DNA of 64,000 bases from Sphagnum compactum. Taxonomy: Eukaryota. The DNA lies in assembly GCA_965153455.1 (NCBI GenBank), contig OZ234493.1:22372213-22436212 (forward strand), given 5' to 3'. Positions 1-64,000 of this stretch are shown here, one piece after another. The first letter of the stretch is position 1. Each line of letters begins with the position of its first letter. The position numbers were made by a program, and so were the translations under genes. A model generated the notes under the pieces. The model was not told the DNA's origin and did no database searches. It saw nothing but the letters and a program-made list of their open reading frames with translations.

Positions 1-65
1 ATCTGAGCTAAGACTTTCATAGTTATCAACAATGGAGAAGTTCCAAGAACCAACAGAGGAGAGTG

Positions 66-1784
66 TCAAGAGCCATTCGATGCTGACCACCGCATGAATG
101 TGCAGGCAACAACTGCCATAGCAAATCTTGCCCTGGCCAGTGGTGATCGTGTCAAAGGTACAGGAGCATTCTCCCGAACTATATTGCTTTCTTGGACGGG
201 TCTCACCTGTATTGCACATTGAAACCCAATTGTCAGGCAGGTTGCAAGTAGCATTTATGACCTTCTACATATGATATCGAACACCATGAGCACCATTACA
301 GCTACACAGTAGTTGCAGCTACAAGCACAAACAATAAATGCACATTCTGTAACAAGATTCTGGGGGAGCTGAATCAAGTATTTCACCTGTGCCTCAGGTA
401 CAACTGTTGTTGGAGAGGTGTCAAGTGCAACAACCAGCGATACTCGGTTTGTTAGCAGCCATTCAACGCTGGCTGGAGTGACAGCTCGACATTTCTTGAC
501 TTTGATCTTCACAAGACTAGGGCATCCACCCACAAGTGCCTCCATACCCCTGTCCGAGATTGGACAACCCTTGATGCAAAGTTTCTTCAGGGCAAGGCAC
601 TTGTCTGCTATGCAGGAAAGCTCCAAATCCCCAAAGGTATCACTTGTGCAGATTGCTAACCGCTCAAGGCTTGAGCAATTGGAGGCCAGAAGACTGAGGC
701 TAGACATTGTAGCATTGAGACCAATTATAACAAGTTCCTGTAGGTCTTTGCAATTTCTGGCCACAGTGTCAAGGCCTTCATCTCCCAGTTGGTTGTTCTT
801 CCAGCTGTCAATATGAAGTTTGCAGAGTTTTGGGCAACCATTAGCAATTGCCGACAAACCCTTGTTTGTACACTCAGATGGCTTCACAACATACAGGACT
901 TGTAGGTTTGTGCAGCATGCTACAGCTTGTAAACCCCGATCGGTTAACATCACTTTCTCAATATGCAGTTCGACAAGGCTAGCCATGTGCACAGTGATGG
1001 ATTCAAACAGTAGATCCCAGTTACCCGAGATTCTTGAAAGCATCAGAGTGTGCAAATTCTTGGACTGTGCGATGAGCGGGTAAACAAGCAATTGTCCATT
1101 AGGAAAATCCTTCAAACACAGTCTTCGAATACTGCAGGAGGTATTTGGGAGTATGAATTCAGATGAATCCTTGAAGCCTTTCAGTCGCTTCACAGTTAGA
1201 TCCTCTAGATTCGCACAGTGCTGCAGGATAGAGTTCAAACCTTGTGGACCAAATTGACAAGAGCCACATGAGAATTTTCGCAAAGTGGAGCCACAAAGCT
1301 TAGCAAATCGATCAATCCCTTGGTCTGTCAAACCCTTACAGGCCTTCAGCTTCAGTTTCCGCAGCTGTTGACATCCCCTTCCCACCACACAAAGCGCATC
1401 ATCATCGATACTGCAGCGCTTTCGGTCACACTTGAGTGTAAGCTTGGTGATATGCTGAAACCGCTCTAGCAAAGCCGGCAACGCCGATCCAATCTCCACA
1501 CAAGCTTGCAAGGACAGCCGTTGCCGCGCTTGTCCTTCTACCCTGTACCATCTCTTACACACCAACGAACACTGCCTCCTGTCCGACAGCTCCAGTTTCT
1601 GAAATACCGCAGCAAGACACTCATCCGGCGCAAATACTGTCAAATCCATTCTTGAAAACAACAAGCTCCGTCCTCCTTCTCCTTCTCCTTTCTCCTCCTC
1701 CTCCTCTTCCCCCTCCTCCTCCTCCTCCTCCTCCTCATGGTCTACCCCATGTGCACACGCTGCCGCAGAGCTTGCTTGCCCCAT
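66..1784 (-). CDS. F-box/LRR protein, VFB/SKIP2 (At1g47056-like) family; two exons, 1784-387 and 206-66
   Basis: ATG at 1784 gives MGQASS (a myristoylation-like N-terminus); the ORF-track start at 1805 is GTG. F-box motif PDECLAAVFQKL..DRRQCSLVCKRW is followed by many cysteine-type LRRs. Phase-0 intron 386-207 (CAG|GTGAAA ... TACAG|GTG) joins to an exon ending AVVACTFMRWSASNGS*, which matches the family C-terminal VACT.RRW motif. Confidence 0.92.
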
Positions 1785-2328
1785 CCTTCCCGTCTCCTCT
1801 CCCACAAACCCAGACCCTAATCACAAATCCCTTGAAAAAACACCCCACACACACAAACATACATACCCACCCACCTACCAACCTATGTACCTACCACACG
1901 TTCTTTGCTACAATCCCCACGCACCCAATAATACACTCCAAACTCTTCTTCCAAGCTCTTCTTCCAAAAACTCTTCTTCCAAACCCTTGTTGTTGTTACA
2001 AGTTTTGGCTTGGCTACCCAATACTTAACATTCCACCCCCCAACTTCCAACACTCCAAACAACTCTTCTTCTTCTTATAGCAGAATCTCAACGACATACA
2101 CTCCAAATCTCTTGAAGAAACAACACACATACTCAAATGCCACACTTTTGTCACAATCCCCACCTTCCACCCAGGAAACTCCACCCCTAAGTTACAACTC
2201 TCAAACTCTTCTTGTTACAAATCCTCCTCACCTCCGAATCCCTTTGAAGAAACACCAAAAGAACACACACCCGCCTACCAAACTTTTCTTACAATATGCC
2301 CACTCAGCCACCCAATACGCCCCAAACC

Positions 2329-2716
2329 CTTCTTGTTACAAAACTTTTGCCACCCAATACACTCCACCAAGAGTTCCAACACCGCAGAATCTTCTTGTTA
2401 CAAATCCTCGCCCAATTCACTCCACCAAGAGTTCCAACACTGCAGAATCTTCTTGTTACAAATCCTGACCCAATTCACTCCACCAAAAGATCCAACACTG
2501 CAGAATTTTCTTGTTACAAATCCTCACCAATTCACTCCACCAAAAGTTCCAACACTGCAGAATCTTCTTGTTACAAATCCTCACCCAATTCACTCCACCA
2601 AAAAGCTCTAACACTGCAGAATCTTCTTGTTACAAATCATCACCCAATTCACTCCACCAAAAAGTTCCAACACTGCAGAATCTTCTTGTTACAAATCATC
2701 ACCCGATTCACTCCAA
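2329..2716. repeat. 57-59 bp minisatellite, about 6.5 copies, 5' of the F-box gene
   Basis: Unit CTTCTTGTTACAAATCCTCACCCAATTCACTCCACCAAAAGTTCCAACACTGCAGAAT starts at 2391, 2449, 2507, 2564, 2623 and 2682. More degenerate copies lie toward about 1900. Confidence 0.95.
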
Positions 2717-2733
2717 ACATTCATGTCCTAGAT

Positions 2734-2772
<39 letters not shown>
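2734..2772. repeat. (GA)n microsatellite
   Basis: Directly visible, with one interruption. Confidence 0.95.
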
Positions 2773-3373
2773 CTAAAGGACCACCATCACCAAAAGCAAA
2801 CCAATGATTGAAGTGTGATTTTAGCACTGATGACCATCATGGTAATGAAGTTTTCTTTTGGACAATTTTGTTGTGAAAATGATCATCATGTTCATGATAG
2901 TAATGAATTTTCTTTTGGGAACAATTTTGTTGTGAAAATGATCATCATGATCACCACATGAAGTTTTCTTTCTTTTTTTCTTTTTTTCCTTTTTCTGTTG
3001 GGGATATTGTTGTCGAAAAGTGATCATCACGAATCATGATGGTAGTGATTCTTATTATGATATTGTTCATGTTAAAAGTTGTTTAAATTAATGTGTTTGG
3101 GTGAGTTTCATTTGCTTTGGTTACCATGTTTTCACTTGGGAGAAAGAACTAAATTTCATATGATTGTGTTTTGGTTTTGGGTGGGAGTGGAGTGAGGTTG
3201 GATTAGGGTCATAAGAGACTTGTCAGCTTTCCAATGATTAGTGGTAATAAATGTGCTTTGATGATGTGGGGTTGTCTATTAATCAATCTACTAGTCTATC
3301 CCACTTGACTTCCTACTTTTGTAGACTTCACATTTAGTCTACAAAAGACTTTGCATTTTGATGCTTGATTTTG

Positions 3374-3499
3374 TCGGAGCAAGTTGTGATTGACCTTCTA
3401 GGTAGTAAGACTTGTTGCTTCAACTTGCATTTACTCGGAGCAAGTTGTGATTGACCTTGTAGGTAGTAAGACTTGTTGCTTCAACTTGCATTTACTCGG
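3374..3499. repeat. 61-bp tandem duplication
   Basis: TCGGAGCAAGTTGTGATTGACCTT...CTTGCATTTAC occurs at 3374 and 3435 with one mismatch. Confidence 0.95.
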
Positions 3500-4985
3500 T
3501 GATTCCCTTACAACATTTTGAAGGTAGGAATTTTGTGCACCAATGAGTTGGGTTCAAAGTCTTTCATTTTACCAATGTCATGCAAGGTATGGGAATGGAA
3601 AGGGAACAAATTTCATTGATTTAAGATAAAACAAAGAGTCTCAACAAAATCACCTTGAAAATCCTACATAAAATTGGAAGCATATTACCATTAGTGTTCA
3701 TGATGTTCATGTCAACCTTTGCATTGCTACACCCACACAATGGGATTTTTCCTCGATAGTGTTTTAAACTCTTGCACCCAATATATATTAACCAAAGTTG
3801 TTTACAATGCAATTGGGAAGGATCACAATTATCATACATGGATGTAAATTAGAAGATAAATATTACATGACGGGGCATTCCTTGTCTCTTATCTTGTATC
3901 ACTTTTGGCACCTTACATGGAAAAGCAAAACACTAGATTATGAAAATGACATGATATTTGTCAATATCATGTAATTGCCATTATGTTACAACACTTTTAG
4001 GTTGTATAGTACCCGATCAGAAAGTTCAAAACTTATTAAAATGGGTTTTCTCAATGTTGTGTATTACATCCTCCTATAACTCACATCTTTTCCATTAAGG
4101 CTCATAACACGGTGGTTAAGCTCCCATTTTAGCATGCCAATCTACTTATTTTCACAAGTTAATTCACCCCCTCGCCACTTGCCAACCTTTTGGTTTGAAT
4201 TTTTTTTTTCAAAGATTATTTCAAAAATGACAACTTGTCATTCATTCCAAAATGGCTCTTGTGATTTCCAAAATGCAAATATAAGTAGATTAATTGGAAA
4301 TTATAAATTTTTCATTGTAATCCAACTTCAATGTGAATAAAATTTGGAGATAATATATTAAAAGAAACAATGCATTTGCCATATTTTGGGGATGTTTAAC
4401 CATGGTGCAACTTTTTAACAAATTCGTTTAAATTTATCATAAAATTAATAAAAATGTCAACTATTTTTAAATAGGATAATTATTTTATATAAGTTTCTGG
4501 TTTATTGCTTAAATTCATATTTCATTATGAAATGGGTTGAAATTATTTGTGATTGCAGTTATGTCCAAATTGTTATTTTAGGTAAAATTGTTAACTAACA
4601 TGGGATACAACTTTAGTTAAAATATTAATGTGTTATTAGAAGTAAAATAACATATGCCAAGTTTAATACATAATATAAGTTTTAGGTTGAAATAATGTTA
4701 TGCCCAAACTTTATAAACTTTCAAAAGGAAAATTGAAGAATTAAGGGGGGCAAATTGTTTTGGTTTAAACATTATAAACTTAGTGAATGTGTGACCATTA
4801 AAGAAATCAAATGGTCAAGATTAAACAAGTTTAAATGGTTTAAATCAAAAATATATTCCTTCCGTGAACAAGTCATGGGGTGAGCAAAAACATGAACATA
4901 ATGACCTCGTAATCTGTTTTCATAACATTTCTAAAAAAATATCTCATCACCGGTAAAAGAATGAATCTTACATTTCAAAAAAAAT

Positions 4986-5124
4986 CATTACAACAAAGGT
5001 GTCCTTGTATGTCAAATGATTTCATTGAATTTTGAATGAATTTGCTGGACCCAATGAGGATGCAATGAATTCACTAATATAATGAACAAGGATTAATGAA
5101 TTGCACCTACATTTTGTAGTAATG
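4986..5124. mobile_element. Small non-autonomous CACTA-like element, degenerate copy
   Basis: Ends are CATTACAACAAAGGTG and CATTTTGTAGTAATG. The interior is colinear with the 9120-9273 copy. Confidence 0.55.
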
Positions 5125-8100
5125 CTTTTTAAATTCAATCATAAGGGCATGCCTTTTCTTTTTTTACATAGTGTTAAAATCTTGGCCATTAAATACCAAA
5201 AAATAATTATCTAATAGGCCATTACATGTGGTCAAAGGCACCAAATTACACACATAATTTTGATGCAGGCCTTTAACCATCACTTCAATTAAGTGATTGA
5301 ATTTAATAACACCCCCCCGCCATCGCCCCCTTCACAAATGTTAGCTATTACATAGTTATTGTCATGCTTCTTCCTATTATCAATTTATGATATGATCTTA
5401 TTTCTCCAAATCAAAATATATTGTTTGCAACACAACTAATTTTTCAAATTTTCAAATATCCCTCAATTAAAAAAGGTAAATTGTTTTTTTTTTTGGTCAT
5501 GTTGAGATTTCGCAAATCACAATGTTCCATGTTGTGTTTTTGCTACCTTGGAAAACCCTCAATGAATAAAGTTTCATGGAGGTGAAATCATAATTTTTAG
5601 ATTTAAGATCAATGAAATATTGAATTTTGAGTATTTTTATAATTGCAAAATTGAGTATAAATTAAAACCTAAAATATTAATGACAATTGGATTTCAAATT
5701 TGGGCTAAAAAAGACGTACCATTTTATTTTTTTAAATCATTCAAATTTCAGTTTGTGTTTAAGACACATGCCACACTAGTACTTATAATTTTTGCAACTT
5801 TGTTAACTTGTTATTGATGCACTCATTATTTCATGGATACAATGTTACACATTATGCTAGATTATTTTGTTGTATGGCTATAATCATGTCCTTAAAAAAA
5901 TAGAACTCCTTACCACCTAACCAAATGTCAACTTGCCCTATTAGGCTCACCATTTTCCTACGTGGAAATAATACAAGGCAATTAAATGATCAATCCTTTT
6001 AGAAACTATTAAACATGCCAATAGTTTTTAATACAATTCAAGGAAAACTTGTGTAATCAACTTGTATTGGCCCCCACACTTCCAACAATCTTTTCCCCAA
6101 AACAATTATAACAACGACCTTGATATATAGCCTTTTCATAACTACCATATTAGTAAATCTTGTAACATCCATAACTTACCCCACAACCATCTCATCCTCA
6201 TGCACAAACTTTGTTAGGGATGTGATGGCATGTCATGTTTATAATACCATATAACAAACATGCATGTCAATATGTTGCCACCTCCATTTAAGGTTTAAGG
6301 TCTTTAACTTCCTATTTCCAAATTTTGCAATGTGTTCCCCTATTTTGCTCTTATTTTCTTGTTGAAAGTTAGTTTTATTCCATTGTTATCATTTTCTTGT
6401 TGTATTATTGATCAAGCTCAACTAGAATCCTCTACTCGCTTGGAATCCTCTCTTTATATTCACTCGACTATCTATTTATGAAGGAAGGTAGTTTGTTTTG
6501 TGTTGTTTTTTTTTTAAGTCATGAGATCCACCGAACCGGGATGCTTCAGATCTCGTTCTTGGTGTCTTTGGAAAGCCCTCACGAGGAGGGGTGCATGGCC
6601 TTGGTGTGCAAAATTTTGCAAATCCTACTATTAATGGAAGGTACTTTGTTATGGAGGTAGGCTAGAAAGGCCAAAATCTAAGCTTAAATCTTAGAGTGCC
6701 ACTTGGTACCAAATAATTTTTGATTTGTTATGTTTTGTTTGTTTGGTGGGTACTTCGATGAGTAAGGTGCATTTTTGGTGATTTTGTAAATGTTGGTCTT
6801 GAAAACATACCGAAAAGAAAATCTTTTTCCAAAAACTCTGCCATCCTAAAGGACGAGGGTTTACTTGAGTATCTAACTAGGCCTGGATGGCATGCATGTT
6901 GTCACCTTGCTTCTCAAGTGTGCCTCTCTATGTGGGCAGTGAAGATGGTTATGATGGTCACTCAATGATGGTTTATGTGATGAGTAGGGTAGTGCCTGAG
7001 GAGCAGGTTGTTCCCAAAATAATTGCCCACCCAAGTGGATTTGAGGGGCGCATATTAGTCCCCCCCAAGCAGGCATTAACCCCCTCTCCAAGGCAATACC
7101 CAACAAAAAGCATAAGTAAAAACAAAAATTATTTGTTTTTCCCATGGCAGAAATTTTTTTGACTAGTTTCTATTTAAATATGATTTTTTCCCCTTTTATT
7201 GTGTGTTGTTGAAAGGTGTATCAAAAAGTTGCCCATTTATCAATCCTCATAAATTAGCCCAATTTATACCACCCAAATGCATCCATCACTAGTTTGTGTA
7301 TTGTTTTACCTCAATGAAGGATATTCAAATGGTGCACCAACAACTTCGCATTGAAGGAAATTAAACAACATTCATCAACTTCACAGTGAAGGACAGTTGA
7401 ATTGTAGATTAACAATAGGCATTACACCTCGATCACCTTGTGTTTTACCTTGTTATCCCCCTTAACATGGTGTATTGACGAAAGGTGCTTCATTATTATT
7501 CACAATTCCAAGCTTTCAATTCATGAATTTCAAGCCAAATAGATTAGATTATAGATAGTCTAAAAAAGGGCTTATATGCAAGAGTTGCACTTGATCATTA
7601 GAAGATTATGTAGAAAGGGTCCATCCAAGAGTTGGATTCCCGAGGTAAACATTAAATGTTAAAATTTTACACTACATTTGTCAAACAAGCTATTGTTTGG
7701 GGGACATTATGTGAAGGAACTTAATTTTTTCTGCTCTATTATTACATAATTTTTAATATTGACATATTTAAGTCACCCTAAGTTTAATTATATATTTTGT
7801 TTACATGATCAAATTTTGATACCCTATATTTCTTTAAATTTTTAGTTTAAAATTTGAAATTGTGAAGAATGATGAAAATGCAAGTAAACATGTTAAAATC
7901 ATGTGATAAGATTACTATCTTTTCAACATACCATATGTATTTAGCACATTTTTCAACTAGGTAATTGAATAGTGGAAAAACAAAATACCTATCTAAAGTG
8001 TAAGTTTTTTTTAAATGGTTAAAGTGTTAATGGTGTGGAGGGATCCTTCACTTCATCTTCCTCCACATTCAATTATTAGATCATTTATTAGTATGAGTTC

Positions 8101-9119
8101 TCTTATTACTTATTAATTATACCTATTAACATATAATACCCAAAATTTTAATACATATTTGATTTTTATTTTTATTTCTAATATTTGGGATTAACATCTA
8201 CCTTATATTAAATATATCTTTTTTTTCAAAATAAATATAATCCTATTATAGAATTAATAAAAAAATATTTTTTGCCCAACAAGCAATAAATGGGACTGTA
8301 TATTTTTCCTTGCATAGTATGTAAATTCAAAAAAAAATGTCCCCCCTTGTGTTGCACTAGTTCTACATACTTATGTTGGAGAAATGAGTCAATTCCAATT
8401 TTCATGATTATAGAAAGACTAGTCCAAACCTATGGCAAACACCATTTTTCCTTATGAAACATGGTGAAATCACATAACCATCCTTCAACCTTATGGACTT
8501 CGCACATTGTGCTTATAACTTGCCATTCATCGTAACCTACCCAACACAACTTATGTGCTTTAAAAGTTGTTACATATTATAAATTATATGGCTTATAAAT
8601 TATTATGCTACATTTTATTTGTTTCCCTTTAATGTTTATGATGTCTATTAGGACTCCATGTTGCAACATTTTCATAATACATAAGTCATCTTATAGTATC
8701 TCAATAGTGATTGTTGAACCCTTCTCATTATTGTTTCCATAATCACATTATGTTGAGCCATGTATAAATTCTTGTGACCCACCATTTTCATTACATAACT
8801 ATCTCATTCACCTTTGGCCTTTGCCATTTGCAATATCCTCTTCTTATTCTTTGAAACAAATCTCATGTATTTAATAATAGAATCTATTCATAATAAGTAA
8901 AAAATGTATTCAAACTCATTGCATAAGATTGTAATATGATATTACAAACTTTCCTCAAAGTGATAAATTAACATGAATCAATCATATTTCATACATTGTT
9001 TTTTTTTCTTGTGGTGTTTTTTAGAACTAAATCCAACGTACCAACAACATTGTTTTAAACCTTTCTTAGTTCCTAATCACTAGGGTAACTATGTTTATCA
9101 TTGAACACGCACCCATTAA

Positions 9120-9273
9120 CACTACAACAAAATGCGTCCTTGTTCACCAAGTGATTTCATTGGATTTTGAGTGAATTCACTAGTTGTAGTGAACGAGGAC
9201 CAGTGAAAAAACAGTGAATTCACTGATCTAGTGAACGAGGACTAGTGAACTACACCCACATTTTGTAATAGCG
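9120..9273. mobile_element. Small non-autonomous CACTA-like element
   Basis: Starts CACTACAACAAAATG and ends CATTTTGTAATAGCG (12/15 match as an inverted repeat). Internal repeats include AGTGAACGAGGAC and GTGAATTCACT. The 3-bp flanks are TAA/CAA. Confidence 0.65.
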
Positions 9274-10174
9274 CAAACACCTTCCACTAATCAAACCATG
9301 TTTCAATACCAATGTTACCAGTCGAGAGTTCATGTTTTTGTAGATGTCATGTTTCAAGGCCATGTTACGAGTGTAGAGTTCATGTTTATTTTACTAATAT
9401 ATTCTTTGTTTGTTTCTAAGGTTTTAAAACGTTCTCATGTCAGATCATGTGCGTGTCGAAAGTGTTTGGTATCACAAAGAACTTGACAGCGGGTCTTGCG
9501 AGCATTCTGTGATCAACTATTGCCTCCTCAATTGGGGCTTTGGAATTAGAACCAGGCAAAGGTCAGAAACATACCCAAAAAATTGATTGACCTCACCAAG
9601 CAAATGCAGACAGAATGCTGATCCACAACAAGACATAGAACCGCTTGTGGCCTGCACATTGACGATTCATGGGAGTTTGATGCATACTCAAAGCAAGCCT
9701 GAGCTAGACTACTTCTCTGATGAATCAAGCAAAATGCAATGCGTGGGCTCAGAGGTCTCATAGTATAATCTTTGTTCAATATATGTATCCTTTGGTCACA
9801 AGAGAACAGGCATCCTTCACTGATCCATCGGAACAGGCATACAGATCACAGGGTAGTAACAAGTAACGAACTTAGAGCCAAACTGAGTGAGGATTGTGGC
9901 CATTGAAGTCTGGTTGGTCGCGGACATGTCCGAGAGTGTATATGACGCAATTGATGTTCCGGACTGCACAGTCGCGCCAAGCACCGGGAATGGAACATGA
10001 AACGAACTTCATCCGGTTTGCTTTGTCGCATTGTTTTTTTTTTTTTTGGGTGGGTTGGTTGCTGCAACCGGCCTCTTCCCGAGATGAATATACGTCAACA
10101 TTCTATTGCATAATCGTGGTAGAACAACGGCAGTCCTGCCCGCGCATCTGTTCCTGTATTTGCAGCAGCCACCT

Positions 10175-11598
10175 TCACGCCACAACCAGCTGCAGCAGAG
10201 TTTCTGTAAACTGCCACAGCAAGCTGGAATCGTGCGTGTGGAATGCAGCACCTGTGTAATATGTCCTCCTCTGGCCCTGCAGTCCATACAACTCCTTGTA
10301 GAATCCGTCCTTGATCGCCTTCGCCGGGACCCTGAGCTCATACGGCGTGTGGCTGGAAAAGATTGCTAAATGCGGCAGCGTCGTCGGCAGCGTACCCGCC
10401 GTACCTAGCCGAGAGATGGTACCAATGATAGCGGCCTCGACCTAAGCGTCCGGGAGGGGGTGGTCGCTGCCGAAATAAACCGCGTGTAGCCCTGGAACTG
10501 CCGTCGGCTCAATCAGGTAGGCGCCCGGGAGAATGGGTAGGTTGTATGGTGTATCGGTGCCGACGTTCACAATCTTTACGTTATCGGGGATGCCAGTGTG
10601 CCGTAGGAGGCTGATATAGTACCCAACATTGCGAAACTGGGCGAAGAGAGAGGTTTCATTGGAGGAGAGGTCCCAGCCGACGAGGTTGTAGAGCTTTGGT
10701 GGGATGGTCAGGAGGATCTTCTTCGCCTGGATGAGCTTGAGCCCGTCTGGAGTCTTGACTACCACCTTGGCGTATGCTCCCACGGCGTCGCGGTCCATCG
10801 CCACAGTGTAACTCTTCAACAACACATCCTGCCCTAGCTCCGTCGTCGCCTTATCGTACAATTCGCTATTATCATGCCTTGCTGTCGTCAAGAACCCAAT
10901 CTCGAGGTCCCTGATGAGATCGCTCCCAAACGCCTTGAACACGTATAGCGTCGAGAGATTGAGGAGATCGGCCACCTCCGTGTATCCGAAGATCAACTGG
11001 ACGACCCCTTGGAGGGAGTATTTGGTGACGAAGTCCCCGAACGGCAGCAGCAGGTCCTCGGGCACAGGGTAGGTGAGGTTGAAACCCGTCTGCACGTATG
11101 GGTACTTCGCGAGTTGTGCGACGTACCCGGCCAGAGCCGCCCTAGGGTCCGATGGCACGTAACCCGCTACTTCCTTTCCTGTGCTGAACTCCACATATGT
11201 GGACGTCGCGCCGGGGCTGGACAAGTTCGTCGTCACGAGCGGGATGCTGAAGCGCTTGAAGTAGTTCTTGACGATGTCGAGATTATGAAAGGCCTGCACC
11301 CCGAAGTCGACCGTGCGTCCGGTCTGGGGATCTGTATAAGTTTGTGTATGTCCTCCCATGCGGTCCTTGTGTTCCACCACAACCACGCTCTTGCCCAAGT
11401 CGCGTAGGGGGATGGCTGCATATGTGCCGCTCGAGCCGCCCCCCCAACGATGCAGACGTCGCGGGTGATTACGTCGGTGAAATTGTACTCTTCCAGCTTG
11501 AAGTCGGAGTACTGGCTTGGCAACGCAGTGGCAACAGAAAGAAAGCTCGCCGCGGCGAGCATTAATAGATATCGAACGACAATCCCCATGACTGTCAT
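10175..11598 (-). pseudogene. Secreted FAD-dependent oxidoreductase, fungal-type flavin amine oxidase / beta-cyclopiazonate dehydrogenase (CpaO)-like; one frameshift and one internal stop
   Basis: Manual joining of frames gives a signal peptide M(TVM)GIVVRYLLMLAAASFLSVATA, then VITRDVCIVGG|GSSGTYAA.LRDLGKSVVVVEHKDRMGGHT (Rossmann GxGxxG plus GG motif). The frame is broken by a 7-G run at 11439-11445 and there is a TAG at 10442-10444. The same frame continues VEAAIIGTISRL...FSSHTPYEL...GFYKELYGLQGQRRTYYTGAAFHTHDSSLLWQFTETLLQLVVA* with the stop at 10175-10177. No CDS intron is needed. Confidence 0.88.
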
Positions 11599-11732
11599 TT
11601 CTAGCTGCAAGTGTCGTCTTGGATAAAATTTCGAGAACCTGGACCAAGACCATTGCAGTGTGTGAGAACAATCGCATATGTAGCTGACGAAGAAGAAGAC
11701 ACGAGCTCAGGAAAGTCCAGTACAGATTCATC

Positions 11733-11864
11733 ACGGCAGGCAGGGATGACCAAAAAAAGGAGTACTGGCTTGGCAGCGCAGTGGCAACTTTTCTTTTCAT
11801 AACGGCAGGCAGTGATGACCAAAAAAAGGAGTACTGGCTTGGCAGAGCAGTGGCAACTTTTCTT
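11733..11864. repeat. 69-bp tandem duplication upstream of the oxidoreductase; each unit holds a 30-nt copy of its coding sequence
   Basis: Units start at 11733 and 11802. GGAGTACTGGCTTGGCA..GCAGTGGCAAC occurs at 11506-11535 (CDS), 11759-11788 and 11828-11857. Confidence 0.93.
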
Positions 11865-14800
11865 GCGTGTGTGTACGTGACTTTCGTCAGCTCTGATCTT
11901 CGCACAATTCCTCAGAAATTTTTTCCATATACGTCTATGGTCAGCAGCTATCTATTTGCTTTTCTGTCTCTTTGTTGCTGAATCTTCTGAGAGAGTCAAA
12001 ATCACGTGAGGAGAGCCAATTGGGTGGCGCCAACAGGCCTCCAACCAGTTCCCATCACATTCCTCCTCTTCCCATTTGGCCTCTTAGAGAGTATTTACAA
12101 CATTTATAGACCTTTTTGTAGTTGTTGCCTACTATTTGTAACACTTGTAAACCTTTTGTGGCCGTAAATTGCTGACCCTGATGCCTATGACCAGATGGTT
12201 ATTATCTATGGAGGAACATGAAAACTAAAAGGGATGTAAGCAGAGTTGTAGATGGGAGACACTGCCCATGCCTGGGCTTAAAACCATAGCAAATTTACAG
12301 TAAATTAAACCTTGATGAGAACATAATCAACAAGGTTCACTAAAGTAGGGTCAAAGCAAACTCTCTTATAATAAGTGGAACTTTTCAATGCTGGGCCATG
12401 ACATTGGAAGAGAAAAGCACCTTGAAATGTTTAAGTATTAGCACATCATATAATAAAACTGATTGCTGTTGCCTTCAGGTTACCACATTGCACCTGGGGC
12501 TAGGTCAGAGGTGAGAGCAAGGGAGATGAGGTGCAGCCTGCAAGCTATCAAGCATCCCAACAAAGCTCCTGCAGCTACCCGCCACAGAAATTCCTCAACC
12601 GCATCAGGAGATCTCCTGCAGGGTCCAGTAAAGGATCCGTATGCCTTCTTAGCATGCCAAGCTCTCTAATCTGCTACAAAAAATCTATGGCAGATTAGGA
12701 CTGTATGAAGAATGAAATCCATTAAAACTGAGACTCAATATCAACTTTCAGTTGCACAGCTCCATGTTGCCAATGCCAAAAAGTACCACACAGGAATGGT
12801 CAAGTAGTTGGATTATTTAGTTGGGAATGTAGACATCTTTTGCTTGAAACAGCTATCACATTGGATGAGTTATTCTCATGGGAGCACAAAGCCAGAACAA
12901 CTGGATATTTAAGCTTCAATCTCATCACCATGTTCTTCAACAAGCAAACTGCTTGAATTTTCTGAGTCAGTTTTTCAATGGCAGTCTACCCTTGCTCTTC
13001 CCCCTATGCGGCAAGTGCTGTTAATCACATATTGCGGCTTTTGTAAAAAAAATCCGGTCCCTTCATCAAGGCTAGAAAACACGAGAAAAGGAAAAGAATA
13101 CCTGGGGAGGTGTATGCCCCCATGTCAACCTGGAACAAGAACACATGCTACTCAGCAGTATGTTTCTGGGAAGGATTTTGCCTTCAATTCCATTCTCTGG
13201 CTGATTATCTCCCTCTCTTATCTCTATCCTGATGCAGAGACCACATTGGTTTGCAGGTTAGTCAGAATTGTTCTGAGCTCTTCAGTTTAGAGAGATTGAT
13301 GTGTTTGACCCTGCAAAACTGGACCTTTAGGGTTTTACATACTGGAAAGCCAGCTTCTGATAGGTGCTCAAATTTCCAGTTGGAAGATTGATTTCCATCT
13401 GCTCATTCCACTACTAAGGATGCCCATAGACCATGAGCGGATATTCACAGAACAGCAGTTTGTAAGAAAACTTCTCAAGTTTTTTCTGAGGCCACATGCT
13501 ATGCGCTGTTGAGATCTTGGGATAGGTGGGGGGAAAAAGCTATAGCAGAAGATAGATGAGCTGCTGAAGAGAACTTTAGGCTAATTGGCCTCATGGATGC
13601 TTCAGCCATAGGAGGACCTATTTTCTGTATGGGCGGGTGAAACCTCCCACTGTGGCAGCCCTGAAGTATAAACATTGAGGTGAGGTCTGATATTCAAAGT
13701 TCTAAGGTTCAAGTTGGTCTGGGATTTGGGAGAAGGTGGGGGGTCAGGGAGCTGCACTGACCCTGTTATTGTAAATTATTGCTGATCTTTTAAGCACAGG
13801 TTTTTTGTTTCAATATCTTGCACACAAGGTTCAGGACTTCATCATTGGTTTTTCTTGAATGGATCCAGGGACACTGCCTGTGCACAGGTGCAAAGAGAGC
13901 AGTGTCTATTTAGCGTAGATGTCATATGAAGGCATGTAATCAATAGGAAATCCTTCACTGTAACCTGACTTTTCTTCGTCCTCTAACTATAACACTATAA
14001 TTCTTTCTTCAGTGTGAATGGCAACTGTCAAGGATGCAAATGGACTCTAAGAGCAGCTCCACCAGCTGCAGTATAATGGCCTGTAAACTGTAATTTGGAT
14101 AAGTTTCAGGCTTTAAATAGTGTAAAATTGAGAGATGCATCCCTCAATCTATCTGAAAAATCTGCGTTCAGTTGCACAAAACTGAAACTCCTTTGCACAA
14201 TAGGTCTCAATTAGGACTCAATAAGAGAATCTTGTGTTCCAAAATAAGAGAAAACTCAACATGAACACAATATTTCAGTTGACTGATTGAAATCGCCCAA
14301 TCTGCTCATTCTACAAATAAGGATATCCACAGTTGTGAGACCAGGACACTGCCATGAGCCTTTCTTCACATAACCAACAGGGACATTTTTTTTGTTTGGA
14401 TGCTTTTTTGTTAGTTGCTTCATTAGTTGCTTCTCTGGATTGATTTAAATTTGGATATGCACTGGTGCACATATACTTGCATTATTCTGCAATGGATATG
14501 CGGTTTGTGTGGGATCATTGATTGATTCCCATATTTAGAGCTCACTGGCTGAAATGTTGTTGAGATTCCAAGTCTAGTTCTTCTGGTCTTAACAATAAAT
14601 GTGTTAATTATCCCTTTGTCAAGACCTCATTCAGCTTACTTGCACTGAAAAGCAAGCATATGAAATTCAGTTTCTTTTCGAGAGATATGTCTGGCAGAGG
14701 GGATCAAACAACTTGGCTGTAGCTCATGGAGGGGATCTGCTTGCAAAGTCACAGATTTGTTGAAGAATCACAATTCACAATGGGCAGTTTGATGGGAATA

Positions 14801-15589
14801 GCATGGCATTGAGAAAGTCTAAAATGTTAAAAGGTTTTCTTGAACATTGGCATTGTCATCTAAATAGGTATCAAGAATCGAGATCTGAGTAAATGAGTCA
14901 GGAATGCATAACTATGATAATTAATCATCTGACTCCACCCAATTCAAAATCACAGATTATGGAAGAATTGACAATGGGTTAGCTTGACAGTAACAGCGTA
15001 GTGGCAACCCACCCCAAATATTTTCACCAGTTTGATCTACATGGATCCTCCTCACAAGGGCTTCCTTCATGAGTATTTGTTAGCACAAGCATCCTGCATA
15101 TGAAACTTTGAGAAGCTCCATGCTCCCTAGACTCTACAACAAAGCGAATAGCACTTCTGTACACAAAGTTCTGAACCTTGATGTTGGCAGCCATTTGAGC
15201 ATAGATCAGCTTCACACTTTTCAACACTCTCGACTTATTTTTAGTTGTACATTCTTGGCATACTCAGGTAGTAGAATATGCATCTTATCATGCTCCAACA
15301 CTCTCTACAGAATTTCTTTTCTCTCCTCGATATCAAGACCACGTTCATCACTTCAAATCTCATTGACTACTCTCTCAGCAACTACAAAACACTTCATATC
15401 CAAGGTCTAGCAAGTACACCTAATTCAAAACCAGCAGAATCTGTACTTTTCAAGTGTAGGTGCCCTTGTTTTTGCATTGCAAGATACTGTCAAGATTTCT
15501 ACTTCTATTCACGTTGCTTCTCCAACCTACATGTGCTTTGATGGTCAAATTCCATGGAGGTAAATTACACCCCCCCCCCCCCCCCAACA

Positions 15590-17827
15590 CCTAAGTGCAA
15601 AACCCTCGACCAAGATTTGACATCAAGTGAAGTGGAAGAATTGTAAGATTTTGAAGTAATGTAACTAGGTAACGAAAGTAGTGATCGCAAACTTTTATGT
15701 TGGCCACAAGATTCAAAGGTAACAAAGGAAGATCAAAAGAATGCAAAGCTCAAAGTCGTGTTTTCCGTGTTCAAACAAAAGTTATTGCAAACATGGCAAC
15801 AGCCACGATGAAAAAGGCAAAGATTTTGGAAAATTAGGCAGCTCTCCAATTGTTCATAATGCTTGAAGAGCTAATCACAACACCTAAAGCACATGAATAT
15901 TTGTTGTTGCAAAGGCGTGAGGAACTTGAAAGGCTTTGGCACCGGATGGGCACATTGCATACTTCATGCAATGCAACTGTTGTTAATACCAGCAATATTG
16001 CAACTGCACCATTAGCACTATATCCCCATGTAAAATCAGCCAATCCCTTCCATGCATCATAGTCAATAAAAAACAACCAAATAGTAGAGACTGTGCATGC
16101 ATTTGATGTTTCATGTACCATGCACCAAATATTAGGACCATACACCGCTAGCATGGTTGATGCAATTTGGAACCTAAATTGAAGTCTAGAATGCAATTTT
16201 GAAAATCCAAGGCAATTTGGAATTGAAAGTTCAAAAATCAAGTTTTATTTCAAGCAAAGTTTGAGCCTTTGAGAACTCACAAATGTTCTACCAAATCACT
16301 TTGAAGTGACAAGTGCCTATTTTGATTTTCTAACTCTTCTATGGATTCCATGTAAGAATTAAAAATCAATTTTCTATGCATTTGTATGGTTGTCACATGC
16401 TCAAATCCCTCCATGTTGTTTGGTCTTTCATCTTCAATCACCATATTTCTTTGAACTCAACCCGAACATCTGAACTTGTTTGGAATTCATAGCTCCATGT
16501 TTTTGGTTACATCAACTCATGGAGCATTGGAAGAAGCATATGTAAAATAATCTCAGTGCCCGATTGCAAAATGAGTTGTAAGATGATGGTGATGAACATA
16601 TCATTTTTGTTATCTTGGTTGAACAACTAAGTGAAAATCTGAATGAAGCACACAAGAGTCATTTTGGCAACAAACCTGGGCATAAACCAAATGTGGAAAG
16701 AGGTAGAGAGGTTAGTCATGTTCGAATTTTTCATGATTACTTTGCAATGCAACTTGTTTACAATGAAAAAATTCAGATGTCGTTTTCGAATGCATAGAAA
16801 ATTGTTTCTGAAAATGGAAGTAGTAGTTGTGCATGATTCTTATTTTGTACAAAAGAGAGATGCTACTAGACTTTTAGGTCTCTCAAACATCCAAAAGTGC
16901 ATTATTGTAATCAAAATGTTACCAAACGATGTGGCAACAAATTATACTCACAAGTATTGTAGATCGAGTGAGTTTACTACACTTGAGTGCTTGAAAAGAT
17001 TGTGAAAGTTATTTGAGCATGTTTTGAGTCCAATTATTTGAAACAACCAACTCTAACAAATGATAAAAAATAGATGAAGATCAATGAAGAAAGAGGATTT
17101 CCAAGCATGTTTGCTTCAATAGATTATATGCACTGGCCTTGGAAAAATTGTCTAGTGGCATGGCAAGGTCAATTTCAGGACAAAAACAAGACAAGAAACA
17201 ATATCCTTGAAGCTATCGTTAATCAATCTTTGTGAATATGGCACGCATTTTTTGGCTTGCCTAAAGGAAACAATGATGTTAATGTTCTTCATAGGTCCCT
17301 TTTTGTAACATAATTATTAAGAGGTGACGAGGTTGGATTCATGGTGAATGGTACGTTTTATCCATGCTACTATTTGTTGGTAGATGGAATTTATCCCCTT
17401 GGAGCTATGTGTAAACCATACATGAACCCCAAGACCAAAAGTGACAACATTTTGCCCAAATGCAAGAAGGAGTATAAAAAGTTGTTGAAAGGGCATTTAG
17501 TGTTCTCCAAGTTCGATGGGCAATAGTTCAAAATCCTTGCCGATTTTGGGACATGTCTACAATCTCTAACATAACATGGCAAATGGACTTGTGATGCCTA
17601 TGCAGGAAACCAAAGTTTTAATGTTCCCATGTGAAAACATTGAATAGCTAGCATTGTATGACTTTTGGCACTTAGGTGGCATGGTGGATAAGAAAATGTT
17701 AGGCCTAATTTTGCGCACACTGTGGGGTCAAAAATGGGTCATGTAAATTTTTGCACCAAGAGTTTGGTGCATGGGTCTGCAAAATGTTGTTGTCAAACCA
17801 TTTTTGGTTTTCCCGATGGAGATGTTC
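15590..17827 (+). mobile_element. Decayed PIF/Harbinger DNA transposon (ORF1 C-terminal relic, DDE transposase relic and right TIR)
   Basis: Transposase motifs lie at about 16640-17580: KKFRCRFRMHRKLF, GFPSMFASIDYMHWPWKNCLVAWQGQF, LEAIVNQSL*IWHAFFG, YLLVDGIYP, ERAFSVLQVRWAI. Many stops and frameshifts are present. An ORF1-like tail LFIMLEELITTPKAHEYLLLQRREEL is at about 15850. The TIR TGGAGATGTTC (17817-17827) is followed by TTA. The left boundary is approximate. Confidence 0.88.
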
Positions 17828-19989
17828 TTACCATGACACATTGTCTATTAAACCTACATTGATAAATTGGCAATAAAAAGAAAAAAAATGTTGTAACATC
17901 AATTGCCATACTGTGTGATTATTGCTTATTGCCAATCAAATCTTCTTGTTTTTTTTTCCTCAACTCTTATTTGTTTCTCTTGACTACACACCTCTTGTTT
18001 CTTGCATTGCCCATTTGCACATCCAACATGGACAAATAGCAATCATAAGGTATTTTTTGACTATGACACATTAGTACATTGAAAACATACACATTGTTTA
18101 TCAAAAACATGTGTGTTTTGACACTTCAAACACTACACTTTTGACAACTATTAACCCTAAAGCGAGATAGCACATTCACAAAATTGAAAATGTATGTTCT
18201 TCAATTAAGCCCTTTCCAAACCTCAATGATAGTGGCCAACACCAAGATTTATGTAATCTCCTATTGGTTGTAAAATAGACATTTCAATTCATTCAAGATG
18301 AAGTTGCCTGCAATAAAAAGGCTACAAACAACAAAGTTCCAAGCTGACCTACAACTTCAAGCACAAATGCATGTCTACAATGATTTGCAAATTGCAACTT
18401 TAACAACAAAAATATGATACAAACAAATTTCATGCATTGTAGAGCTCAAGAAAAACACTACAATTTAAAGATGACGACACACAATTTTTTGGGCAACATA
18501 CACTTCTCAAAAACTTTTTGAATGAAGAGAAATTCTTATTTTCAAGACCTATGGAAATATAAATGACACTTTCAACAAAGGAACTTGAACCGAAGAGACC
18601 ATTGTACAACAAGCAAATCTCCCACTAAATAGAAGAAAAGCAATAAAAAACACAACAATTGTCAAAATAGTAGAAAAGCAACCAAAAAATAATACGAAGA
18701 TGTAGGCAATACAAATGTAATAAAAGACAAGAACAAAATGGACTTGTGAATTGCATTATATCCATGAGTGTAGCCTATGATAATTATTATGATTTTCAAC
18801 ATGTCAACTTCATATATGTATATTTTTTTAAATCATTATTTTGAGGATTATTTAATGATGAGACTAACCTTAGTGTAAGGTAATTGGAACTTACAATCAA
18901 TTAATCTTTCAAAGGAACCCCATATGATTAAAAAAAGGAAAGAAAGTTTCATATATTCAAAGCATTTCAATTACCAAGGAAAGGATTACATATGCAACAC
19001 ATCACAGACTCCTACTTGTTTCCTTTGATGAAGTTGCCCACATTGAGAAAATTACAAATAAGAATTTGGAGGTTGACTTGGACCTTTGACAACAAAGTTA
19101 TATTTATAACAATTTACAACTTGAACAACAAAAACATTTCCAAACAACTTTCATGCAACCATTGATTCAAAGAGAAACAATGCAAGCTTAACAAGTAGCT
19201 CTGTCACGAGAAACTCTATCCTAAAATAATATATTACATTTAAAATTATATTGTGAACTCATGGGATAAGAATTTGTTGGCTTTATGAAGGATTTTGAAA
19301 AAAAAAAAAATTATTTGTATTAAGAATTTTATTTTCTTAACCCTTTTCAAATTCATTGTGCATACTTGAAAATTCCAACCATAGTTCCAACTCTTTTTTT
19401 AAAACCATATAAATGAATATAAAGTTGTAAATAAAAATATTGTGTCAAAGTTCAATCCAAGTTTTTCCCAAAAAAAATGTAAACAATTTTTCATAATGTG
19501 CACAAGGTAAAAGTAAATACTTAGATGTTTGAAACAAACATTGATAATGAATGGATATCATTTAGATGAAAAGACTTGGGAAAGTTTTTCACTTAATTTT
19601 TGGTTTCATTTCACTTTCAAGTTTAAGAATTTGACATCTCTTGTAATTATTGTTGTTAGATTTTGGCTTTAGGATTTTCCATGAAAGGTGTTTTGTTATT
19701 TGTGTTTGATGGGGGTACATGTGGATAAAAAACCATCCAAATTTTTTTTCATTTTGTGGTTGATAACTATGAATTTTTGTTTGCACATGGTCCATGAAAA
19801 TTAATAAAAATAAATAAATTTAAGCCACAAGGTGCCACCATTTTGGGTGTCGTCAATTAGATGGAAAATGCAACATTCATACGCTACATTTTAAAGAAAT
19901 GGAGACTATAATGGTTTTTTGTTATACGTAAGAAGTGTGTTTGGTAATTTGAATGCAATATAAATCAATTTGTCAAGATTTGAGCAATA

Positions 19990-22690
19990 TGCTTCTATTA
20001 CACCAAATTTACATTCATTTTCAAGGACATTTGCCCATATATGGTCTAGTTGAAATCCAACTTTTATGGTGCTTTCACTAAACCTTCATTTGAACTTATC
20101 CATGAATTTAATAGTTCTTGTTTATTTTTTCCATGGTTGTTATCTTTTAAAATGTCAACATTAAAATCTTTAATTATGATGATTGAACAATGTTTGGGAG
20201 AATGTTGAATTATAATTTCAAGCTTGTTTTAAAATGTAAAAACTAAATATGAATGAGCTCCATACACACATACAATATGTATTACTTTTTGTGTATTAAT
20301 ATTAAAAGTCGATGCTATATATTCTAAATCATAATTTGTTATTGTATTAAAAGAATCTAAGTGCATGTGTATGTCATACAACATCATTAACCCATGACTA
20401 TCATGGATTGAAATATATGAATACTTTGATGAAGTTATAAATTTATGCACATCTATTGTTACATGGTGAAAAAAAATTTCTATAAGACGCAAAATATGAA
20501 ACAATTGAAGGTTATGATCATGGTTCATATCTTCATAGTGTTGGCATAAAGAAGTTGTATTCAAGGCTTATATAATTACATGAGAATTATATAAGTTTTT
20601 TAATTGAAAATTTATTGGTATCCAAGTCGCAATTGTTTGTTCTTATATGTGCTTTTGGATCCATATAAAATTTTCATGTTGGAGAGGAGTTAAAAATAAT
20701 AATTTTTCTTTTGTTCGAATGAAGGATAATGTTATAACCCATGTTTTTTAACATTAGTTGGATAAAAATCCAATTCATCTAGTGACAACGGATGGTTTTT
20801 AGTGCTATAAGTTGAATTGAAAATTGAATCCTTGTTATGATAAATGATTGAGATTTACCAACTTTTATATCTTTAATGATAGGTTCAATTGATGTCCATT
20901 TTGATTCAATGTTTTTGTTGTAACAATGACTCTATTTTTCTCTAAGCAATGTTCCAAATTTAGAATTTTGAAACATTATCCATATGATGGTTTTGTCACA
21001 ATATGTTATTGATGTTGTAAAAATGTCATTAGCTCCATTCACAAAACCATCATATGTTGCATAATTACCAACACATAATTCAATTAACATATCTTTTTTT
21101 ATTTGAATTATAAAATGCAAGCTTGTAGTTTTACTTGGATCGTTTGAGAATTTGTAAAATGGTGGGCATGATTAATGACTAGTGTCCATTGCTTTGAAAA
21201 TAAATGTGGGACCTAATTTCTAGCAAACACATGTTCATTGTGTTTTTGCAATAAGTTTATTTATATAATATAAATATGAAATAGTAAAAATTTTGAATGG
21301 TGGTCGATTACAAATTGAATTATAAATTGAATATCCCTTGTATTTTTTATTGCAATGTGAAATCTGTTCAAAGTTTGTAGGAAAACCATATCAAATTGTC
21401 GCATGATTGTATTTAATTCATAACATTGGACATATGTCGGCCAAAAATTTGGTGTTAATGCACTAACATTGTCTTTGATATTGTGAAAGATCCAACTATG
21501 TTTCATAGGGGGTGTTTAATATAAATCATTTATCATAATAATATCCATAACACCGAAGAATTTGTTTTAAATATTATTTATAACCTATTATCTATAACAT
21601 TCAACATTTTAGCACCAACAAATGATATTTCATCTATCACAAGTTGTAATTGTTCATATCAGCATGTCAGTTTATTTATTGAATTTGTTGCTAAGTTTGG
21701 TAAACTAGATAAAGTTTGTTGGAAAAACATGTTCAATGTTAAATGTATTGTTAAACCATCAATAATGAAGGAATCTTTACTTGTTGATGCCATAAATAAA
21801 GCTTTGATTTTGTTAAGTCAAAACATATGTGTTTATTGTATAATTGTAATAATCTTTTAGTGTAAAAATTTTACTAGTTCCAACACCCTTTGTCAAAAAT
21901 AAACAAATCAATATATCAAAATATAATTTTTTTTATACATAATGTCATAAAATATTAATCTTTGTTTTTCATTTAATTTTTTAAGTAAATTACTGTGTTC
22001 AAATTCTTCCATCATCATAGAATATGAAGATTTTGTGAAATTTTTATCTTTTAAAGTTAGTGATTTTTTATTCAATATTGATTGTGTTTATAATAGGAAT
22101 TGCAAGATATGAATCATTTATTTCATCATTTATGTCATCATTCCAAACGTTAATTAGATGCAATGGTTTTGATTTTGAATATATTAAATCGTTCATTTTT
22201 TTTGTATTTTGATATGGCAATTGACAGTTAAAGTTAGTTTCAATTTTAAAATTTTCACCATGTTGTTGACAATATGCATCATGCCATCTTACATTAGTTT
22301 CAAGTTGCAAATTTTTTGAAGTTCGAAATGGTGAATATAATAAAATTATTTTCTCAACCAATTCTCAATATCTTTATATTTATTATAATTTACAAATAAA
22401 ATAATTTGAGGTTTACGATGTTTTGAAATGCTATCTAATAGCAATTAAATTAACTCTGAGGATTTATTGTTTATTATAATACCTTGGCCTTCCACTAATG
22501 TTTGTCAAATAATTAATTAATTAAAAAAATTCATTTCAACAAACAGAATATCCTAAAAGATTCAATATTTTCCTTCACAAATTGTTATTAATTGAATTTA
22601 TCAAAGAAAATTCGACATTTCCGGCATTAATAACATAATTAGTTTTGAAGTAGTGATTGTTTGCTGTCTAATACTTCCAGTGTACTCACT
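19990..22690 (-). mobile_element. Decayed Helitron/Helentron-like element: PIF1 helicase followed by an endonuclease-like domain
   Basis: Minus-strand fragments in order: ILLYSPFR (about 22340), Walker-A-like FLTKGVGTSKIF (about 21885), DGLTIH, VIDEISFVG, FW..VQCYELNTIMRQ, NYATYDGFVNGA. These are followed by LNTTSLCQHYEDMNHDHNL and HIVCVY (EEP endonuclease-like) at 20229-20564. Boundaries are approximate. Confidence 0.8.
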
Positions 22691-22702
22691 TATGGGGTTT
22701 TA

Positions 22703-23099
22703 AAGCATCTCCATTGGATGCTCAGTATGTGACCCTACACAGTAAAATTGGATGATGAAAAGTCAAAACATGCCAGTTTCGCTCACGAAAATAGGTTTTA
22801 GCACTGGCACAATTTGCCCATGTCTGCTAAAATGAGCAAGGCAATGCTCTTCACCAGCAGACAATAGTGTAATAAATATGATCTGACTTCTTCTGCTCAG
22901 TGTTGTGTTTCCGATTGGCTCATCATAATGATTGGTCCCGGTGGTTAGTACTATTAGTACTCCCCCGCGCTTATTCGCATGCTGTCGCAGTTTCAGTTTT
23001 ATGGTCGGGGGTTGCAATGAAGAAAATAACTAAAACTTGGATGTGAGAAATAATGTTTTCGCAGAGTCACATACTTAGCACTGCTTGCCGGAGATGCTC
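22703..23099. mobile_element. Tourist-like (PIF/Harbinger) MITE, about 400 bp
   Basis: Ends are AAGCATCTCCA and CGGAGATGCTC, flanked by TTA/TTA. The interior is homologous to the copies at about 43760 and 48973. Confidence 0.88.
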
Positions 23100-23804
23100 T
23101 TATTAGGTGGTAGTAGCAGAGTAATGAGTGTTGGTGCGTGAACTTTCTGAATGAAGAATGCATGAAAATGGGAGTCATGTTTTTGGAACATGCAATGTCG
23201 TGTTGCAGAGTTGTGGCTCTGTGTTGTTGTTGTAGTAGTAGTAGTAGTAGTTCTTGTGTACTTTTGTTTTAGACTTAGTGGGTGGGAAGTACTTACTTAT
23301 CACAATCCAAATCCGTAAAGCACTGCCTGGATTTTTCCTTTGTATTTTCTCTTACCTGCCTGAAGAAACCTGTTTTCAGCAAGCGGGAGCTTCTGCGGTG
23401 GAAGGTACCAACCAGGCTGTACAGGGATCTTGGAGCTGAGTACAGGCCCTTCTCCTATACAAACTTCCCTTCGTCTTCCCATCACTGCTGCCCTTCTAGA
23501 GAGGTAGGTAGGTGACATGACCTTGAAGGGGAGGAGGAACATGGATGGGCCAGAAAGAAAGAGAGACCAACTGCCATCATTACTCTCCTGGTCTCTCTTT
23601 CTTGTCTGTCATCGCTTCAACTGCAAACAACCTTGCTGTTGTTTTATGATCAAAGCAGACAGGCTGAGAGCATTGGGTGGAAGTTGCAGGAGATTTACAA
23701 CTGTGACCAGTGTGACCAGCGAAATCAAGACATCATCATCCATGCTTATTGTTCACATCAGGAGCAGTTCAGATCAGCTTCTGATACATTCATTCATAAT
23801 GAGC

Positions 23805-23805
<1 letters not shown>

Positions 23806-23836
<31 letters not shown>
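23806..23836. repeat. (GA)n microsatellite in the 5' region of the RSRC2-like pseudogene
   Basis: Directly visible. Confidence 0.9.
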
Positions 23837-23838
<2 letters not shown>

Positions 23839-23870
23839 TTATTAGGGTTTAGGGTAAAGATCAGGGAGTC

Positions 23871-25531
23871 ATGGACAGTGATGATGATGATCACAAGAGA
23901 ATTGATGGCTTCAGAGATAGATACAGGAGAATCAAAAGATCTAGACAAGTGAAGAGAATGGCAGCAGGAGATATATTATTAGGGTTTACTATCCCTCCTG
24001 CATGGCTGAGGGATAGTAAGCAAAAGGAAGCTGGCAGTGAAGAAGGATGCAGGTCAAGCATGAGAAAAGAAAGTGTCATCTTTTTCTGACCTTAAAATTC
24101 ACTAAGATTTCAAACTGGGGTTCCCTCCACCTTCTTCAGAAGATGCTCATCCATGTCTGTGGAACTTGCAAAAGATCTCAATGCTGCAAAAGATTTTGCA
24201 GCTTTGAGAGCAGCCAAGCTGAGTGAGTACACTGACTACTGCACCATTGTGAAGAACATATATATATATATATATATATATTGATTTGCTGATATCTGCC
24301 ACCCCTGCCCTTGGGATTTTGGTCTACACCAAGTCCTCAATGTGATGAGATGAAGGGCATGGCGTCTTTCTTGTTTCTCACTGACATTCTTGATCCAACC
24401 GGTTTTTTGCATCCTTGACCACTTGAGGCATCTGCTTGTTCCAGTCCTCAACCATAGAGACAGCTTTGGGGAGTCTTCCTTTTTCACCTGAGTGTATCTT
24501 TATGTCTCTCAATTTCACTTAGCATCATCAAGCTGTAACTATAAGACTGATGAATGCTGACGAGATTCATAAACATGGCATGTTGGAATTAGACTGTTGT
24601 GCTTTTGGCAATTTGATGGGTCATCTGACTGACCTGCACACAGTTGCATGTTGCAGTTAACAAGAATATGGGAATAGCTGGATTCTTTTCCACAGACAAT
24701 ACGAAGAAGCTGATTGCTAGCTGCAGCAGTTGAGCAGGTAATTTTACAATTCAAGTTTCTGGGTGCTGATACACATTTCAGTTCTCTATTCGTAAATTGT
24801 CATATGTAGAAGTTTTTGCAGTCCCTTGGCAAAGAATACATGAATATGTGGCAGATTGGTTTAGGTGGGCTAAATAGATGTTGGTGCTGGGTGTGGCTTG
24901 AGCTGCAGGAAGCAGTTGTGGCCGTGGCTGGAACCAATTGATGGGACACTGCATTTCTCAGACCCTGATTGGCAAGACAAGCTTCATAAGCTCATGATAC
25001 TCTGCTCCACACTCCCTCAAGTCCACCTTCTCTGCATAACAGGGTCCATCTTAATCAGGGTACTAGGCTGTAATCAATCCATGTTTGCGTCTCTGTTACA
25101 ATGTACTCTTGTTCGTTACCTCTGATTTTGAAGTGCCCTAGATGTTATAGTCCATCAGTTAGTAGTAAGAGACAGAAAGCAATTCTTGGGTTTGAGCAAC
25201 TGCTATTGATGGTACATTAGAACTTGCAGTCACCAATGCAAAGGATAAAGCAATCAAGCAGGTGCAGAACTTCACTGCAAGGCAATACATTGGATATAGC
25301 TGATTTAATTTCCACCATTTGAGTGCTGACATCTCCACAGAGTCTGAGTGTCCTATGTGCCCCTTGCAGGGTGTGAAGGGTAACATCAAAGATGCGGAAG
25401 TTCAACCACCAACTGTGGGAGCAGCTATATTTGCAAAAGAGAAACAGCAAGAGCTTCAAGAAGACTTAGAAAGGCAGTTCTCTCAAGGGCTGCGGAAATG
25501 AATGGTCACACAGTTGACTTAGGTTTTGTAG
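23871..25531 (+). pseudogene. Arginine/serine-rich coiled-coil protein 2 (RSRC2)-like, SMAP-domain pseudogene retaining introns
   Basis: Four exon relics: 23871-24222 (..AKDLNAAKDFAALRAAKL), 24657-24737 (NKNMGIAGFFSTDNTKKL), 24909-24996 (GTN*WDT.HFSDPDWQDKLHKLM) and 25370-25531 (GVKG..EKQQELQEDLERQFSQGLRK*.GHTVDLG). These match the plant family pattern DLNAAK..AMKAAELVN / WDT..F.D..RQEKFNKLMGVKG / LEKQYTAGLRRRDGRTVGLGL. Stops, frameshifts and a donor reading AT instead of GT at 24997 indicate decay. Confidence 0.85.
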
Positions 25532-26507
25532 CGAGAATCACAAATGGTTTCACTATTGAATGGTAGTTCAAGTCTGTGAAGGAGCAGCTCTTATCTTGTG
25601 GTATTCGCCTGCACATTCAACTTCTAGAACTTAGTTTATGATCCCTAGGGAAAGAAAGGGACGAGACTGGATTGGACTGTAACTGAATGCACAAACACAG
25701 AAACTTTGACAAAGTCTGTGCTTTTGTTTGAATTTATTTCTGTGTGGAGGTATGAGTAATATATGACCGACAAGGGGTCAGGTAGCTGGGATGTGTAAGT
25801 CCATACATTAGGATGGGAGATGAGCAGCCATGTGAATGGAATGGCTTTGTTGTCCTACAATGATCAAGTGCTTAGATGATTGTGAGGTTTTGTCACCTGT
25901 CAATCTTCACCTGAGCACCAAAATTCCCCACATTCTAATCAGTTTTTGTAAGTGTTTCTTACTGGTTGAGCTTCTGTTCACTGGTTCCACTGAATGCTTG
26001 TAATTAGGTCATTTTTGTAGGGTGGCATTGTGGGTATATTTTGACGCCCAGCAGTATCCCGAACTTGGGCCCTTCTGCATTTCTTGGAGCTGTATCATTT
26101 GCAATTTAAGAAGCACATCGACCTCATGGACTTTGCCTTCCAAGACTTCAAAACTAATATTTGCTTTTTTTTTCCTAAGATAGTATGCCCTATAGCAATT
26201 GTCTGTGGAGGGTTGCAATTCAGGATTGAATACAGTAAGTGCATTCTTCTCTTCATGTTGATCTGTGTCTTCCAGCTTTCGCACTCTCTTTCTCAAATTT
26301 TCACTGTGTCTGTTTTTCTTCTTATTGTGTGTTTGTTTCCCCCCCCCCCTTTCTTTTCTCTATGTTTTCTCCTTCGGTATTGTTCCATTATCATTGTTAT
26401 GTTATTAGTTGCCAGCCAGTATCATAGCTGAATCTTCCTGTTGCTTCTGGACTTAGAAACTCAGCATGCAGGTTAGTGGTTACCTGCATACCCACCATAC
26501 GGAGATG

Positions 26508-26571
26508 ATGAAGGCAGTGGGTAAGTTGTGATAGATAAGATGAAGGCAGTGGGTAAGTTGTGATAGATAAG
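26508..26571. repeat. Perfect 32-bp tandem duplication
   Basis: ATGAAGGCAGTGGGTAAGTTGTGATAGATAAG occurs at 26508 and 26540. Confidence 0.95.
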
Positions 26572-29500
26572 TTGCTATCAGACGATACTGTTCAGGTGTT
26601 GATGGTCCTTGAACAAGTAAGAAACTGTCATTGTGTGTTTTTTTGTTTTTTCGTTCTAGTTTTGTCTTTTTTGTTTGGTTCTTTCTTCCCAGTCCTGTAC
26701 GTCCTTATCTGGAAGTGTTTCCTTGGATTAAAAGGAGAAGTTGGCTCCTTGTGTGCAGGCTTTATTAATCGTGAGCATGGAGATTTTTCAATTCTCATGA
26801 GACTTATCTCTCTTTCTCAATTCTCTTTTTCACTTTCGCAATCAGAATATGTGTGAATTGTTTAGTGGTGGTTTGGAAAACTGAGTAGTTAATGGGTCTA
26901 GTTTTGTCATCTTTGAAGTTGTGAGATTAGACACAAATCAGTCATCTGAATTACTCAACTTTTTGTTTCCTTCCTGTGTGTGGTCAGGCAAAGATCCCCA
27001 GCTCTTTGGTGATTTATGTTCTCAAAGATGTGAAGGACAAAATCTGAGGTGAAATCTGAAGTATGCTGATCAGAGATATGGTCTCTCCTGGACTCATACC
27101 CCTTCCTGCCCAGGGCACGCACCTTGTTACTTGCAAACGTCTGCCATAAGTTTTCTAGGGGAGGGCAGGTTCCAAAATGGAAATTCATTGAAGCAAAATT
27201 TTGTTTCTGTGTTTCTGGGCAGAGGGTTCTTCCACTTTTTGGAAAGATCTTCCATGGGGGTCTTCCATTTGTTGAGGATCATTGGGTCTGTTTAAATTGA
27301 AAGAATTTTTTTCGGCAGGATCTTTATGTTGGGTGAGGCTCTCAGACAAGGAAGGGCATTTAACCATGCTCAGCTGAGAGTCCCTTCTTTGGGTAATGCC
27401 CTTGTCCTTGGGCCTTAGCTTACACCGGCAATATATGGTGGGGTTTCCACACTTCAGATGCAGGCAGCTTTTACTAGTGTACAGTCCACACCAGGAGCTG
27501 CTATTCTGGTTTCGGTTCTGTAAGTACAACAATGCACACAATGAGAATTTTTCTTGGAACATGAAACCTGACATGTAATTAATCAGAAGATCTGCAACCC
27601 TAGACCAAGCTCAACAACCACAGATTCAGTGGATACTTCTAAAAGCAACTCATTAGCAGGCTGGGGTGAATGATAGTTTCGACACTGGTGAAGGTGTTTT
27701 GCTAGGAACCCAGTCTCCTGACCAAGATATGCAAAAGACAAAGGAGACGAAGTTAAGCTTGGCTAAAAAGAAAAAACACTATATTTATTGTCTGTTGGGA
27801 TTATGAAATTGTGAGAAGCTGAACCTTCAGTTACTGAACCAGAACTGAACTGGAACTGACCAACACTAGTGCAGACAGGGAGCTTTCTCCCCAAATATCA
27901 TCATCTGGGAGTACAAGTGTGGGACCATGAACCAGCCAACACTGGTCCAGATGAGTACCGTTCTCTCCCCATATATGAGAAGCTCTGATATGTATTCATC
28001 CAAATTGGCAAAGGAAGTTTCATGTGCATACCAATGCATCTGGACAAAAGGTTTTTTCCCAGTAGTCGTAGCACAGTTGAGGCTTATGCTAACCTGAAAT
28101 TTAAGAGGTAAATATGATGACCAATGGGTAGTATATGCCTCAGATCTGTCCACTAAGCTGTATTTCTACGCGGATGTATTGGAAACAACAATGGTTGGGT
28201 CCTTGCCCGTTGTTCCTTTTTCTCTCCCTTTCTTTGGGTGCTTTCGTTTTGTAAAGTTTAGCAAGATTTCATCACAATGGTGGCTTCAGCCTCCTGTCAA
28301 AGTTTCTTCCCGGCAGCATTAAACAATGTGTACAAACAAAACAATAGGTACCCATCATCATAAAAGAGTGTGGGTGACAAGTGACAACCCATGGCCAAAC
28401 AAAGCAAAAACAGAAGAGAAGAGGGTTGTGAGAGAGACCTAATTGATCATCATTAGATCATGAAAGTAGAAGCAAATAGGAAACACTGCTTTTCTTTTCC
28501 ATCAATGCTTTTCCCAACAGCCCTCCCACCTCCCCCAACCCACAGTGCAAAAAGAGTGATGATCATCATCAGGTCTTGAATGAAGCTTCCAAACACATGT
28601 TGTCAGCCATAGCAACTGCCCAGGACACTCTTATCATTAAAACTGTGGGGACACTTGGTTTCTTTTTTTCTTCTTTTTTTTACTCTGTGCATACTTGTAC
28701 ACCTTACACTTGGATGCCTACAACAAACAACAACAACAACAACAAAAATTATTTACAAGTGCCAATAAGTCCCTGGGGCCAATGGAGATGATGATGAGTA
28801 CAAATGATGGAGATGAGAAAAAGTGAGGTGAGGGGGAAGGGGAAAAAGAAAGAAAAGAAGAAGTTTTTGTGAAACAGTTCATTCGATTTGTAAAGTAAAA
28901 ACTGTATGTGAACAAAAAAGTGAACAAATATTTAGATCCAGACAAAAGGGAGCTGTGCTCCAACAGATGAGACCCAAGTATGCTAACTGACAAATAGCTG
29001 GAGCAGGCAGCTTTTAGTGCATGTACTGCTGCTGTAAGGTTGCCCAGAAGAGATTGTCAGATTCTCACTATAAGTTCCACCTTGTAAGGTCAGTCTATTT
29101 GTGAGGTGAGGGGGGGTTTTCTTTTAGTAAATAGGAGGACCCACCAAGCCGTTGTTGAGCTGATGAGCATGTTGTCTCTCACCTATTGTCACTGAGTGCC
29201 CAACCAACTGATCCAATATGTATGATAGAGTTTTTTTCAAACAAAATTCAGGTTCATATCTGCCATATCTTGCAGCAGCTTTGACAGTCAGATTCTGCAG
29301 TCCCATGCCCTTGCAAAAACAATATTATAAGCAAAACCCATTGATCTGTGGCTGCCGCAAAATCCAGATGAGACTTTGTGACATAAACCCGACCAACCAA
29401 GTTCAAAGTTCAAACCCACCCAAGCTCAGAGATTCAGTTTGTTGACAATGGAACAATTAAGGTTTTCTAGTTTCAACCATCATCTTTCTCAAACTTTTGT

Positions 29501-31305
29501 GAGAGCAAATTTTTCTAAGGATATCAGATTTTTTCTAACTTTTGTGTAGTTATCTCCTTTGGTAAGTATGTATGTACCACCTTGAAATTTGCTACTAGAC
29601 TCCAAATCGAGTAGTCGTCAATCAAACATGCTGACATATTAACAATGTAGACACTAAACACAAGGAAGGAGCAACCAAATCAAGGCCACAGCCAAAAGTA
29701 ATCAGACTACGGAACCACCGACCAGGGTGATTGCCAATGGCCATCATCACAAATGTCAGTGACGTGCTTCTACCAAAAAAAAAATTTGAACTCTTATTCT
29801 TCTCCACTCAACTTGCACTACAAAGAATTGAGTAAGCTTTTCTGCATCCCTTACTCAGCATTGATAACTAGGCAATTGTTGCATGAGCGGTCATCAATGT
29901 ACAATTCATTACATTGTAGAATTAGTGTAGTATTTGGTTTTTTAGCACCCATAAAAGAACTATTTCCAACACTTGGGTACTGAAGGAACAGGCATCCTAA
30001 AGTACATTATAATATCCCTATTTTGATATCCATGCTCACGGAATCGGCCATTTGAATCTACATCAAATAACTCAACCCATGTAGCTATCACAAAAGTAAG
30101 ATTTATGGCGTCCACAATATATTTGCTGCAGTTCTCTTGTTTGTTTCTCTTGATTGATGTCATATGAATCCATAGCCTCCTTTTATGTTGTGGAGGCGTA
30201 ACCCAATTTTACATAAGAGAAATGATTGCTCATTTTCTGACACTTTTTACCTGGCTTATATTTTTGTGAATGTTTTTAGTTAACCTTTACTCAATATGTT
30301 CCCTTCACTGGCTGAATTCTATTAGAATCAATATACCAAACCTACACTAATATAGAGTCTGGACACAGGGTTTGATTGTTCAGCTCCATACTGAACAACT
30401 CAGTTGTGGTGGGCTCATCTTCTACGGCTCAGTCATAATGGGTTTCCAATGGATGATGCACTAGTGGGTGGTGGGTCACAGAGTCCTTTATGAGACCAAA
30501 ACCAAGCCTTTAAACTTATTGCCTCCTGATCTTGCAAATCTCCAATGACATATAGCTATCACCAACCCAATGCTGCTGCAGTAAAAGGACCATTTGAACA
30601 AATATTGTATATTGTGTTGTGGACAGGTACTTGGGAACAAATTGCTTCAAGCCTACTTCTGTTCCAGCTAGAAGAGTTGTGTTTTCAGTGCAGGTGCAAT
30701 ATTATGACATTCTCACATCAAGCTAAAACATATCTTCATTGCGGAAATAACATTACCCATTTTGCAACTCATTACCAACATAATTGCCAAAGGAACGAAT
30801 GGGTTGTTGCTCCTGCCACCCCTAGAGTTTACCTACCCCTTGTGGTCTCTTGGAGAGCAGTGTGCTGAAGAAGAGAAGGAAATACTAAAAGGTGAGGAAG
30901 AATGTATCCTTCAAATCAAAAGACATCCAACTCGATCCCAATGGGTTAGTTTCACTCTGGTTCATCATGTATGATACACTGCATGTGGGTGTCTCAATGC
31001 ACCCTGTGCCACCTACAAGTACAATAAAATAGAGTACAAGACCGAGTGGGCGGTCCAAAAAGTTTTGGTCATTTTTCTCCCAGGCACTACTACTACTAAC
31101 TTGGTCAACAAAAGAAAGGCCTAGACCACCCCCACTCCCTCTCCTTGGTCATGCTGCTCGCTGGTAGAATCTTGCTCAGAAAACCAATATGTTTTGAGGG
31201 CATGTAGAAGAAAACCTTCAGTGTATTACGTCTAAGAATGTAAGTGTCAAAAAGAGAGACTATACTTACAGGAGGAGAAATCACAGTTTATGGAGAATCT
31301 TCTTC

Positions 31306-32921
31306 TTAAGTAGGGTTTGCTGACTGTGAAAGCTCTTTCCTCAACTTGCGGTTAAAGGGTTGACAGGCATCCACACTGAGGTCTACTGCTGCTGCAAGTG
31401 CCATAAAAACAGCTGCGTCTTCCACACATGCAACATGGCGCATGGCTAGCTGCACCAATGGCTTACTGCTTTTGCGGTCTCCTCGAATGGCACAACTCAT
31501 AACAAATCCCCCAACAACTGGAAGCCCCATGTTAAACGAGAACTCACCATTGCTGCTCACAGGACTATCCTTCCTTGGACTGTTGACTGGAGAAATGGCA
31601 GGGGAGACTTCTGGCCTGAAACGACCCGTGTCAATTGAAAACTCCCCTCCCTTCTGTGCAGACAAAACAGTCTCAGACATCAAAATGCCAGAAGCGACAC
31701 CTGCCACGCCACCACCTTCTGCTATCAACTGGAAGCGGCAGCCCACACTTTTACCACCACGCTCTCTCCAAGCCTCCAAGCGACCCCATGGTCTCCAGCT
31801 ATCCATGCCAGTGGGTTCAGGCCGCAAGATCAGCCAGGCACCAGGGTTGGACCTACTAACATAGTCTGAACCTGCCGATGGCACAAAAGGGGTGACCATA
31901 GATGCCGCAGCAACAGGAGAACCCGAAAGGTCATGTATCATGACAAGCCAACCCTTTCTCTCCTTCCTTCCTTTATCCTTCTCTCCAGTTGAAGAACCTG
32001 CCCATCCACTCCCAGAAGAAGAATCACTTTGCCCTACCCTGCAGCATTGTCCCAGAGAAAGAAACCCACAAAACACAAAATCAGGGAAAAGGAAAAAAAC
32101 GCCATTCAGGATGATCTTTGAAACCTAACTTGAAGGGTTTCACAAGTCTCACACATATACAAGCACAGCCATCAAAGATCCCCGGAAGAGAGACAGGAAT
32201 TGCAGCATCCACCCATTGCAGCATGTGCAGAAAGAAAGAAACACATACATGATCCAAGGGGAAGAAAAAGAAGATAGATAGATAGATAGATAGATAGATG
32301 GGTTACTGACCGCGACCTCGAACATCTGTCTCGGCTGAACTTGCAGCTGAAGATGGGTTGTTTGGTGTTCCCACGCACTTGTACAATCTGAGGACCCAAT
32401 GCAGTTTCGCCATCAAACTGAAAGAGATATCTAGGGTCAGCTTCCACTTTCACACTCACATGAAGCTCAGCTCCAGGCTTGCCTCCTTTGGCCTTCTCTT
32501 TGCCGATGCATATCCAGCCATTGTGCAACAGCAGTGGTTTGCCTTCCACCCATTCTGAGCCAACGGGGAGACGAAAAGTCCCCAGTTTCTGGCGTCCTGT
32601 GAACACCACCACCTCAAGACAAGGCAAGCTCCTTCTAGTCCTGGGTGTACAAGACGGCAGTAGCAGCTTCTCTAGTGCCGGCTCGTCCAAGTAGAAGCTG
32701 GCCGCCGCTGCCGCCGTGTTGTTGATCGTATCCGGGTCAACTGTCTCCGTGGGTGCGAACAAGGAAATGGGTACCTTCTGCACTGCGAAATTCGGCAGCC
32801 GTATCTCGCAGAAACAAGGCGTCGACGCCGCATGTACTCCTCCCCTCGACGCTTTGCTCGCCACTGGTATTCTTAACCCCAGTCCCCCCACCGCTAGCCT
32901 TACGAATGCACGCGGCTCCAT
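31306..32921 (-). CDS. DUF1005-family plant protein; two exons, 32921-32311 and 32038-31306, 447 aa
   Basis: N-terminus MEPRAFVRL. Family motifs PCFCEIRL, DPRYLFQFDGET, IFSCKFS, ERKGWLVMIHDLSGSPVAAASMVTPFVPS, SWRPWGRLEAWRE and EDAAVFMALAAAVDLSVDAC are present. Phase-2 intron 32310-32039 (CG|GTCAGT ... CTGCAG|G) keeps the frame, giving 1344 nt. Confidence 0.93.
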
Positions 32922-33001
32922 CACTGCATACTCTCAGTTCTCTCCTCTCTCGCGCTCTCTCTCTCACCACGAGCCTTTGTTCACAAGACCCACATCCCAG
33001 T

Positions 33002-33004
<3 letters not shown>

Positions 33005-33052
<48 letters not shown>

Positions 33053-33354
33053 TTTTCTCTCACACGACCTGCAGTCTTATACGCACTTCTGCAACAAACC
33101 CACTGCCACAAAATGTGCACAGCACCGCCCGAACACGTTTCTGCTTCTGCTTTCTGTTTCAAAATATTCACTCATCAACAAAGAAACGCACGCCCCTGAG
33201 ACACAAAATCTCTCTCGCTCTCTCTCAACGTCGGAACTCTTCGAGAAGTACAACACACCCACTTCTACTACTACTACTGGAGCACCACCCACCCACCCAC
33301 AAAAACCACACACACCTCTCTCTCTCTCTCTCTCTCCCTCTCTCTCTCTCTCTC
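33005..33354. repeat. Two (CT)n/(GA)n microsatellites in the 5' region of the DUF1005 gene
   Basis: Tracts at about 33005-33048 and 33316-33354. Confidence 0.9.
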
Positions 33355-33467
33355 TGTGCTGCTCTTGCCTTGCTTCTCACCTTACGCTTATGATGCACTG
33401 CTTCTTGCTGCTCCTGCTGCCGCTGCTGCTGTACTGGTATACCAACATTTCTAGGTCTGCAAGCTTG

Positions 33468-33475
33468 TTTTTATA
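33468..33475 (-). promoter_or_regulatory. Candidate TATA box of the DUF1005 gene
   Basis: TATAAAAA on the minus strand just upstream of the GA-rich putative 5' UTR. The call rests on position only. Confidence 0.35.
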
Positions 33476-36400
33476 CATCGCGGCTAAAGATATGAAAAAA
33501 GAAACAAAACACCATTTTTGTGTGCGTGTGTGCTTTGGGTGCTTCTGGAAATGCACTCAAAACGTGAAAAGTGCGAAGGACCTGGAGAAACAATGATACC
33601 CAAGTTCGTTTAAGTGTTGTGCCTTCTCCCTCTTCCCACACATTCACAAAAACAAAAACCAAAACCAAACCAAACCAAACCAAAACAAAACAAAACAGAA
33701 CAGAACTCCTTCTCGTCAACCCCAACCCCCTGGCTGTTTCCAGACAGAAAGAGAGACTGAGTGAGTTCCCTTTGCTTCCCTTTTCTTTTTGCTGCAAGCA
33801 AAAGGAAAAATGCGGAGTGCTGATTCTCAAAACGTAAAATGAGAGCAGACCAATTTGAAGATACAAGCAAAGCAAACCCAAGAGCAAACGTTTCTTCTCT
33901 TCTCTTCTCTTCTCTTCCCTTCTCCTCTTCTCTTCTCTTCTCTTCTCTTGTGCAAAACAAAACCGACGACGAGAATTGCGCAATACGAGGGACTTTCTGC
34001 AACCCCAAAGGAATAGACTGGAAAGAAACAGAAAAAAGAAGAAGAAGATAAGGGAAAGAAGAGTAAGAAGAAGAACAGAGTAAGTTACCAGTAGGCCCCC
34101 TCCCCCAAAAATAAAACATTGTCAGACAATTCAGACCTGCAAGTAGGTAGGTAGGTAGCCAGGCAGGCAGGCAGGCATTTAGGTAAGTAGGTAGGTAGGT
34201 AGGCATATAGGTAGGTAGGTAAGTAGTTAGAGACCTAGGTAAGTGGGTCTTTTTTTTTCTTTTTTTTTTATTTTTTATTTGTGAATTAAGTATGATTTTT
34301 TTTTTTAATTTTTTTGAAAAAATTTGGAGTACTTTCATGAAATTTTTGAGAGGAATGTTTTTCATTGGTTAGGGCTAACTACTTAGGGTTGGTATTGGTT
34401 CAGGTCACACCCGGCGGGTATTTTGGTAGTGGTGGAAGGTAGGTTGGTATTATTTGCTTCAGGTTCAGACCCAGCTGGTGTTTTGGTGTGGGTGGAAGGT
34501 TGGCATTATTGCTTCAGGCTCAGAACCGGCGGGTATATGTTGTTTTAGTATACTCAGCTTGTTGTCCATATGCTAAGTAGTCCCAACATTGGATTGAGCA
34601 AGTGTTGTTGTGTGGGTATTTTGTTTTTTTTTTTTGTTAATAACTATTTGTTCGGTCTTTTTTTTTAATTGTAAAAGTGAAGAATTCACCCACCCATTCA
34701 GGGTTTTTTTAAGGAAAAATCAAAATTAAAGATTCATGGGACTTTGGTGTTCTTAAAAAAAGCTCAAAGAAGTGGCAATTTTTATGAAAGAATTGATTAT
34801 CAATATTTTATTTTTATTTTTATTTTTAAAATTTTGAGACAGGTAGTGAACTGCATAGTATTCATGTCAAGTTCAACATTATCAATATTGAATAATGGTT
34901 TTATTTTGAAGCTTTTTCTACCCCAAAAAAATTCCTAAAAAAAAGAAAAATCAAAAAAAAATTTGAAATTTCCTTCACAAAAAAGTTTGTTCTTTGAGGA
35001 AAAAAAATATTTTTTTGGGAAAATTTCAGAAGTTCTTAAGATAACATAAGTTGTGTTGAAGTTGCCCAAGTTACTACACCCAAGTATCTCATGTCCTTAT
35101 AGTTCAACAACCAACACAAACTACTACTCTCAATTTTCATTTGTCTCTCCATGAAAGAAAATAGTAATCACTTATACCTTAAAAACACTTCATTGTGAAC
35201 CTAACCTAGGTAAGGACAATGGTATATAGGTTTTACAAAATTATTGATATTTAATCAAGATAAATGTAAATGATGAGATGATCTATTTACCTTGCTTATT
35301 ATACCTTACCTATGAGTGATGTTTTGCGCAAAATAATTTGCAAAAGGTTTAGTTGAAAAAAGGGAATTTTTGATTGATATTTGTCAAAATTGTTGAAATT
35401 TTTGTTTGTTGTCCCAACCATTCCATTGGGTTATTTTTACAAATACATAACAAAAGGTGTAATTTGCATAGTTGTTCATCGTATGTTGAGATTATGGGAA
35501 ATTATATTTGAAATAGCCTAACCTCATTTCCTAAAATAAATAAATATTTGACAAAGAAGTGTTGAACATCAGGTGTAGGTGCAATATGTAAAGGTAAATA
35601 TTTCATCATTTGCCTTATGTTCACCACATAGATCAAAATCGATAAACAAAGAATAAATTAAAACATTTCAAACATCCTAAAATGAAACCATTCAACACTT
35701 TAAGAATACATTTGAAGCATTCTTATAATGGTGAATGGTAGGAAAATATGAAAATATTTGATGATCATATGGTAAGAATCGTGTTAAAGTAATTTTGTAA
35801 TAATAAAATGTCAAAAATATATATATTTAATTTGAACAAATTTAGTATAATCATATGCATTGCAAAATATGAAAATGCACATATATTATGTAATAATTTT
35901 TCACATATATGATATATTCTATATCTACACATTGCAAGCTTCTTACTTTTCCCTTGATCACAATGAACCCCAAATATATATTAGTTTAGTAGAGTTTAGA
36001 AAAAAGGTAAGTTTGAAATATTTATCAATTACATAAGGTCGTTAAAAAGGTAGTTAATTTTTTTTACCAATCGTTGCCTCCATTTGACTTGGCTTTCAAT
36101 TTGCATTCAAGTTATTGTCATTGCTAAATATTGTATTTTGATTTTAGAAAAAAAAAATTTTAAATAATTTTCCAATGTTGTTTTTTACATTTATAATTTA
36201 TTTTTTAAGATTGTGATTTCACAATCAATAAAGTTGTTACAAAGTTTAAGATACAAGTTTGTTGTTCAATTTGTTTGAGTTGTGTGATTTCTCGCTCAAG
36301 TTTCCAATGTGCAATAATTAGTCTTTCAAGTCTAAGTTGAAAGAATTCATATTGCCATGTCAATTGCATGTTTAGTCATCAAAAAACTTGATGATCATGG

Positions 36401-37249
36401 TCTAATGTAATTTGAAAATGGTGATCTACCTTCCCAACTAAACTTAATTTTGTTGTTTTTTTTTCTGTCAAGTGGTAGATTTGTAACTATAGATACACCA
36501 ATAGCTCATGAACATGAAATACCAATAGCTAAATTGGTTGCCTTATGATAATAAGCATTTTTGGAACTCATGGCCCATTGTACACCTTGAACCTCTTATA
36601 AACCAAATGCCAACTAGCCCATCACATTTGAAAATGAATAGGTTTTTCATTTTATTTTATGTCATGATATATTTTTTGGGTGCTAATGTTTTATAAGCAA
36701 AAACAAAATGTCAAAGAGGTTAATTTCTTATCAAATAGATAAGAGGACTTTCAGCATGAAGAAACATCTTAAATGTGAACATATTGATGTTGTTTGTATT
36801 ATTTCAAATGGGAAGTTACATTACAATGCACTATAACAACTAATCCAACAAGAAGTAACCTTTCAAAAGTCGAAAAGTTATGCTTTCAAGTTTCATTTTG
36901 TAGTTTTTTTGGTTGTAGTTCATTGTACAAGAAAGTGAACTTGAGGCATAATAGACTTTTATTGATTATCTTGTATTACTTCTTATCACGAGTTTACTCC
37001 CCCACTAACCATTGTTGAAAACATTTAGATGAGGCATTTTGCTTGTGGAGAGACCCATAGGTGGTGTTTCTATCATGAAAAGCTTTGATAAAAGAAGTAT
37101 TATTTTCTTCGTTTTTTAGTGCATGCTCATAAAATTTGTATTACCTTATGTGAATGTTGGAACATCTATCACAACTATGTTTGAACTCTTGATGAACAAA
37201 GGTGCAAATGTTACATTTCTTCTTGTCATAAACCTTTTAACTTGGATTG

Positions 37250-38760
37250 GAAATTAAAACATGTGACAATAGTCTTCAAATGATTAGAATTGGTATTGCC
37301 AATCAATTGTGAGTTTCAATTCCAAAAAATAAATTTAATTGAACAAGATAATTTGTTATGTTAATGATGAAAAAACAAAGTTGTGTATCATGACACCTAT
37401 TTATAAGCAAATTGTGTCAATTGCAAGAAGTAGAGGATCATGGAAGCATTTGAAGATGTTTGTTTTGGTCATGCATTTTTCTCAAGCTTGGTTATATGAC
37501 ATTCAAGATGACAAGGGTAAATTGAGATTTACGAGTAGTGAATATAAAATATGTTATAATGTGACCAAAAAAATTTAACACAAGTAGGCAAGAGTGGAAA
37601 AAAAATTATGCAGATGCATATATGTAATCACATAAGTTAAGCACACATGTCAAAACATGGTTTGTTTCAAAAGGTCATGTTTTAACAAGCCTTACTATTT
37701 AAGGTTGTGTCCATGTTCATTATAATACAAGAAATTTGGCTTTGCAAGCTTGGATTTGAACTAAATAATGTTGTGCCATTACATAATTAAATTGTTTCAT
37801 TCATGTTGTCATCAATTACATCAAGCTATGTGTCCAATCAATAATGTGGTTGTTTGTTCTTTAATGATGCACTTGAACTTGCAATCACTTTCAACATCAA
37901 ACTCAATTGAAGGAAAGTGTTACCTTGGAAGTTTAAGCCCCTTCAATTTCATTTTAAATTGCTTATGTTAACAACTAGTTGTGTTAAGAAGTAATGTGAG
38001 TACTTGCCTTTTTTCTTATTTGTGTACATGAATTTGATTTTAAGAAAGTTCATTTGATCTTGGTTTTAATGGTTGACATCATATTCAAGGACTTATCTAG
38101 CATCAACAATTATGTGGGGAGAAAGAAAGTTATTTTGTAGCCACACAATATGATGAACTAAAACCCTAATTCCCCTTTTAATGATAATTTATAGGAGATT
38201 GAATGTTTTTGCAAATTTAACACCAAATGTAAATGCCACACAATTGTACATTAGCATTGTTTCCAAAGAACGTTATAGTTAAGCATAAATGATATCTAAA
38301 CCTTAAACCCTATTTTTTTTAAACATTGACTAAATACACATGCCCTACATTTTGTGTTTGGTTTTTTTTTTAATGTACCATAGGGTTTAATGTCCATCTA
38401 TTTTTACTTATATTTGTGATAGTATTGTAGGTGAAACATGAATTGAATTATTTTTTAAAATCATATTTGGTGCCAAAGTCATGTGAAGACCCATTGAAAT
38501 GGTGCAAAACAAATAAGGGCCAATTTCTTGTTGTTAGGTACTTAGTTCAACAAATCCTAAGTATTGTAAATAATTAAATTGAAGTGGAACAAATCTTTTG
38601 CATTGTTTGGATTTTGACAATGTTTTTTACATTCAATTCAAAATTTGAAATTTGAATAAACTTGTTTTGGTCCCAAGAATTAGCCCTATGACCCATGTTT
38701 TTGGTTATGAAAGATTTGCAACAAAATCCTTTGATGACTTTGGGGATATTAAAATAACTT
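37250..38760 (+). mobile_element. Decayed hAT transposase relic
   Basis: LNKIICYVNDE (about 37340) resembles IAYVKDEG. A dimerisation-domain relic EDPLKWCKTNKGQFLVVRYLVQQILSIV..IEVEQIF lies at about 38485-38620. Confidence 0.7.
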
Positions 38761-39829
38761 TATTGGAACATATGCAAGAGGAATTTGAAAACTAAGTACA
38801 CAAGTTTATTGAGGCTTCAAACCCATGATTCAATTTTTGCAACACTAGATCATATAGATGATATAGTATTGAATACTAGCAAGTCTATGCAATTTCCGTA
38901 ATGACTTTGTAAATAAAAACCAACTTTGTGAAATGATATTTATTACTTGATGACAACAATTCCAATTAAATTGCCTAGGGTGAACATTCTCAAAGACAAA
39001 TAGCCTAATGACAAATTTAGTTGTGAAAAGCTTACAAAATTTACTTTGCAATTGAGGCAAATAAAACACAACATTGATGCAATGTATTGGATGTGACAAT
39101 TTCTTCACTTTTTATGTGCAAATGATTTTTACTAGAAACACACACACATGCGGTGTGGATTACAACATGCAATTTTATAAAAAAAGGCGGGTAGATAAAT
39201 GGGAAAACATGTTTTAACAACAACGAACAACGCCAAAAACCACACACACACACATTGCAACCTAGCACATAAACTTTCATGTTGTAGCATGATTGTTGTA
39301 GCTTGCATTTTTTCTTTATTTTGTAAAACAATGTGGGTACACAAACAAGCAAACAAGGGTAAATGGGTCTTAATGCTCACAAAATTTTTGAAGATTCAAA
39401 AACTAAGTTTACTTGCTCATCAATTTTGTGCACTGACAAGTTCATCAAAGTGTTTCAGTTTATTTTTTCAAATGATGAATTATATTGATGAATTGTTACT
39501 CCATTGTTGCGCCAAGTTACATGACATTCTGACTTTGTAACTAACCACTAATATGAATCAATTAGTTGCATGCCTTTGTTTTGTCATATCATCATGGTCA
39601 TGGGATTACAAATAACAATTGAAGTTTAAAAAATTAAAATAAGCAACATTGTAAGCATTTATTACAAACTTGTTAAAACAATGATGAAATCAAAATACAT
39701 GTTTTTCCAAAAGTACTATACAATCCAAAAAGATTGGAAAGAATATTAATTACTTGAATTTTTTGTTGCCAAAAAAATATTCAACAAGAATTTTTCAAAA
39801 AGTGATTACAACTATGCATCCTCCTAAAA

Positions 39830-41760
39830 AAACCTCCCTCTTTAGTTGAAATTTCATTATCCTCCATCAAGTTTTCCTCATGGAGTTAATGAAAGTAGAA
39901 ATAAAAAACTCTTCACCTCCCAAATAATTGAAATGAATATCATTGGGCCAATTTTTGGCAATCATCACAAGACATTGTAAGTTTTCACCTGCAACTTTAG
40001 ATTGATGGAAACTTGTGATCACATCTACGATACTAAAATCCTTTCAATCTCAATTTGAAATCTTGACAATACCTAGCACTTGATGTGCTAAAAATGAAAC
40101 ATTCAAAAATGGAATTTCATGTGTTGCCCACCACAAGAAAGGGTTTTTAGCTTCTAATGGGCTGACATCTAAAAGGTGAAAAAGACAACTACAACTCATT
40201 TTTCATAATAAAGAAGATAACATCATCATTGGAAATGGCTTGACCAAAGAAATCATTTTCCTTGTGATTGTTTACTTTGCCAACTTCTACATCAACATGA
40301 TTTAAATGATAATAAAATGTAATAACATGCGCAACACTGTTTTTTGATCATATTCTTGAACCATTGCTTATGCCTCATAAACATTTCCCACAAACTCTCA
40401 AATGGTTTTCAAGCTTTTGAATCAAGGGTTTGGCATGATATTTAACATATTATGAGCCCTAGTAGGGTATGGCTAGTAGTAAAAGCAAGGAAAAGGACTA
40501 GAATGTTAACCACCTAGTTCAACAAACTTAACTTGAAAGCAAAAAGTTCCAATTTAAAATTTCCTTAAATGAAGACCAGAGTATCAACTTAAATCAATTG
40601 GACCCAATGAAGACCGTGAAGACTTGCAAGAATATAAACATCTTCATGAGTGTTTTCAATGTTTGGGGAAGAAAACTTACAAAAATACAAACATTTTTCC
40701 ATTCCTACAACCATTTTGTTGATTTTTTTGTCCACATTATGGTCTTTTGGAATGCCACTTATGATTTTTCAAACACACCTTCGTCATGCCTTGACATATT
40801 TTGGAATCATCTTTGGCATATTGGGTAGGCTTTGACATAATATGCCTGAAACAACACCCAACAAAACGGCTAACCGACTTGAAGGAAAAACAAGACATTA
40901 CTAAAGTTAGAGTAATGGAAAAGGATGCAAGGTTAGAACCCTCATCCTTCATGTATGCAATAAACCAAAAGACCCCCAATAACCCCTTCACTTGTTTTGC
41001 CATATAAACACATGAGGTATTTTGCACTTCAAAATAGTGCAATTGCTATTTGATTTGGATGCCATGCATTATAAATAAAATTCACCACCATTGCAAATAT
41101 GTCATAGCCCACATGTGACATCCATAAGTCAAATGAAGCTATGCAAGAAACATGTCAAACCAAAGCTAGAAACACATGAACCTCCATAGTTTTTGTTACA
41201 ATATCAAGCAAAACTTCTTTCACTAATTGGTGACGAGATGGAAACACAACTATGCCATTTTGATGCATAACTAGTCGTGTCAACCATGGATTTTTCTATT
41301 GAAGAGAAAAGGTGATACCCTTTAGTCAAGAATGGTTTTTGAGCATGGTCATTTTTAGAATATGGCACCTTATTCCCAACAAATGTAGTAATTTTAGACG
41401 ACATTATACCTTTTTGCTTCTTGTGTTTTTGTCAATCTTCAAACATAAAACTCTTTTTTTTGTTGTTTTAAAACATAGGCCCCCACTCTTAACCGCCTCC
41501 TCCACATGATCATGTGCAACATGTTTGCTTATAGTAAAGATACCATTTTCCTTGTTGTATGCGATGAGTCCTTTAATGGGGATTTTTCTATCATTTAATG
41601 CATGAACATTAGTTTGTCTCAAATGACATATAACGCATCAAAGTTGTTGTGGATTACATGAAGTTGCAACCCCACCATTGTTTGGCACAAAAAAATGCCC
41701 ATAAACTTGTATTATGGTGGTGAGGTGCCACTATAATTTGATTAATTTGGAATAATGGAA
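39830..41760 (-). mobile_element. Decayed hAT transposase relic
   Basis: Fragments include SLWAFF and KGLIAYNKENGIFTISKHVAHDH (BED-like region), an SFDLWMS-like stretch at about 41130, IAYMKDEGSNL, CFRHIMSK, and the dimerisation motif KNPFLWWATHEIPFLNVSFLAHQVLGI at about 40070-40150. Confidence 0.82.
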
Positions 41761-43759
41761 ATAATTGTTCCCACACTACATCCACTTTAATGTTTAATGC
41801 TCCTTTTAAATTGCCATCAATAACAAAAACTTTGAGGTCAAATTCTAATTTGATGGTTATGTTGTCATATATGGAAATCAAATAGGTTTGGCTAATTGAA
41901 ACCATAAAATTTGCAAATTGAAAATAATTGAACCCTTCATCATTTATCATGTGCCAATGCAATGCCATCAACAAGGCCTTCAACTTGTAAATAATTAACA
42001 ATGTTTAAATAACAAACATTCAATATCAAGGTTTCTTTTTCTTGAATTTTTTTCATATTGTGGTAACAATTAATTTTGGAAATGTTTTTAGGTTTTTGGG
42101 TTTTTAGCGCAAATTTGACTAAAATTGGTGTTCTTTTACATATGTTGCCATTTTTTCAACCTCACAAAATTGAAAAAAATCCCCATTCATGAACTAGTTG
42201 AAACAGTTCTTAATAGTACCTTTTGGTTCATTATTCTTTTAACTCATGACACCATAAATCCATACCATCAAACTAATGGAAAAAGAAGAGCAAATCCTTT
42301 AGTTGCAACCTCTAGTAGACTTTAACAACTTTTCAACTACACCATTTCCTTTATGTGCCCATGTGTATATTGTTGCCTCCCAAGGTAAAGTTTTAAATTT
42401 TTTTTATAATATTTGTTATGCCTTTAACATTTGCAAAACAAGTTGCCTCTCCATCAAAGTTTTGAGATCAATTGAATGATTGTTTGAAAAAATAAATTTC
42501 ATAGAAGACAAATGAAAGGGACAAAAATAAATCTAAAGAAAAATAATTTCTTTAAAAAAAATCCAAATACTTGACATATGTTTCAAATAATTGAAAAATT
42601 AAAAAAATTAAAAAAGAATTCCAAAGGAAAGGTGTTTGCAAACAAAATTGCACCTTAGTTTGTCCAATGACATTTGGAAGCAACAATGGATCTTTTTAGG
42701 TCATTTGCTACTAGTTATGAAAGAAAGACAAAAAAAAATTAATGGTTTCAACATCTTTCCCTCTTTCTTAATAAATTGAACAATGTTGTAAAAAACCAAT
42801 TGGAATAATGTATGTATATCTTTTTTTCTTTGCAAGAAAAATTAATCAAGAACGATGAGTTCAATGCTCTAAAAAACAAGCTACAACCATCTTTGGTGCA
42901 CATGGAACAAAAGAAAAGAAAAACTAAGCAAGAAAATTACCTTTGTGTAAAGACAAAAACAAATTTGAAATACTTTTTTTTCAATCAATCCTCATTGGCC
43001 TTGCTTCATTTGAATAGAAAGGCTTAAAGAATTTGCGACTATAGGAACAAGCAACTTGCAAAGAAACTCTAAACCCTAACCATATTTCATTGTACAAGAA
43101 CCCGAACTTTCAAATTTTGAAGTGAAACCATTGGAATAGTATTAAAGCACTACTTCTCATGGGGTGAAAACCCCTAGTTAAGTTCCAAACTAGGTTTTGT
43201 CAAACTAAAATTTTCACAATTCGAATTCCAACACGATTTTCTTCATTTTAGTAACTTGCGGTTAGAGTAACCGAGAATTAGATTCGAAATCAACTAAATT
43301 TCAAGAATTGGTCAACATTGGTATATATTGATGTTGATACATTTCTTGGTTTGTATTGTTTAACATGGGGTTCAAAATTAGGTTTTTGTGCCTTGAACCC
43401 CAAACCAACACCTCTTTTGGTGGAAAATACTAGAATTGGACTAGTTTAATTAAAAATGGAATTAAAATCACAATCATGAAAAACAACTCTTGAACACAAT
43501 TTCATGTTCTTTAGGTGAGCAAGTTGTAAATTTTATTTTTTTAAAAGTTCACACATAGGTTGAACTTATATGCAAATGATTTGTTTTTGAATTAGTTATG
43601 AAATTTCATACCTCTACAATCTCCAAGTTTGATATGTTTTAAAAACTCTCTAACTATACAATCTCCACATAACATGGAACTGGACCTGGTTCTTGAAGCA
43701 GCCAGATCCAAGTTCAATGTTCAAACCCATAACCCGAGAACCTGCCAAACAAACAGTCT

Positions 43760-43989
43760 GCCAGAAAAGAGTGTAACATTCATGAATTGACTGTTGCTCC
43801 CTATTGCTGATTGGCCCATCCTAATGATTGGTCCAGGTGGTTTGCTATTAGTACTTCTTCCCCCCCCACCTATTTGGTGTCCCTGGTTTCAGTTTTATGG
43901 GTGGGGTTGCAGAAAAGTGAAAAAAAGTAAACTTGGATGTGAAAAATATTTTTGCATGGTCACATACTGAGCACCATTGGAGATGCCTC
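43760..43989. mobile_element. Truncated copy of the Tourist-like MITE
   Basis: Shares ATGATTGGTCC.GGTGGTT, TTTCAGTTTTATGG, AAACTTGGATGTGA and GTCACATACT.AGCAC..TGGAGATGC with the right half of 22703-23099. The left TIR was not found. Confidence 0.8.
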
Positions 43990-44499
43990 TTGGATTCAAC
44001 AAGTTCTCTTTCTCCACTTTTACCTTCCTTTTCACGGAGGAGAAGAGAATAATTCTCAAGACGTTGTTGTCGGAACTTGCTGAAACGAGTTGAAGCGATT
44101 GGGTTACCATTGTATAATAGTACTCGTGCTTTTATTTCTTTAATTATTTTTTGACCTGAAAAATATGATTTCGGCACATGTAGAAAGGATTAAAAAAACG
44201 AAAGACCCTAATTATTTGCCAGATTTTTTCTAATTCTTTTATTAAGTATTTTTTGAGGTAGTCAAAATATAAAAGTATTCTTGATTTTTTAATACTTTCA
44301 TATCTAGTCTGTAACCAAATTTGGCTAAGTCTTCTTGTGGACGATTGCCAATTTGGCTACATCACAACATTGATAAAAAACAAACCTGCATTGCACATTC
44401 AAAATTTGTATGGAGCCCAACTTAGTATAGTTTACTGTCAAAATTCTGAGAATTTCAAAATTGGGTGCAGTTGGACCCTTTTTTGAATTTATTTTTGGG

Positions 44500-44840
44500 G
44501 CAAAACCTAAACCTAGCGATTATCAGTGGAAGGGTATGGTATCTAACATTTCGGCAAAACCTAAACCTATCGATTATCAGTGGAAGGGTATGGTATCTAA
44601 CATTTCAGCAAAACCTAAACCTATCGATTATCAGTGGAAGGGTATGGTATCTAATATTTTGGCAAAACCTAAACCTATCAATTATCAGTGGTAGGTAGGG
44701 TACATAACAATTTTGGCAAAACCTAAACCTATTGTTTATCAGTGGAAGGTACGGTATATAACATTTTGGCAAAACCTAAACCCATCGAGTATCAGTGGCA
44801 GGTACGGGATATAATATTTTTGGCTAAAACCTAAACCTAT
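44500..44840. repeat. 54-bp minisatellite, about 6.3 copies
   Basis: Unit GCAAAACCTAAACCTATCGATTATCAGTGGAAGGGTATGGTATCTAACATTTTG. CAAAACC starts at 44501, 44555, 44609, 44663, 44717 and 44770. Confidence 0.96.
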
Positions 44841-47800
44841 GGAGTTGTTACCCCTACACAAAAGCTCTTGAGAGAGAGAGAGAGAGAACAAAAAAACATG
44901 ACCAACAAGACCAAGACTGGAAACCAACTCCAACTTCACAGCTGGAGATTTCTGGCAATAGCTGCTATCCTAAGTACATACACCTAATACTACAACAACA
45001 ACAACAACATACTACTTTGTGGGTGGGTGACATGGGGTTGTGGGGAATTAGGGTTAGGGTTAGAGTGTTGTGAGGAAGGGCTATTTGTCCCAGGCCAAAA
45101 AGAGTGGCAACCAATATTAGGAATAATAGAATGGAATAACCAACCAACCAACACTTTGGAGATGTACCAAAGTTATCTATCATCCATAAAGTACCTCAAC
45201 AAAACTGGAACCCTTGAATTGGGGGGTCATTGGACTGCAGCAGTTTTGGCAAAACTGGGGATGAAATTCAAAGTTGGAATGAAAACAGTGCAAATGGGGG
45301 AAGAAAAAGAGGGCATCAAACTGGGTTGTCTCATTTAAAATTGGTTCTCACATGAGTTTCATTGTCCAGTTTTGGATTTGCATTACACATGTGTATGTGC
45401 CATTTCATCGGCCTTCATACTCACTCTTCCTTGAATGAAATCCTGCAAATCTTGTGAACAGATAGATATACATACCCAGTTTCACTCATGTTACAACGGT
45501 GGCTAGGGTCAAATTGGGAATGAAAGGGGGATTACAGGCTCAAACTAGGGCCCAAAGACAGGATGATTTTACGGATAACTCTATTAGTTTATAAAACTCT
45601 TGACGGCTTATTTACTTACGGGCTGGTTTTGTAGAAACTTTTTAACCCATTGTTGTCGTCTTCTTCAGATTTTAGCAATCGGTTATTTTTGGGGGGGGGG
45701 GGTGGAGCTGGGGAGGTGGAACTTTAGAACCTTGTTTTGTGCTACATGGTCGAGACAACTGTCTCCTCGTTGTTCCTTTTTTTGAGGTGGATTTTTTGGG
45801 GTTTACAAGGAAGCTCATTGTTATATTATATATTGTAAAGGACGTCGTGAAGCTTCCCCTTCATCCGTCCCATCATCCATCCCATCATCCAACCGGACGA
45901 ACATTTCATCCATCCTGTCATCCAACCTCGGAGATACGGAAGGTGGGTTGGCCTCAATACCTTAGGTTGAACTCATGACCCGCACGGTATGACAATTTAC
46001 TTATTATTGTTACCTATTGGAAGGAAGGAGCTCCCCACCAATTATAGTAGGGTTGGAAGTTGGCACTTCCGAGTTTCAAAAGCCCACACACACACATCGG
46101 GCTCCCCCCACATGTTTTTGGATCTCAAATACGGACTGCACTGGACAGGATGGAATGACAAATCTTGACAAATTTGCAAGGCAGAAGAGTTTGGATTTAG
46201 CTTTGTATAATATTCATAATTATAGCACCAAAAGCACGACACACAGTTGGGTATCATTAATTTAAAAGACGACAAAGTCAAGCTCAAACACCACACACTT
46301 CCCACATTCTATCAATATAATAAGATACTCGCCTTAAAAGAATTGTTTTTCACAAAAGTCTCTTTGAAAGGTATTTGATGTCAAGACGTGTATAAACCTC
46401 TGAAAACCCAATAAGTTTTCTCTTTGAGAGCTATAGCCTATATTGTGAGCTTTTTTATTGAGCTGGTTACAAACAACCCTTCATAAGCAATAGAGTTATA
46501 CATAAAGTCACGCAATCAAGACACAAGAATGATCAGTTTCAGCATATTACGGCATCAAACACGGAACTGGGAATGAATGAAAATTTTACAAAACGAAATA
46601 ACTGGGACCCAAACTAGTTTTTCCAGCAATTTGGGTGGTAAACTGAGTTTTATCATGTCTTGTCTTTTCCGAATTTTATAGTGTCTTTGCTACATATATT
46701 TTCCTTCCAGTGCTCCTACCTGTAGAACTATGACTATAATTACTCTCAAACCTTGTGCATGAATTGCTTACTTACTTTGCGGTTTTCACTGAAAGAGGGG
46801 ATAGGGGGTGAAAGCAGGCCCAAAGACAGGGTGATGTTATCGATGATAACTCTAATGTGGTAATGCCCTGGCAAACAGTTCATTACACCCTGTGAACTGA
46901 GGCCAGAAGTGATTGATTCCGTGTACCCAGAAAAAATTAGAAACCCTAAAGTTGTCATATCCCATTTGAGAGAAAGGAATATGGCTTGGATCTCATCCGA
47001 TTACTTACTACTTTTGGATGACAAGTCATCCAACACCCCTAAGAATCACACTAGATACAAGAGATGAATGAAACTTTTGCGGAGTTATTAGTTAGTTGTC
47101 TATCGAATGTGCCGTAAAATGAAATGTTCCAATTTTTGACTGGGGTAGGCTCTATTCAGGCTTCCGTACTTCTTACGAATAGGTAAAGTAGTCTGGTCAT
47201 CCAGCCAGCAAAACCCGGAGACAGTTGGTTCTCGAATACAGTTGGTTCTGGGGGGGGGGGGGGGTAGAGGGGGGCGGTGAGAGGAGAGAATTTTTTCCAT
47301 ATTTTGGGAAAGGGTGTTTTTTTCAAGGCAAAAAATGGTAGGGTCTCTTGAAAGGCATGTTCAGTCAGAGTTTCAACAAAAGATGAAAGAAAATGAAAAT
47401 GATACGGACACAGCGCACCAACAACAACAACAACGCACGGTGACCAGGACCGCCCGCTTCCCTTCCCTTCCCTAACCCCACCAATACAACTGTAACCTGG
47501 GAAGCGAAGCCAAGCCTTTACCCGTCTCACTCAATACAAGGCTGGAGCCAGGCTGTCTATTACCTCTTCTTCGGGCAAAGCTAGCTAGCTCGCTCGCTTG
47601 GATGCTTTTATATACATTCGCTTAGCTGTTGCTTCCTCATCTCCGAGATGCCTTTTACGATGTTGTATGTACCCTACGCATGACCACTTTGGCACCACTT
47701 TGGCCCACTTTGGGCCTAGTTCGACACTCACAACTTATTTTGGCAAAAGCTGACTTGACTACGTAATTGAAGGAAGGATCCCCCCCCCCCCCCCTAGGTA

Positions 47801-48357
47801 ATTTCATTCTAGCTTACCATATTGCTTTCATCCACATTCATCCATTCATCCGTCCGTCCACCCACCAGCAAATTCCTCATAATTATTTTTTTAAAAACTT
47901 TTGTTTCTGTCGTAGTAATAATCCGAGGAGGAGGAGCCTGTATGTTGTCTGGGATCCATGACATGTAATAGATTGGGTTGTGAACAACAACACTTTTTGC
48001 ATCCACACCAACCGACCGACCAACCAACCGACCCACATCTCCACCTGGCAGAGTTGTTTGTTGGTATGTAATGGTGTACACATATGTATTATGAAATGAT
48101 CGGAATGGAATTTGCATGAATTGGCTTGCCAAGGTTTGGACACTATGTCATGGACCCCAATAAGGCACCGATGGAAAGACTACATCCGTAGAGAGGGGCC
48201 ATCCATCCATCCATCCATCCATCCATCCTTACACAAAAATACCTTCACTATTGAACTCCTTTTCGGTTCTTTGTTAAGTACTTGCAGAAAATATTCTAGC
48301 ATGGTTGGAGGGCCATCTAATTTCCGTGAGTATCCCTCCTAGAAAAGAGACACACTC

Positions 48358-48514
48358 TTCTTACACCTATTCCTTAAGAGCGAGTGAGAGAAAATGATCT
48401 TACACCTACAATTAGGTAATAGGAAAAAGATCCCGTGCTTACTTGTAGGAATAAGATCCCATTCTTACTTATAGGTGTGAGATCCCTACCACTCTTAAGG
48501 AATAGGCATAAGAA
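48358..48514. repeat. Fold-back inverted repeat (hairpin)
   Basis: 48358-48380 pairs with 48492-48514 (21/23), and 48396-48411 pairs with 48469-48484 (14/16). Confidence 0.85.
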
Positions 48515-48972
48515 CCTCCCCCTCCTTAGCCTCGTGGGTGAGGGACATTCCCAAAATGTAGGGTTGGAATCAGCTATCGGCTCCTCCTAGGCCCCGTATT
48601 CAGGGAATGCCCCCACCATAGGGCTTTACCCTACATGTAAAGCACTCGTGTGGGCAGGCATTTCATTTTGTGAGACACCCATCGCGTAAGGGTCCGCTTG
48701 TGCTTTAAATTTACTGGGTAAAGCCCTGGGAGCATTGCATATGTGCTCTGGGCTTAGGGCTCTTAGTATGATCCCCTCTTAGATGGGTGTAAAGCTCACT
48801 TTCCTCTCCCTACTTACATTCAATGTAAGTGGAGATATCAAAGTAAGCAAAACTAATGTTGTTGCTAAGTGTGTGAAAAGTCCCAATTCATTGTCCAGTT
48901 CTAATTCCAGTTGCCTGCTTGTAAGTTTTAGCAGGGTGCTATAATTTAGAATGACAAGTGTTTAGAGTGTAA

Positions 48973-49371
48973 GAGCATCTCCAGAGGTGCTGAGTATGTG
49001 AGCTTGCAAAAATTATGTTTCACATCCAAGTTTAGTTATATACTCTTTTGCAACCCCACCCGTAACAAAACTGAAACTGGGACAGCAAATAGATGGGAAA
49101 CTACTAATAGCAAACCACTTGGACCAATCATCATGATGAGCCGATCGGAAGCATTGAGATCATATTTATTACACTCTTTTTGTGCAGGTGCACAGGTTGG
49201 CTGTGGGCCCTCTACCAGCCAGCCACCGCAAACATCCTCGTACCAGCCACCGCAAAGTGTGAGATTTTGCGGAGCCAAAACTATTCTCGTGAGCCAAACC
49301 GGCATGTTTTGACTTTTCTTCATCCAATTTTACTGTGCAGGATGACATACTGAGCACTGCTGGAGATGCTC
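48973..49371. mobile_element. Complete Tourist-like (PIF/Harbinger) MITE, inverted relative to the 22703 copy
   Basis: Perfect TIR GAGCATCTCCAG / CTGGAGATGCTC, subterminal GTGCTGAGTATGT / ACATACTGAGCAC, and TSD TAA/TAA. Confidence 0.93.
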
Positions 49372-52300
49372 TAAGTTGTACTAAGTACCTGGTGAGACAA
49401 AAAGGGGGCCAAAGTCTCTCTCATCCCATTCTAAACTGAAGTGTTTTGGGGGGAGGTTATGTCCACCCTTACATAATAATACAGATATTTCCTTCATATT
49501 TTGTCAAATTGAACAAATTGGAAACAAATTGCATATTATATTATAGTATATTATAGTGAAAATTATACCCAAATATATGTGCCTATGTTCCCAATGAGAT
49601 TGTTACAATGGGTGTCTTGAATTGTTGTTTGTTAACTTGTGTAACGTGACATTTGGTTTGAAGAAAAAGAATTGTGACCAAAATGACATTGTTTGTTCAA
49701 ATGAGCCAAAGTTTTTTTTGCTTCGTAACATGCCTTCCTAATACACAAGGCAGTCATGTGAAAGACGACTTAACCAAATTTGGCTACAAGTTAGAGTGAC
49801 AAGTAGAAAATAAATAAATTAGGAATTCTAATAACTATGGACAAGTGACAAGCTAAGACCTATTGTCTAAATTTGGCCAAATTTTTTCTTTCCTCCTAAA
49901 AACATGGCAAATTGTTTGTTTGTTTGTTAGATTTTGTTTTAAACGAGTCTTTGGGGGCCTCCGTATCCCCACCATTTAGCCACAGCATGACTTGGGAACC
50001 AGCACCACCTACATTGGTACCATGGTAAAAACTCCGATGAGATTGCATCTAACCATGGTATGGTAGACATCCCCTCCAAAACTAAATCAGAGTCTCGGAG
50101 TCCAAAATTTAACATTTCCTGCGTTAAATATGATCACTAAAAATGATTAATTAACTCTTTAGACCATGTCTCTCTTGTTCCCTCACACTTTCCTCTTCTT
50201 TTTCTTGGCTTTCCCCAAACCCCTCTCCCCCCATTCCACCTCGTCTTTCTTTGAAAATAAAGTCTTTGTGGGTTTACTTCAAAAGATGAGTGTGAAAATT
50301 CGTAGATTATGTACATAAAAGAATGTGTAAAATTGTGTTGAACCAAGATGTAAACAAAAGAATCCTCTTATTACTCTTCATGTGCTCCACAATAGTTGGG
50401 ATTTGGGTGCAACACACTCTCAATGCTACTCCGACACTATTACAACATTACGGTATTGTTATTAACCTAAACCCTAAAACCCAAAAATATTCTCCACCTC
50501 CTAGTCACGATTATCATTGTTATTTTGGTCAGAGTTCATGTAGTGTGGTTGCAAGTCCACTACATAATTAAAAAAATGAAAGAATGATCAACCCATATTT
50601 TAATGTAGTGTTTTCTACTAATGCCGTATAATCTCTCTTTCATATATATATATATATCTTTTGGAGGGTGGAAACTTTGGGAAAAATACTTAAGGGGGCT
50701 TGAAACCCATAAATTAGTCCCTACATTGGAGGGGGGGGATTCATAGGTTCCCACTCTTTTCTCCCACCCAAAGAGGAAGTCCTTTGTTGGGAGAAACTAA
50801 TGATGTAATTTTCATGTAGTCCCCACATTTTGAGGAATGTTCACCATGTTCATGATGATACTATTGAGTGTGGAGTTTTAATTTTTGGGAACTTCATGAA
50901 ACATTTCCTAATTGAAATGTTGCTAGTTGGAACTTGTCCTAAGGGGTGATGAGAGTTTCTCCTTCATGAAAGAAGGAAGAAAACTCTAAATAAAGAATTA
51001 TGCAAAAAAATAAATTTACTAACATATATATAAGAGTTTTAGGAAATTAAAGAAGACATAACAATTTAGTCATGTGCTTTTTCTAGCACCATAGTGTGCA
51101 TACAAAGGTTATGGGTATGTGAGGATGAACCCCTAAACTATCATATGTCTAGAGTCTTGATGAATGTTGGTTGGGCGAGTTAGGGTCCAAGTAACCCTTA
51201 TCATATACCACTTTTGGGGTTAAAAAATAGATGTTTATTTTTTTAATTATTTAATTTAGTGATTAAGAAAACTTTCCACATTTTGAAAATACTAAGCTAG
51301 TTTTCAAGGGCAAATCCAACAAGATAATGCACAATCAAATGTTAGAACAAAACATTTAAAGCATTCGATTCATCCTTGTGTACAAATATACATAAACACA
51401 TTTAAAAAACTTTGGATAGCCCAATGAAAGTCAAGTCCAACTCCTATGTAGTCTAACGCTAAGCATTCATACGCATAAAACTTTGCAATTAGAAAAATAA
51501 GTGAAACCGCTGTGTTTAGGATTGATCATCATGTTCATTGGTCTATTGACTCCCATGCACATGCCAATAGATTGGTGAAATTGAAAACATCAAAAGTTCC
51601 AATGACCCAACAACTCGGTGGAAGTGCAAACAACACCCAATTTGAATCTCAATGTAACTTTCTCCAAGGACAAATTCAAGCTGCCCCAAACCCCAAACAC
51701 GGTATTTGGTAGGTGATGCCCAAGACAAAAATCAAATTAATCTTTTGTTAGGATGGTAGTAATGGAGTGTACAACCCCAAAGTTTGTACACACTTGCAAC
51801 AAGTGTGTAATTGGGACCTTAGTTATTAGAAAGGATTATGAAAGTGGACATGGTAAGCAAACTTAAATCATTTTACAATTTGAACTTGCATGTATTGTGT
51901 TTTGATTTTCTTGACAATCTATTGTTAGACATAATGTAGGTGAATCTATCATGGTGATTGTTTGAAAGGTGGTCATGTTTAATTTGTAAGTTAATTTGTA
52001 ATTAAGAAATTGAACCAAACACTTCCATTAGACTATATATGTAATAAAGAAATTTTCTTTGGATGCATTTCCCTTTTAGATTGTTAAAACATAATACAAC
52101 ATTGAAATATGAAAATAACCCTAAACTGACTTCAAAACTATGTAAGAAAATCGGGTCTAACACTCAATTTGCAATTCTAAAAAAATCATAAAACCAGTTT
52201 TGACCCTTAACCAAGGTTCAACAAAATCAAAGAACATACGCTTAACCGTCTGTATTTTGCTGGTTCTTTCAAAAAATTTAAAACCATGGGACCAAACATT

Positions 52301-55300
52301 TATTTCCAACATTGGATCAGCCCAAATTATAAGTTTGAAGACAAAGTAAATTTGCTACACTATATGTATGTATGATTGAATTTAAAAAATCAAGAGGAGT
52401 TTTGTACCTACTGGAAATCTAGGGTTGAAAACGTTTCCCAAATTGCCCAAATCAATTTAGGATGTGCTAGTTCCAATAGCCATTAAAAAGAAAAGAAATT
52501 CAAAAATATATAATATTATTCTTTAAAAAATTAGAAAATTCCCACACATGGAATTACTCTATTATCAATTAACCTAGTGGAATCCAATTTGTGAAATTAC
52601 TTTGATTAAATTCCATTTTTAGGTATTCAAAGAAGTGGTTGCTTGTAGGTTTTTTTATTTTGTTGACCATGCATGAAGTGGTTTAAATTTATTTTGCAGG
52701 TGATTGTTGTGTAGTTGACAAAATACGATTCTTTGCACATCCTTAAGCTAAGTATAACCTTGGGTGGTATTTGGCTTATAATGGTTGAAGTCAATAGCAC
52801 TTAACAATTACCATATTGGCTAAACTAATGCATAAGCCTTTCGATACCCTACTTGATGTCCGATTCCATGTTTGTAAGGACTTGAAACCTTTGGTCACCA
52901 AATATGACTAATTGATTAAATCAAATGACTAAACAATAAAGTTGGTGTTTTTGAAATAGTATGTGAGTATACTATATACAATAAAAACACTAATTCATGA
53001 TGTTATTGTATCCTCATTGAGACATACTAATTATTTAATTAATTAAATATAGACTACTTATCAGTTGACTAATCACCTTCTAGCACCAATTAATCAATAA
53101 GCCCACCTTTTGGAACAACCCCACTTTTGTCCAAGTAAGGTGAAAAGCTTTTAACAACAACCTAACCTTAGACAAGGGCACACCCATTGCTCTCTTTGAG
53201 GGATATCACCTATGTTGTTTCTCATTTTCACACTTTTATGTGTTGGGTCCCAAGCAAGGTATAGTACTCCCAAAAGAAGAGGCTTAGGTTGAGGTGGTAG
53301 GTACCAATGTTTACCATACCTATAAGGTTTGGGTTAGGTTCTTAACAAACTAATATTCCGACATTTAATGTCTTTGTAGTTTTCTTGACAAACACCATTT
53401 TGTTAATGTGAGTTAGAGGTATTCCAATAAATATCAGGCTACATATATGGGAGTCAAATTGCAGTTTTAAATTAGGGCAAACATGTCCATCACCAAACAC
53501 ATGCCTATTATGGAATGTCTTTATAGTTCAAAATCAAGCCGGTCAATGGACGCACATGTCCATTCCACCATTCAATATTGTGCCTATGACTAAATGCCTA
53601 ATCTTGCTTGAAATATTGTGTTCACTATTTTTTCAACATTCACCTAGAAAGTGGATATTTTGTTTGTTTATGGGTGTGGATGGAAGCTAGTGTAATTTTT
53701 GTTACCACCCTTATGTGTGGTCATGTATGGTGATGGGGTGTGAGTTTTCACATTCTAATGCGTAAAACTAAAAATAAATAGGGTGGAATATAGTGGGTTG
53801 AAATTTTGAGCATTTTGGTTACGGATGTGATTTGGGCCATTTTTAAGAAATTAACAAGCAAAGCCAATGTTATGTTTGATAGTGGGAGTGAATTTGGCCA
53901 ATATTTACATAGTTATAATAACACAAGCAAATGAAATGTGTGATTATGAAGGTGATTTGGGTTGATTTTAAGAAATTATATCAAAACAAGCAAACACAAT
54001 GTTCAATTATGGGGTTTGATTTGTCACATTAATAGGTGTGGAACTGACCATAAATGAACAAAATCCCTAACAATCTTTCAATGCACAAATATCAACAAAG
54101 GCAATTAAACATAACAACAAATAGCCCTAACACAATATGATCACAATAGGGATCATGCTTGATTTTGGAAGGAATGTTAGTAGTTGTTTTCACACTTGGT
54201 GTTAGCACCTCCCCAACACCTCTAATGATAAGCACCCTAACACCTTAGTAGTCATTGTAAAAATGTCATCTGGCATGTTGTTTTTCTACCGTCATGATTG
54301 ATGGTAGTTAGCATTAGATTTTTATTTCGCACTCACAATGCCATATTACAATATCCATAAAGTTTAACCTACCTTTACGTATGATGATTCACATATAGAA
54401 TCATCACATGAAAGGATATAACATTTGATAGTTTTTCAATTTTCTAGTTGCATCATGGCAACACTTTGAAGGCATGGAACACCATTTCCTTTGACACCTT
54501 TATGGTGGTGGTGTCATCTCCTCCATTCATTTGTTCAAGAATGGACATGTATTGTTGTATTTGAAAATACCAATATAATACTAAAATGATACATGTCTCC
54601 TTTATGACCATTGATAAACTATATTATTATAATTTTCACATGCTTAATCTCAACTATATATATATATATATATATATATTACCAAATATAATGAAAGGTA
54701 GTGGCTCCCCAATGCATATAAAAGTTAAGATATTTTGTTATGTGGACAAAAAATGTGACATTTCATCGTAATCCTAACATCCTAGGGGCCCCTTGTATAT
54801 AAATTAATGAATTAGGTTCTCAAAAGATGCATGTTATGATAAGTGTAGTCATAGTAACACATACCGTGACAATTGTAACTTTTTTTTGGTTTTTCATGTT
54901 TTAAAATCAAACATTGTATTAATGTTGTAAATATTTAATGTGTTTACATGACAATGTTATAAATATATTATGAAAAACATTGCTTTGATTTGGAACAAAT
55001 TTAATGAGGATAATTTACCCATAAACTCATCAAGCATTTATTTTTGGGGAGATTCCTAGAACATGACATATGTTGGGGGAGGTTTTTAAACAAATATTTA
55101 GATAATAATATAATGAATAATCTTTTAAGGCCATAAGATTTTGTAATGATTGTTTTCAACTTACAAATGAAACATTTTAAAAATATTCCATTGATGAGCA
55201 CTTACATAGGCCACAAGGTTGGTTCATGCTAGTGTGGAAGCACCCTATCATCTTATTAACTAGTATTAACTAATGTTAGTTGAAGATCCCATTTGGATGG

Positions 55301-57835
55301 AACCATTAAACATAAATATTTCTTTAGGTGGACAAATATTTCCTCCTCATAATTTACTCACAACACCACTTTAAATAAATTCCATGAAATTATGTTGGTA
55401 TGCTTTTAACCTTCTTGATTTGGATTACAAGATTTTCAATTTTGTTTCACAATTTTCATGTGGTTGCTAGCTATTCACATATTCATTACATTCCAACTTA
55501 AAGAAAGATTTTTATTTGGATAGTGTTTTTCAAACATTTAAGCAAATCAACATCTCATGACACTTCACTCTTGGTTACATGTAATTCTTTTGATTCCTCA
55601 TATGTTTTGTTATCTTCTCCTCAAAAACAAATTCCATCTGTTTCCCTAACAACACAACATTTTGATGATGTGTACAATCATTGAACCCATGTAGTTTGAT
55701 TCTTTGGTAGCATTGTTGTCTCCTCCTCACAACAGTTTTTAAACCACTAACCTTTAATCATTATGCTTATTCATTTGCTCCATTTCTTTTTTGTTTGCTC
55801 ATTTATTTATTTGCTAAATAAATTTCTTTCATTTTAAAAATGATTTGTTGTGCATTCAATGGTTCATTTGGCACCTAGTGTATGTGTTACTTTTTTTTCT
55901 TATGCAATGTTCATGCTAAATTTGACCATCATTGCATCAGCACAATTCTAGTTTCTTTTTAATTATTGTAGTTGCAAATTACACATCAATTATTTTTGAT
56001 TGTATGTTCATGTGTTATTTAAGGAATTTTAATGTATTTAATTAAAAAAATTGGGTTCAAACAGAATGACACATAGTTGCAAGTCCTTAAAATATTTTTA
56101 TATGGTGCCCTTTCCAATATATTATGAAAGCACATGAAATAATTTGGATTGAATCTAATGACTATAGAATACTCAAAACCATGCATAAAACACTATAACT
56201 AATATATTTGTTTTAAATTTTCTTAAAGAAATTAATTTTTTTTCAAAATTACATAATCATGTACAATAATTTGTCACACCTTTACATAATAGTTTGATAA
56301 TATCATGACCAAGAAAAATAATATTTTCGGCCACAATCTGAAATCACAATCAAATGAAATCAACAAAATTATTAATTAAAGACCACACATGTCCTTTTGT
56401 AATCATTTTGAATTTTTCCTAGAAAGGAATTTTTGAAAGATTTTCTTAGCAACTTGTTATTAAATATGCCTAAATTTGCACTAATACATTATCTGTTATG
56501 TTTCGATGATTGTTGAGTATGGATGAAATTTAAAAGTGTGCAAATTTTTGTTTCATTTTGAAAAATGATCATAATATTAAATCATATCAAAATATGATAT
56601 GTAATTTAGGCTTTAATTTCTTTTATTATAAGCTACACCTTTGTTTGTATGTCATGTACATTCACTTCGTTTTCATATCATACACGATTCTTAGAATTCT
56701 CAAATTTTGAAACATACTTTGAATTTTAAAAATCTTTAAAATTATGAGCTCTATTTTAGTGTGGGTAGTAGGTTACTATCATCTCAATTATTTTAACCAT
56801 CAATTTTTTGTTATTAAGAAAGTTATTAGCTAGTCCTTTGAAATGTCCTTATTTGATGTAGGTGTTTAAATTCAAAATTACAACCAAAACTTGAAATCAA
56901 ATTGTCTTTTCTACATTTATAGTTTATTTATCACCTTGGCATCTTTGACACTACTTTCATTATTTGTAAAAATGTTGTAATTTTCAAAATTACTATTCTC
57001 AAATAGCCAAATTTGTGAAAGAAAATACATAACCTTTTGGAATATTCAAGAAAATTTTATTTTTGACACACAATTTTCAAATTTTAATAATTATTCTACA
57101 AACGTGTGGTGAAGCCATTTTTCATTACATTAATCAAATGTATTCAAATAATCTTGAAAATATTATGAATATATTAAATCATGTGTGCAACCCATACAAC
57201 ATATTCATGATATAATCCCATGAATATGTTATATGGGTTGCAACTTTCTTTCATTGTATGTCATTAATTAATTAAATCCATGAGAGGATGAATGACTTAT
57301 TATCATAAAAATATGAAATTCCATTATAATCACAAATATTTAGTTAAAATATTAATTTTTGTTAGGCCAAGGTTTTGAAAGAACATCCCAAGATGGGATG
57401 TTGACATTAACAAAAATTCCCAACTCTAAACACCCCTTAGTAGAATTTCAAATTCATGGGCATTTTGGTTCAAGGATGACCTATGTTTGGTCAATAATAA
57501 AAACTCACTTAGATAATGCCAATGATGACAAATGATGCGGAATGATAAAAAGATGAGAATGTTAACAAGGAATGACAAAATGGCAACAAACAATATTGGG
57601 GTGTTGAAAATGCACTTTGGAAATGTTGGGTGCGCTAGGTTAGATATGATTTTAAGAAAAAAAGTAATAGGAGGCACCATTATGGTGAAGGTTAAAGCCC
57701 TTAGGACGATGGATATGATGTTAGAGGGCACCAAAGGCACTAAAAATCACATAGTGGATGTTATAAACACAAGGTTTGAAAATATTTTGCATTATATATT
57801 TTATCAAACTAAAGGCCATTGGGAAACATGGTGTA

Positions 57836-58392
57836 CTGACACGAAACAACTAAGTCTACATGACATCCTAAACCAAGATGAGAACATGAGCATGCCTAGT
57901 TTCAAATTTAGATCACGAAACAAGCAAAACACGAACAAAAACACAACATGTGCAAGACGAGAATCCAATAGGACTCTATTGTAAGAACAAAACAAGAACA
58001 TAACAAGTTTATGACAAACTACAATAGGCACAAAATAACCAAATTTACAAGATTTCTTAAACCAAGACGAGAACACGAGCATGTCTAATTCCAAATTTAG
58101 ATCATGAAATGAAAGAAAACAAGAATGAGATCACAACATGTGCAAAAAAAGAATCCAATAGGATTTTATTGCAAGAACAAAACAAGAACAAAACAAGGTT
58201 ATGACAAACTATAATGGGCACAAAACAACCAAGTCTATAAAATATCCTAAACCAAAACAAAAACACGAGCATGCCTAATTCCAAATCCAAATCGTAAAAC
58301 AAGAGAAACAAGAACAAGAACATGACATGTGCAAGATAAAAATTCAACAAGATTTTATTGCAATAATGAAACAAGAACAAAACAAGGTTGTG
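57836..58392. repeat. About 190-bp tandem repeat, 3 diverged copies
   Basis: Anchor GAGCATG.CTA.TT.CAAAT occurs at 57888, 58077 and 58267. Shared blocks are ACATGTGCAA..AATCCAATAGGA and AACAAAACAAGAACA. Confidence 0.88.
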
Positions 58393-59539
58393 ATTAAAAA
58401 AATAAATGCCCAAAATTAGTTAATTGGAAGTGAACTAAGATTTAACTAAAACTTAATTGAAAGTTAATTAGAAGTGAATTGAAAATGAAATAAAGGATAA
58501 CTATAAGTGAATTAAAAGTTAATTAGAAGCTGGCTGAAAATTAACTAAGAATGAATTGAAATTAAATTAAGAGTTTGGTACAAGTTAATTACAAATTATG
58601 AATGAACCTTTAAATGAATGAACTCCATGGTGTTGGCATCTATGACACATGGTGGGAACGACATGGGGACATTGGAAAGGCCCAATTTTTTTATTAACTC
58701 AATGAAAGGTGCAAAAATGGACATCATGGGTGCTAGGAATGTTAATGTTTCAATATGTGAAAATTAAATTTCATATTCTAAAATCAATGAAAATGAAAAA
58801 TGATTTCATGAAGAGTCAATATGATTTTTAATTACGAATGTTTAATAACTAGTTATCTTTTAAATATGATTTTGAATTAAATTTGAATATTTTGACCTTA
58901 TGTCAATTGATCATCACTAGTAGTGTGAAACAATGCAAAACCCAAGTTAGTTATTAATAAAAATTCATAAAAAACTATTAATTATTTTATTTAATAATTA
59001 TTTAATAATTTAGAACTAACTAATAATGAACTAACGAACTAATGAGTTATAGGTTATTATTATTATTCATTATTACCTAATTAATTAATGTAACTCTTAG
59101 TAGTTATTACATGTTAAATATAGTACCTAGGTAATAAGTAGCCCTACCCACCTATTCACCTTATTATGTAGCCTACTTAGCCAATCCACAATATACATAA
59201 AATGTGTATTTAACATGCCATAAATACCACATAAATACACGAATCTATAAACATGTCCCTAATATATTCAAAAGCACCTTAATATTCTTGAAAGGTATAG
59301 GTACACCACATAAAAATAACCAAGTTGTGACTAATTTTACAACTGATTTGACATAGAAGTTTCTTATTGAACATAAAGCCCAAAAAATTAATCAACGTGA
59401 AAGAATGGAAAACCTAGTAGTCATAAACTAGTAACACCAAAATCACAAGAAAAATAATAGATTGAAAAAGATGATGACTAGTTGTAAAAATGACAAAACA
59501 TAATTGCAAATGACAATTACTTGCATATAGTCACAAATT

Positions 59540-59900
59540 GGATGGTCGAATAATATAAGATTTCTTTTAATGGTCATATCTTGTATAGTCGTAGTCAATA
59601 ATCTTGATTGTGTTTGGTACTTGCCATGTAATCATACATGTCTTTCTAAAGTCACTTGAGTTATAAAACCCCACTTGTCCTTACAAGTTGAACCATTCTT
59701 CAATCGCTTTGAACAACCCACATTCATGACAATTGTTGAGATTTTCTTCTACTTGGTGATTATAGTTTCAAATTGGTTTCAAATGTCCACTTTTTCAAGG
59801 TTTGTGTCAAATTGCTTTTAATTGTCCACTTTATCAGGGATTGTGATGTGTTCATCCTTCTTGGCTTTAACAAAAATAATCTAGACTTCACCATGTTCCT
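59540..59900 (-). pseudogene. Decayed Myb/SANT-like (trihelix) domain fragment, probably transposon-derived
   Basis: The minus strand reads KNGSTCKDKWG..DFRK..DYMASTKHNQDY across frameshifts, resembling the trihelix C.DKW motif. Confidence 0.5.
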
Positions 59901-62323
59901 AATGGATTGATGAAATTTCCTAACAATTTTTACTGTTATAGTTGATTCAGAATTATGATTAACAATTTTATCTTTTTTTTTTTTTTTTGTTGCACTAGTT
60001 GTTTAATCATTGGGGTGTGCATGTGGGTGATTTAAAAAACAAAATTTAGGTATGAATCTAACAACTATGATTTGTGATTTATACATAAAAGTTATTGTGA
60101 TACCTAGTTTTCACTTTGTAGTTTCTGTTTTTTACTATAGAATTCAAGAATAAAAAACTAGGTGGAGGTTTTACAATCCTTTGAATGTTTAATGTCTTCA
60201 TAGTTAGAAATGATGGTGTCAAATAATTCCATGGTGTGACAATGCAATGAATCACAACATCAACATGATTAAAAGGTTTCATGAACACACATTGCATTCT
60301 ATAGGTGAAAGCAAGTGTTAGTATGGTGGAAATGATGAGGTTCATGCAAATTGGCACATATGGCAAGGTGGTGTAGGTGCATGCAATTCTTCAATATGGT
60401 GTGTAAATGAAAAAGAAATGGTTTGTAAAAACATACAAAGACAAATGGAGATAAATGTATGCTTTGAATGTGATGTACAAAAGACATGGCATGCATTAGT
60501 TTGTAATGAAATGTAGAGGTGGAAGACAATTAGAACCCTGAGGTAGTGTGAAATTGGTTGGGAACAATGGAAAGTTACTCAAATGTTGCCTTTTAGGGTG
60601 CTATGGAACATTGTTTTTTTTTTTTTGTAAATCTAAGAATTTACAATTTTGTGTTAACCTAAATTGGCGTACCATTGCCATACAAGATTCAATTAACATC
60701 AAGTGCCATAAGTGATGCCATGTAATATTTTTGTGTCAATGATTATTTTTGTTGTGAATTGGTGAATAAAGTTACTATCTTTCCAAACATTGAATTAATC
60801 CATATTTATTAGTGTTGTCTATTGTTTGATTGTGAAAGGAACCTTTAGTTTTAATACTCCTTAGCTTTTTTTTTGGTTTGATAAAACCTTTGGTATAGTT
60901 TTGAATTTTTTTTTTAGATTTATAAAATCTTCAATTCCAAAAATAAATAAATTAAATTGGAGCTCGGTCTAGTTTAAGATCAAGTTCAATTTCATCTACA
61001 TTACACCCAATTAAAATTAAAAACTTCCTTAAACAGGTGCACATGCTCGTGGATTGGGGTATTAGTGTAGGAAATAAAAAATTATTAAGAAAAATAAATC
61101 TTGATAGACAATGAGACAATTTTTTCCCTTTTGGAAGGAAGGGGGTCAATTTTATTGGTTTGCTTTATGGAAAATGGGAAAGGGGAAACCAATGATATTG
61201 TATGTAATTCATTGAAGGTGGAACTAGTGAATTGGTAGCCACCTACACATTAGTTCACTTGTCGTTCATTTAATTAACACATCTTTCCATTAAACATATT
61301 ATAATATCTAGTCCAATTTGACATTGATTATATATATTTTTAAATGTTGAATTTCTTTTGAAGGAAAATACAAAAATTGATTATTTAGGAATACATCATT
61401 TGTTGAAGTGGCCAAACTATTATGATATGTAATGATAAATTTTTTTTTTACAAATTTCCATTATAATTTGTCCTTTCATCACAAATTTAAAAGCTTTATC
61501 AATTTGTTTCAAATTCATACAAAATATGTTATTTCATGGGTTTATGTTTTTTGTGCACAAATGTTGTGCGTTTAAAACATGTATAATACATATATAAGTA
61601 GGATGAAATTTTTTCATTCACATAAAAATATTTTTCCATGTGGATGAAAATATTTCACCCTACTTATACATGCATCATACATGTTTTAAACACACGACAA
61701 CCATGCACAAAAAAAAGAATCAATGAATGAATGATTTTTGCATATTTCAATATCAAATCATGGGATGGGAGGTTTCTAATGTTAGCGATGATCACAACCA
61801 TCTCACATCCTTGCAAGTTAAACATTGACCAAAATACATGGATAAGAAAGTTGTGAATCAAACTATGAGTTACCATTTTTTTAAGGGAAAATTTTTATTT
61901 TAAAAGATTTTAAAAATTCTTTAATTACAAAGCTTGAACTAATTTTCCCAACATCAATTATATTCACATTTCCAAAATAATGACTATTTTTACAACAAAA
62001 GAATTGTGATGACACTTTCTATTACTTGGTTATCATCACAATTTTTCATGGAAAAATTGTGATGACATCAAGGTAATAACAAATAATCCTTAAAATAAAA
62101 AAAAATGTTTAATTTACCTTAATATTAAATCAAAATGTGTTGATACAATCTCTTTCTTCTTTTTGTTTGATGATATAACATGCATCCAACACCATCACAA
62201 TTTATCCCATAAGGTTTGTCCAAAGTTGAATTATGACAACTTAAAAAACAAGTTTTGATTGTTATAGTTAAAAAAAGCTTTGTACTTATAGTAGACTAAC
62301 TAGTGACCAAACACTTAAGCGCT

Positions 62324-62881
62324 CAGGGTAGGCCGAATCCAAAAGGAGAGTTCCATTAATTTTTTATGTCCAAACAAAATTTGAATTATTCTTCTTGACG
62401 CATCTGACACACTAACAATTGTCAAAACAAATTAAAAATGAAAAAATTATGACCTTTCAAAGTAAAGCGAGTGAAAAACTCAAAGAAACAAACCACTAAA
62501 CATTACAAAGGCCGATTCCCAAACATAAAAAATTCTTGTATGTTGCTATTAGAGTTCAAAGCTGACTTGTAGAACTTCAGGTGGCATTTCTGTAACATTT
62601 TTAATCATTTAAAATGCAAAAAAAGAGAGAGAAAGTTATGAGGTTTGAAAGTAGGAAGGGTCCAAAGAGAAGGGAAAAAAATAAATCTCATTTTGTAAGT
62701 TGGAAAGATTATTTTTCTTCTTTTCATTACTCCTTTTCATTTGCACTTTCAAAATGATTTCTAGAGCTTGAGGTAGCGTTCCCATAACATTTTAAATCAC
62801 TCAAAATGAAGCACATATGATGGGGATATAAATAAGTGTCCAATCATAGGCAGGCGATTGATGATGGGTCGGCCTACCCTA
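62324..62881. mobile_element. Non-autonomous TIR element (hAT-like MITE), about 560 bp
   Basis: Perfect 12-bp inverted repeat AGGGTAGGCCGA (62325-62336) / TCGGCCTACCCT (62869-62880). The termini read (C/T)AGGG. Flanks TAAGCGCT / TAAGACTA form an imperfect 8-bp TSD. Confidence 0.75.
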
Positions 62882-64000
62882 TAAGACTAAAGAGCGTAAA
62901 CTTGTTTTAAAAGGGATATCAACCTAGTTCATGTCGAAGTCTCAATTTCAGCAAGGTGCAAATTCTGCAATCCGAATCCAAATCAAGTTTCAAAAAAAAG
63001 TCAAAACCGTTGGTCCACATACCCCCAAAGCCTAACTTAAAGCATAGACTTAAACTTGCTCAATACCTTGAACCTACCAACACTACCTAGTGTTCACCAC
63101 CAAATGTGCTTGCTACTTAAGAATATAACATTTCTTGGTAACAAACATTGAATGAATATTATTAGGAAAGAGCAAGAAATATCTTCACAGGCAACAATGG
63201 AATCAAAGGTACCTAAACTCATAATTTTGCATTATCAAGTTTCAACAACAAAGGGCATAATGCCACACAAAGGGCATTTGCAAGCCTTGGGGCCAATGTT
63301 CCAGCATTTATTAGTAACTTGGGGCCAAACAACAAGCCAAAAATGCTCAAAGTTGGCCCCAAGTTTTTTCAGCCCTGACTCCTAGTGTAAAGCCTGAGTG
63401 AGCTTCATATTCATCAGATTAGAACATAAGTTGTCTTCACCAATTGCAAATTGAAGGGCGTTTGGAATTGGGTTGGAATTGGGGCATGAAAAAGGGTTAT
63501 GTAGTTGTGTAGCTTGAAAAGGATTTTAATTGAAACACCTCCGCACTTGAGGTAACTTCAATGTTTTGTATGAATCATTATTTGAGGTGGTGAGATTGTT
63601 TGGGGGATTTTGATGCCCTAATGAACTTCTCTCTCACTCCTAATAATCAGCAACTTTTGCTGGAAAATTTGTAACCATCTCAAAACAATTGGCTCCAACA
63701 GCCTCAAAATTGAACACTTCAAAATTTTGATACCTAGTTGAGTATAAGTATTAATTATACTTCAAATTCATAGCGATAAACCCAACTTACTACAAGGAAT
63801 TGCATAGAAATCTTTAAGGATTATAGTTTTTAAATCTTGAAATTTGTTTAAACCCACATGAAGGATGAATGCTAAGTGACCAGGAAACAGTATTCTGTTG
63901 GGTTCCAGTTCCCTAGCTAACCATGGTGGTTAACTTAGTTACTTTTTTTCAACCTACCTACTAACAACCCACAAGCAGGTTGTTAGTAGGTAGGTAGTAA

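What the first reader, a model, noticed from the sequence alone, without database searches (positions are those of the whole stretch)
10175..11598. Fungal-type secreted flavin oxidoreductase embedded in a plant chromosome: candidate horizontal gene transfer
Seen: a full-length coding unit of about 470 codons with no CDS intron, a signal peptide and an FAD-binding motif, much richer in GC and CpG than the flanks. Established, from recall: the motifs RDVCI.GGGSSGTYAA..LRD.GKSVVVVE...GGHT and GFY..L..LQG...T.YTGAAF..HDSS..W typify an ascomycete family of secreted flavin amine oxidases. That family includes the cyclopiazonic-acid pathway enzyme CpaO and differs from plant polyamine oxidases. Inference: the gene was acquired from a fungus, possibly for extracellular secondary-metabolite chemistry or defence. 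Its substrate is unknown.
Basis: partly seen in the sequence, partly recalled or inferred. Interest (0 to 1): 0.85.

Follow-up and report, generated by a model that had tools for sequence, protein, structure and literature searches.

The report
Broken fungal-derived oxidase in peat moss
This is a recently disabled copy of a small peat-moss gene family for a secreted flavin enzyme that peat mosses most likely took from a fungus and then duplicated and diversified; the transfer looks real, but such transfers into mosses are already a known phenomenon and this copy no longer works.

Summary
The GC/CpG-rich, intronless, fungal-type oxidase gene is real, and it is not contamination. It sits on a 37-Mb Sphagnum contig. 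Contigs from an independent run bridge both edges. Intact orthologues with the same non-coding flanks occur in other peat mosses, and proteins from seven named Sphagnum species belong to the family. An intact paralogue lies 2.2 Mb away. The family belongs with the CpaO/OblC subfamily of covalent-FAD oxidases (TM 0.87–0.94 to CpaO) but lacks CpaO's substrate residues. Sphagnum copies form one clade among ascomycete sequences. The donor class is unresolved, a bacterial intermediate is only marginally rejected, and a liverwort fragment exists. GC3 is still decaying toward the host level. Residues lining the substrate pocket vary about twice as much as average among the copies, while the catalytic core is invariant. 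Verdict: a genuine fungus-to-Sphagnum transfer with later diversification, a new member of a known kind.

The parts
10175..11598 (-). Pseudogenised CDS of a CpaO/OblC-like flavin oxidase (470 codons from ATG 11589; an in-frame ATG at 11598; TGA at 10175-10177)
   Evidence: 95% aa identity to S. magellanicum CY35_16G056900 over residues 49-470
11524..11589 (-). Predicted Sec-type signal peptide (22 aa), collinear with ascomycete leaders
   Evidence: hydropathy; N-terminal helix 2-21 in the model of the orthologue; leader comparison; no SignalP run
11439..11445 (-). Lesion 1: homopolymer run 2 bases longer than in all 7 compared copies; frameshift inside GxGxxG
   Evidence: by inference from the table counts, one raw read of X21 carries the window allele across it
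11408..11410 (-). Private R60P change in the first Rossmann helix
10442..10444 (-). Lesion 2: in-frame TAG that removes the last 88 residues
10349..10351 (-). His codon equivalent to CpaO His373 (covalent FAD link); lies downstream of the premature stop
   Evidence: alignment; residue role from PMC13003489
9896..11758 (-). Block shared with the intact paralogue L006 and other paralogues (gene plus UTR-length flanks): the duplicated unit
   Evidence: blastn, 84% over 1895 bp
11727..11864 (.). Two tandem 69-bp copies upstream of the gene, each holding a 30-bp piece of the CDS (11506-11535); remnant of a partial 5' duplication also seen in orthologue L009
5775..9128 (.). AT-rich host flank, collinear with orthologous loci L009 and L010 (5-7% substitutions)

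Best explanation
An intronless ascomycete gene for a secreted covalent-FAD oxidase of the CpaO/OblC subfamily entered a Sphagnum ancestor once, as DNA. It duplicated into a tandem-cluster locus and a second locus about 2 Mb away before today's species split, and it was kept under purifying selection. The window holds the second-locus copy, disabled recently by a 2-bp insertion and a nonsense change; the intact paralogue L006 remains. Shown: integration, synteny, monophyly of the family, the lesions, the fold and the residue map. Inferred for intact copies: the signal peptide sends the protein through the ER, where it is N-glycosylated and binds FAD covalently at His413. In the wall or the water around the cells it removes a hydride from an allylic or benzylic C-H of a hydrophobic small molecule (terpenoid, prenylated or phenylpropanoid compound, or unsaturated lipid) and passes the electrons to O2, giving H2O2 (about 0.7 for this chemistry). 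Paralogues with remodelled pockets act on different substrates. The most likely role is detoxifying microbial metabolites or tailoring the moss's own defence compounds (about 0.4; no substrate is shown).
For: Integration: X1 contigs span 9244-10744 and 11508-11774 across both edges at depth 9-13, like the flanks at 11-13. Orthologous loci L009 and L010 share kilobases of non-coding flank and have intact ORFs. Family members are named from 7 Sphagnum species on 17-37 Mb sequences. Neighbours are plant genes (F-box/LRR, DUF1005, PPR, C2, DUF617). Foreign origin: among the 120 listed of 816 hits, the 8 non-Sphagnum rows with an organism name are 5 ascomycetes and 3 actinobacteria. The nearest Atlas clusters are 97-100% eukaryote, commonest Ascomycota. 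Sphagnum is one clade, 100/100. Sphagnum plus the Leotiomycete clade is not rejected (p-AU 0.45); Sphagnum plus Tat bacteria is marginally rejected (p-AU 0.048). The 42-residue leader is collinear with the lichen fungus Schaereria and unlike the 45-52-residue T-R-K bacterial leaders. Amelioration: polarised synonymous changes are 39 GC-to-AT against 11 AT-to-GC, giving an equilibrium GC3 of about 0.45, the host level, while current GC3 is 0.71-0.77. Selection: dN/dS 0.28 at dS 0.083 against L009; deepest paralogue dS about 0.3. Enzyme class: model TM 0.87/0.94 and rmsd 1.9 A to CpaO. His413, Tyr323, Tyr357 and Ser454 are invariant in 21 of 21 dereplicated copies. Pocket positions plus or minus 2 average 0.62 bits against 0.32 overall, reached by 1 of 425 circular shifts. 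CpaO and OblC chemistry.
Against: The inferred early GC3 (about 0.77) is above the fungal-type loci measured (0.49-0.67) and nearer the bacterial ones (0.77-0.89). A 160-aa liverwort (Calypogeia fissa) fragment has Sphagnum copies as its best hits in my set, and a joint clade is not rejected. Absence from other plants rests on capped hit lists in which most rows are unnamed. OblC of A. ustus is reported as cytoplasmic, so secretion is not universal in the subfamily. No substrate was tested.
Confidence: 0.78

Rival explanations
1. The immediate donor was an actinobacterium (or another Tat-secreting soil bacterium) that had itself taken the gene from a fungus.
For: Actinobacterial and Tat-leader homologues are 60-64% identical, as close as the fungal ones. 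High GC3 (0.71-0.77, about 0.77 early) fits bacterial values of 0.77-0.89 better than fungal-type 0.49-0.67. The gene has no intron.
Against: The AU test rejects Sphagnum plus bacteria, though only at p 0.048. Bacteria form their own clade, 97/86. The leader is Sec-type and collinear with fungal leaders. Fungal-type loci L020, L021 and L023 are also intronless. N-glycosylation sequons are present.
Confidence: 0.1
2. One much older acquisition in a moss-liverwort ancestor followed by many losses, or a later transfer between bryophytes, linking the Sphagnum and Calypogeia copies.
For: Calypogeia fissa fragment P0474 on a 10.7-Mb contig. Its best 11 hits in my set are Sphagnum-type at 56-58%, against 55-58% for the best microbial rows. 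It shares LQGQRRTYY, otherwise seen in only one row (P0381) that is not Sphagnum-like. A joint clade is not rejected, p-AU 0.44.
Against: It does not group with Sphagnum in either free tree. GC3 is far from host equilibrium and still falling, which limits synonymous divergence since acquisition to a few tenths per site (inference). No other moss was seen among the listed hits.
Confidence: 0.08
3. The two lesions are assembly errors or private to one accession, and this locus still works in the species.
For: Lesion 1 is in a homopolymer. Run X2 has contigs without the 2 extra bases (39.3 of 69 depth) and with Arg at codon 60 (72 of 72). X2 and RNA run X22 differ from the window at 10442 (3 of 3 reads, the cleanest with 2 other differences), which would fit a transcribed allele with the ancestral codon. 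Whether 10444 also differs was not shown: 132 rows were cut. Low dN/dS on the window's branch (9 synonymous, 10 non-synonymous) says the loss is recent.
Against: There are two independent lesions plus R60P. One raw Illumina read of X21 appears to carry the window allele across the run. X1's contig has the window's base at 10442 and a further 1-bp deletion at 10456, so a second sample is broken too. No RNA read is 99% or more alike (0 of 200).
Confidence: 0.2
4. Fungal contamination or a chimeric assembly.
For: Alien composition; Sphagnum hosts many fungi.
Against: Both edges are bridged by independent contigs. The flanks are syntenic in other Sphagnum. There are three copies on one 37-Mb contig, and homologues in 7 named species.
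Confidence: 0.01

Closest known systems
CpaO, beta-cyclopiazonate dehydrogenase of Aspergillus oryzae (PDB 9kp8, 9vex; PMC13003489, text parts 1-3 of 5 read)
   Same: Three-domain fold (TM 0.87/0.94, 36% identity); GxGxxG(x)17E; the His that carries FAD (His373 = His413); Tyr283 = Tyr323; Ser414 = Ser454; N-glycosylation sequons.
   Different: His165 is Tyr, Trp317 is Tyr, Asp412 is His and Tyr413 is Asp, so the substrate is not beta-CPA. No PKS-NRPS or prenyltransferase gene is evident nearby. The window copy is broken.
OblC, ophiobolin C16-C17 dehydrogenase (PMC8836403, passages read)
   Same: Reported to cluster with CpaO in the same new subfamily. It desaturates a terpenoid side chain and is promiscuous and unclustered in A. 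ustus: a model for what the moss enzymes may do.
   Different: Not compared by sequence here. Reported as cytoplasmic in A. ustus.
Uncharacterised Pezizomycotina homologues (Chlorociboria, Lachnellula, Venustampulla, Schaereria, Lepraria, Alectoria, Geoglossum, Chaenotheca) and Tat-leader actinobacterial homologues (Actinoplanes, Mangrovihabitans)
   Same: 51-62% identity; same pocket core (Tyr323, Tyr357, His413, His/Gln452, Asp453, Ser454).
   Different: The Sphagnum copies have a 0.29 substitution/site stem and remodelled pocket-rim positions; none of these homologues has a known substrate.
Polyunsaturated fatty acid isomerase PAI of Propionibacterium acnes (PDB 2b9w)
   Same: Second-best fold (TM 0.74/0.81).
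   Different: 19% identity; no covalent FAD.
Documented microbe-to-bryophyte transfers (Dong et al. 2025, PMC12513842, section 8 and passages read: 1,809 families, including RDS1, YANB, EUPF, FBT; KP4 cited there)
   Same: Intron-poor fungal gene among plant genes, often tied to secondary metabolism or defence.
   Different: This family is not named in the main text ('oxidase' 0 and 'oxidoreductase' 0 occurrences); the supplementary tables could not be read.

Membership tests
CpaO/OblC subfamily of flavin amine oxidase superfamily | PF01593 membership | tested here: met
   55 bits (intact P0001) and 50.9 bits (window fragment) against a cut-off of 19.8
CpaO/OblC subfamily of flavin amine oxidase superfamily | GxGxxG(x)17E FAD motif | tested here: met
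   G49-G51-G54...E72 in intact copies; broken by the frameshift in the window copy
CpaO/OblC subfamily of flavin amine oxidase superfamily | His at the position of the 8-alpha-N1-histidyl FAD link | tested here: met
   His413 in 21 of 21 Sphagnum-type copies and 76 of 76 aligned homologues; in the window it lies after the premature stop
CpaO/OblC subfamily of flavin amine oxidase superfamily | The covalent bond itself, and O2-to-H2O2 turnover | not testable with these tools
   needs recombinant protein
CpaO/OblC subfamily of flavin amine oxidase superfamily | CpaO-type three-domain fold, distinct from MAO, PAO and LAAO | tested here: met
   Foldseek TM 0.87/0.94 and rmsd 1.9 A to 9kp8, against about 0.65 and 5+ A for MAO and putrescine oxidase; phmmer E 1e-83 against 1e-9 for the next family
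CpaO/OblC subfamily of flavin amine oxidase superfamily | Clusters with F5HN72, B8NI10 and OblC in a sequence similarity network | not tested
Isofunctional CpaO (beta-CPA cyclase) | His165, Trp317, Asp412 and Tyr413 substrate residues | tested here: not met
   Tyr202, Tyr357, His452 and Asp453
Isofunctional CpaO (beta-CPA cyclase) | Clustered with PKS-NRPS and prenyltransferase genes | tested here: not met
   ORFs of 120-130 aa or more in the window, 20 kb to its left and 100 kb around L006 show no evident such gene; only 14 non-oxidase ORFs went to Pfam, and short exons would be missed
Plant polyamine oxidase | Full-length similarity to plant PAO | tested here: not met
   none of 43 PDB sequence hits is labelled a plant PAO; hits other than CpaO cover only the N-terminal Rossmann part
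Fungus-to-bryophyte HGT (criteria as in PMC12513842 methods) | Best non-recipient hits are from the donor group | tested here: inconclusive
   microbial, but mixed fungi and actinobacteria, and most rows are unnamed
Fungus-to-bryophyte HGT (criteria as in PMC12513842 methods) | Large scaffold, plant neighbours, orthologues in related taxa | tested here: met
Fungus-to-bryophyte HGT (criteria as in PMC12513842 methods) | Supported nesting inside a donor clade | tested here: inconclusive
   FastTree 0.91-0.96 as sister to Leotiomycetes, but an IQ-TREE polytomy; AU tests
Functional gene (this copy) | Uninterrupted reading frame | tested here: not met

The most novel reading that the evidence does not exclude
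Sphagnum captured a fungal covalent-flavin tailoring oxidase on its stem lineage and expanded it into a family whose substrate pockets diversified (dN/dS 0.7-1.0 among cluster copies). The family is a secreted, H2O2-producing system that makes or breaks down antimicrobial chemistry of peat bogs, the first plant members of the CpaO/OblC subfamily. The same subfamily would also have moved from fungi into actinobacteria (gaining a Tat leader) and separately into a liverwort.
Probability: 0.25. Interest if true: 0.75.

Novelty: new member of a known kind. Interest (0 to 1): 0.45.

Why it matters
Sphagnum stores much of the world's peat carbon partly because its tissue resists microbial decay (general knowledge), and the enzymes behind its extracellular chemistry are poorly known. 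A fungal-derived, secreted oxidase family that was kept, duplicated and remodelled at the pocket is a concrete candidate that can be tested. It would also supply plant members of an enzyme subfamily first described in 2026 with only two characterised activities. The copy in this window shows the family's birth-and-death turnover. The event type, fungus to moss, is not itself new.

Tried and rejected
Contamination or chimera: rejected. An intron at either lesion: the database model P0002 (346 aa) skips the frameshift with an intron that deletes the whole GxGxxG motif and ends at the TAG; orthologues have no intron there, so I treat that model as an annotation artefact. Leotiomycetes as the named donor: suggested by FastTree but lost in IQ-TREE once 13 named Leotiomycetes were added, so not claimed. 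Biosynthetic gene cluster: none evident. A protein-coding identity for the transcribed upstream stretch at 12.4-19 kb: no convincing ORF. The GTDB scan found 1 locus of 96 candidate stretches (a Myxococcales MAG, 42%) because its patterns were Sphagnum-specific, so it says nothing about bacterial range. Naming the outgroup and deep bacterial rows failed: 0 of 10 clusters carried an organism. Earlier-findings look-ups by sequence and by words returned nothing. Literature searches listed no paper on this family in Sphagnum (listings only); searches returned nothing. Healey et al. 2023 (PMC9946827) has no occurrence of 'horizontal' (passages only). Ma et al. 2022 is not held. PMC11228847 passages concern other genes. 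No complex prediction was run.

Full report
1. Observation. The minus strand from 11589 (or 11598) to 10175 encodes a roughly 470-codon flavoprotein with a hydrophobic leader and no CDS intron. It is the most GC- and CpG-rich stretch of its length in the window: GC 0.565 and CpG o/e 1.01, and none of 598 other windows comes close. GC3 is 0.74, against 0.45-0.54 for the F-box and DUF1005 ORF stretches. It is not intact. Aligned with 7 other copies, the window alone has a 7-base run at 11439-11445 (5 in all others), which shifts the frame inside GxGxxG. It also has a TAG at 10442-10444 (CAA in six, GAA in one) and an Arg-to-Pro change at codon 60. The stop removes the last 88 residues, including the His that would carry FAD.

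2. Host and integration. The window's protein is 100% identical to a record labelled Sphagnum compactum, and the window lies on a 37-Mb contig. That contig holds two more copies about 2.2 Mb away: L006, an intact 471-480 aa ORF with 87% DNA identity, and L007, a truncated, frameshifted piece. Cluster look-ups name members from S. magellanicum, fallax, jensenii, balticum, tenellum and troendelagicum, several per species. Contigs of run X1 cover 9244-10744 and 11508-11774, crossing both gene edges at depth 9-13, like the flanks; no single piece spans the whole stretch. Among 32 metagenome loci, L009 and L010 have intact ORFs (95-96% DNA identity) and share kilobases of the window's non-coding flanks at 4-11% substitution; L038-L040 share flanks too. 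Contamination is excluded.

3. Are the lesions real? X1's contig has the window's base at 10442 and an extra 1-bp deletion at 10456, so a second sample is broken. From the table counts, one X21 raw read lacks the paralogue variants and keeps the 7-base run; this is my inference from one read, and X21 may be the assembly's own material. Against fixation: X2 has contigs without the 2 bases and with Arg60, and X2 and RNA run X22 differ at 10442. The row for 10444 may be among the 132 not shown. RNA reads lie on the gene in the expected orientation at depth 1-3.5, but 0 of 200 laid reads are 99% or more alike, so they come from another allele or paralogue. The window's private changes are 9 synonymous and 10 non-synonymous, so the loss is recent and may be polymorphic.

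4. Origin. Of 816 hits, 120 were listed. After the Sphagnum group, identity drops from 74-100% to 54-64%. The 8 non-Sphagnum rows with an organism name are 5 ascomycetes and 3 actinobacteria. A reciprocal search from Chlorociboria listed 120 of 676 hits and added named Leotiomycetes. FastTree on 132 and 228 rows put Sphagnum sister to Leotiomycetes (0.91, 0.96), deep among sequences with Sec-type leaders, with Tat-leader bacteria nested among them. I then chose 66 rows from about 410 held proteins for IQ-TREE (LG+G4, no mixture model). Sphagnum is 100/100, Leotiomycetes 96/96 and bacteria 97/86, but the backbone joining them is open and the outgroup rows have no organism names. Sphagnum plus bacteria is rejected only marginally (p-AU 0.048); Sphagnum plus Leotiomycetes is allowed (0.45). 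The leader is collinear with that of Schaereria and of an unnamed row (42 residues, ALP at the same place) and unlike the bacterial T-R-K leaders. Fungal-type loci L020, L021 and L023 (taxonomy not verified) are intronless too. Against a fungal donor, GC3 in Sphagnum (0.71-0.77) exceeds theirs (0.49-0.67) and approaches bacterial values (0.77-0.89). Synonymous changes run 39 to 11 toward AT, which implies an equilibrium near 0.45. The family is still ameliorating, which by inference favours acquisition on the Sphagnum stem over the origin of bryophytes. A search of shorter proteins (120 of 120 hits listed) found one other plant, a 160-aa C-terminal fragment from the liverwort Calypogeia fissa. 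It does not group with Sphagnum in free trees, but a joint clade is not rejected.

5. How intact copies most likely work. CpaO is the only close solved relative by sequence (E 1e-83; next family 1e-9) and by fold (TM 0.87/0.94, rmsd 1.9 A for an AlphaFold model with pLDDT 93). In PMC13003489 (parts 1-3 of 5 read) CpaO is a glycosylated oxidase with FAD bound to His373. It removes a hydride from a benzylic carbon and yields H2O2, and it founds a subfamily with OblC, which desaturates a terpenoid side chain. Mapping CpaO's 14 active-site positions through the alignment, His373, Tyr283 and Ser414 are kept; His165, Trp317, Asp412 and Tyr413 are not. So the chemistry is probably shared and the substrate is not. 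I took 21 Sphagnum-type sequences (55 near-full-length of 81 considered, dereplicated at 96%; many assigned to Sphagnum only by cluster). In them the core residues are invariant, while positions at and next to the pocket are about twice as variable as average: 0.62 against 0.32 bits, 1 of 425 shifts as high. The residue map comes from a sequence alignment, not from distances in the model. dN/dS is about 0.3 between loci and 0.67-1.0 among the three cluster-type copies compared, which fits relaxed or diversifying selection. No biosynthetic cluster is evident nearby. I therefore favour secreted oxidases acting on hydrophobic small molecules at the moss-microbe interface. Secretion, covalent FAD, substrate and role are all inferred.

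6. Novelty. Microbe-to-bryophyte transfer is common: 1,809 families in PMC12513842 (section 8 read). Earlier notes on this genome list other fungal-type genes (unchecked). I found no paper naming this family in Sphagnum, but the supplementary HGT tables of PMC12513842 could not be read and Ma et al. 2022 is not held. S. fallax appears in the former's taxon lists, so the family may already be listed there without comment. Verdict: a real transfer, a new member of a known kind; this copy is a pseudogene. Interest 0.45, carried by the expanded family with remodelled pockets and not by this copy.

Noticed in passing
window 9120-9273: Short element that begins CACTACAACAAAA and ends in an imperfect inverted copy; read depth thousands of times the flank. 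Looks like a high-copy non-autonomous CACTA-type element, just downstream of the gene.
   Followed up: partly
window 12166-13120: Inverted relative to L009, L017 and L032. RNA reads from a related copy cover 12424-13178 with a joint 12576-13100 in 87 reads. No convincing ORF; possibly a transcribed non-coding unit duplicated along with the oxidase.
   Followed up: partly
window 15210-23304 against L010, L038, L040: In those loci this block lies in the opposite orientation and joins the gene's 5' end at 11699, so some Sphagnum lineages have a rearranged upstream region for this gene.
   Followed up: partly
window ~15540-17820: Decayed PIF/Harbinger-type transposon (PF04827 at 17074-17232; the PIF/Harbinger label is recalled).
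   Followed up: partly
P0014, P0021, P0023, P0067, P0089 and related rows: A clade of bacterial homologues with Tat-like leaders nests among fungal-type sequences, suggesting a separate fungus-to-actinobacteria transfer of the same enzyme; a second Tat group includes a Myxococcales MAG-like sequence (L004).
   Followed up: partly
P0474: Calypogeia fissa (liverwort) carries a 160-aa C-terminal fragment of the same subfamily on a 10.7-Mb contig; possibly an independent transfer.
   Followed up: partly
window 255-1820 and 31306-32933: Ordinary plant genes: an F-box/LRR protein and a DUF1005 protein.
   Followed up: yes
L048:4499-6431 (G000:C1 ~24.575 Mb): Another GC/CpG-rich island, about 23 kb from the intact paralogue, with transposase-like ORFs; no Pfam hit for the piece tested.
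   Followed up: no
L018/L019: A paralogue whose 3' end is split by an insertion of about 2.5 kb; several other copies (L007, L025, P0011) are broken, so turnover is common in the family.
   Followed up: partly
window 2351-2715, 44499-44840, 57840-58393: Tandem arrays with periods 58, 54 and 190.
   Followed up: no
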